64,000 bases of DNA from Haemophilus parahaemolyticus (GTDB lineage: Bacteria; Pseudomonadota; Gammaproteobacteria; Enterobacterales; Pasteurellaceae): positions 22,483 through 86,482 of the forward strand of contig NZ_CALIFA010000030.1 of the NCBI RefSeq assembly GCF_938021905.1, in the 5' to 3' direction. The notes beneath the pieces were generated by a model. It did no database searches and was not told where the DNA came from. It worked only from the letters and a program-made list of their open reading frames with translations. Shown one piece after another: positions 1-64,000 of this stretch. Numbering within the stretch: position 1 is the stretch's first letter; the number at the start of each line of letters is the position of its first letter. Both the position numbers and the translations under genes were made by a program.

Positions 1-40
1 TGATTAAATTCTAATAAATCATTCATGATACTATCCAATA

Positions 41-68
41 TAAAATAGAAGAGGCATATACCTCTTCT
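41..68 (-). terminator. Rho-independent terminator closing the channel-WYL-glycine-zipper operon
   Basis: Hairpin agaagagg-catata-cctcttct (47-54 and 61-68), followed on the minus strand by a T-run (plus-strand aaaa, 42-45). It lies 10 nt downstream of the stop codon of the 79..1263 gene. Confidence 0.6.
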
Positions 69-78
69 ATTTATTCTA

Positions 79-1263
79 TTATTTATTTCTAGCTAAAATA
101 ATTTTTTTCTTAAGTCCAAAAGCTTTAAAAAAAGTAGAGGCGAATGAAGATTCTGGCTCAACTTCTTCTTCATACAATTCTGTATATTCTGTCTTATTAG
201 CTCTTTGGAATGCTTCGCGTTTTGAAGAGGATAGAACATCGTCTCCTGTTTCATTCATTGTTGGTTCATAAACCAGCCCATTCAATACATATCGAAGTTC
301 ATAGTTAGCATAAACAATTGTTTTTTCATTATCAGATAAATCTTTAAAACGAACATCACGAGAAGCAATTCCCTGCAATTTAACTAATTGTTCATTAGCC
401 CAATATTCATCTAATGCTTTAAAAGTTGAATTACATTCTCTGGTATATTTAGCAATCGCATTTAATTTACTTACGACAACTTTTAATTTTTCCGCAGCTG
501 CTTCTACTTTCTTCCAGTTTTCATAGGCTTCTTCTTTTTTCTCTGCGGCTTTAGAAGCAAAGATTGAACCACCAATCGCAAGTAAAGGACCAGCCACTAA
601 ACCTCCCATTACTGCCATTCCGCCAGCCATACCCAAACCTCCAGAAGCTAAAGAACCACCACCAAGCCACGCTAATGTAGCATTAGTTGCCGCTGCACCA
701 GATAAGCCACTAATTGCAGTACCTGTGGATGCTGTTGCTAATGCTCCCACGCCTAAATACGCCCCACCACTCGCGGCTAAGCCAGCTAAAGAACCTGTTA
801 CTGCAGACGTTAAAGCATTTGTCATTTTTGCCATATCAACACGTTCAGCTCTAATTCTATTTTCAGCATCTTTAATGCTCATATTTTGATCAATAAGATG
901 AAGTTTTTTAAGAATTTGGATTTCTTCTTCCTTAGTAATCACAATACGTCCTAATTTTTCAGCCATATTTCGACCGATAGCTAATTGAGAACCTTTGCGT
1001 TCACCACCAGGATAACAAATTAAAGAATCAAACAAGTTGATATGTTCAATTCCCAATTTTTTAGTTTTCCCATAGTTTTCTAAACTAGATTGAGTATCTG
1101 ATTTTTGGCTTTCTAGCTTATTATTAGCCTCTTCAGCTTCTTGCTTAGCCCAACGCTGATAACGCTCTGCATCATCTAAATCATTCTTCGCATCTACGCC
1201 TTTTTTAACGCCAAATGCCCCTGCTGCAATAGCAGCTCCTGCAATAATAAATGGTAAAGCCAT
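79..1263 (-). CDS. Coiled-coil / glycine-zipper membrane protein of unknown function (394 aa)
   Basis: Strong SD (aggaga, 5 nt before the ATG). Short hydrophobic N-terminus (MALPFIIAGAAIAAGAFG). A charged helical region of about 125 aa, then about 90 aa of Gly/Ala/Ser/Thr-rich small-xxx-small repeats (GSLAGLAASGGAYLGVGALA...GGLGMAGGMAVMGGLVAGPLLAIGG), typical of glycine-zipper membrane segments. A charged C-terminal domain of about 150 aa follows. I recognise no family. It is the last gene of the AT-rich cassette. Confidence 0.7.
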   Translation of the reverse strand: MALPFIIAGAAIAAGAFGVKKGVDAKNDLDDAERYQRWAKQEAEEANNKLESQKSDTQSSLENYGKTKKLGIEHINLFDSLICYPGGERKGSQLAIGRNMAEKLGRIVITKEEEIQILKKLHLIDQNMSIKDAENRIRAERVDMAKMTNALTSAVTGSLAGLAASGGAYLGVGALATASTGTAISGLSGAAATNATLAWLGGGSLASGGLGMAGGMAVMGGLVAGPLLAIGGSIFASKAAEKKEEAYENWKKVEAAAEKLKVVVSKLNAIAKYTRECNSTFKALDEYWANEQLVKLQGIASRDVRFKDLSDNEKTIVYANYELRYVLNGLVYEPTMNETGDDVLSSSKREAFQRANKTEYTELYEEEVEPESSFASTFFKAFGLKKKIILARNK

Positions 1264-1299
1264 GATTATCTCCTATATAGCTTAGTGTTAATAAAATTG

Positions 1300-2190
1300 T
1301 TACTTCAGTTTCGTTAGATATAATTTCAAATTTTCATTCATCTTTTCTTGCAACTCCGCAGGACTGACAATCGTCAAATGTGGCACCCAATACTGCACTA
1401 ACGGCACAATTTCCTGCTCATTCACATTTTCACAAGAAAGTAACAAGCCACCGTCGTCTAATTTATGCACCAGTTTTTGGTTAGGCAGTAAATTTCGTCG
1501 TAAGAAATAATGGCTGACGGTGCTTTCTACTTTAATAATAATTTCTGCAAGTTGGTTTCCGTGGTAGAGGCTATCGCTTTGGCGGATTTCGTTTTGTAAA
1601 TTTTCATTCGGAATGAACCGCTCTTTTAATACAAGAAGATCGTGAATTTGGGTAAAACAGAAAGTTTTTTGTTTATTATTTTCTGTGCCGATTAAATACC
1701 AGATGCCGTTTTTATTTAATAAACTATAAGGCGAGATTTGATAATATTTGGTTTCTTGTGTACTGTTTTTAGTGTATTTAAAACTAATGTTTAAATTTTC
1801 TTTAATAGCATTATTTAGTGCGTCAAATTCTTTTTCTTTTCCACTAATATCTTCATATTGAAAGCCTTTAACTTGCACGCTTTGGGTGAGTTTTTCTTGG
1901 TAAAACTCGCGATCTATTTTGGGGAATAAATCGGCAATGCTTGCGAATAAGGCGAAGCGGCTAATATCCTCTTCGGTCAGGAAACCGGATTTTTGTTGAT
2001 TTATTTTGTAAAAACGACCGCCCTTTTCTTCCCATTCAAGGAAATTGAGGCGTTCGTTAATATCGCGTTGGAGGGTGCGGATCGATAAGCCAAATTCATC
2101 GGCAAGCAAAGTTATATCAAGGCGTTCACCTTGATTTAAGCGGGCTAAAATTTGACTTAGGCGTTGTGCCAGTTGTTGACTTCTTTTCAT
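1300..2190 (-). CDS. WYL-domain transcriptional regulator (HTH-WYL-WCX architecture, BrxR/CapW-like)
   Basis: N-terminal DeoR-type HTH (LSQILARLNQGERLDITLLADEFGLSIRTLQRDI). Central WYL motif (NGIWYLIGTENNKQKTFCFTQIHDLLVLKERF). C-terminal extension, 296 aa. Intergenic gaps of 60 nt and 36 nt to its neighbours, consistent with one operon. Confidence 0.8.
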   Translation of the reverse strand: MKRSQQLAQRLSQILARLNQGERLDITLLADEFGLSIRTLQRDINERLNFLEWEEKGGRFYKINQQKSGFLTEEDISRFALFASIADLFPKIDREFYQEKLTQSVQVKGFQYEDISGKEKEFDALNNAIKENLNISFKYTKNSTQETKYYQISPYSLLNKNGIWYLIGTENNKQKTFCFTQIHDLLVLKERFIPNENLQNEIRQSDSLYHGNQLAEIIIKVESTVSHYFLRRNLLPNQKLVHKLDDGGLLLSCENVNEQEIVPLVQYWVPHLTIVSPAELQEKMNENLKLYLTKLK

Positions 2191-2250
2191 TTGGATTCGT
2201 TGTTGGTTGTCAATGGCAATAAATTAACACATCTTTCTCAAAAAAGTACG

Positions 2251-3063
2251 TCAGGTTTTGTCGTTGGTAATTTTTATTTTTAATAATTGTTTAAGTTCGA
2301 TAATTTCTTGCTCAAGTGATTGCATTTTGTTTAATAATACTGCTTCTTCATCTTTCTCTTCTTTAACGCGAATTTCCCCTACGCAGTCCACAATAACACC
2401 AATGGCAATATTTAAGATAATGTAACTAGCAATCAATAGAAAGCTCACAAAAATAATCCAAGCGTGAGGGTGAACCTCCATTACAGAGCGAACAATGCCC
2501 ATTGACCAGCTTTCAAACGTCATTATTTGAAAGAGTGTGTAGAAACTATCGCCAATGGAGCCGAACCAATGTGGAAAGTCTTTGCCATAAAGATAGGTGA
2601 CAATAATGGCATATACGTAATACAGGTTGAGCAATAAAATGCAAATTCCTAGCATGGAAGGTAGAGTTTTAAATAAGGCTTGAGACACCATTCGCATTTT
2701 GGGAATGATGGAAATAAGGCGAAGTACTTCCACAATGCGAAAAGTACGAAAAACGAAAAAGATTTCACTTTCTAAAATAAGAGAGCTGGAAACAATGATG
2801 ATAAAGTCAAAAATATTCCACCCGCTTTTAAAGAAAGCGAGGCGATAGGTATATATTCGCAGTACAAGCTCGAATAAAAAGAGATAGGAAAAAATTTTAT
2901 CATAGAAGATTAAGCTGGAGTGATAATGACTTTCCGTCGGAAGCGAGAGATCGATGCCAATAATAATAGAATTTAGCACAATGCTGGTTAACACAAATTT
3001 ATAGAAATAATGGCTTTTAACGATTTTCTCGATCATTTTCCTCATCATACGCACTCTTTCCAT
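2251..3063 (-). CDS. Bacterial voltage-gated Na+ channel homologue (BacNav/NaChBac-like, Ion_trans superfamily)
   Basis: 270 aa, a typical BacNav length. S3 motif GWNIFDFIII. S4 voltage sensor with R every third residue (FRTFRIVEVLRLISIIPKMRMV, compare NaChBac RILRVLRVLRAISVVPSLRRLV). Pore/selectivity filter FYTLFQIMTFESWSMGIV (compare NaChBac FFTLFQVVTLESWASGVM). C-terminal coiled coil (EAVLLNKMQSLEQEIIELKQLL), as used for BacNav tetramerisation. The start codon is ambiguous: M1, M6/7 or M10; M10 has the best SD, gagga. Confidence 0.8.
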   Translation of the reverse strand: MERVRMMRKMIEKIVKSHYFYKFVLTSIVLNSIIIGIDLSLPTESHYHSSLIFYDKIFSYLFLFELVLRIYTYRLAFFKSGWNIFDFIIIVSSSLILESEIFFVFRTFRIVEVLRLISIIPKMRMVSQALFKTLPSMLGICILLLNLYYVYAIIVTYLYGKDFPHWFGSIGDSFYTLFQIMTFESWSMGIVRSVMEVHPHAWIIFVSFLLIASYIILNIAIGVIVDCVGEIRVKEEKDEEAVLLNKMQSLEQEIIELKQLLKIKITNDKT

Positions 3064-3089
3064 CTATTTAATCAGAAAAACGTTTGCAT

Positions 3090-3118
3090 TATACTTTAAA
3101 AGTATAGTGCAAGTATAG
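3090..3118. promoter_or_regulatory. Candidate operator in the divergent promoter region: palindrome TATACTTT-A-AAAGTATA plus a third AGTATAG half-site
   Basis: Perfect 8-bp inverted arms at 3090-3106, and a repeat of the half-site at 3112-3118. It sits between the channel operon (minus strand) and the XRE regulator (plus strand). Confidence 0.45.
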
Positions 3119-3183
3119 TCAGCCCTTTATGATAAAAACTGAATTTTTATAATTTCTCCATTGTAATTTTTGGGGGAATCCTT

Positions 3184-3534
3184 GTGTCAGAGAAACGACA
3201 ACAATTAATTTATACCATTGGGCAATCCATTGCGAAATATCGCCAAGCCGCAGGGTTAACACAAGCACAACTGGCTGAAATTTTAGGCATTGGTAATGAT
3301 GCAGTTTCTCGTATGGAACGAGGCACAACAACTCCGACTATCACTCGCTTGTTAGAACTCGCGGATATTTTTCATTGTGAAATTGCTGATCTCGTTACTG
3401 ATGCCAGCCATCGCCCAACTGATCAAGCTCGCCAATTAGAACGAATGCTTGCAAACCTTGATGATAATGAACGTTTTGAGCTATTGAGCCTTATTGAACG
3501 TATGCTGAAGTGGAAACATATGCACCATTTATAA
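3184..3534 (+). CDS. XRE-family (Cro/CI-type) HTH transcriptional regulator
   Basis: GTG start with a GGGGGA SD 7 nt upstream. HTH_XRE signature (QAQLAEILGIGNDAVSRMERGTTTPTITRLLELADIF) plus a C-terminal extension of about 50 aa. It is transcribed divergently from the channel operon. Confidence 0.8.
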   Translation: MSEKRQQLIYTIGQSIAKYRQAAGLTQAQLAEILGIGNDAVSRMERGTTTPTITRLLELADIFHCEIADLVTDASHRPTDQARQLERMLANLDDNERFELLSLIERMLKWKHMHHL

Positions 3535-3679
3535 CGTGCCTTTCCCATCATGGAAGTAATCTCTCGGCTTCTACATTCCTATTGATAACACTATTCCCAA
3601 TTTTTCCCACTATTTTTGGCAAATCAATCATATGCGTGTATGATACAGCTACTCTTTTGGTAATAAAGGAATTGATACA

Positions 3680-4333
3680 ATGAACAAACAACAAGTTTTA
3701 GACGCTTTTCATTTTCGTGCAGCGTGCCGTGCTTACGATCCTATTCGCAAAATTAGCCGTGAGGATATGGACTATATTTTGGAATTAGGTCGTCTTTCGC
3801 CAAGTTCGGTAGGTTCTGAGCCGTGGAAATTTTTAGTACTACAAAATGTGACAATTCGAGAGAAAATCGCACCTGTTTCGTGGGGCATTAAACACCCAAT
3901 GAATGAAATGAGCCATTTAGTGGTAATTTTAGCGAAGAAAAATGCCCGTTTTGATAGTGACTTTTTCCGCACTTCGCTTGAAAAACGAGGCTTAACGCCT
4001 GAACAGATGAGCGCAACGATTGCTCGTTATAAAACGTTTCAAACCGATGATATTCAAGTGTTAGAAAGCGAACGGACTTTGTTTGATTGGTGTAGTAAAC
4101 AGACCTATATTGCATTAGGTAATATGATGACAGGGGCAGCACTGATTGGCATTGATTCCTGTCCAATTGAAGGATTTAGTTACCCTGAAGTGAATCGTAT
4201 TCTAGCCGAAGAGGGGTTATTCGATCCGAATGAATGGGGCGTTTCTTGTATGGTTACTTTTGGTTATCGTGCCAAAGAAATTAAGAAGAAATATCGCAAG
4301 CCTACTGAAGAAGTGATTGAGTGGGTTGAGTAA
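3680..4333 (+). CDS. nfnB: NAD(P)H nitroreductase (NfsB/NfnB family)
   Basis: 217 aa. The nitroreductase fold shows N-terminal and C-terminal similarity to oxygen-insensitive NAD(P)H nitroreductases. Confidence 0.7.
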   Translation: MNKQQVLDAFHFRAACRAYDPIRKISREDMDYILELGRLSPSSVGSEPWKFLVLQNVTIREKIAPVSWGIKHPMNEMSHLVVILAKKNARFDSDFFRTSLEKRGLTPEQMSATIARYKTFQTDDIQVLESERTLFDWCSKQTYIALGNMMTGAALIGIDSCPIEGFSYPEVNRILAEEGLFDPNEWGVSCMVTFGYRAKEIKKKYRKPTEEVIEWVE

Positions 4334-4346
4334 GGAAATTGTACAG

Positions 4347-4374
4347 AAAAGCGGTCAAAAATGACCGCTTTTTT
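4347..4374. terminator. Bidirectional terminator formed by an inverted pair of uptake signal sequences
   Basis: aaaaGCGGTCAaaaaTGACCGCtttttt: a perfect hairpin flanked by an A-run and a T-run, between nfnB (plus) and sspB (minus). Confidence 0.75.
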
Positions 4375-4380
4375 ACTTAT

Positions 4381-4797
4381 TTATTTTACCAACTTCAAAT
4401 GTGTTGGTTTTTTCTTCACGATTTTTTTCGGTTTCTCTTCTTCCGATTTTTTAGCAGTACGAGCAAGATAACTTTCTTCGCTGTAATATTCTTCCTCTTG
4501 GAACATTGTGCCGTCACCTGTTTCTTGAGCATAAAGTGCTTCAGCTGCACCAAATGGAACGTACAAATCGCGAATCATTCCTTGAAATCTCGCACTAAAT
4601 GAAATGCCTTCATCATCTACCACATAATTACCAATGGAACGTGGCGAAATGTTTAAGATGATTTTTCCATCGCGGATAAACTCAATCGGTACATCCACAT
4701 CAGGATAATCGCAATTAACCAACAAATAAGGAGTGCTGTTGTTATCGCAAATCCAACTGTAATAAGCGTAATAAATATAAGGGCGTAATGGTTTCAT
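4381..4797 (-). CDS. sspB: Stringent starvation protein B (ClpXP adaptor)
   Basis: 138 aa. Conserved SspB N-terminal domain, and it lies immediately downstream of sspA. Confidence 0.85.
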   Translation of the reverse strand: MKPLRPYIYYAYYSWICDNNSTPYLLVNCDYPDVDVPIEFIRDGKIILNISPRSIGNYVVDDEGISFSARFQGMIRDLYVPFGAAEALYAQETGDGTMFQEEEYYSEESYLARTAKKSEEEKPKKIVKKKPTHLKLVK

Positions 4798-5441
4798 TAA
4801 TCTTTATCATCCATTAAATGTTTAGGGGCTGCACCGCCCACAGATTGCATAAAACTATCGCGTTTAAATACGCGGTTCATATAGTTTTTCACAGGTTTTG
4901 CCGCAGGACCAGTAAATTCTACGCCTAAGTTAACCATACGCCAGAGTAATGGGGCAATATAACAATCAGCTAAACCAAACTCTTCACTCATAAAATAAGG
5001 CATCGCATCAAAAACAGGGGCTAATGCTAAAATCTCTTCACGAAGTTGAGCTAATGCTTTTTTACCTTGGGCTGAAGCGGGATCTTTATTTACGATATCA
5101 ATTAAAGAATACCAATCTTGTTCAATACGGAACATGGTTAAACGGCATTTCGCACGTAAAACGGGATAAACAGGTAAAAGTGGCGGATGAGGAAAACGCT
5201 CATCAAGATATTCCATAATGATGCGAGAATTGAATAATACTAAATCGCGATCAACCAATGTCGGCACGCTACCGTATGGATTTACTTCCATTAAATCTTC
5301 CGAAATAGCATCTGGCGTGATATTTTCAATTTCATAAGGCACAGCTTTTTCTGCTAACACGATGCGAACTTGGTGGCTATAAATATCACTTTTTTCTGAA
5401 AATAAGGTGGTTACCGAACGTTTATTTGCACTACTCGTCAT
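4797..5441 (-). CDS. sspA: Stringent starvation protein A (GST-like)
   Basis: 214 aa. GST-fold SspA signature, and the conserved sspA-sspB pair. Confidence 0.9.
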   Translation of the reverse strand: MTSSANKRSVTTLFSEKSDIYSHQVRIVLAEKAVPYEIENITPDAISEDLMEVNPYGSVPTLVDRDLVLFNSRIIMEYLDERFPHPPLLPVYPVLRAKCRLTMFRIEQDWYSLIDIVNKDPASAQGKKALAQLREEILALAPVFDAMPYFMSEEFGLADCYIAPLLWRMVNLGVEFTGPAAKPVKNYMNRVFKRDSFMQSVGGAAPKHLMDDKD

Positions 5442-5583
5442 TTATCTTTCTCCAATAATTCAAGCACATTAAATCTGCTAAAAATAGTAGCGTATTGTAG
5501 CATAACAGCTTGATAAAATCACAGGTTTTATTTTTTGTACTTTTTGGGGAAAGGACGATAAAATCTCACCGCTTGAAAAAGCA

Positions 5584-5599
5584 AAGCAACCGTTTGCTT
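5584..5599. promoter_or_regulatory. PurR-box-like palindrome upstream of purE
   Basis: AAGCAACCGTTTGCTT, against the PurR consensus core ...GCAAACGTTTGC... It lies about 45 nt upstream of the purE ATG. Confidence 0.45.
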
Positions 5600-5644
5600 T
5601 TTGTGGTATCCTACGTAAAATTTTAATTCAAATAGAGAAAAAAT

Positions 5645-6142
5645 ATGACTAATAAAGCTGAAATTGCCATTGTTATGGGCTCTAAAAGTGACTGGGCAAC
5701 GATGAGCGAAGCAACCCAAATTTTAGACCAATTTTCGTTACCTTATCACGTTGAAGTGGTTTCTGCTCATCGTACGCCAGATAAACTGTTCACTTTTGCG
5801 GAAAATGCAGAAAAAAATGGCTATAGAGTGATTATTGCAGGTGCTGGCGGTGCGGCTCATTTACCAGGGATGATTGCAGCGAAAACGATTGTACCTGTGC
5901 TTGGTGTGCCAGTAAAAAGCTCTACGCTAAGTGGGGTTGATAGCCTCTACTCTATCGTGCAAATGCCAAAAGGCATTCCCGTTGGTACACTAGCAATTGG
6001 CCCTGCAGGTGCTGCTAATGCGGGTTTATTAGCCGTTCAAATTCTTGCTGCGTTTAATCCTGAGCTTGCTCAAAAACTCCACGCTTTTCGCCAAGCTCAA
6101 ACTGAGCTCGTGCTAAATAATCCTGATCCACGAGTAGAATAA
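5645..6142 (+). CDS. purE: N5-carboxyaminoimidazole ribonucleotide mutase
   Basis: 165 aa. The PurE fold ([16 protein letters not shown]) is conserved. Confidence 0.95.
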
Positions 6143-6144
6143 AT

Positions 6145-7110
6145 ATGGCAAAACGATTGCTCATTTTACACACGGGCGGTACGATCTCGATGAAGGAAGG
6201 CGAAAATGGTAAAGTATCGCCTTCAGCTCGTAATCCATTGTTAGATGCGTTAGAACGCCTTAATCACCCTGCTGAATTACATCAAGAATCTGTTTTTAAC
6301 GTGCCTTCTCCACACATCACGCTCGATCACTGGCTTGTACTAAAATATCGTATTGAAAAAGCAGCCAATGAAGAACATTTCGATGGCATCGTGATTACTC
6401 ACGGTACAGACACGCTTGAAGAAACAGCTTATTTTCTTGATTTAGCCCTCAATATCAACGTGCCTATTGCTATTACTGGAGCAATGCGCTCAAGCAATGA
6501 ACTCGGTTCAGACGGGTTAATTAACTTGCAAAGTGCTATTTTGGTGGCATTAAGCGAGGATTCGAAAGGCAAAGGCGTATTGGTGGTCATGAATGATGAA
6601 GTCCATCACGCAAAATTTGTGACCAAAACGCACACCACTAATGTGGCAACGTTCCAAACACCTACTTTTGGACCTTGCGGATTGATTACTAAAAACAACG
6701 TAATCTATTTCCAAAAATTAACCGCTTACGAAAGTTTCCCAGTGCAAAAAATTACCAAAAATAATATTCAATTAGTTAAAGCCTATGCGGGAATGGATAG
6801 CTTTTTGCTCGAGCAGCTTGCCCATCACGGCTGCGATGGTGTGGTAATTGAAGCTTTAGGCGCGGGCAATCTTCCGCCAACTTCACTTAAAGGCTTGCAC
6901 GCATTACTTGAAGCAAATATTCCTGTGGTGCTCGTATCACGAGCTTTCCACGGTGTAACTCAAGATGTATACGACTATCTTGGTGGAGGTAAAGAACTCA
7001 AGCAACAAGGGGTGATCTTTACTACAGGTTTAAGCGGACAAAAAGCACGCATTAAATTGTTGGTTTTACTCAACCAACAACGCGAAAAACCACTTTCTCA
7101 CTATTTTTAA
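6145..7110 (+). CDS. Type I L-asparaginase-like protein, inserted between purE and purK
   Basis: 321 aa. N-terminal nucleophile motif LHTGGTISM and the HGTDTLEETA motif characteristic of the asparaginase/glutaminase family. It starts 2 nt after the purE stop. Confidence 0.7.
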   Translation: MAKRLLILHTGGTISMKEGENGKVSPSARNPLLDALERLNHPAELHQESVFNVPSPHITLDHWLVLKYRIEKAANEEHFDGIVITHGTDTLEETAYFLDLALNINVPIAITGAMRSSNELGSDGLINLQSAILVALSEDSKGKGVLVVMNDEVHHAKFVTKTHTTNVATFQTPTFGPCGLITKNNVIYFQKLTAYESFPVQKITKNNIQLVKAYAGMDSFLLEQLAHHGCDGVVIEALGAGNLPPTSLKGLHALLEANIPVVLVSRAFHGVTQDVYDYLGGGKELKQQGVIFTTGLSGQKARIKLLVLLNQQREKPLSHYF

Positions 7111-7131
7111 CTCTGATTTAGGTTCACGATT

Positions 7132-8238
7132 ATGAAAAAAACGATGCAAACTCAAAGCACAATCTACCCTCCTATTTATGTGCTTGGCAACGGACAATTA
7201 GGCAGAATGCTACGTTATGCGGGGGCACCACTGGATATTGATGTTATCCCTCTCGCCTTTGATGCACCTGTCTTTGAACTGGCAGAAAACGGCATTATTA
7301 CCGCAGAAATCGAACGTTGGACAGATACACCGCTAACGCAGCTGCTTAGCAATCACAAAAACTTCGTGAACCTCAATGTGTTTGGGCGATTAGCCGATCG
7401 TTTCACGCAAAAATCATTACTTGATCAGCTTCATCTTTCTACTTCGCCTTGGCAATTACTAGAAAGCCCTAATCAATGGGAGCAAGTTTTCCAAAATATT
7501 GGTGAAAAAGTCGTGGTTAAACGCCGTACTGGTGGCTACGACGGACGAGGACAATGGATTGTCACCAAAGAAAATATCGAACAAATCACACCAGATCTGT
7601 TTGGTGAAGTGATTGCGGAGAAATTTATTCCGTTCGATGGCGAGATTTCGATTGTTGGAGCAAGATTTAGAGATGGTTCAACCCGTTTCTACCCTATTAC
7701 TCATAACCTACAACAAAATAGTATTTTGCGTTACAGCGTGTCAGATGTTACGCTGCCTAAACAAGTGATTTTCCAACAACAAGCCGAACAAATGCTAGGC
7801 AGCATTATGCAAGAACTAGAATATGTCGGTGTAATGGCAATGGAATGTTTTGTAGTAGGTGATAAATTGCTCATCAACGAACTTGCTCCACGCGTTCATA
7901 ATAGTGGACATTGGACGCAACTAGGCTGTTCAATTTCTCAATTCGAATTGCATTTAAGAGCGCTATTAGATCTCCCAACGCCAGAACTCGAAACCACTGT
8001 ACCAAGTGTAATGGTAAATCTTATCGGCATTGAACATAATAATGAATGGCTAAATTTACCGTTCTCACAACTGCATTGGTATGGCAAAGAGGTTCGTGCG
8101 GGTCGCAAAGTGGGGCATATTAATCTCACCCATCCAGATAAAGCAGAGTTGATTAAATTACTCGAACAACTCCGCCCTGCTCTTACCGAAGATTTTAATT
8201 CTGGATTGGATTGGGTAGTTGAAAAATTGAGAGTATAA
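7132..8238 (+). CDS. purK: N5-carboxyaminoimidazole ribonucleotide synthase
   Basis: 368 aa. ATP-grasp PurK, with an N-terminus similar to E. coli PurK. Confidence 0.9.
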   Translation: MKKTMQTQSTIYPPIYVLGNGQLGRMLRYAGAPLDIDVIPLAFDAPVFELAENGIITAEIERWTDTPLTQLLSNHKNFVNLNVFGRLADRFTQKSLLDQLHLSTSPWQLLESPNQWEQVFQNIGEKVVVKRRTGGYDGRGQWIVTKENIEQITPDLFGEVIAEKFIPFDGEISIVGARFRDGSTRFYPITHNLQQNSILRYSVSDVTLPKQVIFQQQAEQMLGSIMQELEYVGVMAMECFVVGDKLLINELAPRVHNSGHWTQLGCSISQFELHLRALLDLPTPELETTVPSVMVNLIGIEHNNEWLNLPFSQLHWYGKEVRAGRKVGHINLTHPDKAELIKLLEQLRPALTEDFNSGLDWVVEKLRV

Positions 8239-8242
8239 AGAA

Positions 8243-8267
8243 AGAGCAGGCAAATGCCTGCTTTTTA
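8243..8267. terminator. Terminator hairpin after purK (abuts the tsaB 3' end)
   Basis: agcaggcaaatgcctgct followed by tttt. Confidence 0.6.
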
Positions 8268-8963
8268 TTACTGCTTATGCGGCAACTTCTTCCAAGTGAC
8301 TTCATTGCGTAAATAAACAGGTTCAATTTCATCTACTGATTTCACATTGCCTTTCTCAATTTCTTGTTCGGCTAAAGCAAGCATATATTTTGCTGAAGGC
8401 AAAGTAATTTCACTGATTACAAGCGGTAGATTCTGCTCGGCAAATTGCGGATAAGCAACCCAACCTGTGCCCACCACGGTAATCTTTTCGTCATCTAATT
8501 GAAACTGCTCTAACGCACGTTCTGGCGAGCAAACTTGCTCTTTTACTTTCTCCAGCCAACCGTTTTCGGTACGAATTAATTGCGCAAAATAGACCTCGTT
8601 CATTCTGGCATCAATTAAGGCAATCACTTCTGTTGCACCTAGCTCTTGATAAGCCTGCTCTGCCATTGTGGTCAGATTTGAAATCGGCACAACATCAAGT
8701 TCTGCACCCAGTGCCAGACCTTGAGCTACCCCCACGCCTACACGTACGCCTGTAAAACTGCCAGGGCCTCGACCGAAGACTAAATAATCCAACTCTTTGA
8801 TAGAAAGATGAGCATTTTTTAATAAACCATCTACCATCGGTAAAATGCGTTGCGTGTGTGTTCTTGGGCTAAGTTCATCTTCAAAAGTGATATTGCCTTG
8901 ATGCAACAAAGCCACTGAACAAGCTTCAGTGGCAGTATCTAAGGCGAGAAGGGTATGATTCAT
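8268..8963 (-). CDS. tsaB: tRNA threonylcarbamoyladenosine biosynthesis protein TsaB (YeaZ)
   Basis: 231 aa. N-terminus MNHTLLALDTATEACSVAL, typical of TsaB/YeaZ. Confidence 0.85.
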   Translation of the reverse strand: MNHTLLALDTATEACSVALLHQGNITFEDELSPRTHTQRILPMVDGLLKNAHLSIKELDYLVFGRGPGSFTGVRVGVGVAQGLALGAELDVVPISNLTTMAEQAYQELGATEVIALIDARMNEVYFAQLIRTENGWLEKVKEQVCSPERALEQFQLDDEKITVVGTGWVAYPQFAEQNLPLVISEITLPSAKYMLALAEQEIEKGNVKSVDEIEPVYLRNEVTWKKLPHKQ

Positions 8964-8980
8964 TCTAAACTCTCTAATTT

Positions 8981-9053
8981 GTACGTAGGGGCGGGGCTTA
9001 TCCCTGCCCTTATAAAATGAAAATAGGACGGGGATAAACTCCGTCCTTACGAT
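8981..9053. repeat. Inverted pair of a REP-like approximately 28-nt stem-loop element
   Basis: 8981-9009 gtacgtaggggcggggcttatccctgccc is the reverse complement of a family member. 9026-9053 ggacggggataaactccgtccttacgat is a direct copy. A third copy lies at 22582-22609. Confidence 0.6.
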
Positions 9054-9068
9054 TTAATGCTTTAAAGA

Positions 9069-10151
9069 TTATTTTTGATGTTTACGACGACGCTCTTCAA
9101 CCGCTTCTGCTAAAGCGAATAGTGCTTTTTCGCTATCTTCCCAGCTTATGCAACCGTCGGTGATGCTTTGTCCGTAAACTAAATCTTCAAGCGTTTGACC
9201 TGATTTCAGATCTTGGCGACCTTCCACTAAGTGGCTTTCGATCATCACGCCAGAAATTAAATCCGAACCGCCAGCAATTTGTTTGCAAACATCTTCACAC
9301 ACATCCATTTGGCGCTTGAACTGCTTACTGCTGTTCGCGTGGCTGAAATCCACCATTACGTGTGGACGATGACCTGATTTTTCGATCTCTGCACACACTG
9401 CCGCAACTGATTCTGCATCATAATTTGTACCTTTCTCCCCGCCACGTAAAATGATATGGCAATCCTGATTGCCTTCAGTCGAGACGATTGCTGAATGGCC
9501 AAATTTGGTTACCGACAAGAAATGGTGCGGTGATTCTGCTGAAGCAATTGCATCTAATGCAATTTTTACGCTGCCATTGGTACCATTTTTGAAACCTACT
9601 GCACAAGATAAACCAGAGGCTAATTCACGGTGTACTTGTGATTCTGTCGTACGAGCACCAATTGCCCCCCAACTCATAAAGTCTGCCATATATTGTGGCG
9701 TGATCATATCCAAAAATTCACCCGCTGCTGGCACGCCTAAATCATTAATATCTGAAAGTACTTTACGACCTAAACGCAAACCATCGTTTAATGCGTAAGT
9801 TTCGTTCAAATATGGGTCATTGATTAAGCCTTTCCAGCCCACAGTAGTGCGTGGTTTTTCGAAATACACACGCATCACCACTTCAAGATTTTGATTAATT
9901 TTTGGATTTGCACGCATTGTTTTAATTCGATCAGCATATTCAAGTGCAGCTTTGGGGTCGTGGATCGAGCAAGGCCCAATCACCACTAATAAGCGATCAT
10001 CTGCACCGTGAATAATTCTGTGAATTGCTTGGCGTGTTTTTTCCACTGTTTCTGCTGCAAAATCGCTTGCAGGAAAACGCTCTAATAAAGCAATCGGTGG
10101 TAAAAGTTGTTCAATATTTTTAATACGAAGGTCATCATTTTTGTAAGACAT
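9069..10151 (-). CDS. aroG: 3-deoxy-7-phosphoheptulonate (DAHP) synthase, class I
   Basis: 360 aa. High similarity across the whole length to AroG/AroF/AroH. The gene_symbol aroG is provisional; the isozyme (AroG-, AroF- or AroH-type, i.e. which feedback inhibitor) cannot be told from sequence here. Confidence 0.85.
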   Translation of the reverse strand: MSYKNDDLRIKNIEQLLPPIALLERFPASDFAAETVEKTRQAIHRIIHGADDRLLVVIGPCSIHDPKAALEYADRIKTMRANPKINQNLEVVMRVYFEKPRTTVGWKGLINDPYLNETYALNDGLRLGRKVLSDINDLGVPAAGEFLDMITPQYMADFMSWGAIGARTTESQVHRELASGLSCAVGFKNGTNGSVKIALDAIASAESPHHFLSVTKFGHSAIVSTEGNQDCHIILRGGEKGTNYDAESVAAVCAEIEKSGHRPHVMVDFSHANSSKQFKRQMDVCEDVCKQIAGGSDLISGVMIESHLVEGRQDLKSGQTLEDLVYGQSITDGCISWEDSEKALFALAEAVEERRRKHQK

Positions 10152-10224
10152 TGTGTTCTCTCTTGTTGTGTTATGAGTAAGTGGCTATAAAGGTAGTGTA
10201 ATCAAATTAAAATGTCAAACACTT

Positions 10225-10244
10225 TGTACTATTATAGTAGTACA
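10225..10244. promoter_or_regulatory. TrpR-operator-like palindrome upstream of DAHP synthase
   Basis: TGTACTATTA|TAGTAGTACA, a 9/10 palindrome. GTACTA half-sites at 18-bp span, as in E. coli trp/aroH operators (GTACTAGTTAACTAGTAC). It lies 74-93 nt upstream of the start codon. Confidence 0.4.
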
Positions 10245-10352
10245 AAATTACTTTGATTAGTAAAATTTATACAAGTGGCATAAATAAGCGGTGATTCTAA
10301 CAAGATTTTTTGCAAAATACTCAGCAAAAATCGCCGCTTGTTTCTACCAACG

Positions 10353-13331
10353 TTACATAATTTCACGCTTACCGCGTTTATCTGGTGAAGACAAAATCCC
10401 CTCGCGTTCCATCTGGTCTAAAATACGTGCTGCACGGTTAAAACCTAAACGAAGATGACGTTGCAAACCACTAGCCGAAGTAATGCCTGTTTCTTGTACA
10501 AAAGCAACTACCTCATCAAAACGCTCATCTAAATCGCCACTACCGCCCGTCTCTCCTACCTCTTCATCGGCAGGCGACTCCAAAATACTCTCAATATATT
10601 CTGGCTTGCCTCGTGCTTTCCAGTTATCCGCCACATTCACGACATCATCATCGCTCATATAAGCCCCATGTACACGTACCAACTCTGGGCTACCTGCTTT
10701 GGAATAAAGCATATCGCCTCGACCTAGCAAATTTTCTGCACCAATGCTATCTAAAATAGTGCGAGAATCGTAAGGGCTTGCTACCGTAAACGCAATACGG
10801 CTTGGAATATTCGCTTTAATCACGCCTGTAATGACATCGGTTGATGGGCGTTGCGTTGCCAAAATTAGATGGATACCAATTGCACGTGCTTTTTGTGAAA
10901 TACGCATAATGTATTCTTCCACCTCTTTGCCTGCGGTCATCATCAGATCAGCAAACTCATCCACCACCAAAACAATGTAGCTGAGTTTGCCCAACGCAGG
11001 CGGCATTTTATCCATTGAATCGCCCTCTTTCCAACTTGGATCCGCAATTGGCATTCCCATTGCTTCAGCTTCATCAATTTTATTATTGTAGCCTGTAATA
11101 TTACGCACATTTAAATGAGTCAGTAAAGTGTAGCGACGCTCCATCTCATCTACTGCCCAGCACAAGGCATTTGCCGCCTTTTTCATATCGGTTACCACTG
11201 GCGTTAGCAAGTGTGGAATATCGTTATACACCGAAAGTTCAACCTGTTTCGGATCAATCATAATCAAGCGAACTTGTTCAGGTGTGAGCTTATAAAGCAA
11301 GCTCAAAATCATTGTATTGATCCCAACCGATTTACCGCCCCCCGTTTGTCCTGCCACAAGCAAATGTGGTGTATCCACCATATCCATAATCACAGGTTTA
11401 TTCGCCAAATCTTTCCCCAAAATCATCGGCAATTTGGCTTCGGTATAACGGAATTCATCGCTTGCGATCAAATCTCGCAACCACACAATTTCACGATGTG
11501 GATTCGGTACTTCAATGCCCATATAAGGCTTACCTGGCACCACATCGGTAATACGAATGGTAGACATCATTTCACGAGCTAAATCACTCGCTAAAGAGGT
11601 GATTTTTGCCGCTTTTACCCCCACTGCGGGTTTAATTTCGTAACGGGTTACCACAGGCCCCACTAATACATCTTCAACCGTTGCTTTTACGCCATAGTTT
11701 GCCAATGCAGTTTCAATGCGGCGAGATGTCGCAATAATTTCTCCTTCTGTCATCTGCTGACCACTTGGTTGATGCTCTTCCAATAAATCTAATGTGGGTA
11801 ATGGGGTTGTTGGTTTTTCCAATTTTTTACTGCCTTGCAATAATGGATGAATTAAGGTTTCGCCATAGCCACCTCGGGGATAGTCGGGGGGGGTATTCCC
11901 TTCCACTCCCACCGTTGCTTTTAATGGCGTTGTAAATTTTGATGGCGTAGGTTCTGTGCGAATTTGCACATTAGTTGGTAAAGTCGTTTCAAAATGGCTT
12001 GAACCTTCCGTAATCTTATTAAAAGTATGCTCTAAGCCTACCGCTTTTGCTCGAGCCTCAAGTTCTGCTAAACGCTGGCGTTCCATTTCCGCAAACTCAC
12101 GTTCACGAATCGCATCAAAATCTTCATCTTGCTCTTCGCTTTCTTCCGTCTCCGCCATCACTTTAATCACAGGTGACGATTGCATAAAATGCGGCATTTC
12201 AGGCTCAAATGCCACTTGCTCAGCCATATCAAGTTCAGGATCTTCATTTACTAAACGCACACTAATTTGGGGTTGCACAGTCGAATTTGCGAGATTTTCT
12301 GCAAAATCCACCGCTTGTTCTACGCTCTCCGCTTGTGGTTCAATCGGATTTAAACGCACTTTGGGTAGTTCAACATTCAACCCAATCTTATTTTCGGTTT
12401 TGGCTGGCAGCACTTCCGTTTCAATCTCAGGTAAATTAATTTTCGGCAGTGGAAGCTCTGTATGAATATCGGCAGGATTAAACAAATGCATCTCCGCTGT
12501 TTCCACAACCATCGTTGGCTTCATTTCAGAAGAAGGCTCAGCGGAAACCTTTTCAATAGAAGAAGATTGATGTAGCCCACTGATATTTGGGCGTTTAAAT
12601 ATTGTAAGATCTGTTAACTGTTCACCTATCGAAATGACAGTGTCTACATGCTCGTCTGTTGGTTCTTCAGCTGCAAGCGGTGAGTTTTCACTACCTAATT
12701 GCAAATCATCTTCGGTTGGCTTAACTTCGGCTACGGATTTAACTTGCAAAGGTTTTTCTTCCGCTGTAGCATCTTTCGCATTTACCCAATCATAGAAATG
12801 AATTAATAATGGAATAAGGGTTTGACCTGAGCAGAAATAGAATCCAGTTACAGTCAACAACATTGCCACGAACAAACCACCGAATTGTCCGATATGCTCA
12901 CTCATCAAGCCTTGACTCATCGCCCCTACAAAACCGCCCGCCAGATAATTCGGCGTGTTCGATAAAATCGTATTCGCTAAGCCTGCCAAACCAATCATCA
13001 GCATAAAAAAGCTCAAACTACGGAGCAAAAGGCCTTTCAAGGTTGCATTTGCTGCCCCTTGTGTGAGTAACATATAAGCAGAAAATCCCGTTAAACTAAA
13101 CGGCAAGAGAAATGCCACTTTGCCAAAAAAAGCATAAAGCAAATCGATCATCCATGCCCCAAACACCCCCGTTTTATTTAACGGCTCACTCGTAGCGGTA
13201 CTCGCTACCGACCACGCATTATCTAACGGGCTATAACTTGCCCAAGCGAGAATAAGATAAATCCCAAACAAGCCACAAAAGGCAAAAAGAAAATTAAAGG
13301 CGGTTTCTTTTCCTTTAAGTCGTCTAATCAC
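10353..13331 (-). CDS. ftsK: DNA translocase FtsK
   Basis: 992 aa. N-terminal multi-TM region, a long Pro/Glu-rich linker, then the C-terminal motor with Walker A (GQTGGGKS) and the gamma domain. Confidence 0.95.
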   Translation of the reverse strand: MIRRLKGKETAFNFLFAFCGLFGIYLILAWASYSPLDNAWSVASTATSEPLNKTGVFGAWMIDLLYAFFGKVAFLLPFSLTGFSAYMLLTQGAANATLKGLLLRSLSFFMLMIGLAGLANTILSNTPNYLAGGFVGAMSQGLMSEHIGQFGGLFVAMLLTVTGFYFCSGQTLIPLLIHFYDWVNAKDATAEEKPLQVKSVAEVKPTEDDLQLGSENSPLAAEEPTDEHVDTVISIGEQLTDLTIFKRPNISGLHQSSSIEKVSAEPSSEMKPTMVVETAEMHLFNPADIHTELPLPKINLPEIETEVLPAKTENKIGLNVELPKVRLNPIEPQAESVEQAVDFAENLANSTVQPQISVRLVNEDPELDMAEQVAFEPEMPHFMQSSPVIKVMAETEESEEQDEDFDAIREREFAEMERQRLAELEARAKAVGLEHTFNKITEGSSHFETTLPTNVQIRTEPTPSKFTTPLKATVGVEGNTPPDYPRGGYGETLIHPLLQGSKKLEKPTTPLPTLDLLEEHQPSGQQMTEGEIIATSRRIETALANYGVKATVEDVLVGPVVTRYEIKPAVGVKAAKITSLASDLAREMMSTIRITDVVPGKPYMGIEVPNPHREIVWLRDLIASDEFRYTEAKLPMILGKDLANKPVIMDMVDTPHLLVAGQTGGGKSVGINTMILSLLYKLTPEQVRLIMIDPKQVELSVYNDIPHLLTPVVTDMKKAANALCWAVDEMERRYTLLTHLNVRNITGYNNKIDEAEAMGMPIADPSWKEGDSMDKMPPALGKLSYIVLVVDEFADLMMTAGKEVEEYIMRISQKARAIGIHLILATQRPSTDVITGVIKANIPSRIAFTVASPYDSRTILDSIGAENLLGRGDMLYSKAGSPELVRVHGAYMSDDDVVNVADNWKARGKPEYIESILESPADEEVGETGGSGDLDERFDEVVAFVQETGITSASGLQRHLRLGFNRAARILDQMEREGILSSPDKRGKREIM

Positions 13332-13342
13332 AATGTTTCCTT

Positions 13343-13825
13343 TTATTTAAGCAACAAATAATTTGTCTGTTTCACTTCTTCCATTACCACATAAGTGCGA
13401 GTATCGTTCACACCTGGTAAACGCAAAAGTGTCGTACCAAGCAACTTACGATAAGCCGCCATATCGGCAACTCTCGTTTTGAGTAAATAGTCGAAATCGC
13501 CCGAAACTAAATGGCACTCTTGGATTTCATCTAACTGCTGCACCGCTTGGTTAAATTCCTCAAATACATCAGGCTTACCACGCACCAGCGTAATTTCCAC
13601 AATAACTAAAAGCGGTGCTTCCAGCAGTTCAGGATTGAGCAAGGCACGATAGCCCATAATCACGTTCTGTTTTTCTAAACGTTTAACCCGTTCAAGACAA
13701 GGCGTTGGCGAAAGCCCTACTCTTTTAGAAAGTTCGATGTTAGAAATTTTGCCGTTGCGTTGGAGTTCATTCAGAATTTTTAAATCAATCGCATCTAATG
13801 CTCGGGGTAATTTTTTTGCTTCCAT
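13343..13825 (-). CDS. lrp: Leucine-responsive regulatory protein
   Basis: 160 aa. Near-identical in its core to E. coli Lrp (ISNIELSKRVGLSPTPCLERVKRLE...CHLVSGDFDYLLKTRV). Confidence 0.95.
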   Translation of the reverse strand: MEAKKLPRALDAIDLKILNELQRNGKISNIELSKRVGLSPTPCLERVKRLEKQNVIMGYRALLNPELLEAPLLVIVEITLVRGKPDVFEEFNQAVQQLDEIQECHLVSGDFDYLLKTRVADMAAYRKLLGTTLLRLPGVNDTRTYVVMEEVKQTNYLLLK

Positions 13826-13840
13826 AGTGTTTATCTCATT

Positions 13841-14959
13841 TTAATTAAATACATTCACCAATTGCTTGCCATATTCTTTTCGCCAACCACATAATAACTC
13901 TGGCAAACGATCAGAAGATCGCCCTTTAATATGCCAATTAAACAGCTGATTTAACTGACGCTTACTTGCCACCAGTTCAGCAGGCAGATCAAGCGGTCGA
14001 ATTTCGGCAAGTTTTTGCTGCAAGGCTTTTAAGCTATATTTGTAATTAGGCTCATCCATTAAACGTACAATTTTGACAGGATAAAGTTCCATAGGGGTAT
14101 TCAAGCCTTGCTCTACTAAACGTAAGATTTTTTTGCCGTGTCTGCGAACTTCATTCGGGTGCATAAAATCTAACAATTGCGAAGGATTTTTCGGTAATGT
14201 ACGAGCAATTTCATATAAATTCGATTCTTTTACCACAAAATTCAAAGCTAAATTGCGGCTTTGTGCCTCTTCCGCCCGCCATTTTGCCAGTAATTTTAAC
14301 ACAGCTAGCTGCTGCGGTTCTAACCGCCACGCATTTGAAATTTTGATGTAAGCTTTGTCTAAATCTTCCTCGCGTTCACGCTTCGTTAAAAAAGCGGAAC
14401 ACTCTTCATTCACGGCATTTTGCCAGTTTGTTTGAGCCAATTCTGTCTGCATTTTCTGATAAATCGGCAACAAATACCATACATCCGCTGCGGCATATTG
14501 CAATTGGGTTTCACTTAATGGACGGGCAAGCCAATCTGTGCGTGAAGCTCCTTTGTCGAGCTTAACATCTAAATAATGCAACACTAATTTAGCAAAGCCA
14601 ACGGATGTACCTAAATTTAAGAAAGTTGCCATTACTTGCGTATCTACCAACGGTGTAGGCAATTGGTTAAAAGCACATTCAAACACTTCCAAATCTTCAC
14701 TGCAAGCGTGTAACACTTTGATGACTTTTTGATCCGCAAGCAATGCAACAAAAGGACTGAAATCGTTAATCACCGTTGGATCAATCAAACTGACTTGCTT
14801 ACCATCAAATAGCTGAATTAACCCCAATTTCGGGTAAAACGTTCGCTCGCGGATAAATTCCGTATCCAATGCTACTGCAGATACTTGGCGGGCATTTTGA
14901 CAAACTTCAGCTAATTGCTGCTCATTTTCCACCCAAAGGTAGTGAATTGATGAATTCAT
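13841..14959 (-). CDS. rnd: Ribonuclease D
   Basis: 372 aa. 3'-5' exonuclease DEDDy domain (ALDTEF) plus HRDC. Confidence 0.85.
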   Translation of the reverse strand: MNSSIHYLWVENEQQLAEVCQNARQVSAVALDTEFIRERTFYPKLGLIQLFDGKQVSLIDPTVINDFSPFVALLADQKVIKVLHACSEDLEVFECAFNQLPTPLVDTQVMATFLNLGTSVGFAKLVLHYLDVKLDKGASRTDWLARPLSETQLQYAAADVWYLLPIYQKMQTELAQTNWQNAVNEECSAFLTKREREEDLDKAYIKISNAWRLEPQQLAVLKLLAKWRAEEAQSRNLALNFVVKESNLYEIARTLPKNPSQLLDFMHPNEVRRHGKKILRLVEQGLNTPMELYPVKIVRLMDEPNYKYSLKALQQKLAEIRPLDLPAELVASKRQLNQLFNWHIKGRSSDRLPELLCGWRKEYGKQLVNVFN

Positions 14960-15112
14960 TTCGGCTTTTCTCGTGATTTTCTTTAAATTTAAAAATAAAT
15001 ATGTGAACTAGATCACATTATGCGGATAAATTGGTTGTACTTCTACAAAATTCCCGCAAAATATAAAAACAAATGGAGCAAATAAAAAATAAATTATGGA
15101 GAACGTCAATTA

Positions 15113-16315
15113 ATGATTACTAGCAATAAAATTCAAAATATAGGTAATATTTATCGTCTAACCGAACAGTTTGAGCTCATCTCTCGTACTGATCTTGCTA
15201 AACTCTCAGGGCTTGCCCCCGCTTCAATTACCAACATTACAAAACAGTTGATTGATAAACAATTTATTCTAGAATGTAGCGTGCAAGATTGTAACTCTCG
15301 CGGCAGACCAGCAGTCGGGCTTTCTGTTTCTACTTTTTTCTGGAAACAGCTCTGCCTCACGATTTTTGCAGACCATCTTACCATTTCGCTTTGTAAATTA
15401 GATGGCTCAGTCATTCATCGCCAAGATTATACCTTTTCTTTAAGCGATTATCCTAACTTAGATGAGATTATTGCCGAAAACTTGCAAAATTTCCGTCAAA
15501 ATCAACCGCTTAACGATGCCCAAATCCTTGCGCTTTCCATTGCGGTTGTTGGACGCATTAACGCTGAGAAAAACGCCATCGTTCAACTTGGGCAACATTT
15601 TTTGAAATGTCGCATTGTTGAGAAATTACAAGCGATCTATTCTCAACCGATTTTGCTCAATGAGCATTTCCATCTCTGGCTATTGGCGGAATCTACGCTA
15701 GGTAGTTTAATTGGCGATGATAATGTGATCTTCTTACAAGTCGATGATGCGATTCGTCTCAGCATTCTGTTGCGTGGTGCGTTATTACACGAGCAGAATA
15801 TGAATGTAGATCATATGCTTATGCCTCGTTTTAGTACATTAAGTGATGAGATTTACCCTGAATTAGACAGCATCGAACGCTATCAACTCAACAATCAAGC
15901 GAGCTTACAAGCGTTAATTCAATTGATCGACAAACATCTACCCAAAAACTTTGAGATGGATGACGAGCATTTGAAAGAGGCAAAAATTAGCCATTTCTGC
16001 GAACAAGTGGAAGCAAAAAATCCAACAGCACTGGCTATTTTAGAGCATATTAGTAGCAATTTAGCCTATATGTTAATGAATTTAGTCAATATTTTCTCTA
16101 CCGAAAAAATTTTGTTTGATTCTCCACTACTACGCATTAAAGCCCCTCTCTTTGAGCAAATTACACAAAATTTGAATGAAAAAATGCTCAATCGCGATCT
16201 CAATGTGCAATTAGTGACAAGCCATTTTGATAAAAACAGCACGTTGATCCCGTGTGCAATGATAAAACAGGGAATTTATGAAGGAAGTTTGATCAAGAAC
16301 ATAATTCCTGATTAA
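15113..16315 (+). CDS. ROK-family transcriptional regulator (Mlc/NagC-like)
   Basis: 400 aa. N-terminal HTH (RTDLAKLSGLAPASITNITKQL) plus a ROK sugar-kinase-like domain. Confidence 0.7.
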   Translation: MITSNKIQNIGNIYRLTEQFELISRTDLAKLSGLAPASITNITKQLIDKQFILECSVQDCNSRGRPAVGLSVSTFFWKQLCLTIFADHLTISLCKLDGSVIHRQDYTFSLSDYPNLDEIIAENLQNFRQNQPLNDAQILALSIAVVGRINAEKNAIVQLGQHFLKCRIVEKLQAIYSQPILLNEHFHLWLLAESTLGSLIGDDNVIFLQVDDAIRLSILLRGALLHEQNMNVDHMLMPRFSTLSDEIYPELDSIERYQLNNQASLQALIQLIDKHLPKNFEMDDEHLKEAKISHFCEQVEAKNPTALAILEHISSNLAYMLMNLVNIFSTEKILFDSPLLRIKAPLFEQITQNLNEKMLNRDLNVQLVTSHFDKNSTLIPCAMIKQGIYEGSLIKNIIPD

Positions 16316-16345
16316 AAAATTTGATAAACTAAAGGGTATTCATCC

Positions 16346-16376
16346 GGTGGGTCTTAAGCCCACCATTTTCTATTTT
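16346..16376 (+). terminator. Rho-independent terminator after the ROK regulator gene
   Basis: ggtgggtcttaagcccacc followed by attttctatttt. Confidence 0.65.
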
Positions 16377-16418
16377 ATTTCTTGGTGAATTAAAAACCAG
16401 CTAATCAAAGGATACCCT

Positions 16419-17138
16419 ATGCCCTCTTTATTTATTACAGGGACAGACACCGACGTGGGCAAAACGATTGTAACCCGTGCATTATTGCAAGTTTTAACTG
16501 CAAACAATATCGTGGCTGTGCCTTATAAACCAATCGCTTGTGGGGGAGCAGAAGAATTACCCACAGAGCCAAATTTAGATGACTATGCCAGCGAAGATAA
16601 TAGCGATGTTGTCACGCTTTTAAACAGCACTGCAGTGCCTGTTGGCTATCGTGAAATCAACAGCTACACCTTTATTCATTCTAGCACCCCTGTTTTTGCC
16701 GCCCTTGATGCAGTTCGAAATATCCACGTGGAAAAATTGGATGTCGATCTCGCACGCTTACAAAATAGCTACCACAATATTTTAGTGGAAGGCACTTACG
16801 GCTGGCTTACTCCGATTAACAAAGATTTGAGTTTTGCTGACTGGGTACAAAAAAATAATATGCCTGTGATTTTAGTTGTTGGCATCAAAGAAGGCTGTGC
16901 CAACCACGCCTTATTAACCGCTCAAGCGATAAAAGATAGCGGCGTTCCGCTTTTAGGTTGGATCGCAAACCGCATCAACCCTGGATTGCGGCACTATATG
17001 GAATTGATTGAAATGCTTAAGCAAAAAATTCACGCGCCTCTTCTCGGACAAATTCCATATATCGGACACCCTGAGCAAAAAGATCTGGTGCAATACATTC
17101 AACATCCAGAACCGTTGTTGGAGTTTTTCAAAGCATAA
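16419..17138 (+). CDS. bioD: ATP-dependent dethiobiotin synthetase paralogue
   Basis: 239 aa. P-loop GTDTDVGKT and the BioD fold. It carries an acidic insertion (GGAEELPTEPNLDDYASEDNSD) and is not in a bio operon. Confidence 0.75.
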   Translation: MPSLFITGTDTDVGKTIVTRALLQVLTANNIVAVPYKPIACGGAEELPTEPNLDDYASEDNSDVVTLLNSTAVPVGYREINSYTFIHSSTPVFAALDAVRNIHVEKLDVDLARLQNSYHNILVEGTYGWLTPINKDLSFADWVQKNNMPVILVVGIKEGCANHALLTAQAIKDSGVPLLGWIANRINPGLRHYMELIEMLKQKIHAPLLGQIPYIGHPEQKDLVQYIQHPEPLLEFFKA

Positions 17139-17235
17139 AAGAAAAAGAGCGTTTTAAATGAACCACACCCCAAAGTAGGGCTAAATTTCTCACTGATTAA
17201 AGATTAGATCAAGCTAAACGCTCTTTTTACTTTCC

Positions 17236-17613
17236 TTAATGATAGGTCTTCATAAATTTGTGATACGCTTTCAAAAAGGCTTCAAAATCATCTAGCCCAC
17301 AAAAGGCAATGCTTTCTTCGTTATAGAAATTAAAGCCCTCTTCCATCAGAGATTCATCAAAATCATCTTCTAAATTATTCGCTTTCACCATCACTTCATC
17401 GTTAGTAAAATAAAGGCTGTATTCCTTACCTTCAAACACAAATTCATACTGGTTTGGATAAACCGCTCTGCAACGTTCAATTTCAGTCAAAATAGCATCT
17501 AAAGTTTTATGATCGCCTGCGATTTCATTGTTTAGCCAACGGGCAAATGCTTCGTGATCCATTGAGCAACGGACAATCACACCGTGCATCGTATGGGTAA
17601 ATTGATATTCCAT
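17236..17613 (-). CDS. yacL: YacL-family protein (UPF0231)
   Basis: 125 aa. Alignable along its length to E. coli YacL (MEYQF...[19 protein letters not shown]...[14 protein letters not shown]). Confidence 0.8.
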
Positions 17614-17672
17614 CTTTCCTCCGTTTAAAATTGGCTTATTATACGCTGCTTATCTACTTCAAGCGGTTGTTT

Positions 17673-20534
17673 TTACTGAAAAATTTGCGACCACATTTTC
17701 CCTACAAAATCCCGCACTGCTTTAAATTCACTCATCGGTACGCAACTTGGTTGGCGTAATAAATTCAAGTGATGAATACGGTTTCGCATTGCCGTGTAAC
17801 AATATTTGAGCTGTTCACCTGCTGGTTCGGTTAAAATGCCACACGCCATTGCCGTGTCGAAAATGCGGACATTATCCGACCAAACCGCCATTTCTAGTGA
17901 GGTTTCTGCATTCGCTAATACCAAATATTGGGCGATAAATTCAATATCAGTAATGCCACCTTTGTCGGTTTTTAAGTTAAATTCGACCGCTTGCGGTTGG
18001 GTTAAATGCTGATACATTTTGGCTCTCATTCCTGTAATTTCTGCTTTAAGCGTCACCACATCACGTTTTTTTGCTAAAGTTGATTGACGAATTTGATCAA
18101 ATTCAGCTTTTAGACTTTCTGTACCATAAACACATCTTGCACGCACAAGTGCTTGGCTTTCCCACGTCCACGCCTCGTTTTTCTGGTAGAAATCGTAGGC
18201 ATTGAAAGTACTGACTAAAAGCCCTGCCTCGCCTGATGGTCGCAACCGCATATCCACCTCGTATAACACGCCTGCACTAGTATTGAGGTTAAAAATAGAG
18301 TTGATTTTTTGAGCTAATTTCAAGTAAAACTGATGGCTAGAGACCGATTTCCGTCCGCCAACTGTTTCGCTATTTTCAGGGGCATTGTGTAGGAAAACCA
18401 AGTCTAAATCGGAATTGTAGCCCAACTCAATACCGCCCAATTTTCCGTAGCCAATCACCGCAAAACCTTTTTCATTTTCGCTCAAATGCTCTGGCACGCC
18501 AAAACGCTGGCTGACCGCTTTCCACGCCATATTTACTACCGCTCCGATAATCGCTTCGGCAAGGTAAGTGAGATGGTCGCTAATTTTCATTACAGGCAAC
18601 ACGCCCATAATATCAGCTGAAGCGATGCGTAAAATCTGGCTCTGTTTGAATTGTCGCAACGCATCAATCAATGCCTCTTCGTCCTCTTCAGGAATACGAA
18701 TCAAATAGTCGTTCAATGCAGGCTCATAATTGTGGAAATCAATCACTTGCGTAAGCCCTTTATTGCTCATCAACTCATCGAGCAACATTGGGTAGCGGGC
18801 AATCTGCTCGGCAATCATAATCGATTGACCACAAAGCGTAATCAGCTGTGGCAAAATCTGCTCTTTCTCCGCAAGTAATTCCAAATAGGTGGTTCGGGTG
18901 GTGATTTTGTCCAAAATATTGAGTAATCTAGGAAGCAAAATCAGGTAATTCGGCTGGCTGAAAATTTGATCAAGCATCTTCGGTAACAAGGTTCTCAGCA
19001 CCTCACGCCCACGCACGCCAATCGGCTTACGGCTCCAATCTTGTAGCGTTGTGGCAAGCCAACGGAAAATTTCGGCATAATCCACCTCTTGCACGGCATA
19101 CTCTTTCAGCACACTGGCTAAATCTTCCTCGCTCATTTCTAAGTTCAAAATATCCCGCCACAGCACGATTTGCTCGTTTACAAGCGGTGGATTTTCCTCT
19201 TCATCTTTCCCAATCAGCTCATTAAACACTGCGCGTACTTTTTGCTGATATTGCCCCAATACGTGCAAGAAATCTGCCCAATTTTGGATCGAATGCTCGA
19301 TCCAGGTTTCGCCTTGCTCGGTTTCAATCAAGTATTTTTGCGTAGCTAAAATCAGGCATTGCTGCGCTTGTTCATCGGTTGGTAGGGTTTGAGTTTGCTT
19401 ATCATCAATCGCCTGCAACACATTTTCCACTTGGCGGAAGAACAGATACGCCGTGCGTAGATTTGCCACTTGTTCTAGAGTCAGTAAATTCAGCTCTGCC
19501 AAACGTGGCAACACGGTGAGAAGGCTGCGTTCTTGCAAGATTTTATCGCGACCACCTCGCATCATTTGAAAGGTTTGCACGATAAATTCCACTTCCCGAA
19601 TGCCACCTGCACCAAGTTTGATGTTATCTATCAGATTACGACGTACCACCTCACGGCTGATTTTCTCTTTCATTTCTCGTAGCGATTGGATCGCACTAAA
19701 ATCCAAGTAGCGGCGATAAACGAATGGACGCAACATCTGCTTTAAATAGCGATGGTTGAGATTACTCAAATCTTCGCCCAAGATTTTCGCTTTAATCATC
19801 GCATAACGTTCCCAATCTCGCCCCTGCTCTTGGTAATAGTCTTCCATTGAGGCAAAACTAAGCACTAATGCTCCGCTATCTCCAAACGGGCGCAACCGCA
19901 TATCGGTGCGATATGCAAAGCCCTCGGCAGTTACTTCATCTAATGTCCGAATTAAACGCTGCCCAAGTCTGGTAAAAAACTTGCTATTTTCGACCGCTTT
20001 CCGCCCACCCACGGTTTCACCTGCATCAGGGTAGACAAAAATCAGGTCAATATCTGACGAGAAATTTAGCTCCCGCCCGCCCAATTTCCCCATTCCTAAA
20101 ATCAGCAACTCTTGCGGTTCATTCAGACTATTCATTGGCACGCCATATTCCGCACAGCAACGCTGATAGAGCCAATCACGCGCCTGTAAAATAATCGTCT
20201 CCGCCAAATCAGAAAGGGCTTGAAAAACAAACTCAACGCTGGCTAATTTGTTCGATTGAATAAAGCTAAGTGTTGCCATTTCACGATGGCGAAACAATCG
20301 AAGTTCCTTGCCTAATTGTTCCTCATCTTGCACATTTTGCAGCACTTGAGCTAAACGCTCAGTATAATGTTTGCAATCTTGTGGACTAGGCGAATGTTCA
20401 AACCATTGATTTAATAATTCAGGCTGAGATAAAAGCGTGCGTTTTACAAAACTAGACATTGAAATCGCATTCATAAGCGGTAGATTTTCTGCGATTTTTT
20501 GCGAAAGTGCTGGAGGGAATAGGGATAGTGGCAT
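17673..20534 (-). CDS. glnE: Bifunctional glutamine synthetase adenylyltransferase / adenylyl-removing enzyme
   Basis: 953 aa. Two nucleotidyltransferase domains (GMGKLGGRELNFSSDIDLIF and GYGKLGGIELGYNSDLDLVF). Confidence 0.95.
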   Translation of the reverse strand: MPLSLFPPALSQKIAENLPLMNAISMSSFVKRTLLSQPELLNQWFEHSPSPQDCKHYTERLAQVLQNVQDEEQLGKELRLFRHREMATLSFIQSNKLASVEFVFQALSDLAETIILQARDWLYQRCCAEYGVPMNSLNEPQELLILGMGKLGGRELNFSSDIDLIFVYPDAGETVGGRKAVENSKFFTRLGQRLIRTLDEVTAEGFAYRTDMRLRPFGDSGALVLSFASMEDYYQEQGRDWERYAMIKAKILGEDLSNLNHRYLKQMLRPFVYRRYLDFSAIQSLREMKEKISREVVRRNLIDNIKLGAGGIREVEFIVQTFQMMRGGRDKILQERSLLTVLPRLAELNLLTLEQVANLRTAYLFFRQVENVLQAIDDKQTQTLPTDEQAQQCLILATQKYLIETEQGETWIEHSIQNWADFLHVLGQYQQKVRAVFNELIGKDEEENPPLVNEQIVLWRDILNLEMSEEDLASVLKEYAVQEVDYAEIFRWLATTLQDWSRKPIGVRGREVLRTLLPKMLDQIFSQPNYLILLPRLLNILDKITTRTTYLELLAEKEQILPQLITLCGQSIMIAEQIARYPMLLDELMSNKGLTQVIDFHNYEPALNDYLIRIPEEDEEALIDALRQFKQSQILRIASADIMGVLPVMKISDHLTYLAEAIIGAVVNMAWKAVSQRFGVPEHLSENEKGFAVIGYGKLGGIELGYNSDLDLVFLHNAPENSETVGGRKSVSSHQFYLKLAQKINSIFNLNTSAGVLYEVDMRLRPSGEAGLLVSTFNAYDFYQKNEAWTWESQALVRARCVYGTESLKAEFDQIRQSTLAKKRDVVTLKAEITGMRAKMYQHLTQPQAVEFNLKTDKGGITDIEFIAQYLVLANAETSLEMAVWSDNVRIFDTAMACGILTEPAGEQLKYCYTAMRNRIHHLNLLRQPSCVPMSEFKAVRDFVGKMWSQIFQ

Positions 20535-20737
20535 AAAAGCTCCGAGATTTAGTCAAATTCGGTACTTAATTTACTTCTTGTAAAACAAAATCGCAACGCT
20601 TACTTTCTTATCTCTATCTAGTTAATTTAGACTTGCATTGTTAGGTATTTCACATTAGAATGTGTGCTTCTTATCATAGCTGAGTTAGAGATCGGCTATT
20701 GATGTATGTTCAACCCTTAACAAAAAGGAAAATTAAG

Positions 20738-21007
20738 ATGTCTCTAAGCGTAGAAGCAAAAGCACAAATCGTTGCTGAATTTGGTCGTGATGCAAAAGAT
20801 ACTGGTTCTTCAGAAGTTCAAATTGCATTATTAACTGCTCAAATCAACCATTTACAAGCTCACTTTGCTACACACAAAAAAGATCACCACGGTCGTCGCG
20901 GTTTATTGCGTATGGTTTCACGTCGTCGTAAATTATTAGACTACTTAAAACGTACTGATCTTGCTAAATATTCAGAAATCATTGCACGTTTAGGTTTACG
21001 TCGCTAA
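20738..21007 (+). CDS. rpsO: 30S ribosomal protein S15
   Basis: 89 aa, [17 protein letters not shown]..., with SD aaggaa. The ORF-track start at 20699 is an upstream extension. Confidence 0.95.
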
Positions 21008-21029
21008 TTTCCGAAATTTGGAATTTGAA

Positions 21030-21057
21030 GACCGAGCAATTTTGCTCGGTTTTTTTA
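21030..21057 (+). terminator. rpsO rho-independent terminator
   Basis: gaccgagcaattttgctcggt followed by ttttttt. Confidence 0.85.
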
Positions 21058-21078
21058 TAGATTTATTTAAGGAATACT

Positions 21079-21936
21079 ATGGCTTTTAGCTCTCTCTTTA
21101 CCTTATTAGATGATATTGCTGCTGTATTGGATGATGTTTCTATTATGACTAAAATAGCAGCAAAGAAAACTACTGGCGTGATTGGCGATGATTTAGCCTT
21201 AAATGCAAATCAAGTCAGCGGGAAAAATATCTTACCTGAACAAGAATTACCGATTGTTTGGGCGGTTGCAAAAGGTTCGATTCTTAACAAGGCGATTTTA
21301 ATTCCACTTGCTCTTCTGCTATCTATCTATTTACCGCAAGCCATCACAGTATTATTGATAATTGGCGGTGTTTATCTTTGTTTCGAAGGCGTGGAAAAAT
21401 TATTGCATAAATTCTTACATCACGCAGAAAATGCTGAAGACGAAAATAGCGTTTCAAAAGAAGATAAAATCAAAGGGGCAATCCGTACTGATTTTATTCT
21501 TTCAGCTGAAATTATTATTATCGCCCTCGGAGTATTACAAGAAAGTAATACAATAACCAAAATCCTTTCACTTTCTGCGGTTGGAATCGGTATTACTGTA
21601 TTTGTTTATGGCTTTGTGGGTTTAATCGTGAAACTTGATGACATCGGTTTATGGTTGATGAAAAAGAAAGGCTCGTTATCGCAATTCATAGGACGCAGCT
21701 TACTCTTTATTATGCCGTGGTTTATGAAATCATTATCTATGATTGGCACCATTGCTATGTTTTTGGTCGGTGGCGGTATTTTCTCGCATAACGTACCTGC
21801 AATTCATCACTGGATAGAACATTTTATAGTTCCACTATCATTCTCTTCTGTCATTGATTTTGTGATTGGAATTATCGTTGGCACTATCGCTTGTGCGGTA
21901 ATTTTACCTACGATGAAGTTGTTCAGTAAGAAATAG
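21079..21936 (+). CDS. yedI: DUF808 inner-membrane protein (YedI family)
   Basis: 285 aa. N-terminus MAFSSLFTLLDDIAAVLDDVSIMTKIAAKKTTGVIGDDLALNA, similar to E. coli YedI. Confidence 0.8.
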   Translation: MAFSSLFTLLDDIAAVLDDVSIMTKIAAKKTTGVIGDDLALNANQVSGKNILPEQELPIVWAVAKGSILNKAILIPLALLLSIYLPQAITVLLIIGGVYLCFEGVEKLLHKFLHHAENAEDENSVSKEDKIKGAIRTDFILSAEIIIIALGVLQESNTITKILSLSAVGIGITVFVYGFVGLIVKLDDIGLWLMKKKGSLSQFIGRSLLFIMPWFMKSLSMIGTIAMFLVGGGIFSHNVPAIHHWIEHFIVPLSFSSVIDFVIGIIVGTIACAVILPTMKLFSKK

Positions 21937-22226
21937 AAAATTAGATAGACTTCAGAGCATGTAAAACAAATTGAAGATTCTTAAATAATTTTTGAATCAG
22001 CTTGGAGAATAAGCATTCTCAAAACCTAAGCATCTTAAATCAAAACTGTGCTATTTTTAACCTTACAATAAGGTTCTTCAGTATTGTTTAGTTTGGTATA
22101 TACATACCCAACTAATCCCATAATAGTGAAATGGTTAAGCCTCAAAAACCGTTTGTAGCTTTCACTACAAGCGGTTAAATTTCGACTAAATTTTATATTT
22201 AGTTTTTTAATATTTTCAGGCTAACA

Positions 22227-22538
22227 TCAACCCCCAGCTAATTTTACCTTAAAACCTTTCTGCTCTAAAACTTGCTTGAGTAACTCTCGGTTATCGCCTT
22301 GAATTTCGATTGTACCATTTTTGACTGAACCACCTACGCCACTACGTTTTTTTAATTCTGCAGCAAGGAGTTTTAATTCGGTATCTTCTAAACCTAAACC
22401 TGTAATAATACAAACGCCTTTGCCTTTTCGTCCGCTTGTTTGGCGTTGAATACGAACGATGCCATCACCTTTTGGGCGTTCTTCTTTGGTTTTTTCTGGC
22501 TTAATTCTGCCTGTTTCTGTTGAATAGACTAATGTCAT
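22227..22538 (-). CDS. yciH: Translation initiation factor SUI1-family protein YciH
   Basis: 103 aa. SUI1 domain, downstream of pyrF as in E. coli. Confidence 0.85.
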   Translation of the reverse strand: MTLVYSTETGRIKPEKTKEERPKGDGIVRIQRQTSGRKGKGVCIITGLGLEDTELKLLAAELKKRSGVGGSVKNGTIEIQGDNRELLKQVLEQKGFKVKLAGG

Positions 22539-22581
22539 AATTTCCTTGTAAACTAAACTTTATTGTATTTTGTAAACGATT

Positions 22582-22609
22582 GGACAGGGATAAACCCTGT
22601 CCCTACGAT
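22582..22609. repeat. REP-like stem-loop element, third copy of the family seen at 8981-9053
   Basis: ggacagggataaaccctgtccctacgat. It has a 9-bp perfect stem, and the same ...tacgat tail as the copy at 9026-9053. Confidence 0.6.
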
Positions 22610-22616
22610 GAACATC

Positions 22617-22640
22617 ATAAAAATCCCCTCAAGCGAGGGG
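22617..22640 (-). terminator. pyrF terminator
   Basis: Hairpin cccctc-aagc-gagggg, followed on the minus strand by a T-run (plus-strand ataaaaat). Confidence 0.65.
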
Positions 22641-22656
22641 ATGGATTATTTTCTAA

Positions 22657-23349
22657 TTAAGCAATACTTGCCTTAATGCTTTTAAGCACGGCAAGCGGAT
22701 CTTCTGCCTGAGTAATTGGGCGACCGATGACAAGGAAATCTGAACCCGTTTCAATCGCTTGTTTTGGTGTCATTACACGGCGTTGGTCACCAAAATCACT
22801 TCCTTCTGGGCGAATACCTGGAGTCACAAGTTTGAAATCTTTACCACAGTGTGTACGTAATACTTCTACTTCTTGTGGTGAACAAACTACGCCATCACAG
22901 CCCGCACGTTGAGCCAAGTGAGCTAAGCGGATTACTTGCTCCATTGGAGAAGCGTTAATGCCGATTTGTAACAAGTCTAAATCTTCCATACTAGTTAATA
23001 CAGTTACTGCAATCAATAATGGTGCATCTTTACCGTACGGTTCAAGAATTTTACGGGCCTGTTCCATCATCGCTAAACCGCCAGAAGCATGAAGATCAAC
23101 CATCCATACACCTAAGTCTGCTGCCGAACGCACCGCACGAGCTACAGTGTTTGGAATATCATGATATTTTAAATCTAGGAACACATCAAACTTACGTTCG
23201 TGGAGTTGTTTCACAAAATTTGTGCCGAGCGTAGTGAACATTTCTTTGCCTACTTTAAGGCGACAAAGTGAAGGATCAACCTGATCCACAAAATTCAGCG
23301 CTTCACGCTCTGTTTCATAGTCAAGTGCAACAATAACTTTATTATTCAT
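22657..23349 (-). CDS. pyrF: Orotidine 5'-phosphate decarboxylase
   Basis: 230 aa. [10 protein letters not shown] active-site region. Confidence 0.95.
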
Positions 23350-23360
23350 AAAAACTCCAA

Positions 23361-24557
23361 TTAATGGGATTGTGGTTCAATACTGTGTATAGCTTTAATC
23401 GTTTCCCAGTGACGACAAGATGGGCAATACCAACTTAAACGGTAACTCTGGTAGCCACAATTTGAACAACGATACTTAAAACTTTTTCTAATCTGCTCGC
23501 CTACCATATTATATAACAAAATCAAACTCTCTTTACCGCTCCCCTCTTCTGCTTCGTTAATTTGGTAATAAATAAAACGATGGAAAGTGAGCATATTCGG
23601 GAATTGGCGTAACTGTTGATATAGCTTGGATTGTGCAGCAATTTTACCATCTTTTTCATCAATCAACTGCGTTAATGCTAAATCAACGTTTGGGTTCTGT
23701 TTTACCTGATTTGCTTTAATTAAAAAGAGCTCATAGCCAGAGAGATCATTTAATGTTAAATAACAATGTTTAATCTTATCTAGTACTTCGCCAATATAAT
23801 CTACATTTTGACTAAGCACTGCTTCATAATAATCTGCGGCTAAACGAAATTGCTTATTTTCTAGGTGAAATTCTCCTAACAACATAGAAGCTCTAGAACA
23901 ACTTGGCAAATGAAATAATGCTTTATTTAAGGCATCCAAGAAAGCTTTTTGATCATCATTTTTTACTGCCTGAGCATATTCACAATAATAATGAGCTAGA
24001 GGTTTTTTGTCTGTGTCAGGAGAAATTTGCAGTAATTTTTCCGAAACATTTATTGCTTTTTTCCACTCTTTGGTTTTTTGATAGATAGTCATTAATTGTG
24101 TAAGAGAATTTACCGCAAAATCAGGCTCATCAAGCAATAAAATATAGTAATTTTCTGCACGATCATAAAAACCAGCTGCTAAGAAATCTTTAGCAAGTTG
24201 CTGCTTTGCTAATAATTTCTGCTCAATAGAATAATCTGGACTGGAATCTATGGCTTGATGGATTCGTAAAGCACGATCGACTTCGCCACGTGAACGGAAT
24301 AAATTACCTAATGTTAATTCTGCTTCGAATTGTGATTCTTGAGAAATTTGATTTTCAGACTCTTGCTTTTGCAACATTGAAAGAAAAAGATCAACCGCTT
24401 TTTCTTGTTGATTAGATAATAAGAAGTTTAATCCCGTTACATAATCACGGGAAAATTGATTTTGAACAGTCTCTTGATCCTTTTTAGCACTTCTCCGCCC
24501 CATATACCAACCATAGAGAGCCGCAACTGGAAGTAAAAGGAACAATAATTCAAGCAT
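23361..24557 (-). CDS. lapB: Lipopolysaccharide assembly protein B (TPR plus rubredoxin-like C4 zinc finger)
   Basis: 398 aa. N-terminal TM, TPR repeats, and C-terminal CSNCGY...CPSC. Confidence 0.9.
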
Positions 24558-24856
24558 TATTCAGCCTTAGGCGAGGTCAGTTCTGTAATTTGCTGAGATT
24601 GACGTTTCACACGGCGGTTTAATGCAATATTTTGCAATTTGATTTTAAGGTAGAAAATACCTGTGATTAACCAACCTAAAATTAATCCAAATCCAAACAA
24701 GGTGGCAACAAGAGTAGATAAGCGTAATTCGCTTTGTGCAATAACATAGTTGAATGTGATGAGCTGATCGTTATTCGCTCCAATAGTAATGCCAACTAAA
24801 ATTACCGCTACTGCAATCACAAAACCTAAAATATACTTAATCATCTCTACCCTCAT
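24557..24856 (-). CDS. lapA: Lipopolysaccharide assembly protein A
   Basis: 99 aa, 2-TM, overlapping the lapB start: the conserved lapA-lapB-pyrF-yciH cluster. Confidence 0.8.
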   Translation of the reverse strand: MRVEMIKYILGFVIAVAVILVGITIGANNDQLITFNYVIAQSELRLSTLVATLFGFGLILGWLITGIFYLKIKLQNIALNRRVKRQSQQITELTSPKAE

Positions 24857-24862
24857 TAAAAA

Positions 24863-25144
24863 TTAGACTAAATCCACACACTCTTTAAGTTTTTTTCCTG
24901 CTTTGAAATATGCCACTGTTTTGGCTTCAAGTGTAACACTCTCCCCATTTTTAGGATTACGAGCAACACGTTCTTCTCTATCACGAATGGAAAAACTACC
25001 AAATCCTCGAATTTCAATACGCTTCCCCATTGCTAATGCAGAAACAATTTTTTCTAAAATTTCATTAGCCCCCTCTTCAATTAAATTAGAAGGAAGTAAT
25101 GGATTAAGTGTTGTTAAGTTAGCCACTAATTCTGACTTAGTCAT
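24863..25144 (-). CDS. ihfB: Integration host factor beta subunit
   Basis: 93 aa. Near-identical to E. coli IhfB ([11 protein letters not shown]...). Downstream of rpsA as in enterics. Confidence 0.95.
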
Positions 25145-25275
25145 ATTTTCTACCCTATGAACTAATTATATTTAAATATCCTTCCTTTACTTAAATATAA
25201 TCAGTCACAATATAACATCATAATAAGCGGATATGCTTAAACACATACCCGCCTTAATTACACTAGAAGCGTGAA

Positions 25276-26937
25276 TTATTCACCTTTAGCTTGAGCAAAC
25301 GCTGCTGCCATTGCACTTGGTACTTCAACTTCTTGTTTGTTCACTTGAGCAATTGCTGCTGATTCTTCAGCTTCAGCTTTTGCACGAACAGATAAGTTAA
25401 TTACACGCGCTTTACGATCAACGCCTGTGAATTTAGCTTCAATTACATCACCTACAGAGATTACTGAAGTAATATCTTCCACGCGGTCAAGTGTTGCTTC
25501 GTTTGCACGGATGAAACCTTCAACGCCATCTAATTCAACAGAAACACCTTTAGCATCTACTGCTGTTACTTTACCTGCAACGATTGCACCTTTTTTGGTT
25601 GAATCGATGAAGTTAGTGAATGGATCTGAGTTTAATTGTTTGATACCTAAAGAGATACGCTCTTTTACTGCATCAACTTGTAAAACGACCGCTTCTACTT
25701 CGTCACCTTTTTTGTAGTTACGAACTGCTTCTTCACCTTGAACATCCCAAGAGATGTCAGATAAGTGTACTAAACCGTCAATACCACCTTCTAAACCGAT
25801 GAAGATACCGAAGTCTGTGATTGATTTGATTTTACCTGAAACTTTATCACCTTTGTTGTGAGTTTCAGCGAAGTGTTCCCATGGGTTAGCTTTGCATTGT
25901 TTTAAACCTAATGAGATACGACGACGTTCTTCATCTACTTCAAGTACCATTACTTCAACCACATCACCGACGCTTACTACTTTAGATGGGTGGATATTTT
26001 TGTTTGTCCAATCCATTTCTGAAACGTGAACTAAACCTTCAACACCGTCTAAAATTTCAACGAAGCAACCGTAGTCTGTTAAGTTAGTTACTTTACCAGT
26101 TAATTTGCTGTTTACTGGGTGGTTTTGTGCAATTGCACCCCATGGATCTTGACCTAATTGTTTTAAGCCTAATGATACACGAGTTTTCTCTTTGTCAAAT
26201 TTAAGAACTTTAACAGTTACTTCTTGACCTACTGTAACTACTTCACTTGGGTGTTTAACACGTTTCCATGCCATATCAGTGATATGTAATAAACCATCAA
26301 CGCCACCTAAATCTACGAATGCACCGTAGTCTGTTAAGTTCTTAACGATACCTTTAACTTCTGAGCCTTCAACTAAGTTCGCTAATACTTCTTCACGATC
26401 AGCTGAGTTAGTTGTTTCGATTACTGCACGACGTGATACAACCACATTGTTACGTTTTTGGTCTAACTTGATTACTTTAAGTTCTAAAGTTTGACCTTCA
26501 AGATTTAAAGAATCACGAACTGGGCGAACATCTACTAATGAACCCGGTAAGAATGCACGAACACCGTTTAATTCAACAGTGAAACCGCCTTTCACTTTAC
26601 CATTTACGTAACCTGCAACAGTTGCTTGTTCTTCAAATGCTTTTTCTAATGCAATCCAAGCTTCGTTACGTTTTGCATCACCACGAGAAACAACTGTTTC
26701 ACCGAAACCGTCGTCTGTTGCTTTTAATACAACATCAACTTGATCGCCAACTTGAACTTCTAATTCACCTTGTGCGTTCGTGAATTCTGACGCTTCGATA
26801 CGTGATTCAGATTTGAAACCAGTATCAACGATTACATAACCTTTTTCGATAGCGACTACGGTACCATTAACAACAGAACCTAAACGAGCTTCGTTTGAAA
26901 AGAATTCTTCAAGTAGTTGAGCAAAATTTTCTGACAT
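25276..26937 (-). CDS. rpsA: 30S ribosomal protein S1
   Basis: 553 aa from [12 protein letters not shown], with six S1 domains. The ORF-track start at 26979 is an upstream extension. Confidence 0.95.
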
Positions 26938-27033
26938 AATTTTCTTCTTAAATAAAAATGAACTTCCACTTAACATCATGTTAAATGGGGTTAGTAATAA
27001 AAGTAAAACAATCCGTGTTTTACTCAGGAAAAA

Positions 27034-27711
27034 TTAAAAACCTTTGGAAGAAATATATTCCAAGGCTTGATTAATAACTTCACTAATCGACAAATGCGTT
27101 GAGTCCAACACTAACGCATCTTTCGCTGGAACGAGAGGTGCAACCGCTCGATTTCTATCACGATAATCACGCTCTCTAATTTCATCTAAAATTTTATCAA
27201 AGTTAGCATTAAATCCTTTGAATTGCAACTGTTTTACACGTCTTTTTGCACGTTCTTCTGCACTAGCATCTAAAAAGAGCTTAATTTGAGCTTCTGGAAA
27301 AACTATTGTGCCCATATCTCGTCCGTCCGCTACCAAACCTTTTGAGCTTGCAAAATCACGTTGGCGTTGTAACAATGCTTCTCGCACTTTTGGGAAAGCT
27401 GCTACTTTAGAGGCATTCTGACCCGCTTCAGCAGTACGAATTTGGTCACCCACATTTTCGCCATCTAAAATTACATTCACCTCTCCATTATTAGGCACAA
27501 ATTGCACATTCAAATTTCGCCCAATTTCCGCTACCGCATTTTCATCTTCTAAATTCACTTGTTTTTTTAGTGCATCTAATGCCGTAATACGATAAATCGC
27601 CCCAGAATCTAAAAAATCAAAGCCTAATTTTTCGGCTAAAGCGTAGCAAAGTGTTCCTTTACCCGCTCCACTCGGACCATCCACAGTAATAATTACATTT
27701 TTCATCATCAT
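27034..27711 (-). CDS. cmk: Cytidylate kinase
   Basis: 225 aa. P-loop GPSGAGKGT. cmk-rpsA-ihfB order. Confidence 0.95.
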
Positions 27712-27731
27712 TGCCTTTTTAACTTTTTAAA

Positions 27732-28829
27732 TTATTCATCAACGGGTTGATACTCAGGAAACTCACCCACTATTACATTAAATTCTAGCTCTTTACCTTG
27801 TCGAAGCAATAATACTCTCACTTTCGTATTTGGGCTAATATTTCCCAAAGCTTCCATCATTTGCGAAGCCGAAACAGCCTCAATATTATCAATTTTTAAA
27901 ATGATATCACCAACATGGATGCCAGCCTTTTCAGCAGGACCATTCGGATTCACGCCTGTAATCAAAACGCCCTTTTCTACCCCCATTTGTTGAGCACTAA
28001 AGAAAATATCGCTTCGCACGCCAAAGTAGCCACGAATAACGCGTCCATCTTTGATGATTTTATTCATAATTTCGATTGCTTGACTGATTGGAATAGCGAA
28101 ATTCAAGCCTTCTGCAATTGAATCTGAGCCTGTTACACTAAGTTCACGAATTTCTCCACTATTTTTCAGGCTAATCGTGTTGATTCCAATCAATTCGCCA
28201 GCAGTGTTGATCAAGGCTCCACCTGAATTTCCTTTACTAATCGGTGCATCAGTTTGAATAAAGTTCTGTCTTGTGCGGTCAGAAATCGTATTCCGCCCTT
28301 TAGCACTAATAATACCTTGAGTAACGCTCTGCCCTAAATTATAAGGATTACCAATTGCCAACACTACGTCCCCTACTTTGGATTCTCGTTGAGGATTTTG
28401 AGGTATAGTAGGTAATTTTCCACCATCGATTTTCAGTACCGCCAAATCAGTTAATACATCGAATCCAACCAAGGTTGCCGAATAGCCTTTACCGGATTGC
28501 AAATAAACATCAATTTGATAGCCATCTTTAATGACATGGTTATTGGTTAATACATAACCGTTTTCTGTCATAATCACGCCCGAACCTAAATTCAATCGAG
28601 AGCCGTTGCTGCTAGATTGATCTAAAATCTGCGTATAAATATTTACCACGGCAGGCGAGGCTTTTTGTACGGCTTCCGAATAGCTAAAGACATCAGGCTG
28701 AAATACATTCAACTGTTTGACTTGCTTCCCAACCCAAGGAAAAAGCAAAATCAGCCCTGCAAAACAGAGCCCAAATATCACCGCTTGTATGACCTTCTTT
28801 AGCATTCTATTTTTCTCATTTAATTTCAT
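27732..28829 (-). CDS. degS: Periplasmic serine endoprotease DegS (HtrA family, single PDZ)
   Basis: 365 aa. N-terminal TM anchor, catalytic H (TNNHVI), D and S (GNSGGAL), and one PDZ domain. Confidence 0.85.
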   Translation of the reverse strand: MKLNEKNRMLKKVIQAVIFGLCFAGLILLFPWVGKQVKQLNVFQPDVFSYSEAVQKASPAVVNIYTQILDQSSSNGSRLNLGSGVIMTENGYVLTNNHVIKDGYQIDVYLQSGKGYSATLVGFDVLTDLAVLKIDGGKLPTIPQNPQRESKVGDVVLAIGNPYNLGQSVTQGIISAKGRNTISDRTRQNFIQTDAPISKGNSGGALINTAGELIGINTISLKNSGEIRELSVTGSDSIAEGLNFAIPISQAIEIMNKIIKDGRVIRGYFGVRSDIFFSAQQMGVEKGVLITGVNPNGPAEKAGIHVGDIILKIDNIEAVSASQMMEALGNISPNTKVRVLLLRQGKELEFNVIVGEFPEYQPVDE

Positions 28830-28973
28830 TAATTTTACTTTAGTATATCATTTTCTTTTCTTAAAAAAAGTAATCAAAATTTATTTCCGCATTTAAAGTT
28901 GATATATTTTCTGTTTTAGGCACATTATGCTAAAATTGATAAAAATCATCCAAATATATTATGGTTTGTACTT

Positions 28974-29777
28974 ATGAAAATAGAAAATTATCAACAGCCA
29001 ACTATGTTTCAATTTTTAAACCTCGTAGCTCAACTTCGCAATCCTAAAGGAGGCTGCCCCTGGGATCTTGCCCAAAACTTCGATACGATGCTTCCACATT
29101 TATTAGAAGAAACCTATGAAGTTGCAGAAGCAATTCATACGCAAGATCGCACCGCTTTACGTGAAGAATTAGGCGATTTGCTCCTTCAAGTTGTTTTCCT
29201 CAGTCAACTAGCTAAAGAAGAGGGATCTTTTGATTTTAATGATGTGCTGACTGATATTCATAATAAGCTGATTTATCGCCATCCACACGTTTTTGGCGAT
29301 AAAAAAGCGGCAAACAGCGAAGAAGCATTAAAAACGTGGGAAGAACAAAAAGCGAATGATGAGAAGCATCAGGCTCATAATTCAATTTTAGATGATTTAC
29401 CTTTCGCCTTACCTGCACTGACACGAGCATATAAATTACAAAAACGTTGTGCTAAAGTGGGGTTTGACTGGGATAACCCACAATCAGTCTTTCATAAAGT
29501 TGAAGAAGAATTACAAGAAGTCTGGAACGAAATGGCACAATCGCCTGTTCAAGCCGAGAAATTAGAAGAAGAACTAGGTGATTTATTATTTGTTAGCACT
29601 AACCTTTGTCGCCATTATGGTATTGATGCCGAGAGCTGTTTACGCAAAGCCAATGCTAAATTTGAACGCCGTTTTCGTGGCGTAGAACAATTAGTCAAAT
29701 CTCAACAAAAACAAGTTTCAGATTGTAGCTTAAATGAATTAGATGCATTGTGGAATGAAATCAAATCTCGCGAATAA
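28974..29777 (+). CDS. mazG: Nucleoside triphosphate pyrophosphohydrolase MazG
   Basis: 267 aa. Two MazG EExxE motifs (EELGDLLLQV, EELGDLLFVS). Confidence 0.9.
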   Translation: MKIENYQQPTMFQFLNLVAQLRNPKGGCPWDLAQNFDTMLPHLLEETYEVAEAIHTQDRTALREELGDLLLQVVFLSQLAKEEGSFDFNDVLTDIHNKLIYRHPHVFGDKKAANSEEALKTWEEQKANDEKHQAHNSILDDLPFALPALTRAYKLQKRCAKVGFDWDNPQSVFHKVEEELQEVWNEMAQSPVQAEKLEEELGDLLFVSTNLCRHYGIDAESCLRKANAKFERRFRGVEQLVKSQQKQVSDCSLNELDALWNEIKSRE

Positions 29778-29857
29778 TTTGACAATTTAATCTAAAGTTA
29801 TACATTATTTGTCGAATTTAAATGGATAAACATGGAAATATACAAAAGGTAATGATT

Positions 29858-30592
29858 ATGCCTGAAATTTTGCTTGTCGATGATGATTTAGAACTGACAG
29901 AACTCTTAGCAGAATTACTTTTACTAGAAGGATTCAACGTAACCGTTGTCCATAACGGACAGGAAGCTCTTTCGCTTTTGACAACCCAATCTTTTGACAT
30001 GATGTTGTTAGATATTATGATGCCAGTATTAAATGGTACAGAAACACTCAAACAACTGCGTAAGACTTCAAACATGCCCGTACTAATGCTGAGTGCTCGA
30101 GATGATGATATTGATCGTGTCCTTGGGTTAGAATTAGGTGCTGATGATTATTTACCTAAACCATTTAATGATCGTGAATTGGTCGCACGTATTAAAGCGA
30201 TTTTACGCCGTTCTACGGCTTCGCTTACTCCACAACCAATTACACAGCCAATTAAAACAAACAATAGTCCAGAAGAACATAAAGGAAAACCACTTTCCTT
30301 TAATGGGATAGAATTACATTCAGGTCGTCAACAAGCTACTTATAACGGACGGGATTTAGAACTAACTGGAACAGAGTTTTCATTGCTCCAAATTCTTATT
30401 CAGAATCCAGGCGTCATTCTGTCTCGTGAACTATTAAATCTTGAAATTCTAGGAAAAACATTAACCCCTTATGATCGTGCTATTGATATGCATATATCTA
30501 ATTTACGTAAGAAATTACCTGAGCGTGAAGATAATTTACCGTGGTTTAAGACTTTACGTGGGCGTGGCTACTTACTAGTAACAGGGAAATAA
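29858..30592 (+). CDS. cpxR: Two-component response regulator CpxR (OmpR family)
   Basis: From MPEILLVDDD, with SD aaagg 8 nt upstream. Strong similarity to E. coli CpxR through the winged-helix C-terminus (TLRGRGYLL). Confidence 0.9.
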   Translation: MPEILLVDDDLELTELLAELLLLEGFNVTVVHNGQEALSLLTTQSFDMMLLDIMMPVLNGTETLKQLRKTSNMPVLMLSARDDDIDRVLGLELGADDYLPKPFNDRELVARIKAILRRSTASLTPQPITQPIKTNNSPEEHKGKPLSFNGIELHSGRQQATYNGRDLELTGTEFSLLQILIQNPGVILSRELLNLEILGKTLTPYDRAIDMHISNLRKKLPEREDNLPWFKTLRGRGYLLVTGK

Positions 30593-30645
30593 TTATTTTC
30601 CCTCGCTAAATTATTACTAGCGAGGGTTCTTATTTGAGAGACTAT

Positions 30646-32049
30646 ATGCAAAAAAAATCCGTTTCCTTATTTCCATTAGTTAATAATTACCTATTTTTTC
30701 AACTTTTTTTCTACTTCAGTGGCATTTTTATTTTCGTTCTATTTCTAACTTTTTTTCTTTCTAATCTTGATGACCGAAAATTAATTCCTCTCGTTGAAAA
30801 TGATATTACTTTTCTTAATAACGAAATTACTAAACTTAAACATCGCTATAACTTTGATGAGGTTTTTGAAAAAGATCTTTCCATTCACACGCCTAGTGGC
30901 TTAGAGCTGGTTTTAGTTGACCAACAAACAAATATTGTAAGCGGAATGGAACAATCTAACATTCGTCCTCTGCTTTCATTCTTATATCAAACTGAAGATA
31001 ATGGTGTACCAATGGCTCGTAGCTTTGATGATTTACGTATTAATGGGCCATTTTTATTAGGCACAGAACACCGTACATATAAAGCCTACTTTCTATACCC
31101 AATTCAAGCACAAAAAGAGTGGTTAAACAACCTATATGACAACCCCATTCAAATAATTATTTTATTAATTATTTTGGTGCTTCCAACAATTTTTATCTTA
31201 TCTTGGCTCATTACTCGACCATTAAACAATCTCCGAATCACTGCAAATGCTGTTGCTCGTGGTTCACTGATAATCAATCCTAAGATTGAATCTCGAGGAA
31301 TTAAAGAATTTAGAGAAGTTGGTCGTAGTTTAAATTATATGATTCGTTCATTGCAAACTTTAAATAACCATCAACAACAATTACTTTCAGATATTTCACA
31401 TGAACTTAAAACACCATTAGCACGCTTACAACTTGCCACTGCTATTTTAAAAAAGAAAAATGGCGAGACAAAAGAAACGGAGCGAATTGAAAATGAAATT
31501 CAGAAAATGAATAGCATGGTGCTTGATTTACTCTCACTTTCTCGCTTGGAATTAAATCAACATATTTCCCGAAAACTCTTTCCGGCTGAAGATATATGGA
31601 AAAACATATTAGAAGATACTCGCTTTGAAATCGAACAATATGGTTTAAAATTATTTATCGAAGATCAGATTAAAGATAAAGAACTTTATACATTAAATGG
31701 CAATGTCAACTTATTATCAAGTGCACTAGAAAATATTATTCGTAATGCACAAAAATATGCAAAAAATATCGTAAAAGTCCAGATATCCATTATTCAAGAG
31801 CAAGAGCAGAATCTTCTATTTATTGCAACAGATGATGATGGCGAAGGCGTACCAGATCACGAATTAGAACATATTTTCCGACCGTTCTATCGTGTTGATG
31901 AAGCACGAGCAAGACAAACAGGGGGAACGGGATTAGGCTTAACAATCGTAGCCAATGCTGTTCAACAACACCAAGGTAAAGTCAAGGCAATAAAAAGTGA
32001 GTTAGGTGGTTTACGTGTCGAAATTCGCCTACCACTCTGGATAGAATAA
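30646..32049 (+). CDS. cpxA: Envelope-stress sensor histidine kinase CpxA
   Basis: From the ATG at 30646; the ORF track used a TTG start at 30634. Two TM segments, HAMP, an H-box (LLSDISHELKTPL), and G-boxes (GGTGLGL). Confidence 0.9.
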   Translation: MQKKSVSLFPLVNNYLFFQLFFYFSGIFIFVLFLTFFLSNLDDRKLIPLVENDITFLNNEITKLKHRYNFDEVFEKDLSIHTPSGLELVLVDQQTNIVSGMEQSNIRPLLSFLYQTEDNGVPMARSFDDLRINGPFLLGTEHRTYKAYFLYPIQAQKEWLNNLYDNPIQIIILLIILVLPTIFILSWLITRPLNNLRITANAVARGSLIINPKIESRGIKEFREVGRSLNYMIRSLQTLNNHQQQLLSDISHELKTPLARLQLATAILKKKNGETKETERIENEIQKMNSMVLDLLSLSRLELNQHISRKLFPAEDIWKNILEDTRFEIEQYGLKLFIEDQIKDKELYTLNGNVNLLSSALENIIRNAQKYAKNIVKVQISIIQEQEQNLLFIATDDDGEGVPDHELEHIFRPFYRVDEARARQTGGTGLGLTIVANAVQQHQGKVKAIKSELGGLRVEIRLPLWIE

Positions 32050-32103
32050 GCTGAACTTATTGCTTTTTTGTTAGTCGAATAAGCAAATTTTTTTCTCTTT
32101 TTG

Positions 32104-32137
32104 ACCGCTTGTGGTAACTCACAAGCGGTTAATTTTT
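32104..32137 (+). terminator. cpxA terminator built from an inverted uptake-signal-sequence pair
   Basis: ACCGCTTGTGgtaactCACAAGCGGT, a perfect 10-bp stem, followed by taattttt. Confidence 0.75.
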
Positions 32138-32158
32138 CCTAAATTTTTACAAACACTT

Positions 32159-34081
32159 ATGAACGTAATCGAAATTGAACAGCTCAACAAATACTTTGGC
32201 GAAGGTGAAAACCGAGCACACATTTTAAAAGATGTGAATGTTAGTATTCAGCAAGGCGATTTTGTGGCGATTATCGGAGCCTCGGGTTCAGGTAAATCAA
32301 CGCTAATGAATATTATTGGCTGCCTTGATACTGCAAGTTCTGGTATTTGTCGCATTGCAGGCAAAGAAACCAAATTAATGACTACGGATGAACTTTCAGA
32401 ACTCCGCCAACGTAAATTCGGTTTTATCTTTCAACGCTACAATCTCTTGAGTTCCTTAAATGCGAATGAAAATGTTGCTCTGCCAGCGATTTATGCAGGA
32501 ATGGAAAGTACTGCCCGTAAAGCACGAGCAAATCAGCTGTTAGACAAACTTGGGCTTGTAGATAAAACTGAAAATCGACCGAACCAACTTTCGGGCGGAC
32601 AACAACAACGGGTCAGTATTGCCCGTGCATTGATGAATGGTGGAGAAATTATTCTTGCTGATGAACCTACGGGGGCACTGGATTCTCATAGCGGTCAAGT
32701 TGTACTTGGTATTTTGCAAAATCTACATAAAGAAGGGCATACCATTATTATGGTAACCCACGACCCGAAAATTGCCGCAACCGCAAACCGTGTGATTGAA
32801 ATCAAAGATGGGCAAATTATTCGAGATGAACGCCAACAACCTTATGCCGTAGAACCGCAATCAACTCCTCCACCGCATAAAAAACCTCGCTTTTTTGATC
32901 AACTTGCTGAATCGTTCAAAATGGCAATTAATGCTATTTTCGCTCATAAATTACGTGCACTATTAACGATGTTAGGGATTGTCATTGGTATTACTTCTGT
33001 TATTTCCGTAGTGGCATTAGGGCGTGGGTCACAAGAACAGATTTTATCCAACATCAATAACCTTGGTACTAATACAATGACGATCATGAATGGTACAGGC
33101 TTTGGTGACCGACGAGCCAATCTGACTAAAAACCTTACGATTAGCGATGCAGTGATGCTAGGTAAACAGAATTTCGTGGATAGTACGACCCCTTCTAGTT
33201 CATTTAGCACAACATTGATTTATGGCAATACGAATGTAACTGGCTCCGTAAATGGCGTAGGCGAGCAATATGCCGATGTGCGAGGCATTAAAATGCACTC
33301 AGGGCGTTTTTTCAGTGAAGATGAAGTGAACGAAGCGGCTCAAGTGGTAGTGATTGATGCCAATACACAGAAAGATCTTGGATTAACTTCACCTGTTGAA
33401 GGTAAAATTATTCTGGTTGGTAAAAAGCCGCTTCGCATTATCGGCTTGGCGGAAGAGTCTAACAATATGAACCAAACCAGTCTTAAGCTCTGGACACCTT
33501 ACACAACGCTAATGCAACGTATTTCTGGCGAGAAGTCTATTGACTCGCTCACTGTCAAAATTAAAGATAATGTGGAAAGTCAGACGGCTGAGAAAAGCAT
33601 TACCGAGTTGCTTACAGCTAAACACGGCAAAAAAGATTTCTTTATTATGAACTCAGACACCATCAAACAAACCATTACCAGCACCACTAACACAATGACG
33701 TTACTGATTTCCTCGATTGCGTTGATTTCGCTTGTTGTGGGTGGAATCGGTGTGATGAATATAATGTTAGTTTCAGTGACCGAACGCACGAAAGAAATTG
33801 GCGTGCGGATGGCGATTGGAGCGAAACAGAGTAACATTCTGCAACAATTCTTGATTGAAGCAATGCTAATCTGCTTACTTGGTGGCGTGATTGGTATTCT
33901 TTTTGCCGTTGCCATTATCACAGCATTTAACACACTTGGCAGCGATTTTAAAATGGTGCTCTCGCCTGAATCCGTTATACTTGCCGTATTCTGCTCTACC
34001 TTAATCGGAGTAGTGTTCGGTTATATGCCAGCCAAAAACGCCTCGAAGTTAAACCCGATTACCGCGTTATCTCAAGAATAA
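32159..34081 (+). CDS. macB: Macrolide/peptide export ABC transporter MacB (fused ATPase and permease)
   Basis: From the ATG at 32159, [14 protein letters not shown]-terminal ABC ATPase ([24 protein letters not shown]). A periplasmic domain and 4-TM FtsX-type permease. There is no macA immediately upstream. Confidence 0.9.
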
Positions 34082-34088
34082 TCTGTAC

Positions 34089-34110
34089 AAGCGGTCAAAT
34101 TTGACCGCTT
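34089..34110. terminator. Bidirectional terminator from an inverted uptake-signal-sequence pair (macB / pmbA)
   Basis: AAGCGGTCAAAtTTGACCGCTT. Confidence 0.7.
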
Positions 34111-34129
34111 ATTTACGATTATGAAATAA

Positions 34130-35479
34130 CTACTCCCCCGAAATCTTCATTTTTTCAATCAAAATCGATCCAGTTTGGATATTGGAACGATGCTCCACAT
34201 CATCAGCTACTGCAACAATTTTGTTAAACATCTCTTGCAATTGACCTGCGACAGTAATTTCTGCTACAGGGTATTGAATTTTACCCTTTTCTACCCAAAA
34301 ACCTGCAGCCCCACGCGAATATTCGCCTGTAACAGGGTTAATTGCCGAACCTAAGAATTCAGTTAAAAGCAAGCCTGTATCCATCTCTTTTAAAAGAGTA
34401 TCCAAGCCACCTTCACGGTTTGGTTTAACAAGCCAGTTGTGTATACCGCCTGCGTGCCCTGTGCTTTTTAAACCCATTTTACGAGCTGAATAGCTGGTCA
34501 TTAAATAGGTTTGTAACACGCCATCAGTAATGATTTCACGGTCTTGCGTTATCACACCTTCGCTGTCAAATGCAGTTGAAGCAAGCTGACGTAAAAGATG
34601 TGGACGTTCGGAAATTTCGAACCAATCAGGTAGCACTTGTTTTCCTAAATGGTCAAGTAAAAAGCTTGATTTGCGATACAAAGCACCACCACTAATCGCC
34701 CCTGCTAAATGCCCAATTAATCCTGTTGCCACATCGTTGTAGTAAATTACAGGCACTTCACACGTTTTGATCTTTTGCGGATTAAGGCGATCAACCGCTT
34801 TAAATGCCGCTTGCTGCCCTACCCATTGCGGTGCTTGTAACTTATCAAACTCACGTGAAATGGTGTATTCATAATCACGTTCTAGCTGTTCGCCATGAGC
34901 AGCAATCACGCTACACGAAAGCGAATAACGGCTGGAAAGGTTACTTTGCAACATTCCATGCGTATTGCCATACACGCGAACGCCACTGTGTGAATTGAAA
35001 GTTGCTCCTTCGCTATTGACGATTTGTTCATCGGCATTAAGTGCTGCATTTTCGGTTTCAATCGCTAAGGCTAATGCTTGGTCTACCGATAAATCTGCTT
35101 GATGATAAAGCTCTAAATCAGGCGCATCAAATGCCATTAATTCTTTATCTGCCAAACCTGCACAATCATCTTCTGAGGTATGTTTTGCAATGGCTAAAGC
35201 AGATTCGACCGCTTGTTGAATTGATTTTGATTGTAAATCTGATGTGGAAGCATTGCCCTTACGTTTACCTAAATAGACAGAGATACCGAGTGAACCATCG
35301 TTGTTAAATTCAATATTTTCCACCTGCTTCAAACGGCTAGAAACCGAAAGTCCTGCTACTTTGGTTACGCCAACTTCGGCTTCCGCCCCTGCTTTTTTCG
35401 CAAAATTTAAGGCAAATTCGACCGCTTGACGAAGTTCTTGCTCTTGAGTTTGTAATTCTTGTTTAGTAATAAAGGACAT
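34130..35479 (-). CDS. pmbA: Metalloprotease PmbA (TldE)
   Basis: 449 aa. TldD/PmbA family, and conserved divergent pairing with yjgA. Confidence 0.9.
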   Translation of the reverse strand: MSFITKQELQTQEQELRQAVEFALNFAKKAGAEAEVGVTKVAGLSVSSRLKQVENIEFNNDGSLGISVYLGKRKGNASTSDLQSKSIQQAVESALAIAKHTSEDDCAGLADKELMAFDAPDLELYHQADLSVDQALALAIETENAALNADEQIVNSEGATFNSHSGVRVYGNTHGMLQSNLSSRYSLSCSVIAAHGEQLERDYEYTISREFDKLQAPQWVGQQAAFKAVDRLNPQKIKTCEVPVIYYNDVATGLIGHLAGAISGGALYRKSSFLLDHLGKQVLPDWFEISERPHLLRQLASTAFDSEGVITQDREIITDGVLQTYLMTSYSARKMGLKSTGHAGGIHNWLVKPNREGGLDTLLKEMDTGLLLTEFLGSAINPVTGEYSRGAAGFWVEKGKIQYPVAEITVAGQLQEMFNKIVAVADDVEHRSNIQTGSILIEKMKISGE

Positions 35480-35579
35480 AGTTTTACCTTATTATGAATG
35501 GAATAAGGTATATTCTACCTGAAAATTTTGATAAAATAACGCCATTTTAACTGCTCGAACGAGCGATAATGGAGAGGTA

Positions 35580-36110
35580 ATGGCTAAAAAACGTCATAAT
35601 GAGATCGACTGGACAGATGAAGAAGAGGAAATCATCTGGGTCAGTAAAAGTGAAATCAAACGGGATTCGGAACAATTGAAGAAATTAGGTGCAGAGTTAA
35701 TTGAACTTAGCCCACAGAATTTAGCGAAAATTCCTCTTGATGAGGATTTAAAAGAGGCAGTTCGCCAAGCACAAAACTTCAAATTGGAAGCTCGTCGCCG
35801 TCAAATCCAATTTATCGGCAAGCTACTCCGCAACCGTGATCCTGAGCCAATTCAAGATGCATTGAATAAAGTAAAAAATCGGCACAACCAACAACAGGCA
35901 TTATTACATAAACTGGAACTTGTGCGTGATCAGCTGATTGCAATGGGTGATAATGCGTTAAATCATTTAATGAACGAATATTCGCATTTAGATCGTCAAC
36001 ATTTACGTAACTTGATACGTATTGCTCAAAAAGAAAAAGAAACGAATAAACCGCCTAAAGCGTATCGTGATATTTACCAATACTTAAAAACTGAAATTGC
36101 GGAGGCATAA
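35580..36110 (+). CDS. yjgA: Ribosome-associated protein YjgA (DUF615)
   Basis: 176 aa. [24 protein letters not shown]..., near-identical to the E. coli YjgA core. Confidence 0.85.
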
Positions 36111-36484
36111 TGCTTGATATTTTACCAAAACTTATTCACAGCCACGCAGGCTTTGCTTATTTAAGCCTGATTTTGCTTTTAACTCGAGGGGCGTTGAGTG
36201 CAAGAAAAGTCGACTGGCGACAATATAAAATATTAAAAATCTCCCCACATATTATCGACACCTTGTTGTTATTAAGCGGTGCAACGGTGGTTTATACTTA
36301 TACTTCTGAAGGCATTTACACTTTTTCTGAATTAAGTTGGTTACTTGGAAAATTTTTATTTATTGTGCTTTATGTGATTTTTTCCACAAAAGCCTTTAAG
36401 AAAAACCAACCTTATTCCATCAAATTCTATCTGCTTTCAGTCGTGAGTTTTATGCTCGCTATGTTTATTGCAGCACATCATTAA
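36110..36484 (+). CDS. SirB2/YchQ-like small inner-membrane protein
   Basis: 124 aa, about 4 TM. The pattern HxH...LS..LL.RG...KILKISPHIIDTLLL resembles the SirB2 family. Confidence 0.45.
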   Translation: MLDILPKLIHSHAGFAYLSLILLLTRGALSARKVDWRQYKILKISPHIIDTLLLLSGATVVYTYTSEGIYTFSELSWLLGKFLFIVLYVIFSTKAFKKNQPYSIKFYLLSVVSFMLAMFIAAHH

Positions 36485-36518
36485 AAGAAAGGCGTGGAAG
36501 AAAATTCACGCCTTCATC

Positions 36519-37112
36519 TTACAAATAAGTTTCTAAAATCTCTCTTAAAATTGCATACCCTTTCTCGTTATAATGCAATCCATCTATAGTCAAATAGCGA
36601 TCCAAATTTCCCTCATTATCCAAGAACTTTCCATAAGTTGGAATAAAGGTTAAAGGTGCGGGACAATGAGCTTTGAAATAAGTATTCATTGCCTGAATGT
36701 CTGTATTAGCTACGGTTTCAATATGGTTTACTGGGGTTGCTTCTAACAAGAAATACCGTGTATTAGGCAGTGCAAACGGTTCTGTTTCTTCGATAATTTG
36801 TGAAATCCAATCCAAAACTTGCTGTGGCGAATAATTGGGTTCTTTCACAATATCGTTTACGCCCAAAAAGATAAACACTGTTTTACCTAGATGCTGAATA
36901 TGTTTCGGCTTGACAATCACATCTAAATATTGTCGTGTACTCGTACCAGAAATTCCCAAATTCGCCACACTCAGCCCTTTTAATGTTAGAGTCTTCTCAA
37001 AACCTTCCCACATATCAAACAAAGAATGTCCAATTAACGTGACGTTAGCACGTTTTTCAAACTCAACTTGTTTGGTTTTATAACGATTGAAAATATCTTG
37101 ATCGTTCAGCAT
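36519..37112 (-). CDS. SGNH/GDSL-family hydrolase
   Basis: Start at MLNDQD (ATG 37112, SD aggagag). GxSxx block IGHSLF, and a DGLHYN (DxxH) catalytic block near the C-terminus. Confidence 0.6.
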   Translation of the reverse strand: MLNDQDIFNRYKTKQVEFEKRANVTLIGHSLFDMWEGFEKTLTLKGLSVANLGISGTSTRQYLDVIVKPKHIQHLGKTVFIFLGVNDIVKEPNYSPQQVLDWISQIIEETEPFALPNTRYFLLEATPVNHIETVANTDIQAMNTYFKAHCPAPLTFIPTYGKFLDNEGNLDRYLTIDGLHYNEKGYAILREILETYL

Positions 37113-37242
37113 AACTCTCTCCTGAAAAATAGGAATATACACCCAATTATTATAATGCATCTAGTGTATTGCTCTAGAACGAAATTCCAATTTTGTGAGC
37201 AGGGTCACAGTTTAGCAAATTACTTATTAAATTTTACCGCCT

Positions 37243-37275
37243 GTAAAAAATAAAACCCAGTCGAAACTGGGTTTT
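37243..37275 (-). terminator. Terminator of the autotransporter gene
   Basis: aaaacccagtcgaaactgggtttt hairpin, followed on the minus strand by a T-run (plus-strand taaaaaat). Confidence 0.8.
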
Positions 37276-37290
37276 CATTAAACATGAGAT

Positions 37291-40200
37291 CTACCAAGTA
37301 AAGCCTACTTTCACAGCCCCAAATTTCTGCGGAGCAACATCAGAGCCTTTTAGCATCCCGATATGGGTGCTGATATTCCATCTATGGAATTGGGCACTTA
37401 AGCCAACTTCATGAGTAAAATATCGTCCGAATTGTTGCTTCATTACTACATTATTTACGCTTAATGCACCATCAATCGCTAATTTACGTTGTGTTGCATC
37501 ATAGTAGTTTGTTGTGAAACTTGGCGTTACTTTCACACCGTTAATATCGAAGGTTTTATCCAACAGCACGCCTACACGATAAGTAGTTAAACGCAAAGCT
37601 TTGCTGGCGATTTTCGCTTCAGAGAGATTATAAGTTACTCCAGATAAACGGTAATAACGTACACCAATAGATGGTTGTACATTTAACCAACCACTAAGAT
37701 CCCAATTTGCTCCTAAGTTTCCACCTACATTAAAAATATTGCGGTGAAATACGTTATCTTTACCGTCAAATGTTACTGTATTGCGACTACGACCATAACC
37801 TAAGTCAAAACTTGCAAAAATACCGTTCTCCCAGTTACCTTTCATAAATGCATTTACTGATGTAAAACGATGTTTACCAGAAACATTCTCATTAAACTCA
37901 TTATTTGCACGAGAATGAGAAAGTACTGCACCAATTTTTACATTATCTGACACATCTTGAGCAACACCAATTTGAGTGAGCGTCATTGTCTGTTTATAAG
38001 GACGATAATAATCAGAACGATAAGTCTGTTTAGTTGATTCTGTATTCATCCACACATTTGATGGATCCCCACTCGATAAATGGCGATCTAAATTACGCCC
38101 TATTTGCAATGCACCATTTACATTAGCTGAAAGTTCAGATAATGCCGTGTTTGAATAACGACTGATCAACTGTGATTGAACTGGTATGGACACTGTTCCT
38201 GATTGCGTACTTAAAAATTGTTGAATTTCTTGCTCAGTTTGGTAAGCCTTATTAAGGCTATCTAATAATGCTAATACCGACTCATTTAAGGAAGACTGTG
38301 CAATATCCGTCTTACCTTGGTTACCTTGAGCATTAGCTAATGCTTGTTGAGCCAACTCTATACGTTCAATACTTGCATCAATTTCCTCTTCAAATAAAGT
38401 AACATTACCTTCATTCGCTACTTTAGCCACTTTCCGACATATATCAGAAGATAAATTCTGAGCTTCGCAAAGCTGTTGAGCTCGAGCTATACTACTAGAC
38501 AAACCAGCCTGTAAACGATTCATTTCCTCCAATACATTATCTTGGCGAGATTCAAGTGAATGCAAATCTGTTTTTGTTTGATTGACTAGATTCAATAACT
38601 TTTGAACTTCCTGTTGGCTACGTTTCTCTTGCTCACTCAAGCCACGATATTCATTGCGTTGTCTTTCTAATAAAACCTTTAATTGAGTAAATTGTTTATA
38701 TAGTTTACCACGTTTAATAAAACGAATACGGGCTGTTCGATTATACTCTGAAGTAGCTTGGTTGTAGCTATTAGTCGTATTGTGAATCTCCTCTAATAGA
38801 CGACTTGCACGATTCTGATCTATTTTATTCACACCTTCCGCTTGTGTATATGATCTTTGTAAACGTGCTAATTCATGCTCCTTATCTACTAAAGCTTGAT
38901 GTACAACATGAAACTCACGCTGACTATTTGCTACTGACTCCGAATTACTGCCAAAATGTAATTCAGCATCACGCAGTGGATTATATAAACGGTAATCATT
39001 GTTGAAGTTAGCTAAAATATAGCGATATGCACCTAAATCCACAAAACCATTTTCCAAAGCAAAATGTGCATTTTGACGATGCTGATTAGGATGATTCAGT
39101 TTTACCAAACTTAATGGATTTACATTTTTCGGCTCTTCCCCTGTATTCTTCAGTGATAGTAAATAATTCCCAGAGGCTAATCCATTGACAACCACATTAT
39201 CACTACGGCTTTCCGCTACATTTGCTAAGAAACGAAAATGTCCATTACCTGTTAATTGCCCATCCACCACCAACTGATTGAATTTCACCCATCCTTTGTA
39301 AGTAGAACTCATCTCATCATATAAACTATTGAGCGTTATCTGGCTATTAGGTGCAAGAAATAAATTTCCAACCACACTATTATTATTTAACGTCCATTCA
39401 CTATGTGGTAACAAATTAACTTGTGTTTCTGCACCTACTGAATTAATACGCCCCATTAAATGAGCTTTGCCTAAACTAAACTGGCTCTGATGTTCTAATG
39501 AAACATCGCCATATATACTTGTTATAGGAATACTATTAAATGCAGCTTGAGAAATAACGGCCTTTTCTGAACATTTTGTTGTACCACTATAACTTTCTCG
39601 GATACATTCATCAGACTTACCTTGTGCAAATCCAAGTTGAATTTGAGCCTGATGGCGTGCATTAAAGTTACCTTCTAATACACTAACATTACGACTGCTC
39701 TCAAGAGTTGCATTGCCTGCCACATCAAATTCATTTGCTTTGAACTGGCGGTTAATCCAATTTCCTTCTTCAATAACTTCTTTTTTATTAAGATGGTCAT
39801 AGGCGTGCGGAACAGGAACACCTGACAATAGCAATTCCCCGTTTTCTACATAAATATTACCATTAAGATTCGCTCCTCCCGTTAAAGCCCAAATACTATT
39901 TGCAACTTGAGGACGATAAGCAATTGATAATCTTCCATTATGATATTGCTGATCAGTTTCACCAAAAAATCCGCTATACGTATCTAGATGTTTTCGGGCG
40001 TTAGCTTCTGCTAATACTCTCTGAATAACCTCAGATTTATTATTTCCTAAAAATTCCCAGTCATTTGTGGTTTCCATATCCCAAGGGAAATAGGCTCTAG
40101 GATTTTTTCCTTCTTTTAAACGAAAATAATCTAATCGGTTATTCCTATGGTTATTTTTGTATTCATAAATCGCTAATGATGTCGTTGGCTGTTGCCCCCA

Positions 40201-41808
40201 ATTTACCCATTCAATATCTTGTTGAGCAAAATTATCACGCCCAATAACGTTAATTTCGGCTGCTTGAGTACGGCTATTATTAACAATTTTTGCACCATCA
40301 TCCGAATTTTGAATTCGGTGGAAAGTAAGATTATGGCCATTTACATCTAAACGTCCACCACGAAAACCGAAGTAAATATTATCAGGGTTTACTTGTTTGT
40401 CGTTCGCTAAAACTACCGTGCCGCGTCCACTAGTAATCCCCACTTGGTTAAAAGCTTGTTGCTGACCATTTAACGATTTTTGGTCAAGAACAACTGTGCC
40501 CTCACCTACACTAATATCCCCTAAATTTTTGCCTTGACCATCCACATAGAGCGTACCTGTACCGAGTTTTGACAAGCGGTCATTTTGAGGATTTTTCACA
40601 CGCCAATTAACCGTTTTATTGCCATTAACCACAACTCCAGCTCCAAGCCAAGTCACATCATTACCATCAGTTCTAACTATCGCATTTTGGTTAAAATGCA
40701 AGGCACCTGCACCTTGGTTAATACTCTCTTTTAACACAAGAGTTGAACCATCACGTCCAGTAAAATGCACCGTTTTTCCATTATCTAAAGACGGGCGTTG
40801 GCGATATTCATCTTTAGACGCCACATTTACATTTGTAACAGGAATTTCGACCGCTTGATTGCCACTTTGTAAGACACTTCTGCCCGCATTTTGATTTCTC
40901 CACGAGTAAGTTGAGCCATTGAGGCTTACGGTCATTTCATCATTTTCAAATGCACGTTTAATAGAATCTGGCTGTACAATTGTATAAATATTGTTTGCAC
41001 CATCATAGCCATTGAAAGTAGAAAGTACACCCGCCAATACCCAACGCTGCTCTTTAGCATCATAAGCAAGTAAAGCCGAACCACTATCACCTGGTAAGCC
41101 ATAAGTACCCAACATTTCATAAAGATCACCACTAAATAATACCCAATTATCCATTGAACTATTTGGTTTAAGCGGAGTACCTCCTGTAAGATAATTATAA
41201 GCGGAAGTAAGAGATGTCTTTTCTTTACCATCTTTACTACGTAAATATTGGCGCCCAGATCCCACTCGGACAAAATACGGGTAACGCTCTTTATCTAAAA
41301 ACGCACCATTTTTCGGTCCTGTTTTTCTATTGTTATCAAAAGCGATATTATTCAATGGAATTGGAGTAACTTCAGTAACCAGTTTATGCAAACGAGGGGA
41401 ATGGAAGTCGTATTTATCGTGATTATTGCGATCAGTAATCAAATAATCAAAGTGATGGCTATCTGGATTATTACTATTTTCACCAAATTGCACAGAGCCA
41501 TAGCCACTATTGTGTTTAACACTAGCGATATATTGAGGATTAAACAAGGTTGCTACACCACTTACTCGGCTAGCTACGTGTAAATCTGGCATTGGTAAAT
41601 TCGGTAACATGGTACCTACTGATTTACCTTGTTTATCCAAGATAGGAATATTTTTTGCGCCGACAAAGAATTGTCCTTTATTCTCAGCAAAATCGCGGAA
41701 ATATTGATAGTCCACATCATTGCGAACCATTGAGGCTTGCATTCCTGCACACATCACAGCAACATTTAACGCAATAAAAGTTGGACGAAAAATGTTTGAT
41801 TTAGACAT
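37291..41808 (-). CDS. IgA1-protease/Hap-type S6 serine-protease autotransporter (1505 aa)
   Basis: Signal peptide. N-terminal S6 peptidase domain with an active-site GDSGSAL and an N-terminus similar to IgA1 protease (VRNDVDYQYFRDFAENKG...NPQYIASVKH). A long alpha-helical/coiled-coil linker. A C-terminal beta-barrel translocator ending ...KVGFTW. Confidence 0.8.
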   Translation of the reverse strand: MSKSNIFRPTFIALNVAVMCAGMQASMVRNDVDYQYFRDFAENKGQFFVGAKNIPILDKQGKSVGTMLPNLPMPDLHVASRVSGVATLFNPQYIASVKHNSGYGSVQFGENSNNPDSHHFDYLITDRNNHDKYDFHSPRLHKLVTEVTPIPLNNIAFDNNRKTGPKNGAFLDKERYPYFVRVGSGRQYLRSKDGKEKTSLTSAYNYLTGGTPLKPNSSMDNWVLFSGDLYEMLGTYGLPGDSGSALLAYDAKEQRWVLAGVLSTFNGYDGANNIYTIVQPDSIKRAFENDEMTVSLNGSTYSWRNQNAGRSVLQSGNQAVEIPVTNVNVASKDEYRQRPSLDNGKTVHFTGRDGSTLVLKESINQGAGALHFNQNAIVRTDGNDVTWLGAGVVVNGNKTVNWRVKNPQNDRLSKLGTGTLYVDGQGKNLGDISVGEGTVVLDQKSLNGQQQAFNQVGITSGRGTVVLANDKQVNPDNIYFGFRGGRLDVNGHNLTFHRIQNSDDGAKIVNNSRTQAAEINVIGRDNFAQQDIEWVNWGQQPTTSLAIYEYKNNHRNNRLDYFRLKEGKNPRAYFPWDMETTNDWEFLGNNKSEVIQRVLAEANARKHLDTYSGFFGETDQQYHNGRLSIAYRPQVANSIWALTGGANLNGNIYVENGELLLSGVPVPHAYDHLNKKEVIEEGNWINRQFKANEFDVAGNATLESSRNVSVLEGNFNARHQAQIQLGFAQGKSDECIRESYSGTTKCSEKAVISQAAFNSIPITSIYGDVSLEHQSQFSLGKAHLMGRINSVGAETQVNLLPHSEWTLNNNSVVGNLFLAPNSQITLNSLYDEMSSTYKGWVKFNQLVVDGQLTGNGHFRFLANVAESRSDNVVVNGLASGNYLLSLKNTGEEPKNVNPLSLVKLNHPNQHRQNAHFALENGFVDLGAYRYILANFNNDYRLYNPLRDAELHFGSNSESVANSQREFHVVHQALVDKEHELARLQRSYTQAEGVNKIDQNRASRLLEEIHNTTNSYNQATSEYNRTARIRFIKRGKLYKQFTQLKVLLERQRNEYRGLSEQEKRSQQEVQKLLNLVNQTKTDLHSLESRQDNVLEEMNRLQAGLSSSIARAQQLCEAQNLSSDICRKVAKVANEGNVTLFEEEIDASIERIELAQQALANAQGNQGKTDIAQSSLNESVLALLDSLNKAYQTEQEIQQFLSTQSGTVSIPVQSQLISRYSNTALSELSANVNGALQIGRNLDRHLSSGDPSNVWMNTESTKQTYRSDYYRPYKQTMTLTQIGVAQDVSDNVKIGAVLSHSRANNEFNENVSGKHRFTSVNAFMKGNWENGIFASFDLGYGRSRNTVTFDGKDNVFHRNIFNVGGNLGANWDLSGWLNVQPSIGVRYYRLSGVTYNLSEAKIASKALRLTTYRVGVLLDKTFDINGVKVTPSFTTNYYDATQRKLAIDGALSVNNVVMKQQFGRYFTHEVGLSAQFHRWNISTHIGMLKGSDVAPQKFGAVKVGFTW

Positions 41809-41815
41809 AAGAAAA

Positions 41816-41842
41816 CCCTCAGAATCTGGTTATTACTGAGGG
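41816..41842 (-). promoter_or_regulatory. Hairpin between pepN and the autotransporter, overlapping the autotransporter SD
   Basis: ccctcag-N13-ctgaggg. On the minus strand the 3' arm is gaggg(ttttcttATG), i.e. the SD itself, followed by a T-run. It could act as a pepN terminator, an RBS-sequestering structure, or both. Confidence 0.5.
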
Positions 41843-41853
41843 TGATTGTAAGG

Positions 41854-44460
41854 TTATTGTAAAGATTTGTCAATTTTCTCGAACAAATCACGGGCTAGAT
41901 TATCTAACCCTTTTAAGCGCTCCAACCCTCGTTTCATTAAGGTTTGACGCTGCCCATCATAACGAGAAAGTTTAATTAATGGTTCAATTAAACGTGATGC
42001 AACTTGCGGATTGCTCTCATTTAATTTAATCAACACGTCCACTAAGAAACGATAACCTGAACCATCAATGTTGTGGAAGGCTTTAGGATTCTGGCTAGCA
42101 AATACTCCCACGACTGCACGCACACGGTTTGGATTGTTAAAATTGAAACTTCTATGATTTAACAAGCCTTGAACGACATTCAATACATCTTCATCAGGAC
42201 GAGTCGCTTGCAGAGCAAACCATTTATCCATGACTAGGCCATCTTGATACCATTTCGCCTCAAAATCAGCTAACAATTCATCTCGGCACTCTAATTCTGC
42301 TTTGGTTGCAGCGGAAAGTGCCGCAAGCGTATCAGTCATATTATTCGCTTGATCGTAGTGAGTTTTAACCAATTTCTCACCCAAATCGGTAAAGGCAAGG
42401 TAAGACAAGCAAACATTACGCAACGCACGTTTTGCAATATCTTGTTCGCAAACGCGATATGTACCGCATTTATTCGCATTGTAAAGTTTGTATAAACGGT
42501 CTTCAAAATAAGCCGCAATTGACTCAATGAGGAACTCACGTACTTTCGCAATACCCACAGGATCAATCGTGTCGAATAACTCGGCAAAATCGGTTTCTTT
42601 CGGCATCGTCAACATTAATGCGGTAAGCTGCGGATCTTTCACATTATCAAGTAACATCTCAATCGCAGAGCCAAACTCGTGTGAGAATTGCATCATTCCG
42701 CCTTGTTGCAAGCGGGTTAAATTCTCTTTTAATTCGCCATTAAAGAGCGATTGAATCGCATCCCAACGGACAAAATCATTTTCCGCAAATTTCAATAAAC
42801 TAATCAATTGAGATTTGCTATAGCTGAAATCTAACTTCACAGGGGCAGAGAAATCGCACAATAACGCCGGCACTGGCTTCGTTTTCACGCCAAAAAACTC
42901 AAATGTTTGTTGGCTTTCAGTCACATTTAACATATCCGACATTTCCGCGGCTTCGCTTCTTAGCGGTAAATTTTGACCGCTTGTCGGATCAATCAATGCC
43001 ACTTTAAGCGGAATATGCAAGCTGAGTTTTTCGACTTGGTCTGCTGTTGCTGGCGTATGTTGGCTTACGTGTAAGCGATAAACTTGACGAGCTTCATCAT
43101 ATTCATCGGTTACCGTTAAAATTGGCGTACCTGATTGGCTATACCAGCGGCGGAATTGGGCTAAATCCACGCCAGAAGCACGTTCCATTGCGGAAACAAA
43201 ATCTTCACAAGTCGCTGCTGTGCCATCGTTTTCTGCCACATAAAGTTGCATTCCTTTTTGGAATTTCTCTTCACCTAAAAGCGTATGAATCATTCGAATC
43301 ACTTCCGCCCCCTTCTCGTAAACGGTCACCGTGTAGAAGTTGTTCATCTCAATCACTTTTTCAGGGCGAATTGGGTGTGCCATCGGGCTCGCATCTTCGG
43401 CAAATTGTACGGTACGTAACAAACGCACATCTTCAATACGTTTTGCAGAGCGAGACCACAAGTCAGAGGTAAATTCTTGATCGCGGAATACGGTTAAGCC
43501 CTCTTTTAAACTTAACTGGAACCAATCTCGACAAGTAATGCGGTTACCCGTCCAATTATGGAAATATTCGTGTGCGATCACACTTTCGACATTGGTGTAA
43601 TCTTCATCAGTTGCAGTTTCTGGTTTTGCCAATACGAACTTAGAGTTAAAGACATTCAAGCCCTTATTCTCCATTGCACCCATATTGAAGAAATCAACTG
43701 CGACAATCATATAAATATCCAAATCGTATTCTAAACCGAAACGATCTTCGTCCCATTTCATCGCACGTTTTAAGCTCTCCATTGCCCAACCTGCACGGTC
43801 TAAGTTACCCTTATCAACATAGATCTCAAGTGCCACTTCACGCCCGCTTTTCGTGATGAATTTATCTTGCAATAAATCAAAATCACCTGCCACCAACGCA
43901 AACAGATAGCTTGGTTTGAAGAACGGATCTTCCCACTCTACCCAATGGCGACCGTCCGCTAATTTACCTTGTGCAATGCGGTTACCGTTCGAAAGTAAGA
44001 ACGGATATTTTTCCTTGCTAGCAGTAATCTTTGTACGATATTTTGCAAGGACGTCTGGTCTGTCTAGCATATAAGTAATTTGACGGAAACCTTCTGCTTC
44101 GCACTGCGTACAAATTCCATCGCCCGACTGATACAAGCCCTGCAATGAGGTGTTTTGTGCAGGATTTAAGGCAGTTTCAATTTGCAATTGGAATTTATCC
44201 GCTTGCTCTGCTACATTCACCGTCAATGATTCCTCATCTCGTTCAAACTCAACGTGTTCTTGCCCATTCAGTTTTAACGAGAGAAAATCAAAACTATGCC
44301 CATCTAATTTCAGATGAGTCGCCCCTTCAGTTTTACGCTCAACATTGAGTACAGAAGTTACAAATGTTCTGTCTGCATCAAGTTGAATGTCTAAATAAAT
44401 CTCCGTGATCGTGAAATCAGGAGCACGATAGTCCTTACGGAATTTTGCTTTTGGTTGCAT
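41854..44460 (-). CDS. pepN: Aminopeptidase N
   Basis: Start at MQPKAKFRKDYRAPDF (ATG 44460, SD aagga). HEYFHNWTGNR zinc motif. Collinear with E. coli PepN. Confidence 0.95.
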   Translation of the reverse strand: MQPKAKFRKDYRAPDFTITEIYLDIQLDADRTFVTSVLNVERKTEGATHLKLDGHSFDFLSLKLNGQEHVEFERDEESLTVNVAEQADKFQLQIETALNPAQNTSLQGLYQSGDGICTQCEAEGFRQITYMLDRPDVLAKYRTKITASKEKYPFLLSNGNRIAQGKLADGRHWVEWEDPFFKPSYLFALVAGDFDLLQDKFITKSGREVALEIYVDKGNLDRAGWAMESLKRAMKWDEDRFGLEYDLDIYMIVAVDFFNMGAMENKGLNVFNSKFVLAKPETATDEDYTNVESVIAHEYFHNWTGNRITCRDWFQLSLKEGLTVFRDQEFTSDLWSRSAKRIEDVRLLRTVQFAEDASPMAHPIRPEKVIEMNNFYTVTVYEKGAEVIRMIHTLLGEEKFQKGMQLYVAENDGTAATCEDFVSAMERASGVDLAQFRRWYSQSGTPILTVTDEYDEARQVYRLHVSQHTPATADQVEKLSLHIPLKVALIDPTSGQNLPLRSEAAEMSDMLNVTESQQTFEFFGVKTKPVPALLCDFSAPVKLDFSYSKSQLISLLKFAENDFVRWDAIQSLFNGELKENLTRLQQGGMMQFSHEFGSAIEMLLDNVKDPQLTALMLTMPKETDFAELFDTIDPVGIAKVREFLIESIAAYFEDRLYKLYNANKCGTYRVCEQDIAKRALRNVCLSYLAFTDLGEKLVKTHYDQANNMTDTLAALSAATKAELECRDELLADFEAKWYQDGLVMDKWFALQATRPDEDVLNVVQGLLNHRSFNFNNPNRVRAVVGVFASQNPKAFHNIDGSGYRFLVDVLIKLNESNPQVASRLIEPLIKLSRYDGQRQTLMKRGLERLKGLDNLARDLFEKIDKSLQ

Positions 44461-44491
44461 ATATTGTCCTTTCATTTATTAAATCAACCAC

Positions 44492-45436
44492 TTACTCTTC
44501 ATATAGATTGAGATCACTCTCATTCAGTCGTGTTTTAAACCGACGGTGCAACCACATATATTGTTCGATTGCATTGAGAATTTCGCCTTCTACTACTTTA
44601 TTCATTTTAGTTGCAGTTTGAACATCATCTTCACAATCTGAAAAATCAACTGCTGGGCTGATTTTTACAGTATAACCCGAAAAATCCTCATTTCGTATTG
44701 GCGAAAATGGCACAACCTTTGTTTGTGGAGCAGATTTTAAAAGCATTCTTGTTCCTGCTGTCGTGCAAGCTTCTTTTACCGCAAAAAAGGGAACAAATAC
44801 GCTGTTTTTTCGACCGTAATCGTGATCTGGAGCATACCAAATGGTTTCTCCAGCTTTTAATGCTTTAATCATTCCACGTAAATCGCTACGATTGAGCATT
44901 GCTTTATTTGAGCGAATTCTACCGCGAAATTGGAGCCAATCGAGTAACAGATTATCATTAGGGCGATAAACACCTATCCCTTGATGATGTAATCCAACAA
45001 TTCTTGCGCCTAGTTCAAGTGTTAAAAAATGCACGCCGACGAAAAGAATCCCTGTATCTTTAGGTACATTTTTTAAATGCTCAATGCCTTCCACTTTAGA
45101 CCATTTTAAAATACGTTTATCTGACCAGAACCACGCCATTCCTGTTTCAATAATAGCCATTCCGACAGATTCAATGTTTTTCGCTAAAATTTGTTCAATT
45201 TGCTCTTGAGAATAATCAGGAAAACACAATTCAAGATTACGTTTAGCGATACAAATACGGCGTTTTCCAAAGCTAAATTTGGAAAATAGTTTGCCTAATC
45301 CTTTACCTAAAAATACCAATACGGGGTAAGGCAGCACTAAAATAAGCTTAAAAATACCAAGCCCAAACCATAAGCCCCAATATCGAGGTTTTAAGAAAGC
45401 AGACTGAAAAGGAGGAAGTTGTTTGTTTTCTATCAT
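44492..45436 (-). CDS. lpxL: Kdo2-lipid IVA late acyltransferase (LpxL/HtrB family)
   Basis: 314 aa. Collinear with E. coli LpxL (PRYW..W.G.G, HRNLELCFP, ...YMWLHRRFKTR). Confidence 0.85.
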   Translation of the reverse strand: MIENKQLPPFQSAFLKPRYWGLWFGLGIFKLILVLPYPVLVFLGKGLGKLFSKFSFGKRRICIAKRNLELCFPDYSQEQIEQILAKNIESVGMAIIETGMAWFWSDKRILKWSKVEGIEHLKNVPKDTGILFVGVHFLTLELGARIVGLHHQGIGVYRPNDNLLLDWLQFRGRIRSNKAMLNRSDLRGMIKALKAGETIWYAPDHDYGRKNSVFVPFFAVKEACTTAGTRMLLKSAPQTKVVPFSPIRNEDFSGYTVKISPAVDFSDCEDDVQTATKMNKVVEGEILNAIEQYMWLHRRFKTRLNESDLNLYEE

Positions 45437-45606
45437 AGATTATGTATGTTGATTTCTGTAGTGCTAAATTATAGCCAAAAGACAATAAAAAATGTTAAGT
45501 TGATCACAAATTTGAAATTTAATGAAAAATTATTCTTGAAAGGTTGGAGCAAAAGGCATATTTTAAAACCATCAAGAACAACTAAACTAACGAAGAGGAA
45601 AACGTT

Positions 45607-45891
45607 ATGTCACTCAATATCTCTAGCAAACAAATGGACATTACCCCTGCAATCCGTACTCATATTGAGGAGCGTTTAGCGAAATTCGATAAATTTCAAC
45701 TCCAATTGATTAACCCACATTTCATTATTATTAAACAGCCTAATAGCTATGAAGTGGATGCAACCATTGGTTCGCCTCTAGGTGATTTAGTTGCTAAAGC
45801 AGAAAATGAAGATCTGTATAATGCAATCAATGATCTTGCGAAAAAATTAGAAGCTCAGCTCATTAAATTAAAAGAGAAAAAAGAGCACTAA
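45607..45891 (+). CDS. hpf: Ribosome hibernation promoting factor / RaiA family
   Basis: 94 aa. MSLNISSKQMDITPAIRTHIEERL..., sigma-54 modulation protein family. Confidence 0.85.
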   Translation: MSLNISSKQMDITPAIRTHIEERLAKFDKFQLQLINPHFIIIKQPNSYEVDATIGSPLGDLVAKAENEDLYNAINDLAKKLEAQLIKLKEKKEH

Positions 45892-45916
45892 TCTTTAATC
45901 GATAAAATAAAATACA

Positions 45917-45958
45917 AAAGCCAAGTGGCAAAACAAAATGCCATTTGGCTTTTTTTTT
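45917..45958. terminator. Bidirectional terminator between hpf and truA
   Basis: aaaagccaagtggca-N8-tgccatttggcttttttttt. Confidence 0.7.
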
Positions 45959-45964
45959 GTATCT

Positions 45965-46750
45965 TTACTCTGGTAAAAATAACGGCCCTAGTGCAGTTTT
46001 AGGAATACCAAAATGCTCAGGATAATTCACATCGACCAAATATAAACCTTCTGCTTTTGCCGTTGGTGCAGCTAACTTGCGATCTTTTTGTTCAAGCAAC
46101 CACTTAATCCATTCGACAGGCTGAGCCCCTTTACCCACCTCAATCAAACTGCCCACAATATTACGCACCATATGATGCACAAAAGCATTCGCTTGAATAT
46201 CCACGATAATATAATTTCCCATTCGAGATACATTGAGATGATGAATATTTCGCCAAGGCGTATGTGACTGACATTTGGCTGCACGGAAAGACGAAAAATC
46301 ATTTTCACCCAATAAAAATTGCCCAGCTTCATGCATTTTTTCGTGCTCAAGGTCACAGTGATAATGGGAAACACCGTGCGGTAAAATCGCAGAACGTAGT
46401 TTGCAACTTAAGATAATATAACGATAACGACGAGCAGTTGCACTAAAACGTGCGTGAAAATTTTCAGGCACATCCACCGCCCACTTCACCGAAATATCAT
46501 CAGGCAGATGTGCATTTGTACCGAAACACCAACTTTCTAAAGGACGTTGCACCTCAGTTTCGAAATGCACGACTTGCCCCGTACCGTGTACGCCAGAGTC
46601 TGTCCTTCCCGCACAAAACACTTCGATCGGAGAATTAGCAATAACGGATAACGCCTCTTCTAGTTTTTGTTGTACGCTTAATACACTCTCTTGACGCTGC
46701 CAACCAAAATATTGACTGCCGTCATACTCAATCCCTAACGCGATTTTCAT
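45965..46750 (-). CDS. truA: tRNA pseudouridine(38-40) synthase
   Basis: 261 aa. GRTDSGVHG catalytic motif. Confidence 0.9.
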
Positions 46751-46756
46751 TTGAAT

Positions 46757-47431
46757 TTATTTTTTAATTAATGTTAAAAATTCTTTACGAACATCACGAT
46801 CGTCTAAGAAAACGCCACCAAAAGCCGATGTTACTGTATAACTATTCGTATCTTTCACACCACGACATTTCACGCAGAAATGGGTTGCTTTTACATACAC
46901 CGCAACATCTTCGGTTTCCAAAATCGTCTGAAAAGCAGTTAAAATCTGCTCAGTAAAACGCTCTTGCACTTGCGGACGTTGTGCAAAAAATTGCACCACA
47001 CGATTGATTTTTGATAACCCGATCACCCATTTTTTCGGATAATATGCCACAGCCACTTTACCATCAATGGTCACAAAATGGTGTTCACAGGTAGAAGTCA
47101 AAGTAATATCATCCACCAATACCATTTCGCTTACCTTCATACGGTTCTCAATGTTAGTAATTTTCGGGAAAGTAGCATAATCCAAGCCGCTGAAAATTTC
47201 ATCAACATACATTTTCGCTAAACGATTTGGCGTTTCCTCAAGGCTATCATCTTGCAAATCTAACCCTAGCAATTCCAATACTGAACGCATATGCACTTGA
47301 ATTTCAGCACGACGGCTGTCTTTATCTTTGGTGTGTGGCACAGTGGGCGTTTCAATGCCTTTGGCAAGCAATGCATTACGCACTTTCTGTGCTTCGTCTG
47401 AAAGACCTAAAATAGGTGAGATCGTTGTCAT
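46757..47431 (-). CDS. folE: GTP cyclohydrolase I
   Basis: From MTTISPIL (ATG 47431, SD gagagga); the track start is a TTG extension. Near-identical core to E. coli FolE ([13 protein letters not shown]...TSTCEHHFV). Confidence 0.9.
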
Positions 47432-47530
47432 TTGGTTTCCTCTCAATTTAAGGCGGGAATTTTAACAAATTGACATCGAAAAAAATAGCTCTAAAATCTA
47501 GGGAATTGATTTAATAGCCTTATTCTTCCT

Positions 47531-48235
47531 ATGTTTTACTACCGTTTTAATGCAAACCTTGTTCCAAAACATCAAGAAAAGTTACTTGAACAACTTTTCA
47601 CTTGCAAAAATTTTGAAAAATCTGACCGCTTACTCGGTTTTTCAAAAGGGCGAGGCATTACGTGGTTTTTAAATACTCAAGCGGAATTAGGAGTAAACAG
47701 CGTTTTACGCCATTATCGAAGAGGGGGATTATTTGGCAAAATGATCAAAGATCACTACTTTTTCAACGGCATTGAACACACACGAGCTTTTCAAGAATTT
47801 AACTTGCTAGAAAAAATGCACACTTGGGGACTTCCTGTTCCACGCCCAATTGCTATTCAAATTGAGAAAAAGTATTGCTGTTACCGTGCCGATATTATGA
47901 TCGAAAAAGTTGAAAATACGCGTGATTTAAGCCAGATTTTACGAAATAGAACACTAACTGATGAACAATATCAGCAAATCGGAAAACTTATCCGACAACT
48001 GCACAATCATCAAGTGCACCATACAGATCTTAATATTCACAATATTTTACAAGATACAAGCGGTCAATTTTGGCTTATCGATTTTGACAAGTGCTATATT
48101 CAACAAGGCGATAGCTGGAAAAAACACAATTTAGACCGCTTGTTAAGATCGTTTCACAAAGAGCAAAACCGACTAAATATTCACTTTAGTGAACAGAATT
48201 GGCAGGCTTTGATGAATGGGTATCAAAAAGCATAA
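47531..48235 (+). CDS. kdkA: 3-deoxy-D-manno-octulosonic acid (Kdo) kinase
   Basis: 234 aa. Kdo kinase family signatures (RHYRRGGLFGK, HHTDLNIHNIL, WLIDFDKC). Confidence 0.65.
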   Translation: MFYYRFNANLVPKHQEKLLEQLFTCKNFEKSDRLLGFSKGRGITWFLNTQAELGVNSVLRHYRRGGLFGKMIKDHYFFNGIEHTRAFQEFNLLEKMHTWGLPVPRPIAIQIEKKYCCYRADIMIEKVENTRDLSQILRNRTLTDEQYQQIGKLIRQLHNHQVHHTDLNIHNILQDTSGQFWLIDFDKCYIQQGDSWKKHNLDRLLRSFHKEQNRLNIHFSEQNWQALMNGYQKA

Positions 48236-48264
48236 AAGATAGATACCCCATCTTTTACTCTCTA

Positions 48265-48951
48265 CTAATAGAAAATCCATATAGCTAATTTATACATTAT
48301 TGGAGCAAAAATAGAAGAAAGTACACCGCAGGCCACTAGTGCAATTGAGCTATAACTCCCTGTTTTTACACTGTATTCCATACAACGCCCCGTACCTAAT
48401 GCGTGGGAAACTGATCCCATCGTTAAACCGATTGCACGTACATTTCGTACGCCCAACCAATGTAAAATAGAGAAACCAAAAACAGAACCCAATAAACCTG
48501 CAATCATTACACCCACAGCAGTAATCGCAGAGCTTCCGCCAATTTGTCCTGCAATCGCAATCGCAATCGGTGTTGAAACGGATTTAGGAATAATAGTCGC
48601 TAAAATATCTTGATGTGCCCCCAGAATTACAGCAAAGAATACACCTGTGAACATTGCGACAAAGGTACTAAAAAGTAATACTGCCATAATAGGCTTCCAT
48701 TTTTTGCGAATTTGTGGGAGCTGTTCATAAAAGGGTAAAGCTAAAGCAACAACCGAAACACCAAGTAAATTATTTAGCGGGAAATTACCTTGATAGTAAG
48801 AATGATAGGGAATATCCCAAAAATAGAGCAATGCCACCACAATCACCAACGCAATCAGGAATGGATTTAGCACGCTAGAACGCAATTTTCTGCTGATTTG
48901 TTGCCCTGCAAGAAAAGCAAAAATGGTTAGGAGAGAAAAGAGATAAATCAT
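48265..48951 (-). CDS. lrgB: LrgB/CidB-family membrane protein
   Basis: 228 aa multi-TM, paired with an upstream LrgA-like gene. Confidence 0.75.
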   Translation of the reverse strand: MIYLFSLLTIFAFLAGQQISRKLRSSVLNPFLIALVIVVALLYFWDIPYHSYYQGNFPLNNLLGVSVVALALPFYEQLPQIRKKWKPIMAVLLFSTFVAMFTGVFFAVILGAHQDILATIIPKSVSTPIAIAIAGQIGGSSAITAVGVMIAGLLGSVFGFSILHWLGVRNVRAIGLTMGSVSHALGTGRCMEYSVKTGSYSSIALVACGVLSSIFAPIMYKLAIWIFY

Positions 48952-48959
48952 AGCTGCCC

Positions 48960-49340
48960 CTATTTATATCGATGGAACATTTTTTGTGCGAATAAACCGA
49001 TTAACACTAACGATAAGGTAGTGCTAAGGATATTAGCGAGCAAGAATGAGACTGCGTGCGAATATAACACATCCACGTGTTCAATAATTTCTGCACAGAC
49101 AGGGATGAAAAACACGGTCATATAACGCGTTAATGGACGAGCACTCGGCGTAACCCACTCCACTTTAACCACACCAATCACAAGGCAAGCGAAGAGTAAT
49201 AACATTCCCCAGATGCTATCTGAAATACCTATTGGAATTAAGTAGGCAATCAGCTTCCCTAGATAAAGCATTCCAAAGAGCAAAGCAAGTGAGAGTAAAA
49301 GGCGAATGACTTTAAAAATCACAGTTCCTCCTAAAAACAA
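48960..49340 (-). CDS. lrgA: LrgA/CidA-family holin-like protein
   Basis: 126 aa, 4 TM, immediately upstream of lrgB. Confidence 0.7.
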   Translation of the reverse strand: MFLGGTVIFKVIRLLLSLALLFGMLYLGKLIAYLIPIGISDSIWGMLLLFACLVIGVVKVEWVTPSARPLTRYMTVFFIPVCAEIIEHVDVLYSHAVSFLLANILSTTLSLVLIGLFAQKMFHRYK

Positions 49341-49447
49341 GCGGTATCATTTCACTTACTTTTTGCAAATCACAATCGAATTTTTTTATGATTTGTAAAA
49401 AATAAGCCAAATTATACCGCTTTAGAAGTAAGAAAATTTGATTTAGC

Positions 49448-51370
49448 TTAAGGTTTTTTCAAAAAATCTACCACTTTCCCTAAATCCCTTGTGCGTTTTG
49501 AGGGCGGTAAACTCTTGAGGAAGGTTGCACCATAGTTACGCATTACCAAACGGTTATCGCAAATAATCACCACACCGCGGTCAGTAACATCGCGAATCAA
49601 TCGCCCAACCCCCTGTTTTAAGGTAATAACTGCTTCTGGAATTTGAATATCGTTAAACGGATCACCACCTTGCAAGCGGCAATCTTCCATTCTTGCTTTA
49701 AATAATGGTTCATCAGGCGAGGTAAACGGCAGTTTGTCAATAATCACCAGTGACAAATCATCGCCTCGCACATCAATGCCTTCCCAGAAACTTTGAGTAG
49801 CCACCAGCACAGAGTGCTCTTCTTTGACAAATTTCTCAAGCAGTTTTGCTTTGCTAGTTTCGCCTTGCAGTAATACATTCAGGTTGGTATGCTCACGCAA
49901 ATAATCGGCAAACCCTCGCATCATATAATAAGAAGTGCAAAGTAAAAAACAACGCCCTTTGTTGGCTTCAATCACAGGCTTAAGCATTTCACCAAGCGTT
50001 GTGAGCGTATGCGATTTATTACTATCAGGTAGATAACGAGGCACGCAAAGCAGAGATTGTTTTTCATAATCAAACGGGCTTTGCAACACCAGTTGTTCTG
50101 CATTTGAAATACCTAAACGATAGCAAAAATGATCGAAACTTTCGCCAACTTCAAGCGTTGCAGAAGTAAAAACCCAGCCCGATTGCAATGTTTTCATCTG
50201 TTCGCTGAATTTATCCGCCACTGTTAATGGAGTAATATGTAAGCCAAATGAACGCCCATTAGCCTCATACCAGTAGCAATAGCCTGTTACTGTAGTATCG
50301 CCAAATTTTTTGAGCAAATTTTTCACTTCGGCAAGGCGCTCAAAAATTTTATCGAGCATTTCTGAACGACCAAGCGATTTTTTGATGACTTCACTCAAGA
50401 AATCGATATTTTCACTAATTTTGGTTAGACCATTTACCACTTTTTGATCGGTAAAGAGTTCACGTAAATTGCCACGCACTTGCCCATCTGTTCCCATTAA
50501 GAGACGAAAATCTTGTACCGTTTTCTGCAAATGATCGGCTGCTTTACCAAGCTGTGATAAATCTTTTAACTCCGAGCGGTAAACGATGTTGCAATCTTTG
50601 CAAAGATCAAACAGCAAACGGGACGTTAGCGATTGCCCAAAATATTGGCTGGCAATATCAGGCAGCTGATGGGCTTCATCAAAAATCACCAACTCAGCTT
50701 CAGGAATCAACTCACCAAAGCCTGTTTCTTTCACTGCCATATCCGCACAAAAAAGGTGATGATTGACAACTACAATATCCGCATCCATCGCTTTTTTACG
50801 TGCTTGTACCACGTGGCAATCTTTATAATTCGGGCAGTCTGAACCTAAACAGCTTTCTGTTGTGCTGACCAATTGCGGTAAAATCGGGCTATCTTCGGCA
50901 ATCGTCGTACATTCACTTAAGTCGCCCGTTTTAGTGGATTGATGCCATTTTCGCACTTTTGAAAGATCATTAAGCACCGAACGATCGCCTGCCACCCCCA
51001 TCGCAATCAGCTGATCTAAACGTTCTAAACAGAGGTAATTCGCGCGCCCTTTAAGTAAGGCGACCTTGCCTTTATATTTCAAAGCTTTTTGAATGGTTGG
51101 CAAATCGCGATTAAACAGCTGATCTTGTAAGTTTTTTGAGCCTGTGGAAACAATCGTTTTCTTGCCCGAAAGCAAGGCAGGCACTAAATAGGCAAAGGTT
51201 TTTCCTGTGCCTGTCCCAGCCTCTACCACCGCAGGAGTTGCAAATTTTACTGCTCTTCCGACCGCTTGTGCCATTTCAAGCTGGACAGCCCGTGGGCGAA
51301 AGCCTTGAATATTGGTGCTTAACCAGCCATCTTTACTGAAAGCATGGTCAATTTTGTCTGTGTATTTCAT
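49448..51370 (-). CDS. yoaA: DinG-family ATP-dependent DNA helicase YoaA
   Basis: 640 aa. DEAD_2 helicase with Walker A GTGTGKT, a DEAH box and a Cys-rich FeS motif. Confidence 0.85.
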   Translation of the reverse strand: MKYTDKIDHAFSKDGWLSTNIQGFRPRAVQLEMAQAVGRAVKFATPAVVEAGTGTGKTFAYLVPALLSGKKTIVSTGSKNLQDQLFNRDLPTIQKALKYKGKVALLKGRANYLCLERLDQLIAMGVAGDRSVLNDLSKVRKWHQSTKTGDLSECTTIAEDSPILPQLVSTTESCLGSDCPNYKDCHVVQARKKAMDADIVVVNHHLFCADMAVKETGFGELIPEAELVIFDEAHQLPDIASQYFGQSLTSRLLFDLCKDCNIVYRSELKDLSQLGKAADHLQKTVQDFRLLMGTDGQVRGNLRELFTDQKVVNGLTKISENIDFLSEVIKKSLGRSEMLDKIFERLAEVKNLLKKFGDTTVTGYCYWYEANGRSFGLHITPLTVADKFSEQMKTLQSGWVFTSATLEVGESFDHFCYRLGISNAEQLVLQSPFDYEKQSLLCVPRYLPDSNKSHTLTTLGEMLKPVIEANKGRCFLLCTSYYMMRGFADYLREHTNLNVLLQGETSKAKLLEKFVKEEHSVLVATQSFWEGIDVRGDDLSLVIIDKLPFTSPDEPLFKARMEDCRLQGGDPFNDIQIPEAVITLKQGVGRLIRDVTDRGVVIICDNRLVMRNYGATFLKSLPPSKRTRDLGKVVDFLKKP

Positions 51371-51456
51371 CGTATTTATCTAGATCACAAAAGGGCGTGT
51401 TCAACACGCCCCTATGCTAAGAGCAACACAGTTGCTACAATTTCTTAATCAATAAA

Positions 51457-52257
51457 TTAAACACCCAACAGCAATCCATCATCCGCTAATTGTTCGTGGC
51501 GGTTTTGTTGGAAAAGTTGCAATAGATCGGGCACATCCATTTGTTTACGCTTTTCGCCAGACACATCAAACGCAACTTGCCCTTGATGCAACATCACAGT
51601 GCGATCTCCATATTCTAGTGCTTGTTTCATTGAATGGGTTACCATTAAAGTGGTTAGTTTCTGTTCTCGAACAATTTTATCAGTCAGTTGCATCACAAAA
51701 TCGGTTGTTTTTGGGTCGAGTGCTGCGGTGTGTTCGTCCAGCAAGAGAATACTTGAGGGTTGAAGCGAGGCCATCAATAGGCTCACTGCTTGCCGCTGAC
51801 CGCCCGATAAACGCCCCATTCGATCGGTTAAGCGGTTTTCTAAGCCTAAACCTAACAGAGCCAATTTTTCACGGAAAATTTCACGTTGTTGGCGTTTAAT
51901 AGCAAATGAAAAACCACGTTTTTGCCCGCGTTGATAAGCTAGTGCCATATTCTCTTCAATGGTAAGATCTTCACACGTACCCGCCATTGGGTCTTGAAAC
52001 ACGCGAGCAACACGATTCGCACGTTGCCAGCTGCTACTTTGATTCACATTCTGACCTTGAATTAAAATCTCACCGCTATCCACTGAACAATCGCCACTAA
52101 TCGCATTCAGCATAGTAGACTTCCCCGCTCCGTTGCTACCAATAACGGAAACAAATTCGCCTTGCCCAACTGTTAATGATAAGCCTTTTAATACTGAGTT
52201 TTCAATTGCCGTGCCTTTATTGAAGGTAATGAATACATTTTTTAGCTCAATCATCAT
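51457..52257 (-). CDS. ABC transporter ATP-binding protein (uncharacterised COG1101-type)
   Basis: 266 aa. Walker A GSNGAGKST, signature LSGGQRQ, Walker B LLLDEHTAALD. It overlaps the stop of the upstream permease. Confidence 0.8.
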   Translation of the reverse strand: MMIELKNVFITFNKGTAIENSVLKGLSLTVGQGEFVSVIGSNGAGKSTMLNAISGDCSVDSGEILIQGQNVNQSSSWQRANRVARVFQDPMAGTCEDLTIEENMALAYQRGQKRGFSFAIKRQQREIFREKLALLGLGLENRLTDRMGRLSGGQRQAVSLLMASLQPSSILLLDEHTAALDPKTTDFVMQLTDKIVREQKLTTLMVTHSMKQALEYGDRTVMLHQGQVAFDVSGEKRKQMDVPDLLQLFQQNRHEQLADDGLLLGV

Positions 52258-53207
52258 TAACCCCGTTTTGCCAAAAAGCGTTGTTTTAATTTTGGTAATA
52301 CTAACACAAAAACGACCAAAAGTGCTGTAATTAAATTCAGATCTTGCGGCCCGAAACCAATCGAATTTAACGCTTCATTATTCAAGGCTAATGCAATAAA
52401 ACCACGATACAACACCGAGCCAATTAAAACTGCAGTAGTTAGCCAGATAATACGTTTTGCTGAGAATAATGCTTCGCCGATAATAACCGCCGCCAAGCCA
52501 ATTACGATTGTGCCCACGCCGATGGAAATATCCACTCCACCATTGCTTTGTACATACAATGCTCCAGCTAAAGCAATCAAGCCGTTAGAAATTGCCATCC
52601 CTAAAATGGTCATTTTATTGATGTTAATCCCTTGTGCTTTTGCCATTCGGGTATTAGTACCTGTCGCTCTTACAGCCAAGCCGATTTGAGTTGAGAAGAA
52701 AAGGTCAAATAAAATTTTGGCAATAATCACCACAAAAAACGCCATCAACAAACGCACTAATGCAAGTTGCACATCATCTTCAATGGGCATCACATCATAA
52801 ATTGTCGCTTCACCAAGTAAGGCAAGATTTGGCATTCCCATAATGCGAAGATTGATGGAATAAAGGGCAATCATCATTAAAATACTGGAAAGCAATTTTT
52901 CGATTTTAAAGCCAATGTAAAGGCTTGCCGTAATCACACCTGCCAATGCACCTGCTAATGTGCCCAAAAGTGTCGCAATCCAAGGATTTAGACCTTGCAA
53001 GATACAAACCACGCAAACTGCTCCACCTAAAGGAAAAGAGCCATCTGCGGTTAAATCAGGGAAATCTAAAATTTTATAAGAAATCAACACGCCCAAAGCA
53101 ACAAGAGCATAAATCAAACCAAGCTCCAACGCTCCAATCCAAGAGATATTGCTTAAAAACTGCTGAAGAAAGTGAACGAGAATATCCATTGTAAAATTAT
53201 TTTGCAA
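52257..53207 (-). CDS. ABC transporter permease (branched-chain-amino-acid-permease-like fold, COG4120-type)
   Basis: 316 aa, about 8-10 TM. Translationally coupled to the ATPase. No substrate-binding protein gene is adjacent. Confidence 0.7.
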   Translation of the reverse strand: MQNNFTMDILVHFLQQFLSNISWIGALELGLIYALVALGVLISYKILDFPDLTADGSFPLGGAVCVVCILQGLNPWIATLLGTLAGALAGVITASLYIGFKIEKLLSSILMMIALYSINLRIMGMPNLALLGEATIYDVMPIEDDVQLALVRLLMAFFVVIIAKILFDLFFSTQIGLAVRATGTNTRMAKAQGININKMTILGMAISNGLIALAGALYVQSNGGVDISIGVGTIVIGLAAVIIGEALFSAKRIIWLTTAVLIGSVLYRGFIALALNNEALNSIGFGPQDLNLITALLVVFVLVLPKLKQRFLAKRG

Positions 53208-53386
53208 ATTACACTACTAAACTAGTACGGTGATTTTAAGGGATTTCACAAAAATTTGCAATTTTTCCGCAAATTTAGCCACTTGAGCCAAAAAGAAAAA
53301 CGAAGAGAATCTTCACTTTACTATCTTAGACTAACGACTTACCATTGATAAAGTGTTCAATTTGACTAAAATTCATAAAGATTTAT

Positions 53387-53638
53387 TTAAATCATTTTTA
53401 GTTTCAAAAAAAAGTAGGAAGAACACATTTTTTTCTTTTCTAAGAGCAAAATATTTTCTTCATCACATACTAATTCAATATCTCGCACACTTTCTTGGCG
53501 AAGAAGAAGTATAACGTGACAAGGTCTCACATAAGTCCTGCTCTTTTTTTTAAAGAATAATAGAGGCATTGGGCAAAGATATTCCGTTAAATCTAATTGG
53601 TAGTTTCGCATAATTCTGGCAAAAAATAACCGCTTCAT
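53387..53638 (-). CDS. Possible TusA/YedF-like small protein (CPxP motif); low-confidence ORF
   Basis: LDLTEYLCPMPLL... followed by ...VRDIELVCDEENILLLEKK, resembling the TusA pattern (CPxP ... RDIP.FC...EL). AT-rich, no convincing SD, start ambiguous (alternative ATG at 53611). Confidence 0.3.
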   Translation of the reverse strand: MKRLFFARIMRNYQLDLTEYLCPMPLLFFKKKSRTYVRPCHVILLLRQESVRDIELVCDEENILLLEKKKMCSSYFFLKLKMI

Positions 53639-53662
53639 CTGGAACGATCAAGCGGTCGAGTT

Positions 53663-54133
53663 CTATTCCTTTTCAGTTAATGTCGTTTTATCACTAAATA
53701 CAATCAATCTTGCCACTTTATATACTTCAATTTTTTCTTGGGTATTTAAAAAAGCAGGACGATACTTTTCTTCAATTTTCGCAAAAGGAATTTGTAAATT
53801 GAGTGACAATGACTGTTTAGGCTGTAAGGTATTTTCTAGATCTAACTGCATATCTTGACTATAAACAACTTGGCGATTATGAACATAAACACTGATCCAC
53901 TGAATGTTAGCCATAGGTTTATCCGTATTATTCGTAATCTTATATTTAAATTGAGATAATGCCTGCCCATTTTGGTCAATAATTATCTCTCGTTCTTGTG
54001 TTGTAATAGTCAAAGCATTTTGCATAGAATACGAGGCTTGATTCTCTTTTACTTCACTGTTTTTAGGTGCTGCAATAGCAAAAGAAACATTAAAAACAAA
54101 TGTTGATAAGGCTATCCAGTTTAATAATTTCAT
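53663..54133 (-). CDS. Small secreted protein of unknown function
   Basis: 156 aa with a clear signal peptide (MKLLNWIALSTFVFNVSFAIAA). No recognisable domain. It starts 4 nt after the stop of the hemerythrin-like gene. Confidence 0.6.
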   Translation of the reverse strand: MKLLNWIALSTFVFNVSFAIAAPKNSEVKENQASYSMQNALTITTQEREIIIDQNGQALSQFKYKITNNTDKPMANIQWISVYVHNRQVVYSQDMQLDLENTLQPKQSLSLNLQIPFAKIEEKYRPAFLNTQEKIEVYKVARLIVFSDKTTLTEKE

Positions 54134-54137
54134 TTAA

Positions 54138-54656
54138 TTACCCTTTTATTTTTCTGCGTTCTGCCATTACTTGCCCTATTTCCGCTAATTTTTCTTGAGA
54201 GAGATGTTCCTTTCCTAATTCAAATAATGGCTCCTCAAGTGGAATATGCAAATCATAGCCCGAAATAAACCGCTTGATTAACGCCTCATCCACAGAATTT
54301 CGTTTATCCTCTAATAATTCTCTCAATTGAATCGCCAGTGCATCCCAACTCTGATGCAAATGAATATGCTGACTTTCAAGTGCATCAATCTGTTCTTGTG
54401 CTTGGGGGTAAACAGCCACCAATGCGGGGAAGAAATCCCGTTCTTCGTCCTCATGATGCAACGGTGCAGAAACGTTAAAGTAGGTCAAAATCTGTTGTAC
54501 ATCATTTTTTACCGCCTGATTCACACCATGCTCAGCCAAATAAGCAGGTAAAATTTGTAACTGCTTGCAAAAGCGTTTTACCTTACTATGACAAGCATAA
54601 AGCATATCAACTGGCTCTGCCCAAGTTGCGAATTGTTGTGGTTCAAATTGTTGCAT
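54138..54656 (-). CDS. Hemerythrin-like (HHE cation-binding) domain protein
   Basis: 172 aa. Spaced His/Glu ligands (H22, LHHEDEE, QHIHLHQ, HIPLEE). It lies 1 nt downstream of znuB. Confidence 0.55.
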   Translation of the reverse strand: MQQFEPQQFATWAEPVDMLYACHSKVKRFCKQLQILPAYLAEHGVNQAVKNDVQQILTYFNVSAPLHHEDEERDFFPALVAVYPQAQEQIDALESQHIHLHQSWDALAIQLRELLEDKRNSVDEALIKRFISGYDLHIPLEEPLFELGKEHLSQEKLAEIGQVMAERRKIKG

Positions 54657-54657
54657 A

Positions 54658-55488
54658 TTATGCCTCTTTTTTAAATAAACTTAACAAAAACAATGCCCCC
54701 GCACACACTACTACTGATGGTCCTGCAGGGGTGTCTTTAATCCCTGAAAATAGCAGTCCGAGAGAGACCGCAATAATGCTAAAAACAGTGGCATAAATAA
54801 CCATTGCTTCTGGTGTGCGAGCGAAACGTCTTGCCGTGGCAGATGGAATAATTAAAAGTGAAGTAATAATTAACGCCCCAACAAATTTCATACTCAAGGC
54901 AATTGTTAATGCGGTAAGAAGCATCAGTAATAATCGCACACGAGCAACATTCAATCCTTCAACTTGTGCCAATTCTGGGCTAATCGTAATAGAAAGTAGT
55001 TTAGACCAGAAGAAGGCTAAAATTCCACCAATCACAATGACACCAATACCGATAAAAATAACATCGTTAAAGTTGATCGCCAAAAGATCACCAAATAGGT
55101 AAGACATTAAATCTACGCGGACATTATCAAGCAAACTAATCGTAATCACCCCAAGCGAAAGGCTGCAATGGGCGATAATGCCGAGTACGGTATCGACTGA
55201 GTAATTGGTTTTGTGCTCAAGCCAGACTAAAGCCATTGCGAGAATAACTGTCATGACGATCACAGCAATATAAGGATCAACCTCAAGAAAGATGCCTAGT
55301 GCCACGCCAAGCAGTGCCGAGTGAGAAAGCGTATCGCCAAAATACGCCATTTTCCGCCAAACAACAAAAGCACCAAGCGGTGCGGTAATCATTGAGAGTA
55401 ATAAGCCTGCAAGCCAGGCAGGAAGTAGAATATCAAGCATAATGTTACAGGCAGTCAAATTTGCAAATATTTCTGCAAATCCCACCAC
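54658..55488 (-). CDS. znuB: Zinc ABC transporter permease ZnuB
   Basis: Collinear with E. coli ZnuB from [12 protein letters not shown] (which would start at 55440). An SD (agagga) supports the upstream GTG near 55485-55488. No znuC is adjacent. Confidence 0.85.
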
Positions 55489-55508
55489 TTTCCTCTATTT
55501 ATATTGGA

Positions 55509-56846
55509 CTATCTATATCGTTTTTGTGGGCTTTGAATATCTTGTACCTTCAGCCACGCCATTTTTTCTTTGATCTGTTTTTCCATTCCACGCTCAGTTG
55601 GAAAATAGAATGCTGTATCTTTCAACTCAGGTGGGAAATAATTTTCACCTGCGGCATAAGCGTTCAATTCATTGTGAGCATAACGATACTCATCGCCATA
55701 ACCCAGTGATTTCATCAACTGTGTTGGTGCATTACGTAAATGCTCTGGCACATCATAATCTTTCGCCTCTTTTGCCAAACGTTTTGCCTCATTGAACGCC
55801 GTATAAACTGCATTGCTTTTTGGGGCAACAGCCAAATAAATGACCGCTTGTGCAATAGCTCGCTCACCTTCATAAGCTCCTACTCTGGTATAGCAATCCC
55901 AAGCGTTAATTGCAATTTGCATCGCACGTGGATCGGCATTCCCAATATCTTCAGAGGCAATGGCTAATAATCGGCGTGCAACATAAAGTGGGTCACCGCC
56001 TGCAGTTAAAATGCGGGCATACCAATATAATGCACCATCAGGCGAAGAGCCTCGAATAGATTTATGTAGTGCTGAAATTAGATCGTAATAGTGATCTCCT
56101 CCTTTATCAAAACGGGCTTGTCGTTCGCCTAAAATTTCTGTTAACAAGGATTTATTGAGTAACTTGCCTTTTGCGGTCGTTTCCGCCATATCCGACATTA
56201 ACTCTAAGCAATTTAATGCATAACGAGCATCACCATTCACATAATCGGCAAGTAAATCAAGTACTTCATCTTCAAATACAAAAATCTCGCTACCCAAGCC
56301 CCGCTCTTTATCGGTCAAAGCTTGCTCTAATACACTTAGAATATCTTGCTTTTGAAGTGGTTTGAGAATGTAAATTCTAGCCCGAGAAAGCAAGGCATTA
56401 TTTAATTCAAAGGATGGATTTTCGGTTGTTGCACCAATAAAAATAATCGTGCCATCTTCAATATGAGGCAAAAACGCATCTTGTTGGCTTTTATTAAAAC
56501 GATGCACTTCGTCCACAAACAGCACCGTTCTTCTACCTGTTTGCTGATTTAATTTTGCTTTATCAATGGCTTCACGGATCTCTTTAATGCCAGATGTTAC
56601 TGCTGAAAGACGCTCTACTTCTGCATTCAGATGATACGCAATAATCTCTGCTAATGTGGTTTTACCCGTGCCAGGGGGACCCCAGAAGATCATTGAATGA
56701 GCTCGTTGCATTGCAATCGCTTTTTGCAGTGGCTTGCCTTCGGCAATTAGATGCGATTGTCCACGATATTCTGTCAGTGTACGAGGGCGCATTCGGGCTG
56801 AAAGCGGTCGAAAATCTTCAGCAAAATCTAAAGAGAGAGTGCTCAT
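55509..56846 (-). CDS. rarA: Replication-associated recombination protein A (AAA+ ATPase)
   Basis: From [12 protein letters not shown] (ATG 56846, SD gaggaggg). Walker [10 protein letters not shown]. Collinear with E. coli RarA to the C-terminal ...KRYR. Confidence 0.95.
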
Positions 56847-56857
56847 TTTTCCCTCCT

Positions 56858-57346
56858 CTAACGTAAACGTAATTGACGACGAATTTGTCTCATGAGCAAG
56901 AAGACCCAAGGCCAGAGAATACCGCTAATTACTGCTCCAATAATTTCTTGACTATTGAAAGTAGCAGAATGCAACAGTGTTCCAATTAAATAGATAAAAA
57001 TGCGAATGGCAATAATATAAGCAATTACAATCACACCTTGTAACCAAAGAGAGAGATTTCGCAAAATAAGATGGTGTTTTGCAACAAAATAGATCGCTAT
57101 AGAAAGCACAAGTGCGTGAACACCAAGCACTGAGCCTAAAATCAAATCCCAAATGATGCCAGCTACAAAAGCCGTACCCACACTGACTTTATCAGGCAGT
57201 GCCAATGCCCAATAAATCAACACAAGAATAAGCCAAGAAGGGCGAAAGCCTTGCAAACCAACAGGCCAAGGCATAATTTCTAAAATCAAGGCGACCACAA
57301 AAATAAACGCCAACACAATAATTTGGAAAAGTGGATGCTGTCGCAT
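56858..57346 (-). CDS. mreD: Rod shape-determining protein MreD
   Basis: 162 aa multi-TM, last gene of mreBCD. Confidence 0.85.
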
Positions 57347-58410
57347 TATTCTGCTCCCTGTTCAGTATGATGTTCTTGGTCTTGCACAGGTTCTGGTTGG
57401 GCTGCAGGGTTATCCGAAGCTTCATCTGTTTGATCAAGAACCTCTGGTTTCTCTTCTGACTTATCCTCAACCTGCTCTTTCTTATTTGTTAAATTACGCA
57501 AACGATCAATTGGGCTAACGCTACGACGACGCTCTTCAACCACCTCTCGCACTTCTTGGGGAGAAAGGGCTTGGGCTTTACGCATTTCGTCGTTAATTGG
57601 CCAAAGTAACAGCAAGTAACGCAAGCGGTCTAAAGAAGCAAGCGGTTTTGCAATAATTCGAGCAAATTGGCTTTTTGTATCATTGGTTACACTTTCTACA
57701 ATTGCTACGGGATAACCTTCTGGAAAGCGACCACCTAAGCCCGAAGTAACAAGTACATCGTCTTTCACAATATCAGTCGAACGAGGCAGATTATCGATAA
57801 CAAGTTCGTCATTATGCCCTGTACCATTTGCAATGCCTCGCACATCATTACGTAATACCTGCACAGGCACAGCATGAGTAATATCGGTAATCAGCAACAC
57901 GCGGCTCATATTCTCGCCCACAGAAATTACTTGGCCCACAACACCGCGTTCGTCAATTACCGCCTGCCCAACATAAGCACCTGTTTTTTGCCCTTGATTG
58001 ATAACTACTTGCTGGCGATAAGCATCCATCTCTGAGGTTAAAACTTCAGTGATTTTCTTATATTCATCTTGACGCAATGGTGAGCCTAACAGCAAACGCA
58101 GACGTTGGTTTTCAACTTTTAGCTGATCGAGTAACAACAAATCGGCATTTTTCTCGCGAAGTTGCTCTTTTAACACTCGGTTCTCAAGCTGCAATTTGTT
58201 AGTATCAATAAAATTATCACTGATGCCATCTAACACAGAGCGAGGTGTATTGGCAAAATAATATAAGCCACTGACTGCGGTTTCGAGCATATTACGAATT
58301 TGGATCATCGCACTGCTTCGACCATCTAATGTAATCAGCGTGATTGAAATACAAATTGCAAAGAAGAGGCGAACCCCTAAAGAGGGGGCTTTCGCAAAAA
58401 TTGGCTTCAT
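57346..58410 (-). CDS. mreC: Rod shape-determining protein MreC
   Basis: 354 aa. N-terminal TM, a coiled coil, beta-rich domains, and an acidic/Gln-rich C-terminal tail. Confidence 0.9.
   Translation of the reverse strand: MKPIFAKAPSLGVRLFFAICISITLITLDGRSSAMIQIRNMLETAVSGLYYFANTPRSVLDGISDNFIDTNKLQLENRVLKEQLREKNADLLLLDQLKVENQRLRLLLGSPLRQDEYKKITEVLTSEMDAYRQQVVINQGQKTGAYVGQAVIDERGVVGQVISVGENMSRVLLITDITHAVPVQVLRNDVRGIANGTGHNDELVIDNLPRSTDIVKDDVLVTSGLGGRFPEGYPVAIVESVTNDTKSQFARIIAKPLASLDRLRYLLLLWPINDEMRKAQALSPQEVREVVEERRRSVSPIDRLRNLTNKKEQVEDKSEEKPEVLDQTDEASDNPAAQPEPVQDQEHHTEQGAE

Positions 58411-64000: not shown

What the first reader, a model, noticed from the sequence alone, without database searches (positions are those of the whole stretch)
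41..3534. AT-rich four-gene cassette coupling a voltage-gated Na+ channel, a WYL regulator and a glycine-zipper membrane protein
Three genes on the minus strand look like a single operon (60-nt and 36-nt gaps, one terminator at 41-68): a NaChBac-type voltage-gated sodium channel, a WYL-domain HTH regulator and a 394-aa coiled-coil/glycine-zipper membrane protein. An XRE-family regulator is transcribed divergently across a palindromic operator. WYL regulators are best known as sensors that gate defence and stress islands (CBASS CapW, BREX BrxR, DriD, PafBC). I know of no described system in which a WYL protein sits inside an operon with a canonical BacNav channel. The arrangement suggests a conditionally expressed membrane-depolarisation module, perhaps an abortive-infection-type phage defence or a stress-triggered growth arrest. 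The cassette is compositionally distinct (see the separate finding) and sits at the edge of otherwise core sspAB/pur genes.
Basis: partly seen in the sequence, partly recalled or inferred. Interest (0 to 1): 0.88.

Follow-up and report, generated by a model that had tools for sequence, protein, structure and literature searches.

The report
Sodium channel inside a defence-cassette control region
A Haemophilus parahaemolyticus hotspot carries a swappable, phage-defence-type gene cassette whose control region has captured and kept a voltage-gated sodium channel, a pairing I found described nowhere, although its function is untested.

Summary
The four genes are real and correctly identified, but the window edge cuts the operon. 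An identical contig shows it runs channel, WYL, 394-aa protein, then a 497-aa BnzB (Bunzi) homologue, an 86-aa CxxCxxCC protein and a 219-aa protein, ending before pheS. The "terminator" at 41-68 is an internal hairpin.

The locus (nitroreductase to pheS, H. parahaemolyticus) is a recombination hotspot. Its cassettes have a regulatory head, a swappable body and a conserved 219-aa tail.

WYL plus a glycine-zipper or Bunzi-like body recurs across Pasteurellaceae, Cardiobacterium and Neisseriaceae. This is an ordinary WYL-regulated defence-type cassette.

The channel is not a partner of the glycine-zipper protein. It belongs to one XRE-WYL head lineage, sampled in three sub-lineages. It sits exactly between the XRE-linked palindrome and the WYL-linked inverted repeat. 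That head precedes at least four different bodies at two chromosomal sites, and three of these four body types also occur without a channel.

The channel is under purifying selection. It has an intact TFESW filter and a derived Arg-to-Glu change at the third S4 gating charge, absent from all free-standing relatives examined.

Most likely it is a co-regulated accessory that collapses the sodium and membrane potential. A hitchhiker role is not excluded.

The parts
1..26 (-). First 26 nt of the next operon gene, a 497-aa BnzB (Bunzi) homologue that runs off the left edge of the window
   Evidence: L010 is 100% identical to window 1-11263. There the gene starts at L010 11238, which equals window position 26. 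It matches PADLOC BnzB at E 3.8e-137.
43..72 (-). Internal hairpin followed by a U-tract, between the 394-aa gene and the BnzB-like gene. It is a likely attenuator or mRNA-stabilising element, not the end of the operon.
   Evidence: The stem has 12-13 bp, dG -18.1 kcal/mol and z = -4.15. A hairpin of different sequence occupies the same intergenic position in the Aeromonas locus L006 and the Glaesserella locus L007.
79..1263 (-). 394-aa membrane protein with long helices and a central Gly/Ala-rich zipper. It belongs to the PDC-M09A family and resembles LeoC. It is the first gene of the swappable body.
   Evidence: PADLOC PDC-M09A, 6.5e-25. At least 5792 homologues were found. Its paralogues in L011 hit the C-terminal part of PADLOC LeoBC. 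The AF2 model has pLDDT 62 and pTM 0.61. There is no Pfam or PDB sequence match.
1300..2190 (-). wHTH-WYL-WCX transcription regulator, the last gene of the head. The body-swap junction lies 10-16 nt before its stop codon.
   Evidence: Pfam WYL 7.9e-11, WCX 7.6e-06, HTH_11 6.2e-05. PADLOC WYL 1.5e-26. A family profile hits PafBC at 8e-11 and DriD-type chains at about 2e-4 in the PDB.
2249..2263 (-). Inverted repeat CGACAAAACCTGACG, overlapping the channel stop codon. It is the putative WYL operator.
   Evidence: The motif yGACA-N5-TGTCr lies 57-100 nt upstream of the WYL start (-202 in L027) in 22 of 25 loci, with or without XRE or the channel. It is also present in L121.
2251..3063 (-). BacNav-type voltage-gated cation channel (probable start at 3048, 265 aa). 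The selectivity filter is TFESWSMG. The S4 reads R-x-x-R-x-x-E-x-x-R.
   Evidence: Pfam Ion_trans 1.3e-38. NavAb 3e-63 over the full length. Alignment A1. Against the L011 copy, pN is 0.098 and pS 0.77.
3084..3112 (.). Palindrome TTGCATTATACTTT/AAAGTATAGTGCAA, the putative XRE operator. Its channel-side arm contains a perfect TATAAT (3088-3093, minus strand) reading toward the channel.
   Evidence: The core TAkACyTnnAArkTmTA is present in 13 of 15 XRE-bearing loci and in 0 of 10 XRE-less loci.
3184..3534 (+). XRE-family (HTH_3) regulator, transcribed divergently. It forms the outer end of the head.
   Evidence: Pfam HTH_3 1.4e-15. PADLOC HTH_VI 9e-11 and capH 8e-08. NCBIfam RstR-family repressor 2.5e-14, below the family cutoff.
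3535..3612 (.). Left boundary of the variable region. Homology between strains carrying different heads resumes at about 3612, just upstream of the nitroreductase gene.
   Evidence: In blastn of L010 against L031 and L032, the shared flank ends at L010 7652, which equals window position 3612.

Best explanation
Window 1-3612 is the head and first body gene of a seven-gene accessory cassette. It sits in a recombination hotspot between a nitroreductase gene and pheS in Haemophilus parahaemolyticus.

The cassette has three modules:
- Head: a divergent XRE gene, then the channel, then WYL.
- Body, which is swappable. Here it is Bunzi-like: the 394-aa LeoC/PDC-M09A-like membrane protein, a BnzB homologue and a small CxxCxxCC protein.
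- Tail: a conserved 219-aa gene.

Shown here:
- WYL-regulated Bunzi-like and dynamin-like bodies are widespread.
- The channel is a lineage-specific insertion between the XRE-associated palindrome and the WYL-associated inverted repeat.
- The channel is inherited with the head through at least three diverged lineages, two chromosomal sites and four body types.
- The channel is under purifying selection and carries a derived R3-to-E change in its voltage sensor.

Inferred:
- XRE, bound at the palindrome that overlaps the channel-ward -10 hexamer, and WYL, bound at its inverted repeat, keep the operon at a low level.
- A phage or DNA-damage cue relieves this control, so the channel and the membrane-acting body are made together.
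- Being voltage-gated, the channel opens once the membrane is partly depolarised by phage entry or by the body proteins. It then lets Na+ in and collapses the sodium and membrane potential of a Na+-dependent bacterium. This reinforces an abortive or growth-arrest outcome regardless of which body is installed.
For: Architecture:
- L010 is identical to the window and shows the full operon.
- BnzB hit at 3.8e-137. PDC-M09A hit at 6.5e-25.

WYL-body synteny:
- It is seen in L001-9 and in most of 13 GTDB species loci (L017-L029) from Pasteurellaceae, Cardiobacterium, Stenoxybacter and Neisseria.

Hotspot:
- Ten places share the identical SspB protein. Five have the XRE-channel-WYL head. Five have a WYL-only head at 63-65% identity. 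Four cargo types appear among them.

Same head, different bodies:
- Bunzi-like-1: window, L034, L036.
- Bunzi-like-2, at a second locus between sprT and a Na+/H+ exchanger gene: L011-13.
- Dynamin plus a HerA-like ATPase: L035, L043.
- Three Dynamin_N GTPases: L042.
- In strains with the same head and a different body, homology stops 10-16 nt before the WYL stop codon.

Third head lineage:
- L121-123 (channel 77% identical) keep the order XRE, palindrome, channel, inverted repeat, WYL.

Selection and sequence:
- pN 0.098 against pS 0.77 for the channel, similar to XRE and WYL.
- Glu at R3 is found only in the three head-borne lineages. Arg is kept in the 10 free-standing relatives in the alignment, NavAb among them. 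The nearest outgroup, P0124, is in a non-WYL context.

Operator co-occurrence.

Published background:
- WYL regulators of this type co-localise with diverse defence systems and bind inverted repeats near their own promoters (PMC9122601, read).
- Bunzi is a validated defence system thought to survey the membrane (bioRxiv 10.1101/2022.05.11.491447, read).
Against: - No experiment or expression data bears on any step.
- Three of the four body types seen behind the channel head also occur with channel-less heads (L001-5; L031/33/38, L018, L020, L027; L028). The channel is therefore dispensable for the bodies.
- The channel-bearing head was found only in H. parahaemolyticus and two close, unnamed lineages.
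- In 66 environmental BacNav loci the neighbours are housekeeping genes, with no WYL or HTH family among the 25 most frequent. There is no general link between BacNav channels and defence.
- The channel has no PADLOC match.
- The inverted repeat between the channel and WYL suggests that WYL and the body may have their own promoter. Co-transcription with the channel is therefore not proven.
- The closest solved WYL relatives by sequence (PafBC, DriD) are activators, so the sign of regulation is unknown.
- The window cassette lacks the TerB component that defines BnzA.
- The effect of R3-to-E on gating is unknown. It could even disable voltage sensing.
Confidence: 0.5

Rival explanations
1. Hitchhiker. 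The channel is an ordinary accessory Na+ channel, used for ion homeostasis or sodium-motive-force tuning. It happened to insert behind the XRE-side promoter and is carried along because it lies inside a frequently recombining head. It plays no part in what the cassette does.
For: Three of the four body types work without it. The channel-bearing head has a narrow taxonomic range. More distant Pasteurellaceae homologues sit in housekeeping contexts (L014-16; L124). Generic BacNav channels have no defence neighbours. Purifying selection would also act on a useful but unrelated channel.
Against: The channel has stayed in exactly the same slot, between the palindrome and the inverted repeat, in three lineages that have diverged to 77-84% protein identity. 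It moved with the head to a second chromosomal site. Its pN equals that of XRE and WYL. It carries a lineage-specific R3-to-E change, which suggests specialisation after capture. About half of the sampled strains lack it, so it is not needed for core physiology.
Confidence: 0.25
2. Sensor. The channel reports the membrane depolarisation or ion flux caused by phage genome injection. It passes that signal to the membrane-associated body proteins (Bunzi-like or dynamin-like), through Na+ influx or by direct contact. It is not itself the killing step.
For: Every body found behind this head is membrane-associated: TerB, glycine-zipper or LeoC-like proteins, BnzB, and dynamin-family GTPases. Bunzi was proposed to survey the membrane. 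A voltage sensor with an altered S4 could be tuned to a different threshold. Its position at the front of the operon fits a component that must be present before the trigger.
Against: A sensor should be needed by the bodies, yet three of the four body types occur without it. No domain or extension that could contact partner proteins is visible relative to free-standing homologues. If the palindrome represses the channel promoter, the sensor would be absent before infection.
Confidence: 0.1
3. Membrane-stress or repair cassette. The whole head-body-tail family serves envelope and membrane homeostasis, in the manner of tellurite-resistance TerB proteins, dynamin-like membrane repair proteins and ion channels. 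Its resemblance to defence systems reflects shared building blocks, not anti-phage function.
For: TerB and bacterial dynamin-like proteins have stress and membrane-repair roles (established knowledge). The window's own gene set fails the Bunzi definition because it has no TerB/BnzA. PDC-M09 and PDC-M40 are only candidate systems. The cassette contains no nuclease or other classic immune effector.
Against: The strain-to-strain swapping of bodies at a hotspot, the WYL and XRE control, the strong BnzB match and the LeoA/LeoBC-like bodies are all hallmarks of defence loci (PMC9122601). In Glaesserella a JukA homologue shares the operon and an integrase fragment lies next to the cassette.
Confidence: 0.15

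Closest known systems
BrxR / CapW-type wHTH-WYL-WCX regulators of defence systems (PMC9122601; CapW, PMC11662680); more distantly DriD and PafBC
   Same: The domain order HTH-WYL-WCX is the same. The gene sits at the upstream end of a defence-type operon. A conserved inverted repeat lies just upstream of the regulator gene. The same regulator lineage fronts many unrelated cargo systems.
   Different: By sequence, the nearest solved relatives are PafBC and DriD-type proteins, not BrxR or CapW. Here the regulator is paired with a divergent XRE gene. In one lineage an ion-channel gene lies between the two regulators. The ligand and the sign of regulation are unknown.
Bunzi defence system (BnzA + BnzB; Millman et al., bioRxiv 10.1101/2022.05.11.491447)
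   Same: The 497-aa gene immediately downstream, partly in the window, is a strong BnzB homologue (3.8e-137). A membrane protein precedes it. Related cassettes carry a TerB gene.
   Different: No protein here matches a BnzA model. The window cassette has no TerB domain at all. The membrane partner belongs to the PDC-M09A/LeoC-like family. Extra CxxCxxCC and 219-aa genes, two regulators and a channel are attached.
Eleos (LeoA/LeoBC dynamin-like) defence system
   Same: Alternative bodies behind the same head are dynamin-family GTPases with weak LeoA/LeoBC matches. The glycine-zipper paralogues match the C-terminal membrane part of LeoBC.
   Different: The matches are weak (1e-5 to 1e-11). The window's own body has no GTPase.
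NavAb / NaChBac bacterial voltage-gated sodium channels
   Same: The protein aligns over its full length at 39-55% identity with free-standing BacNav channels (39% to NavAb in alignment A1). It is a single 6-TM subunit. The filter is T(L/F)ESWSMG. R1, R2 and R4 of S4, the counter-charges in S2 and S3, and a C-terminal coiled coil are all present.
   Different: The third S4 gating arginine is glutamate. The gene is accessory and embedded in a defence-type regulatory head, not in a housekeeping context.
RexAB of phage lambda and other depolarising abortive-infection effectors (e.g. CRISPR-associated membrane pores such as Chp1, bioRxiv 10.64898/2026.08.05.743128)
   Same: The proposed outcome is the same: loss of membrane potential through an ion-conducting membrane protein made or opened during infection.
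   Different: There is no sequence or fold relationship. Those effectors are opened by a protein partner or a ligand, not by voltage. The similarity is functional analogy only, and it is inferred.

Membership tests
BacNav (NaChBac/NavAb) voltage-gated sodium channels | Single-domain 6-TM Ion_trans subunit that aligns over its full length to solved BacNav channels | tested here: met
   Pfam Ion_trans 1.3e-38 over residues 18-234. NavAb chains at 3e-63 over residues 10-267.
BacNav (NaChBac/NavAb) voltage-gated sodium channels | Selectivity filter T-x-E-S-W with the conserved Glu | tested here: met
   The filter reads TFESWSMG. It is identical in the standalone Pasteurellaceae homologues P0125 and P0146 ([Actinobacillus] muris P0214 has TFDGWSSG). 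NavAb has TLESWSMG.
BacNav (NaChBac/NavAb) voltage-gated sodium channels | S4 with four arginines at every third position (R1-R4) | tested here: not met
   The S4 reads FRTFRIVEVLRL. R1, R2 and R4 are present and R3 is Glu. The same holds in P0122 and P0123. The 10 free-standing relatives in the alignment, NavAb among them, keep Arg.
BacNav (NaChBac/NavAb) voltage-gated sodium channels | Voltage-dependent, Na+-selective conductance | not testable with these tools
   This requires electrophysiology.
wHTH-WYL-WCX regulators (BrxR/CapW/DriD/PafBC) | N-terminal wHTH, central WYL and C-terminal WCX domains | tested here: met
   Pfam HTH_11 6.2e-05 (23.2 bits, just below the 25-bit gathering cutoff), WYL 7.9e-11, WCX 7.6e-06. 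The family profile hits PafBC at 8e-11 and DriD-type chains at about 2e-4.
wHTH-WYL-WCX regulators (BrxR/CapW/DriD/PafBC) | Inverted-repeat operator next to its own gene | tested here: inconclusive
   A conserved yGACA-N5-TGTCr motif lies 57-100 nt upstream of the WYL start in 22 of 25 loci. Binding was not tested.
wHTH-WYL-WCX regulators (BrxR/CapW/DriD/PafBC) | Co-localisation with diverse defence systems | tested here: met
   The same WYL lineage fronts Bunzi-like, PDC-M40B-containing, JukA-containing and dynamin/LeoA-like cargo.
Bunzi | BnzB homologue present | tested here: met
   PADLOC BnzB at 3.8e-137, covering model positions 116-481 of 504. Only the first 26 nt of the gene lie inside the window.
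Bunzi | BnzA: a TerB-domain protein with transmembrane helices | tested here: not met
   The window cassette has no TerB domain, and the 394-aa protein has no BnzA hit. Relatives carry a separate 128-aa TerB gene, which also has no BnzA hit.
Bunzi | Protection against phage | not testable with these tools
   This requires plaque assays.
PADLOC candidate system PDC-M09 | PDC-M09A protein | tested here: met
   Models PDLC04407 (6.5e-25) and PDLC04406 (4.5e-23) match residues 129-284. The other components of this candidate system could not be checked. No paper mentions PDC-M09.
CapH/CapP-type XRE control of defence systems | XRE repressor paired with a CapP metallopeptidase | tested here: not met
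   The XRE protein resembles capH over its full length (7.9e-08). No peptidase gene is present in the cassette.

The most novel reading that the evidence does not exclude
A canonical voltage-gated sodium channel has been recruited into bacterial immunity. It forms part of a portable regulatory head that can be placed in front of different membrane-acting defence bodies. There it converts a small infection-induced depolarisation into a full collapse of the sodium and membrane potential, or reports that depolarisation. Its voltage sensor has been retuned by the R3-to-E substitution. This would be the first physiological role of this kind for a BacNav channel, and the first voltage-gated component of a prokaryotic defence system.
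Probability: 0.3. Interest if true: 0.85.

Novelty: new variant of a known kind. Interest (0 to 1): 0.62.

Why it matters
The natural function of bacterial voltage-gated sodium channels is poorly understood, even though they are the main structural models for eukaryotic Nav and Cav channels.

This locus provides natural matched comparisons. The same species and the same chromosomal site carry the same bodies with and without the channel. The head-borne channels also differ from free-standing ones by a defined gating-charge substitution. A role for membrane voltage in phage defence therefore becomes directly testable.

Separately, the head-body-tail architecture has a sharp recombination junction at the 3' end of the WYL gene. 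It is a clear example of how regulators and effectors of defence systems are shuffled. It also links Bunzi-like, Juk-like and dynamin-type modules under one regulatory scheme.

Tried and rejected
- Single-sequence PDB searches found nothing for the 394-aa protein or for WYL. Only a 17-sequence WYL profile reached PafBC and DriD.
- The AF2 model of the 394-aa protein was of moderate quality (pLDDT 62, pTM 0.61; the zipper region scored below 50). Foldseek against the PDB gave nothing significant (best E 0.49). BDLP, ClyA and other long helical bundles appeared only at noise level. No fold assignment is claimed.
- An exact lookup of the 270-aa channel ORF failed, because public gene calls use the downstream ATG.
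- A literature search for PDC-M09 returned no papers. Searches combining BacNav, NaChBac, NavAb or voltage-gated terms with phage defence returned only an unrelated citation of NavAb.
- I tested whether BacNav channels in general neighbour WYL, XRE or defence genes. Of 80 metagenome loci, only the four H. parahaemolyticus ones do. The neighbours of 66 others are housekeeping genes such as Dxs, LepA and ABC transporters. The general link is rejected.
- I tested whether the channel is carried by phages or plasmids. There was one weak phage hit (30% identity), and plasmid hits below 43% identity on large marine plasmids. This is rejected.
- I considered the hairpin at 43-72 as the operon terminator and rejected it, because the next gene starts 17 nt after it.
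- I tried to assign sigma-70 promoters. The consensus scan found no more sites than in shuffled sequence. Only the perfect -10 hexamer in the palindrome is noted, with a weak -35.
- An empty hotspot, with nitroreductase directly next to pheS, was not seen among the ten places returned.

Full report
**Observation**

- The channel matches Pfam Ion_trans (1.3e-38). It aligns end to end with NavAb structures (3e-63).
- The regulator has HTH_11, WYL and WCX domains. The divergent gene is an XRE HTH_3 protein.
- The 394-aa protein has no Pfam or PDB sequence match. It has a hydrophobic N-terminus, long helices and a Gly/Ala-rich hydrophobic core at about residues 150-240.
- The palindrome (3084-3112) and the hairpin (43-72, z = -4.15) are real.
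- GC content is only mildly low: 0.362 against 0.396, ranking 7th lowest of 121 windows of 3.5 kb.

**The window edge truncates the operon**

A metagenome contig, L010, encodes the identical 394-aa protein and is 100% identical to window 1-11263. It extends the sequence 3.8 kb to the left.
- The next gene starts at window position 26, which is 52 nt after the 394-aa stop codon and 17 nt after the hairpin.
- The full operon is channel, WYL, 394-aa, 497-aa, 86-aa, 219-aa, followed by pheS.
- The 497-aa protein is a strong homologue of BnzB of the Bunzi defence system (PADLOC 3.8e-137).
- The 86-aa protein has a CxxCxxCC domain (1.6e-08).
- The 219-aa protein has no family match.
- The 394-aa protein matches the PADLOC candidate family PDC-M09A (6.5e-25). 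Its paralogues in a related cassette match the C-terminal membrane part of LeoBC.
- The hairpin is internal to the operon. Hairpins of unrelated sequence occupy the same intergenic position in Aeromonas and Glaesserella relatives, so it is probably an attenuator or an mRNA-stabilising element.

**Organism and locus**

The exact SspB and WYL proteins are named Haemophilus parahaemolyticus in public records.

Ten places share the identical SspB protein, and the segment between the nitroreductase gene and pheS differs among them:
- Five carry XRE, channel and WYL at 96-100% identity. Their bodies are a Bunzi-like body (L034, L036) or two dynamin-family proteins plus a 374-aa protein and a HerA/DUF87-like ATPase (L035). 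In L039 and L040 the contig ends before the body.
- Five carry a different WYL (63-65% identity) with no XRE and no channel. Their bodies are a second Bunzi-like type (L031, L033, L038) or a 391-aa GTPase (L032, L037).
- Every variant whose contig reaches that far (eight of the ten places, plus the window's own L010) ends with the 219-aa gene at 75-99% identity.

A further metagenome contig, L042, has the channel head followed by three Dynamin_N GTPases.

The breakpoints are sharp:
- The variable region begins 68 nt beyond the nitroreductase start, at about window position 3612.
- In strains with the same head but a different body, homology stops 10-16 nt before the WYL stop codon.

The unit is therefore a head, a swappable body and a tail.

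**WYL and the glycine-zipper protein**

The 394-aa family is large: at least 5792 hits in Haemophilus, Pasteurella, Glaesserella, Aeromonas, Vibrio, Pseudoalteromonas and Marinobacter.

Thirteen GTDB species loci were retrieved with the WYL protein, from Pasteurellaceae, Cardiobacterium, Stenoxybacter and Neisseria. In most of them, and in the loci found through the 394-aa protein, WYL is followed by:
- an optional TerB gene;
- a glycine-zipper protein;
- BnzB or a 544-aa PDC-M40B-like protein;
- a CxxCxxCC protein;
- often the 219/220-aa tail.

WYL is often paired with a divergent XRE gene. That linkage is real, and it fits what is published for WYL regulators that front diverse defence systems (PMC9122601).

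None of these 13 species loci contains a channel.

**The channel belongs to the head**

Channel-bearing heads were found in three lineages:
- the window type;
- P0122 (84% identical), which sits at a second chromosomal site between sprT and a Na+/H+ exchanger gene, in front of the other Bunzi-like body;
- P0123 (77% identical; short contigs that show XRE, channel and the WYL N-terminus).

The cassettes are mosaics. The window's body proteins are 89-95% identical to those of a channel-less cassette at a third locus (L001-5), whose XRE and WYL are only about 55% identical. The window's head is 77.5% identical at the DNA level to the P0122 head, and that similarity ends at the start of the 394-aa gene.

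Three of the four body types seen behind the channel head also exist without a channel.

More distant Pasteurellaceae homologues sit in housekeeping contexts: H. paracuniculus (54%), Lonepinella (49%) and P0124 (56%).

In 66 environmental BacNav loci the neighbours are housekeeping genes. No WYL or HTH family appears among the 25 most frequent.

**Where the channel sits**

Two conserved DNA elements emerged from alignments of the heads.
- A palindrome with core TAkACyTnnAArkTmTA occurs in 13 of 15 loci that have XRE, and in none of 10 that lack it.
- An inverted repeat, yGACA-N5-TGTCr, lies 57-100 nt upstream of the WYL start in 22 of 25 loci (-202 in L027), whether or not XRE or the channel is present.

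In channel-less heads both elements share one intergenic region. In all three channel lineages the channel gene lies exactly between them:
- The palindrome's channel-side arm contains a perfect TATAAT reading toward the channel (window 3088-3093, minus strand).
- The inverted repeat overlaps or directly follows the channel stop codon (window 2249-2263).

By co-occurrence, the palindrome is probably the XRE operator and the inverted repeat the WYL operator. Binding was not tested. These counts include closely related loci, so they are not all independent events.

**State of the channel**

Between the window and P0122 copies, pN is 0.098 and pS is 0.77 (saturated). This is similar to XRE (dN/dS 0.12) and WYL (0.07). 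The channel has therefore been kept functional and has diverged in step with its neighbours.

Intact features:
- the selectivity filter (TFESWSMG);
- the S2 and S3 counter-charges;
- the S6 region;
- the C-terminal coiled coil.

One feature is derived. The third S4 gating arginine is glutamate in all three head-borne lineages, and arginine in the 10 free-standing relatives in the alignment, including NavAb. The effect on gating cannot be predicted from sequence.

**Most likely mechanism**

The architecture, distribution, selection and operator positions are shown by the data above. The following is inferred. The regulators hold the operon down. A phage or DNA-damage cue relieves this control. 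The channel and the membrane-acting body are then made together. The channel opens once the membrane is partly depolarised and dissipates the sodium and membrane potential. It thereby acts as a body-independent amplifier of an abortive or growth-arrest outcome.

Three rivals remain:
- a hitchhiking accessory channel;
- a depolarisation sensor that feeds the body proteins;
- a membrane-stress rather than anti-phage role for the whole family.

The facts do not separate these. The channel is dispensable for three of the four body types, yet it has been faithfully kept in one slot through three lineages, two loci and four bodies.

**Comparison with known systems**

The regulator is a member of the HTH-WYL-WCX family. 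Its nearest solved relatives by sequence are PafBC and DriD, which are activators, so the direction of regulation is open.

The body is Bunzi-like but fails the Bunzi definition, because it has no TerB/BnzA.

The alternative bodies resemble Eleos only weakly.

The channel is a BacNav member with a non-canonical S4.

Depolarising abortive-infection effectors such as RexB, or CRISPR-associated pores, are functional analogies only. I found no paper that links a BacNav channel to phage defence. The library searched is incomplete.

**Verdict**

- It is a WYL/XRE-controlled, variably present, defence-type cassette.
- It is not a three-gene unit.
- The channel is tied to the regulators rather than to the glycine-zipper protein.

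The WYL-plus-Bunzi-like part is a new member of a known kind. The channel-bearing head is a new variant that is worth testing. Interest is 0.62.

Noticed in passing
L012:9863-10753 and L033:11522-12411: The WYL gene is split by a frameshift in some strains (118+56 aa in L012; 106+190 aa in L033, which comes from NCBI assembly GCA_900450875.1). Cells therefore tolerate loss of the regulator. These strains are natural controls for derepression.
   Followed up: no
L007:4501-11547 (Glaesserella parasuis; also L008, L009): One XRE/WYL-headed operon combines a JukA homologue (DUF3944; PADLOC JukA 2.4e-59), a TerB gene, a glycine-zipper protein, BnzB and a CxxCxxCC protein. It lies next to an integrase fragment. 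Juk-like and Bunzi-like parts thus share one operon.
   Followed up: partly
L034:14683-16324 versus L010:12709-12911: One strain with the same head and body lacks the 86-aa CxxCxxCC gene through a deletion of about 200 bp. That gene is therefore dispensable, at least for persistence of the cassette.
   Followed up: no
L011:10795-12773: The second Bunzi-like body carries two tandem paralogous glycine-zipper genes (298 and 351 aa, 46-48% identical). Both match the C-terminal membrane part of PADLOC LeoBC. The following 544-aa gene matches PDC-M40B (1.4e-35) rather than BnzB.
   Followed up: partly
L010:13080-13739 (just left of the window); also L001, L011, L021, L023: A 219/220-aa protein with no family match closes these cassettes. 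This holds at three different chromosomal sites and behind different bodies. It is conserved (75-99% identity) in all hotspot variants that reach it. Its role is unknown.
   Followed up: partly
window:6145-7110: An asparaginase gene sits between purE and purK, interrupting what is usually an adjacent pair. The same arrangement is present in all related contigs examined.
   Followed up: no
window:1262-1291 (minus strand): The consensus scan reports a promoter-like site (TTAACA-18-AATCAT, 9 of 12 matches) in the 36-nt gap between WYL and the 394-aa gene, which is the body-swap junction. The scan as a whole found no more sites than expected by chance.
   Followed up: no

What the first reader, a model, noticed from the sequence alone, without database searches (positions are those of the whole stretch)
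2251..3063. Canonical BacNav channel in a host-associated Pasteurellaceae genome
The protein has every hallmark of NaChBac-family channels. These are the S3 GWNxFDF motif, an S4 helix with arginines every third residue, the pore motif FxxTxESW (TFESWSM here, LESWAS in NaChBac; the single Glu per subunit predicts an EEEE Na+-selective filter) and a C-terminal coiled-coil neck. BacNavs are mostly described from alkaliphiles and marine bacteria, so one in a Pasteurellaceae genome, inside an apparently acquired cassette, is unexpected.
Basis: partly seen in the sequence, partly recalled or inferred. Interest (0 to 1): 0.7.

Follow-up and report, generated by a model that had tools for sequence, protein, structure and literature searches.

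The report
Haemophilus sodium-channel homolog with altered sensor
This is an intact bacterial voltage-gated sodium channel gene (NavAb/NaChBac family) in the human throat commensal Haemophilus parahaemolyticus; one of the four gating arginines is naturally replaced by glutamate, and the gene is a strain-variable one at the edge of an anti-phage defence island.

Summary
The ORF at 2251..3063 (-) is real and intact. It is a BacNav homolog: Pfam Ion_trans 1.3e-38, full-length match to NavAb at E 3e-63, and a predicted fold matching NavAb/NavMs. The GWNIFDF motif, the TFESWSM filter and the C-terminal coiled coil are all present.

It is not fully canonical. The S4 helix reads R106-R109-E112-R115, so the third gating charge is Glu. 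About 250 sampled relatives keep a basic residue there. The Glu is shared by three lineages (99, 84 and 77% identity) and the gene is under strong purifying selection.

The genome is Haemophilus parahaemolyticus. The gene belongs to a monophyletic, Pasteurellaceae-only TFESWSM clade, so it is not a recent import from marine bacteria, and its GC content is unremarkable.

It is accessory. It lies inside a strain-variable island between a nitroreductase gene and pheS. It is always paired with a divergent XRE regulator and sits next to a WYL regulator that precedes swappable defence cargo (Bunzi-like or dynamin-like genes). Some strains lack it or carry nonsense or frameshift alleles.

Most likely it is an XRE-repressed, Na+-selective tetrameric channel with retuned voltage dependence. 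A role in defence is possible but unsupported. NCBI already annotates it as 'ion transporter'.

The parts
2251..3063 (-). BacNav-family channel gene. 270 codons from the first ATG; the probable true start is M6 at 3048 (265 aa). Stop codon TGA at 2251-2253.
   Evidence: ORF. Ion_trans 1.3e-38. NavAb E 3e-63, full length. AlphaFold model pLDDT 76.6 with Foldseek NavAb/NavMs prob 1.0 and TM 0.65-0.80. SD-like GAAAGAG before M6 and N-termini of orthologs.
2710..3012 (-). Voltage-sensor domain S1-S4 (residues about 18-118). Countercharges are kept: D38 (S1), D55 (S2 outer), F62/E65/R69 (S2 charge-transfer centre) and D86 within GWNIFDF (S3).
   Evidence: Alignment to NavAb and to 24 relatives. Residues specific to the subclade cluster here: F58, S59, Y60, L61, L63, S92, L97.
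2719..2748 (-). S4 gating-charge row R106-R109-E112-R115. The E112 codon GAA at 2728-2730 replaces the otherwise invariant R3.
   Evidence: The codon is GAA in the window, L092 and L104, and GAG in L001. Relatives with R3 intact use CGC or CGA.
2356..2703 (-). Pore domain: S5, P1 helix, filter, P2 helix and S6 (residues about 121-236). This is the most confident part of the model (pLDDT about 90).
2500..2520 (-). Selectivity filter T182-F-E184-S-W-S-M188 (TFESWSM).
   Evidence: It is identical to the filter of NavAb L176F (PDB 9VDR), a functional channel (PMC12393289).
2254..2355 (-). C-terminal neck and coiled coil (residues 237-270). The neck is about 7 residues shorter than in NavAb.
   Evidence: Aligned to the NavAb C-terminal domain. 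The model shows a continuous helix over residues 201-269.
3064..3183 (.). Divergent control region between the channel and XRE genes. A palindrome with 14-nt arms (3084-3097 / 3099-3112) overlaps a TATAAT box (3088-3093, minus strand) upstream of the channel gene. A direct repeat AAGTATAGT occurs twice (3100-3108, 3111-3119).
   Evidence: The core is nearly identical in the sister taxon L001, although the coding DNA is only 77.5% identical. Its function as an operator is inferred.
3184..3534 (+). XRE-family HTH regulator (116 aa) transcribed divergently from the channel gene. It accompanies the channel in all three R3E lineages.
   Evidence: HTH_3 1.4e-15. Synteny. dN/dS 0.12 against L001.
2248..2264 (-). 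Inverted repeat ACGACA-N5-TGACGT, followed about 20 nt later by a -10-like box. This is the WYL gene's own operator/promoter motif, and it overlaps the channel stop codon.
   Evidence: It is conserved upstream of every WYL allele of the island, including alleles with no channel upstream (L090, L093).
1300..2190 (-). wHTH-WYL-WCX transcriptional regulator with BrxR/CapW-type architecture. It heads the variable defence cargo.
   Evidence: Pfam HTH_11, WYL and WCX. PADLOC WYL 1.5e-26. The cargo changes immediately after its 3' end. Family behaviour is described in PMC9122601.
79..1263 (-). 394-aa glycine-zipper protein, the first cargo gene. It matches the candidate defence family PDC-M09A. Its partner gene (BnzB-like) lies beyond the left edge of the window.
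   Evidence: PADLOC PDC-M09A 6.5e-25, and BnzB 3.4e-137 for the next gene in L092. The >=90% identity cluster spans H. influenzae, H. parainfluenzae and H. parahaemolyticus.

Best explanation
The gene encodes a functional single-domain channel subunit of the BacNav (NavAb/NaChBac) family. It has six transmembrane helices and a C-terminal coiled coil, and four copies should form a tetramer.

The ring of four Glu184 residues in the TFESWSM filter should make the pore Na+-selective. The Phe in the filter, which faces Ser213 in S6, probably favours slow inactivation.

The voltage sensor keeps R1, R2, R4 and all countercharges but carries Glu at R3. The channel is therefore expected to remain voltage-dependent, with less gating charge and a shifted, probably destabilised, activated state. 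A gating-pore leak is also possible.

The gene is an accessory gene of Haemophilus parahaemolyticus and two related lineages. It is probably repressed by the divergently transcribed XRE protein through a conserved palindrome over its -10 box. It sits at the edge of a defence-island hotspot as a transcription unit separate from the neighbouring WYL-plus-cargo unit.

Its cellular role is most likely controlled Na+ entry in bacteria that run a sodium cycle.

Shown: family membership, fold, motifs, the E112 substitution and its conservation, purifying selection, strain variability and synteny. Inferred: tetramer formation, Na+ selectivity, altered gating, XRE repression and physiological role.
For: Family and fold:
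- Ion_trans 1.3e-38.
- NavAb and NavMs E about 1e-63 to 1e-60 over the full length.
- Foldseek prob 1.0, TM up to 0.80.

Filter: TFESWSM is exactly the filter of NavAb L176F. That mutant conducts, activates at an unchanged voltage, and has its steady-state inactivation shifted by more than 30 mV negative through contact with T206 (PMC12393289). The query has Ser at the T206 position.

Sensor:
- The row reads R-R-E-R.
- The RRER pattern occurs only in the three-lineage subclade: 20 RRER against 195 RRRR of 219 aligned sequences, and no acidic R3 in 57 other representatives.
- The Glu codon varies synonymously between lineages, GAA versus GAG.
- Further substitutions specific to the subclade cluster in S2-S4.

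Selection: against the 84% ortholog, dN is 0.105 and dS is saturated.

R3's known partners: in NaChBac these are D60 and E43, in the activated state (PMC7059764). Both positions stay acidic here (D55, D38).

Regulation:
- The conserved palindrome overlaps TATAAT.
- The WYL gene has its own conserved operator and promoter, whether or not the channel lies upstream.

Accessory status: 13 of 19 comparable contigs carry the gene; the rest show replacement or deletion variants.
Against: - There are no functional data at all.
- A charge reversal at R3 could abolish voltage gating, or abolish surface expression, rather than retune it.
- S4 is the least confident part of the model (pLDDT 47-63).
- Nonsense and frameshift alleles circulate: P0231 stops at W202 and is seen on 35 contigs, and P0011 is frameshifted. 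The gene is therefore dispensable and may be costly.
- The window allele also carries P193S at a position that is at least 90% conserved.
- No sigma-70 promoter passed the consensus scan in the intergenic region, so the promoter and operator assignment rests on conservation only.
- The constant linkage to a defence regulator is left unexplained by a pure 'sodium homeostasis' role.
Confidence: 0.7

Rival explanations
1. One reading: a canonical BacNav that gates like NaChBac or NavAb, with the E112 substitution functionally silent.
For: Every other hallmark is intact: R1, R2, R4, the charge-transfer centre, the filter and the coiled coil.
Against: R3 stays basic in every other sampled relative (Arg in 195 sequences; Lys in one representative). 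It forms the activated-state salt bridges in NaChBac. Charge reversal needs at least two nucleotide changes and has been kept across three lineages. The surrounding sensor residues have changed together with it.
Confidence: 0.1
2. The channel is a working part of the defence island. It could be an abortive-infection effector, held off by XRE and depolarising or Na+-loading the cell on infection. Or it could be a membrane-potential sensor feeding the WYL-controlled systems.
For: - The gene lies inside the variable island, not in its conserved flank; the left breakpoint is at about L092:11830, before XRE.
- The trio XRE | channel - WYL is kept in three lineages, at two or more chromosomal sites, while the cargo is swapped: Bunzi-like, dynamin/LeoA-like or PDC-M40B-like.
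- The repressor/operator layout is tight.
- Inactivated alleles are common, as expected for costly defence genes.
- A more distant clade member sits among SIR2, PP2C and NT5C genes.
Against: - None of the 5027 PADLOC models matches the channel.
- WYL plus cargo occurs without the channel (L090, L093) and has its own promoter and operator, so the two units are separable.
- The three lineages probably reflect one ancestral arrangement, so this is effectively a single observation.
- Other clade members lie between housekeeping genes: recG/mntH, dapF/xerC, lexA/cyaY.
- No close homolog was found on phages or plasmids.
- No paper in the library links BacNavs with defence.
Confidence: 0.15
3. The gene is a decaying relic. 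The R3E change crippled the sensor and the gene is drifting towards loss.
For: Truncated alleles and deletion variants exist in the population.
Against: dN is 0.105 with saturated dS against the 84% ortholog. The pore, filter and countercharges are fully conserved. Glu112 is retained, with synonymous codon turnover, in all full-length alleles of the three lineages.
Confidence: 0.05

Closest known systems
NavAb (Arcobacter butzleri BacNav; PDB 3RVY, 4EKW, 5VB2), in particular its L176F mutant (PDB 9VDR)
   Same: About 39-40% identity over the whole length, including the C-terminal coiled coil. The pore sequence FYTLFQxMTxESWSMGIVR is nearly identical. The filter TFESWSM is that of the L176F mutant. 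The S2/S3 countercharges and R1, R2 and R4 are conserved.
   Different: R3 (NavAb R105) is Glu. There is one extra residue in the S3-S4 loop, and that loop's Pro is replaced by Leu97. The neck is about 7 residues shorter. Ser replaces T206. The S2 outer position is Asp (as in NaChBac D60), not Asn49.
NaChBac (Bacillus halodurans) and NavMs (Magnetococcus marinus)
   Same: Single-domain 6-TM architecture, a filter with one Glu per subunit, and S1/S2 acidic partners for S4.
   Different: NaChBac has TLESWAS and a full R1-R4 row. Those hosts are alkaliphilic or marine, whereas this one is a human oropharyngeal commensal.
NavAb R3G, the 'NormoPP' periodic-paralysis model (PDB 6C1M)
   Same: The Arg side chain at R3 of a BacNav sensor is lost (entry names). 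From my own knowledge (Jiang et al. 2018, Nature), R3G opens a gating-pore leak in the activated state.
   Different: That is an engineered Gly. Here the residue is a natural, conserved, negatively charged Glu. Whether it leaks is untested.
Pasteurellaceae TFESWSM BacNav clade (e.g. H. paracuniculus B0187_03980, Lonepinella sp. BR2474, [Actinobacillus] muris RO21_09720)
   Same: They form a monophyletic clade with the window protein at 44-56% identity, with the same filter and a conserved IVDCxGEIK gate region.
   Different: They keep Arg at R3 and lack the XRE and WYL neighbours. Three of them instead have a ~105-aa repeat protein directly upstream.
BrxR/CapW-type wHTH-WYL-WCX regulators heading defence islands (applies to the neighbour gene, not the channel)
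   Same: The neighbour at 1300-2190 has the three-domain architecture. It is preceded by a conserved inverted repeat and followed by interchangeable defence cargo (PMC9122601).
   Different: It has no detectable sequence match to solved BrxR or CapW structures. A channel gene upstream of such a regulator has not been described, as far as I could find.

Membership tests
BacNav (NaChBac/NavAb single-domain voltage-gated Na+ channels) | Single Ion_trans domain of about 250-290 aa with six TM helices (S1-S4 sensor, S5-P-S6 pore) | tested here: met
   Pfam PF00520 1.3e-38 over residues 18-234. The helices in the AlphaFold model match S1-S6. Foldseek best hits are NavAb and NavMs, prob 1.0.
BacNav (NaChBac/NavAb single-domain voltage-gated Na+ channels) | Full-length sequence homology to experimentally characterised BacNavs | tested here: met
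   NavAb E 3e-63 (residues 9-267) and NavMs E about 3e-60.
BacNav (NaChBac/NavAb single-domain voltage-gated Na+ channels) | Selectivity filter T-x-E-S-W-x-x with a single acidic residue per subunit (EEEE ring) | tested here: met
   TFESWSM at 182-188. It is identical to the functional NavAb L176F filter. There are no extra acidic residues of the CavAb or CavMr type.
BacNav (NaChBac/NavAb single-domain voltage-gated Na+ channels) | S4 with four arginines (R1-R4) at three-residue spacing | tested here: not met
   The row is R106, R109, E112, R115. A further 195 of 219 aligned sequences, and 50 of 57 other representatives, read RRRR. None has an acidic R3.
BacNav (NaChBac/NavAb single-domain voltage-gated Na+ channels) | Countercharges and charge-transfer centre (S1 acidic, S2 outer acidic/Asn, S2 Phe-x-x-Glu-x-x-x-Arg, S3 Asp) | tested here: met
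   D38, D55, F62, E65, R69 and D86 align with NavAb E32, N49, F56, E59, R63 and D80.
BacNav (NaChBac/NavAb single-domain voltage-gated Na+ channels) | C-terminal neck plus four-helix coiled coil | tested here: met
   Residues 237-267 align to the NavAb C-terminal domain. The model has a continuous helix over 201-269. Tetramer formation itself was not modelled.
BacNav (NaChBac/NavAb single-domain voltage-gated Na+ channels) | Depolarisation-activated, Na+-selective current | not testable with these tools
   This needs heterologous expression and patch-clamp.
Anti-phage defence system component | Match to a known or candidate defence protein family | tested here: not met
   The channel gives 0 PADLOC hits. 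The XRE protein gives only generic HTH hits (HTH_VI, capH, PDC-M69A).
Anti-phage defence system component | Residence in a variable defence island next to recognised defence genes | tested here: met
   Neighbours are the WYL regulator, PDC-M09A, BnzB (3.4e-137), LeoA-like dynamins and PDC-M40B. The island content differs between strains.
Anti-phage defence system component | Protection against phage when present, and loss of protection when deleted | not testable with these tools
   This needs experiments.
Prokaryotic Ca2+-selective relatives (CavMr type; engineered CavAb) | Additional acidic residues or Gly in the filter (e.g. TLDDWSD, TLEGWVD) | tested here: not met
   The filter is TFESWSM, with Ser at +1 and Met at +4 after the Glu.

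The most novel reading that the evidence does not exclude
The R3-to-Glu BacNav variant has been recruited as a dedicated component of a mobile Haemophilus defence island.

It would normally be silenced by its XRE partner and released on phage attack. It would then collapse the membrane potential or the Na+ gradient, either through the pore or through a cation leak in the modified voltage sensor. Alternatively, it would report phage-induced depolarisation to the adjacent WYL-controlled systems.

This would be the first voltage-gated-type ion channel with a role in bacterial immunity.
Probability: 0.12. Interest if true: 0.85.

Novelty: new variant of a known kind. Interest (0 to 1): 0.45.

Why it matters
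BacNavs are the main structural models for eukaryotic sodium and calcium channels, yet their roles in bacteria are barely known.

This gene offers a natural, selection-maintained charge reversal at gating charge R3, together with co-evolved sensor residues. It also carries a natural version of the L176F filter mutation that was recently tied to slow inactivation.

Comparing the wild type with an E112R revertant would be a cheap test of how much one gating charge and its salt bridges contribute to voltage sensing. It would also show whether nature tolerates a gating-pore leak.

The gene also documents a whole BacNav clade confined to host-associated Pasteurellaceae, which use a sodium cycle (established knowledge about the family; not checked in this window).

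Finally, it places a voltage-gated-type channel inside a defence island. If that placement is functional, it would widen the range of known membrane-depolarising immune effectors.

Tried and rejected
- An exact look-up of the 270-aa product found nothing. The public gene calls start at M6 or M10; the 265-aa form is on record as P0235.
It missed H. parahaemolyticus and H. paracuniculus, so it cannot be used for prevalence.
- Base composition as evidence of foreign origin was rejected. The gene's GC (0.353) is at the 11th percentile of the window, and its GC3 is ordinary.
- Searches for phage-borne or plasmid-borne close relatives found none: one 30% phage hit, and plasmid hits of at most 42% in marine and soil taxa.
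- The donor lineage could not be resolved. The NJ tree puts a single unnamed sequence as sister; the nearest named relative is Halarcobacter at 44%.
- Co-transcription of the channel with the WYL gene was considered, because no terminator was predicted between them. It was down-weighted because the WYL gene has its own conserved operator and -10 box in all alleles.
- I looked for a compensating new basic residue in S1-S3 to pair with E112 and found none. The changes specific to the subclade are polar or hydrophobic.
- The apparent 'empty site' L091 is not pristine. It keeps about 130 bp of the XRE 3' end, so it is a deletion derivative.
- The XRE neighbour of the Frederiksenia channel is unrelated to the window's XRE.
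- Sequence search of the WYL protein against the PDB gave no hit. NCBIfam has no model for the channel.
- Literature searches for BacNav or NaChBac together with Haemophilus or Pasteurellaceae found no papers.
- The Chp1 CRISPR pore preprint and the Li+-selectivity paper turned out to be irrelevant.
Full report
**1. Observation**

The minus strand of the window carries an uninterrupted ORF at 2251..3063, 270 codons long. Its product matches Pfam Ion_trans (PF00520) at 1.3e-38 over residues 18-234.

It aligns end to end with the solved bacterial sodium channels. NavAb is the best hit at E 3e-63 (residues 9-267, including the C-terminal coiled coil), and NavMs scores about 3e-60. An AlphaFold2 model built on 29 homologs has a mean pLDDT of 76.6, with the pore domain near 90 and S4 only 47-63. 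It shows the expected helices, including a continuous S6-to-C-terminus helix over residues 201-269. Foldseek against the PDB returns NavAb and NavMs with probability 1.0 and TM-scores of 0.65-0.80.

- GWNIFDF in S3 (residues 81-87).
- TFESWSM in the filter (182-188).
- A heptad-like C-terminus.

The most likely true start is M6 at 3048. It follows a GAAAGAG Shine-Dalgarno-like element and matches the N-termini of orthologs and NCBI's 265-aa call.

**2. The channel is not canonical**

The alignment to NavAb is ungapped across S4. In it, the gating-charge row reads R106, R109, E112, R115, so the third charge (NavAb R105, NaChBac R119) is glutamate.

I tested how unusual this is:
- In an alignment of 219 sequences, 195 read RRRR, one reads RRRK, three are fragments lacking S4, and the 20 RRER sequences all belong to the window's own subclade.
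- Among 57 other single-domain representatives of 50%-identity clusters from a 1.84-billion-protein library, none has an acidic residue at R3.

The Glu is not an error or a recent lesion:
- It is present in every full-length allele of H. parahaemolyticus and in two further lineages, at 84% and 77% protein identity.
- It is encoded by GAA in three loci and by GAG in the fourth.
- Relatives use CGC or CGA, so at least two nucleotide changes were needed.

Against the 84% ortholog the gene has dN 0.105 with saturated dS, which is strong purifying selection.

Residues specific to the subclade cluster in the sensor: F58, S59, Y60, L61 and L63 around the S2 charge-transfer Phe, plus S92, L97 (Pro in 184 of 196 other sequences) and M125. 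No new basic residue appears that could pair with E112.

In NaChBac, R3 bridges to D60 (S2) and E43 (S1) in intermediate and activated states (PMC7059764). The equivalent positions here remain acidic (D55, D38). I therefore infer that the activated state is destabilised or re-registered and that the gating charge is reduced.

From my own knowledge, engineered NavAb R3G produces a gating-pore leak in the activated state. The PDB entry '6C1M NavAb NormoPP mutant' appears. Whether a Glu does the same is untested.

**3. The pore**

The filter differs from NavAb only by Leu to Phe, and the whole Pasteurellaceae clade shares TFESWSM.

This exact change has been studied. NavAb L176F (PDB 9VDR) still conducts and its activation is almost unchanged. 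Its steady-state inactivation is shifted by more than 30 mV negative, because the bulkier side chain contacts T206 in S6 (PMC12393289). The window protein has Ser213 at the T206 position.

There are no extra acidic filter residues of the Ca2+-selective kind. Na+ selectivity with pronounced slow inactivation is the reasonable prediction, and it is an inference.

**4. Organism and family context**

Exact-sequence look-ups place the window in Haemophilus parahaemolyticus. SspA, PurE, TsaB, the XRE protein, the WYL protein and the 394-aa protein are WP_281772697 to WP_281772705. The channel cluster includes RDF03852.1, named 'ion transporter [Haemophilus parahaemolyticus]'.

The protein belongs to a set of 33 sequences sharing the Phe-containing filter, which form one clade in a neighbour-joining tree. 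Every named member is a host-associated Pasteurellaceae:
- H. paracuniculus (54% identity).
- Lonepinella sp. (49%).
- [Actinobacillus] muris (49%).
- 'Pasteurellaceae bacterium Macca' (46%).
- Frederiksenia canicola, identified through its LexA.

The nearest sequences outside the clade, from Halarcobacter, other Campylobacterota and Erythrobacteraceae, reach only 43-45% identity. The gene's GC content is not an outlier. No close relative is on a known phage or plasmid.

So a BacNav in Pasteurellaceae is an established, family-wide, patchy feature, not a recent import from an alkaliphile or marine donor. The donor lineage cannot be named from these data. I found no paper linking BacNav or NaChBac with Haemophilus or Pasteurellaceae.

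**5. Genomic setting**

I compared 19 metagenomic contigs that carry the identical SspA. The region between the nitroreductase gene and a 219-aa gene next to pheS is a variable island:

| Variant | Contigs | Loci |
|---|---|---|
| XRE \| channel - WYL - glycine-zipper protein (PADLOC PDC-M09A) - BnzB-like (3.4e-137) - CxxCxxCC protein; this is the window's arrangement | part of the 13 with the channel | L092, L094, L095 |
| XRE \| channel - WYL - two dynamin/LeoA-like GTPases plus further genes | part of the 13 with the channel | L086-L089 |
| A divergent WYL allele (about 70% nucleotide identity) with other cargo and no XRE-channel | 5 | L090, L093 |
| A deletion that keeps about 130 bp of the XRE 3' end | 1 | L091 |

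Thirteen contigs carry the channel and six do not.

Homology with channel-less strains ends at about L092:11830, just past the nitroreductase gene. XRE-channel is therefore part of the variable segment. Between channel-bearing strains, homology runs through the WYL gene and breaks at its 3' end, where the cargo is exchanged.

The same trio, XRE | channel - WYL, recurs in two other taxa:
- It is found at 77.5% nucleotide identity in an unnamed Haemophilus-like taxon, at a different chromosomal site (between an opacity-type OMP gene and a KefC-like gene). There the island again ends with a homolog of the 219-aa protein (49% identity).
- It is also found in a third lineage, followed there by a dynamin-like gene.

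Clade members that keep Arg at R3 sit in unrelated housekeeping neighbourhoods without XRE or WYL genes.

**6. Regulation (inferred)**

The 120-bp region between the XRE and channel genes contains a palindrome with 14-nt arms (3084-3097 / 3099-3112). It overlaps a TATAAT box (3088-3093) on the channel strand, and there is also a 9-nt direct repeat. This core is almost invariant between the window and the sister taxon, although the coding DNA differs by 22%.

That pattern is what one expects for an operator through which the XRE protein represses the channel promoter.

Separately, every WYL allele, with or without a channel upstream, is preceded by ACGACA-N5-TGTCGT and a -10-like box about 20 nt later. 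In the window this repeat (2248-2264) overlaps the channel's stop codon.

The WYL-plus-cargo unit therefore has its own control elements, which fits the published behaviour of wHTH-WYL-WCX regulators such as BrxR and CapW (PMC9122601, PMC11662680). XRE-channel and WYL-cargo are thus two separable modules that happen to travel together.

**7. Interpretation**

The best-supported reading (confidence about 0.7) is a functional, XRE-repressed, Na+-selective tetrameric BacNav. Its voltage sensor has been retuned by the R3E change and its filter favours slow inactivation. The gene is carried as an accessory gene.

A plausible role is regulated Na+ entry. From established knowledge, Pasteurellaceae depend on a sodium cycle (Na+-NQR and Na+-coupled transport). 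This was not tested here.

The rivals are:
- A silent substitution, giving a fully canonical channel (0.1).
- A true defence function as an effector or sensor (0.15). Island residence, conserved linkage and frequent inactivated alleles favour it. The lack of any PADLOC match, the separability from WYL-cargo and the single evolutionary origin of the linkage argue against it.
- A decaying relic (0.05), which the purifying selection contradicts.

Nonsense and frameshift alleles (P0231 on 35 contigs, and P0011) show that the gene is dispensable. The window's own allele is intact. It differs from the common allele by A107T and P193S.

**8. Novelty and score**

The family assignment is ordinary, and the gene is already annotated as 'ion transporter'. 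Four things are new as far as I could find:
- The natural charge reversal at R3, with co-evolved sensor residues.
- The natural L176F-type filter.
- The existence of a Pasteurellaceae-restricted BacNav clade.
- The placement of such a channel inside a defence island.

I rate it a new variant of a known kind, with interest 0.45. It offers a useful natural experiment for channel biophysics and an intriguing but weakly supported link to immunity.

Noticed in passing
L099:2738-3055, L006:7631-7948, L102:3064-3384: A ~105-aa protein built of four repeats (W-[IV]-x-DG-x-x-LKPK-x-GA-x-SNTW) lies directly upstream of the BacNav gene in three Pasteurellaceae lineages that keep R3 (56-58% identity to each other). 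It has no Pfam or NCBIfam family, and it is absent from the window. It may be a conserved partner of the channel.
   Followed up: partly
window 2248-2264; also upstream of the WYL genes in L001, L104, L090, L093: A conserved inverted repeat ACGACA-N5-TGTCGT, plus a -10-like box about 20 nt later, precedes every WYL allele of the island. It is probably the WYL autoregulatory operator. In the window it overlaps the channel stop codon.
   Followed up: partly
L092:17173-17832 and L001:16373-17035 (beyond the left edge of the window): A 219/220-aa protein with an RNQ(L/I)(I/L)HGG motif (Rx4H, HEPN-like) closes the island in both taxa (49% identity). It has no Pfam, PADLOC or NCBIfam hit above threshold.
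   Followed up: partly
window 79-1263 (-): The 394-aa glycine-zipper protein matches the PADLOC candidate family PDC-M09A (6.5e-25). Its >=90% identity cluster includes H. influenzae and H. parainfluenzae, which implies recent exchange between Haemophilus species. In L092 its downstream partner is BnzB-like (Bunzi, 3.4e-137), followed by a CxxCxxCC protein.
   Followed up: partly
L086-L089:14174-20645: An alternative cargo behind the same XRE-channel-WYL head: two dynamin-like GTPases (a weak LeoA match), unknown proteins of 331-374 aa, and in L086 and L088 a 1044-aa DUF87/FtsK-like ATPase. This looks like an Eleos/dynamin-type defence system.
   Followed up: no
L002:10863-11753, L003:10863-11752: In some contigs of the sister taxon the WYL regulator gene is split into fragments of 118-157 aa and 56 aa, while the channel and cargo remain intact. 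These strains appear to have a broken regulator.
   Followed up: no
L102:1412-6368: The BacNav homolog P0013 (50% identity, R3 intact) sits among two SIR2-domain genes, a PP2C phosphatase gene and an NT5C nucleotidase gene. This is a second defence-like neighbourhood for the clade.
   Followed up: no
window 2485-2487 and 2743-2745 (codons 193 and 107 of the channel): The window allele differs from the common H. parahaemolyticus allele by P193S and A107T. P193 is a position at least 90% conserved after the filter, though Ser also occurs in H. paracuniculus. A107T lies between R1 and R2.
   Followed up: partly
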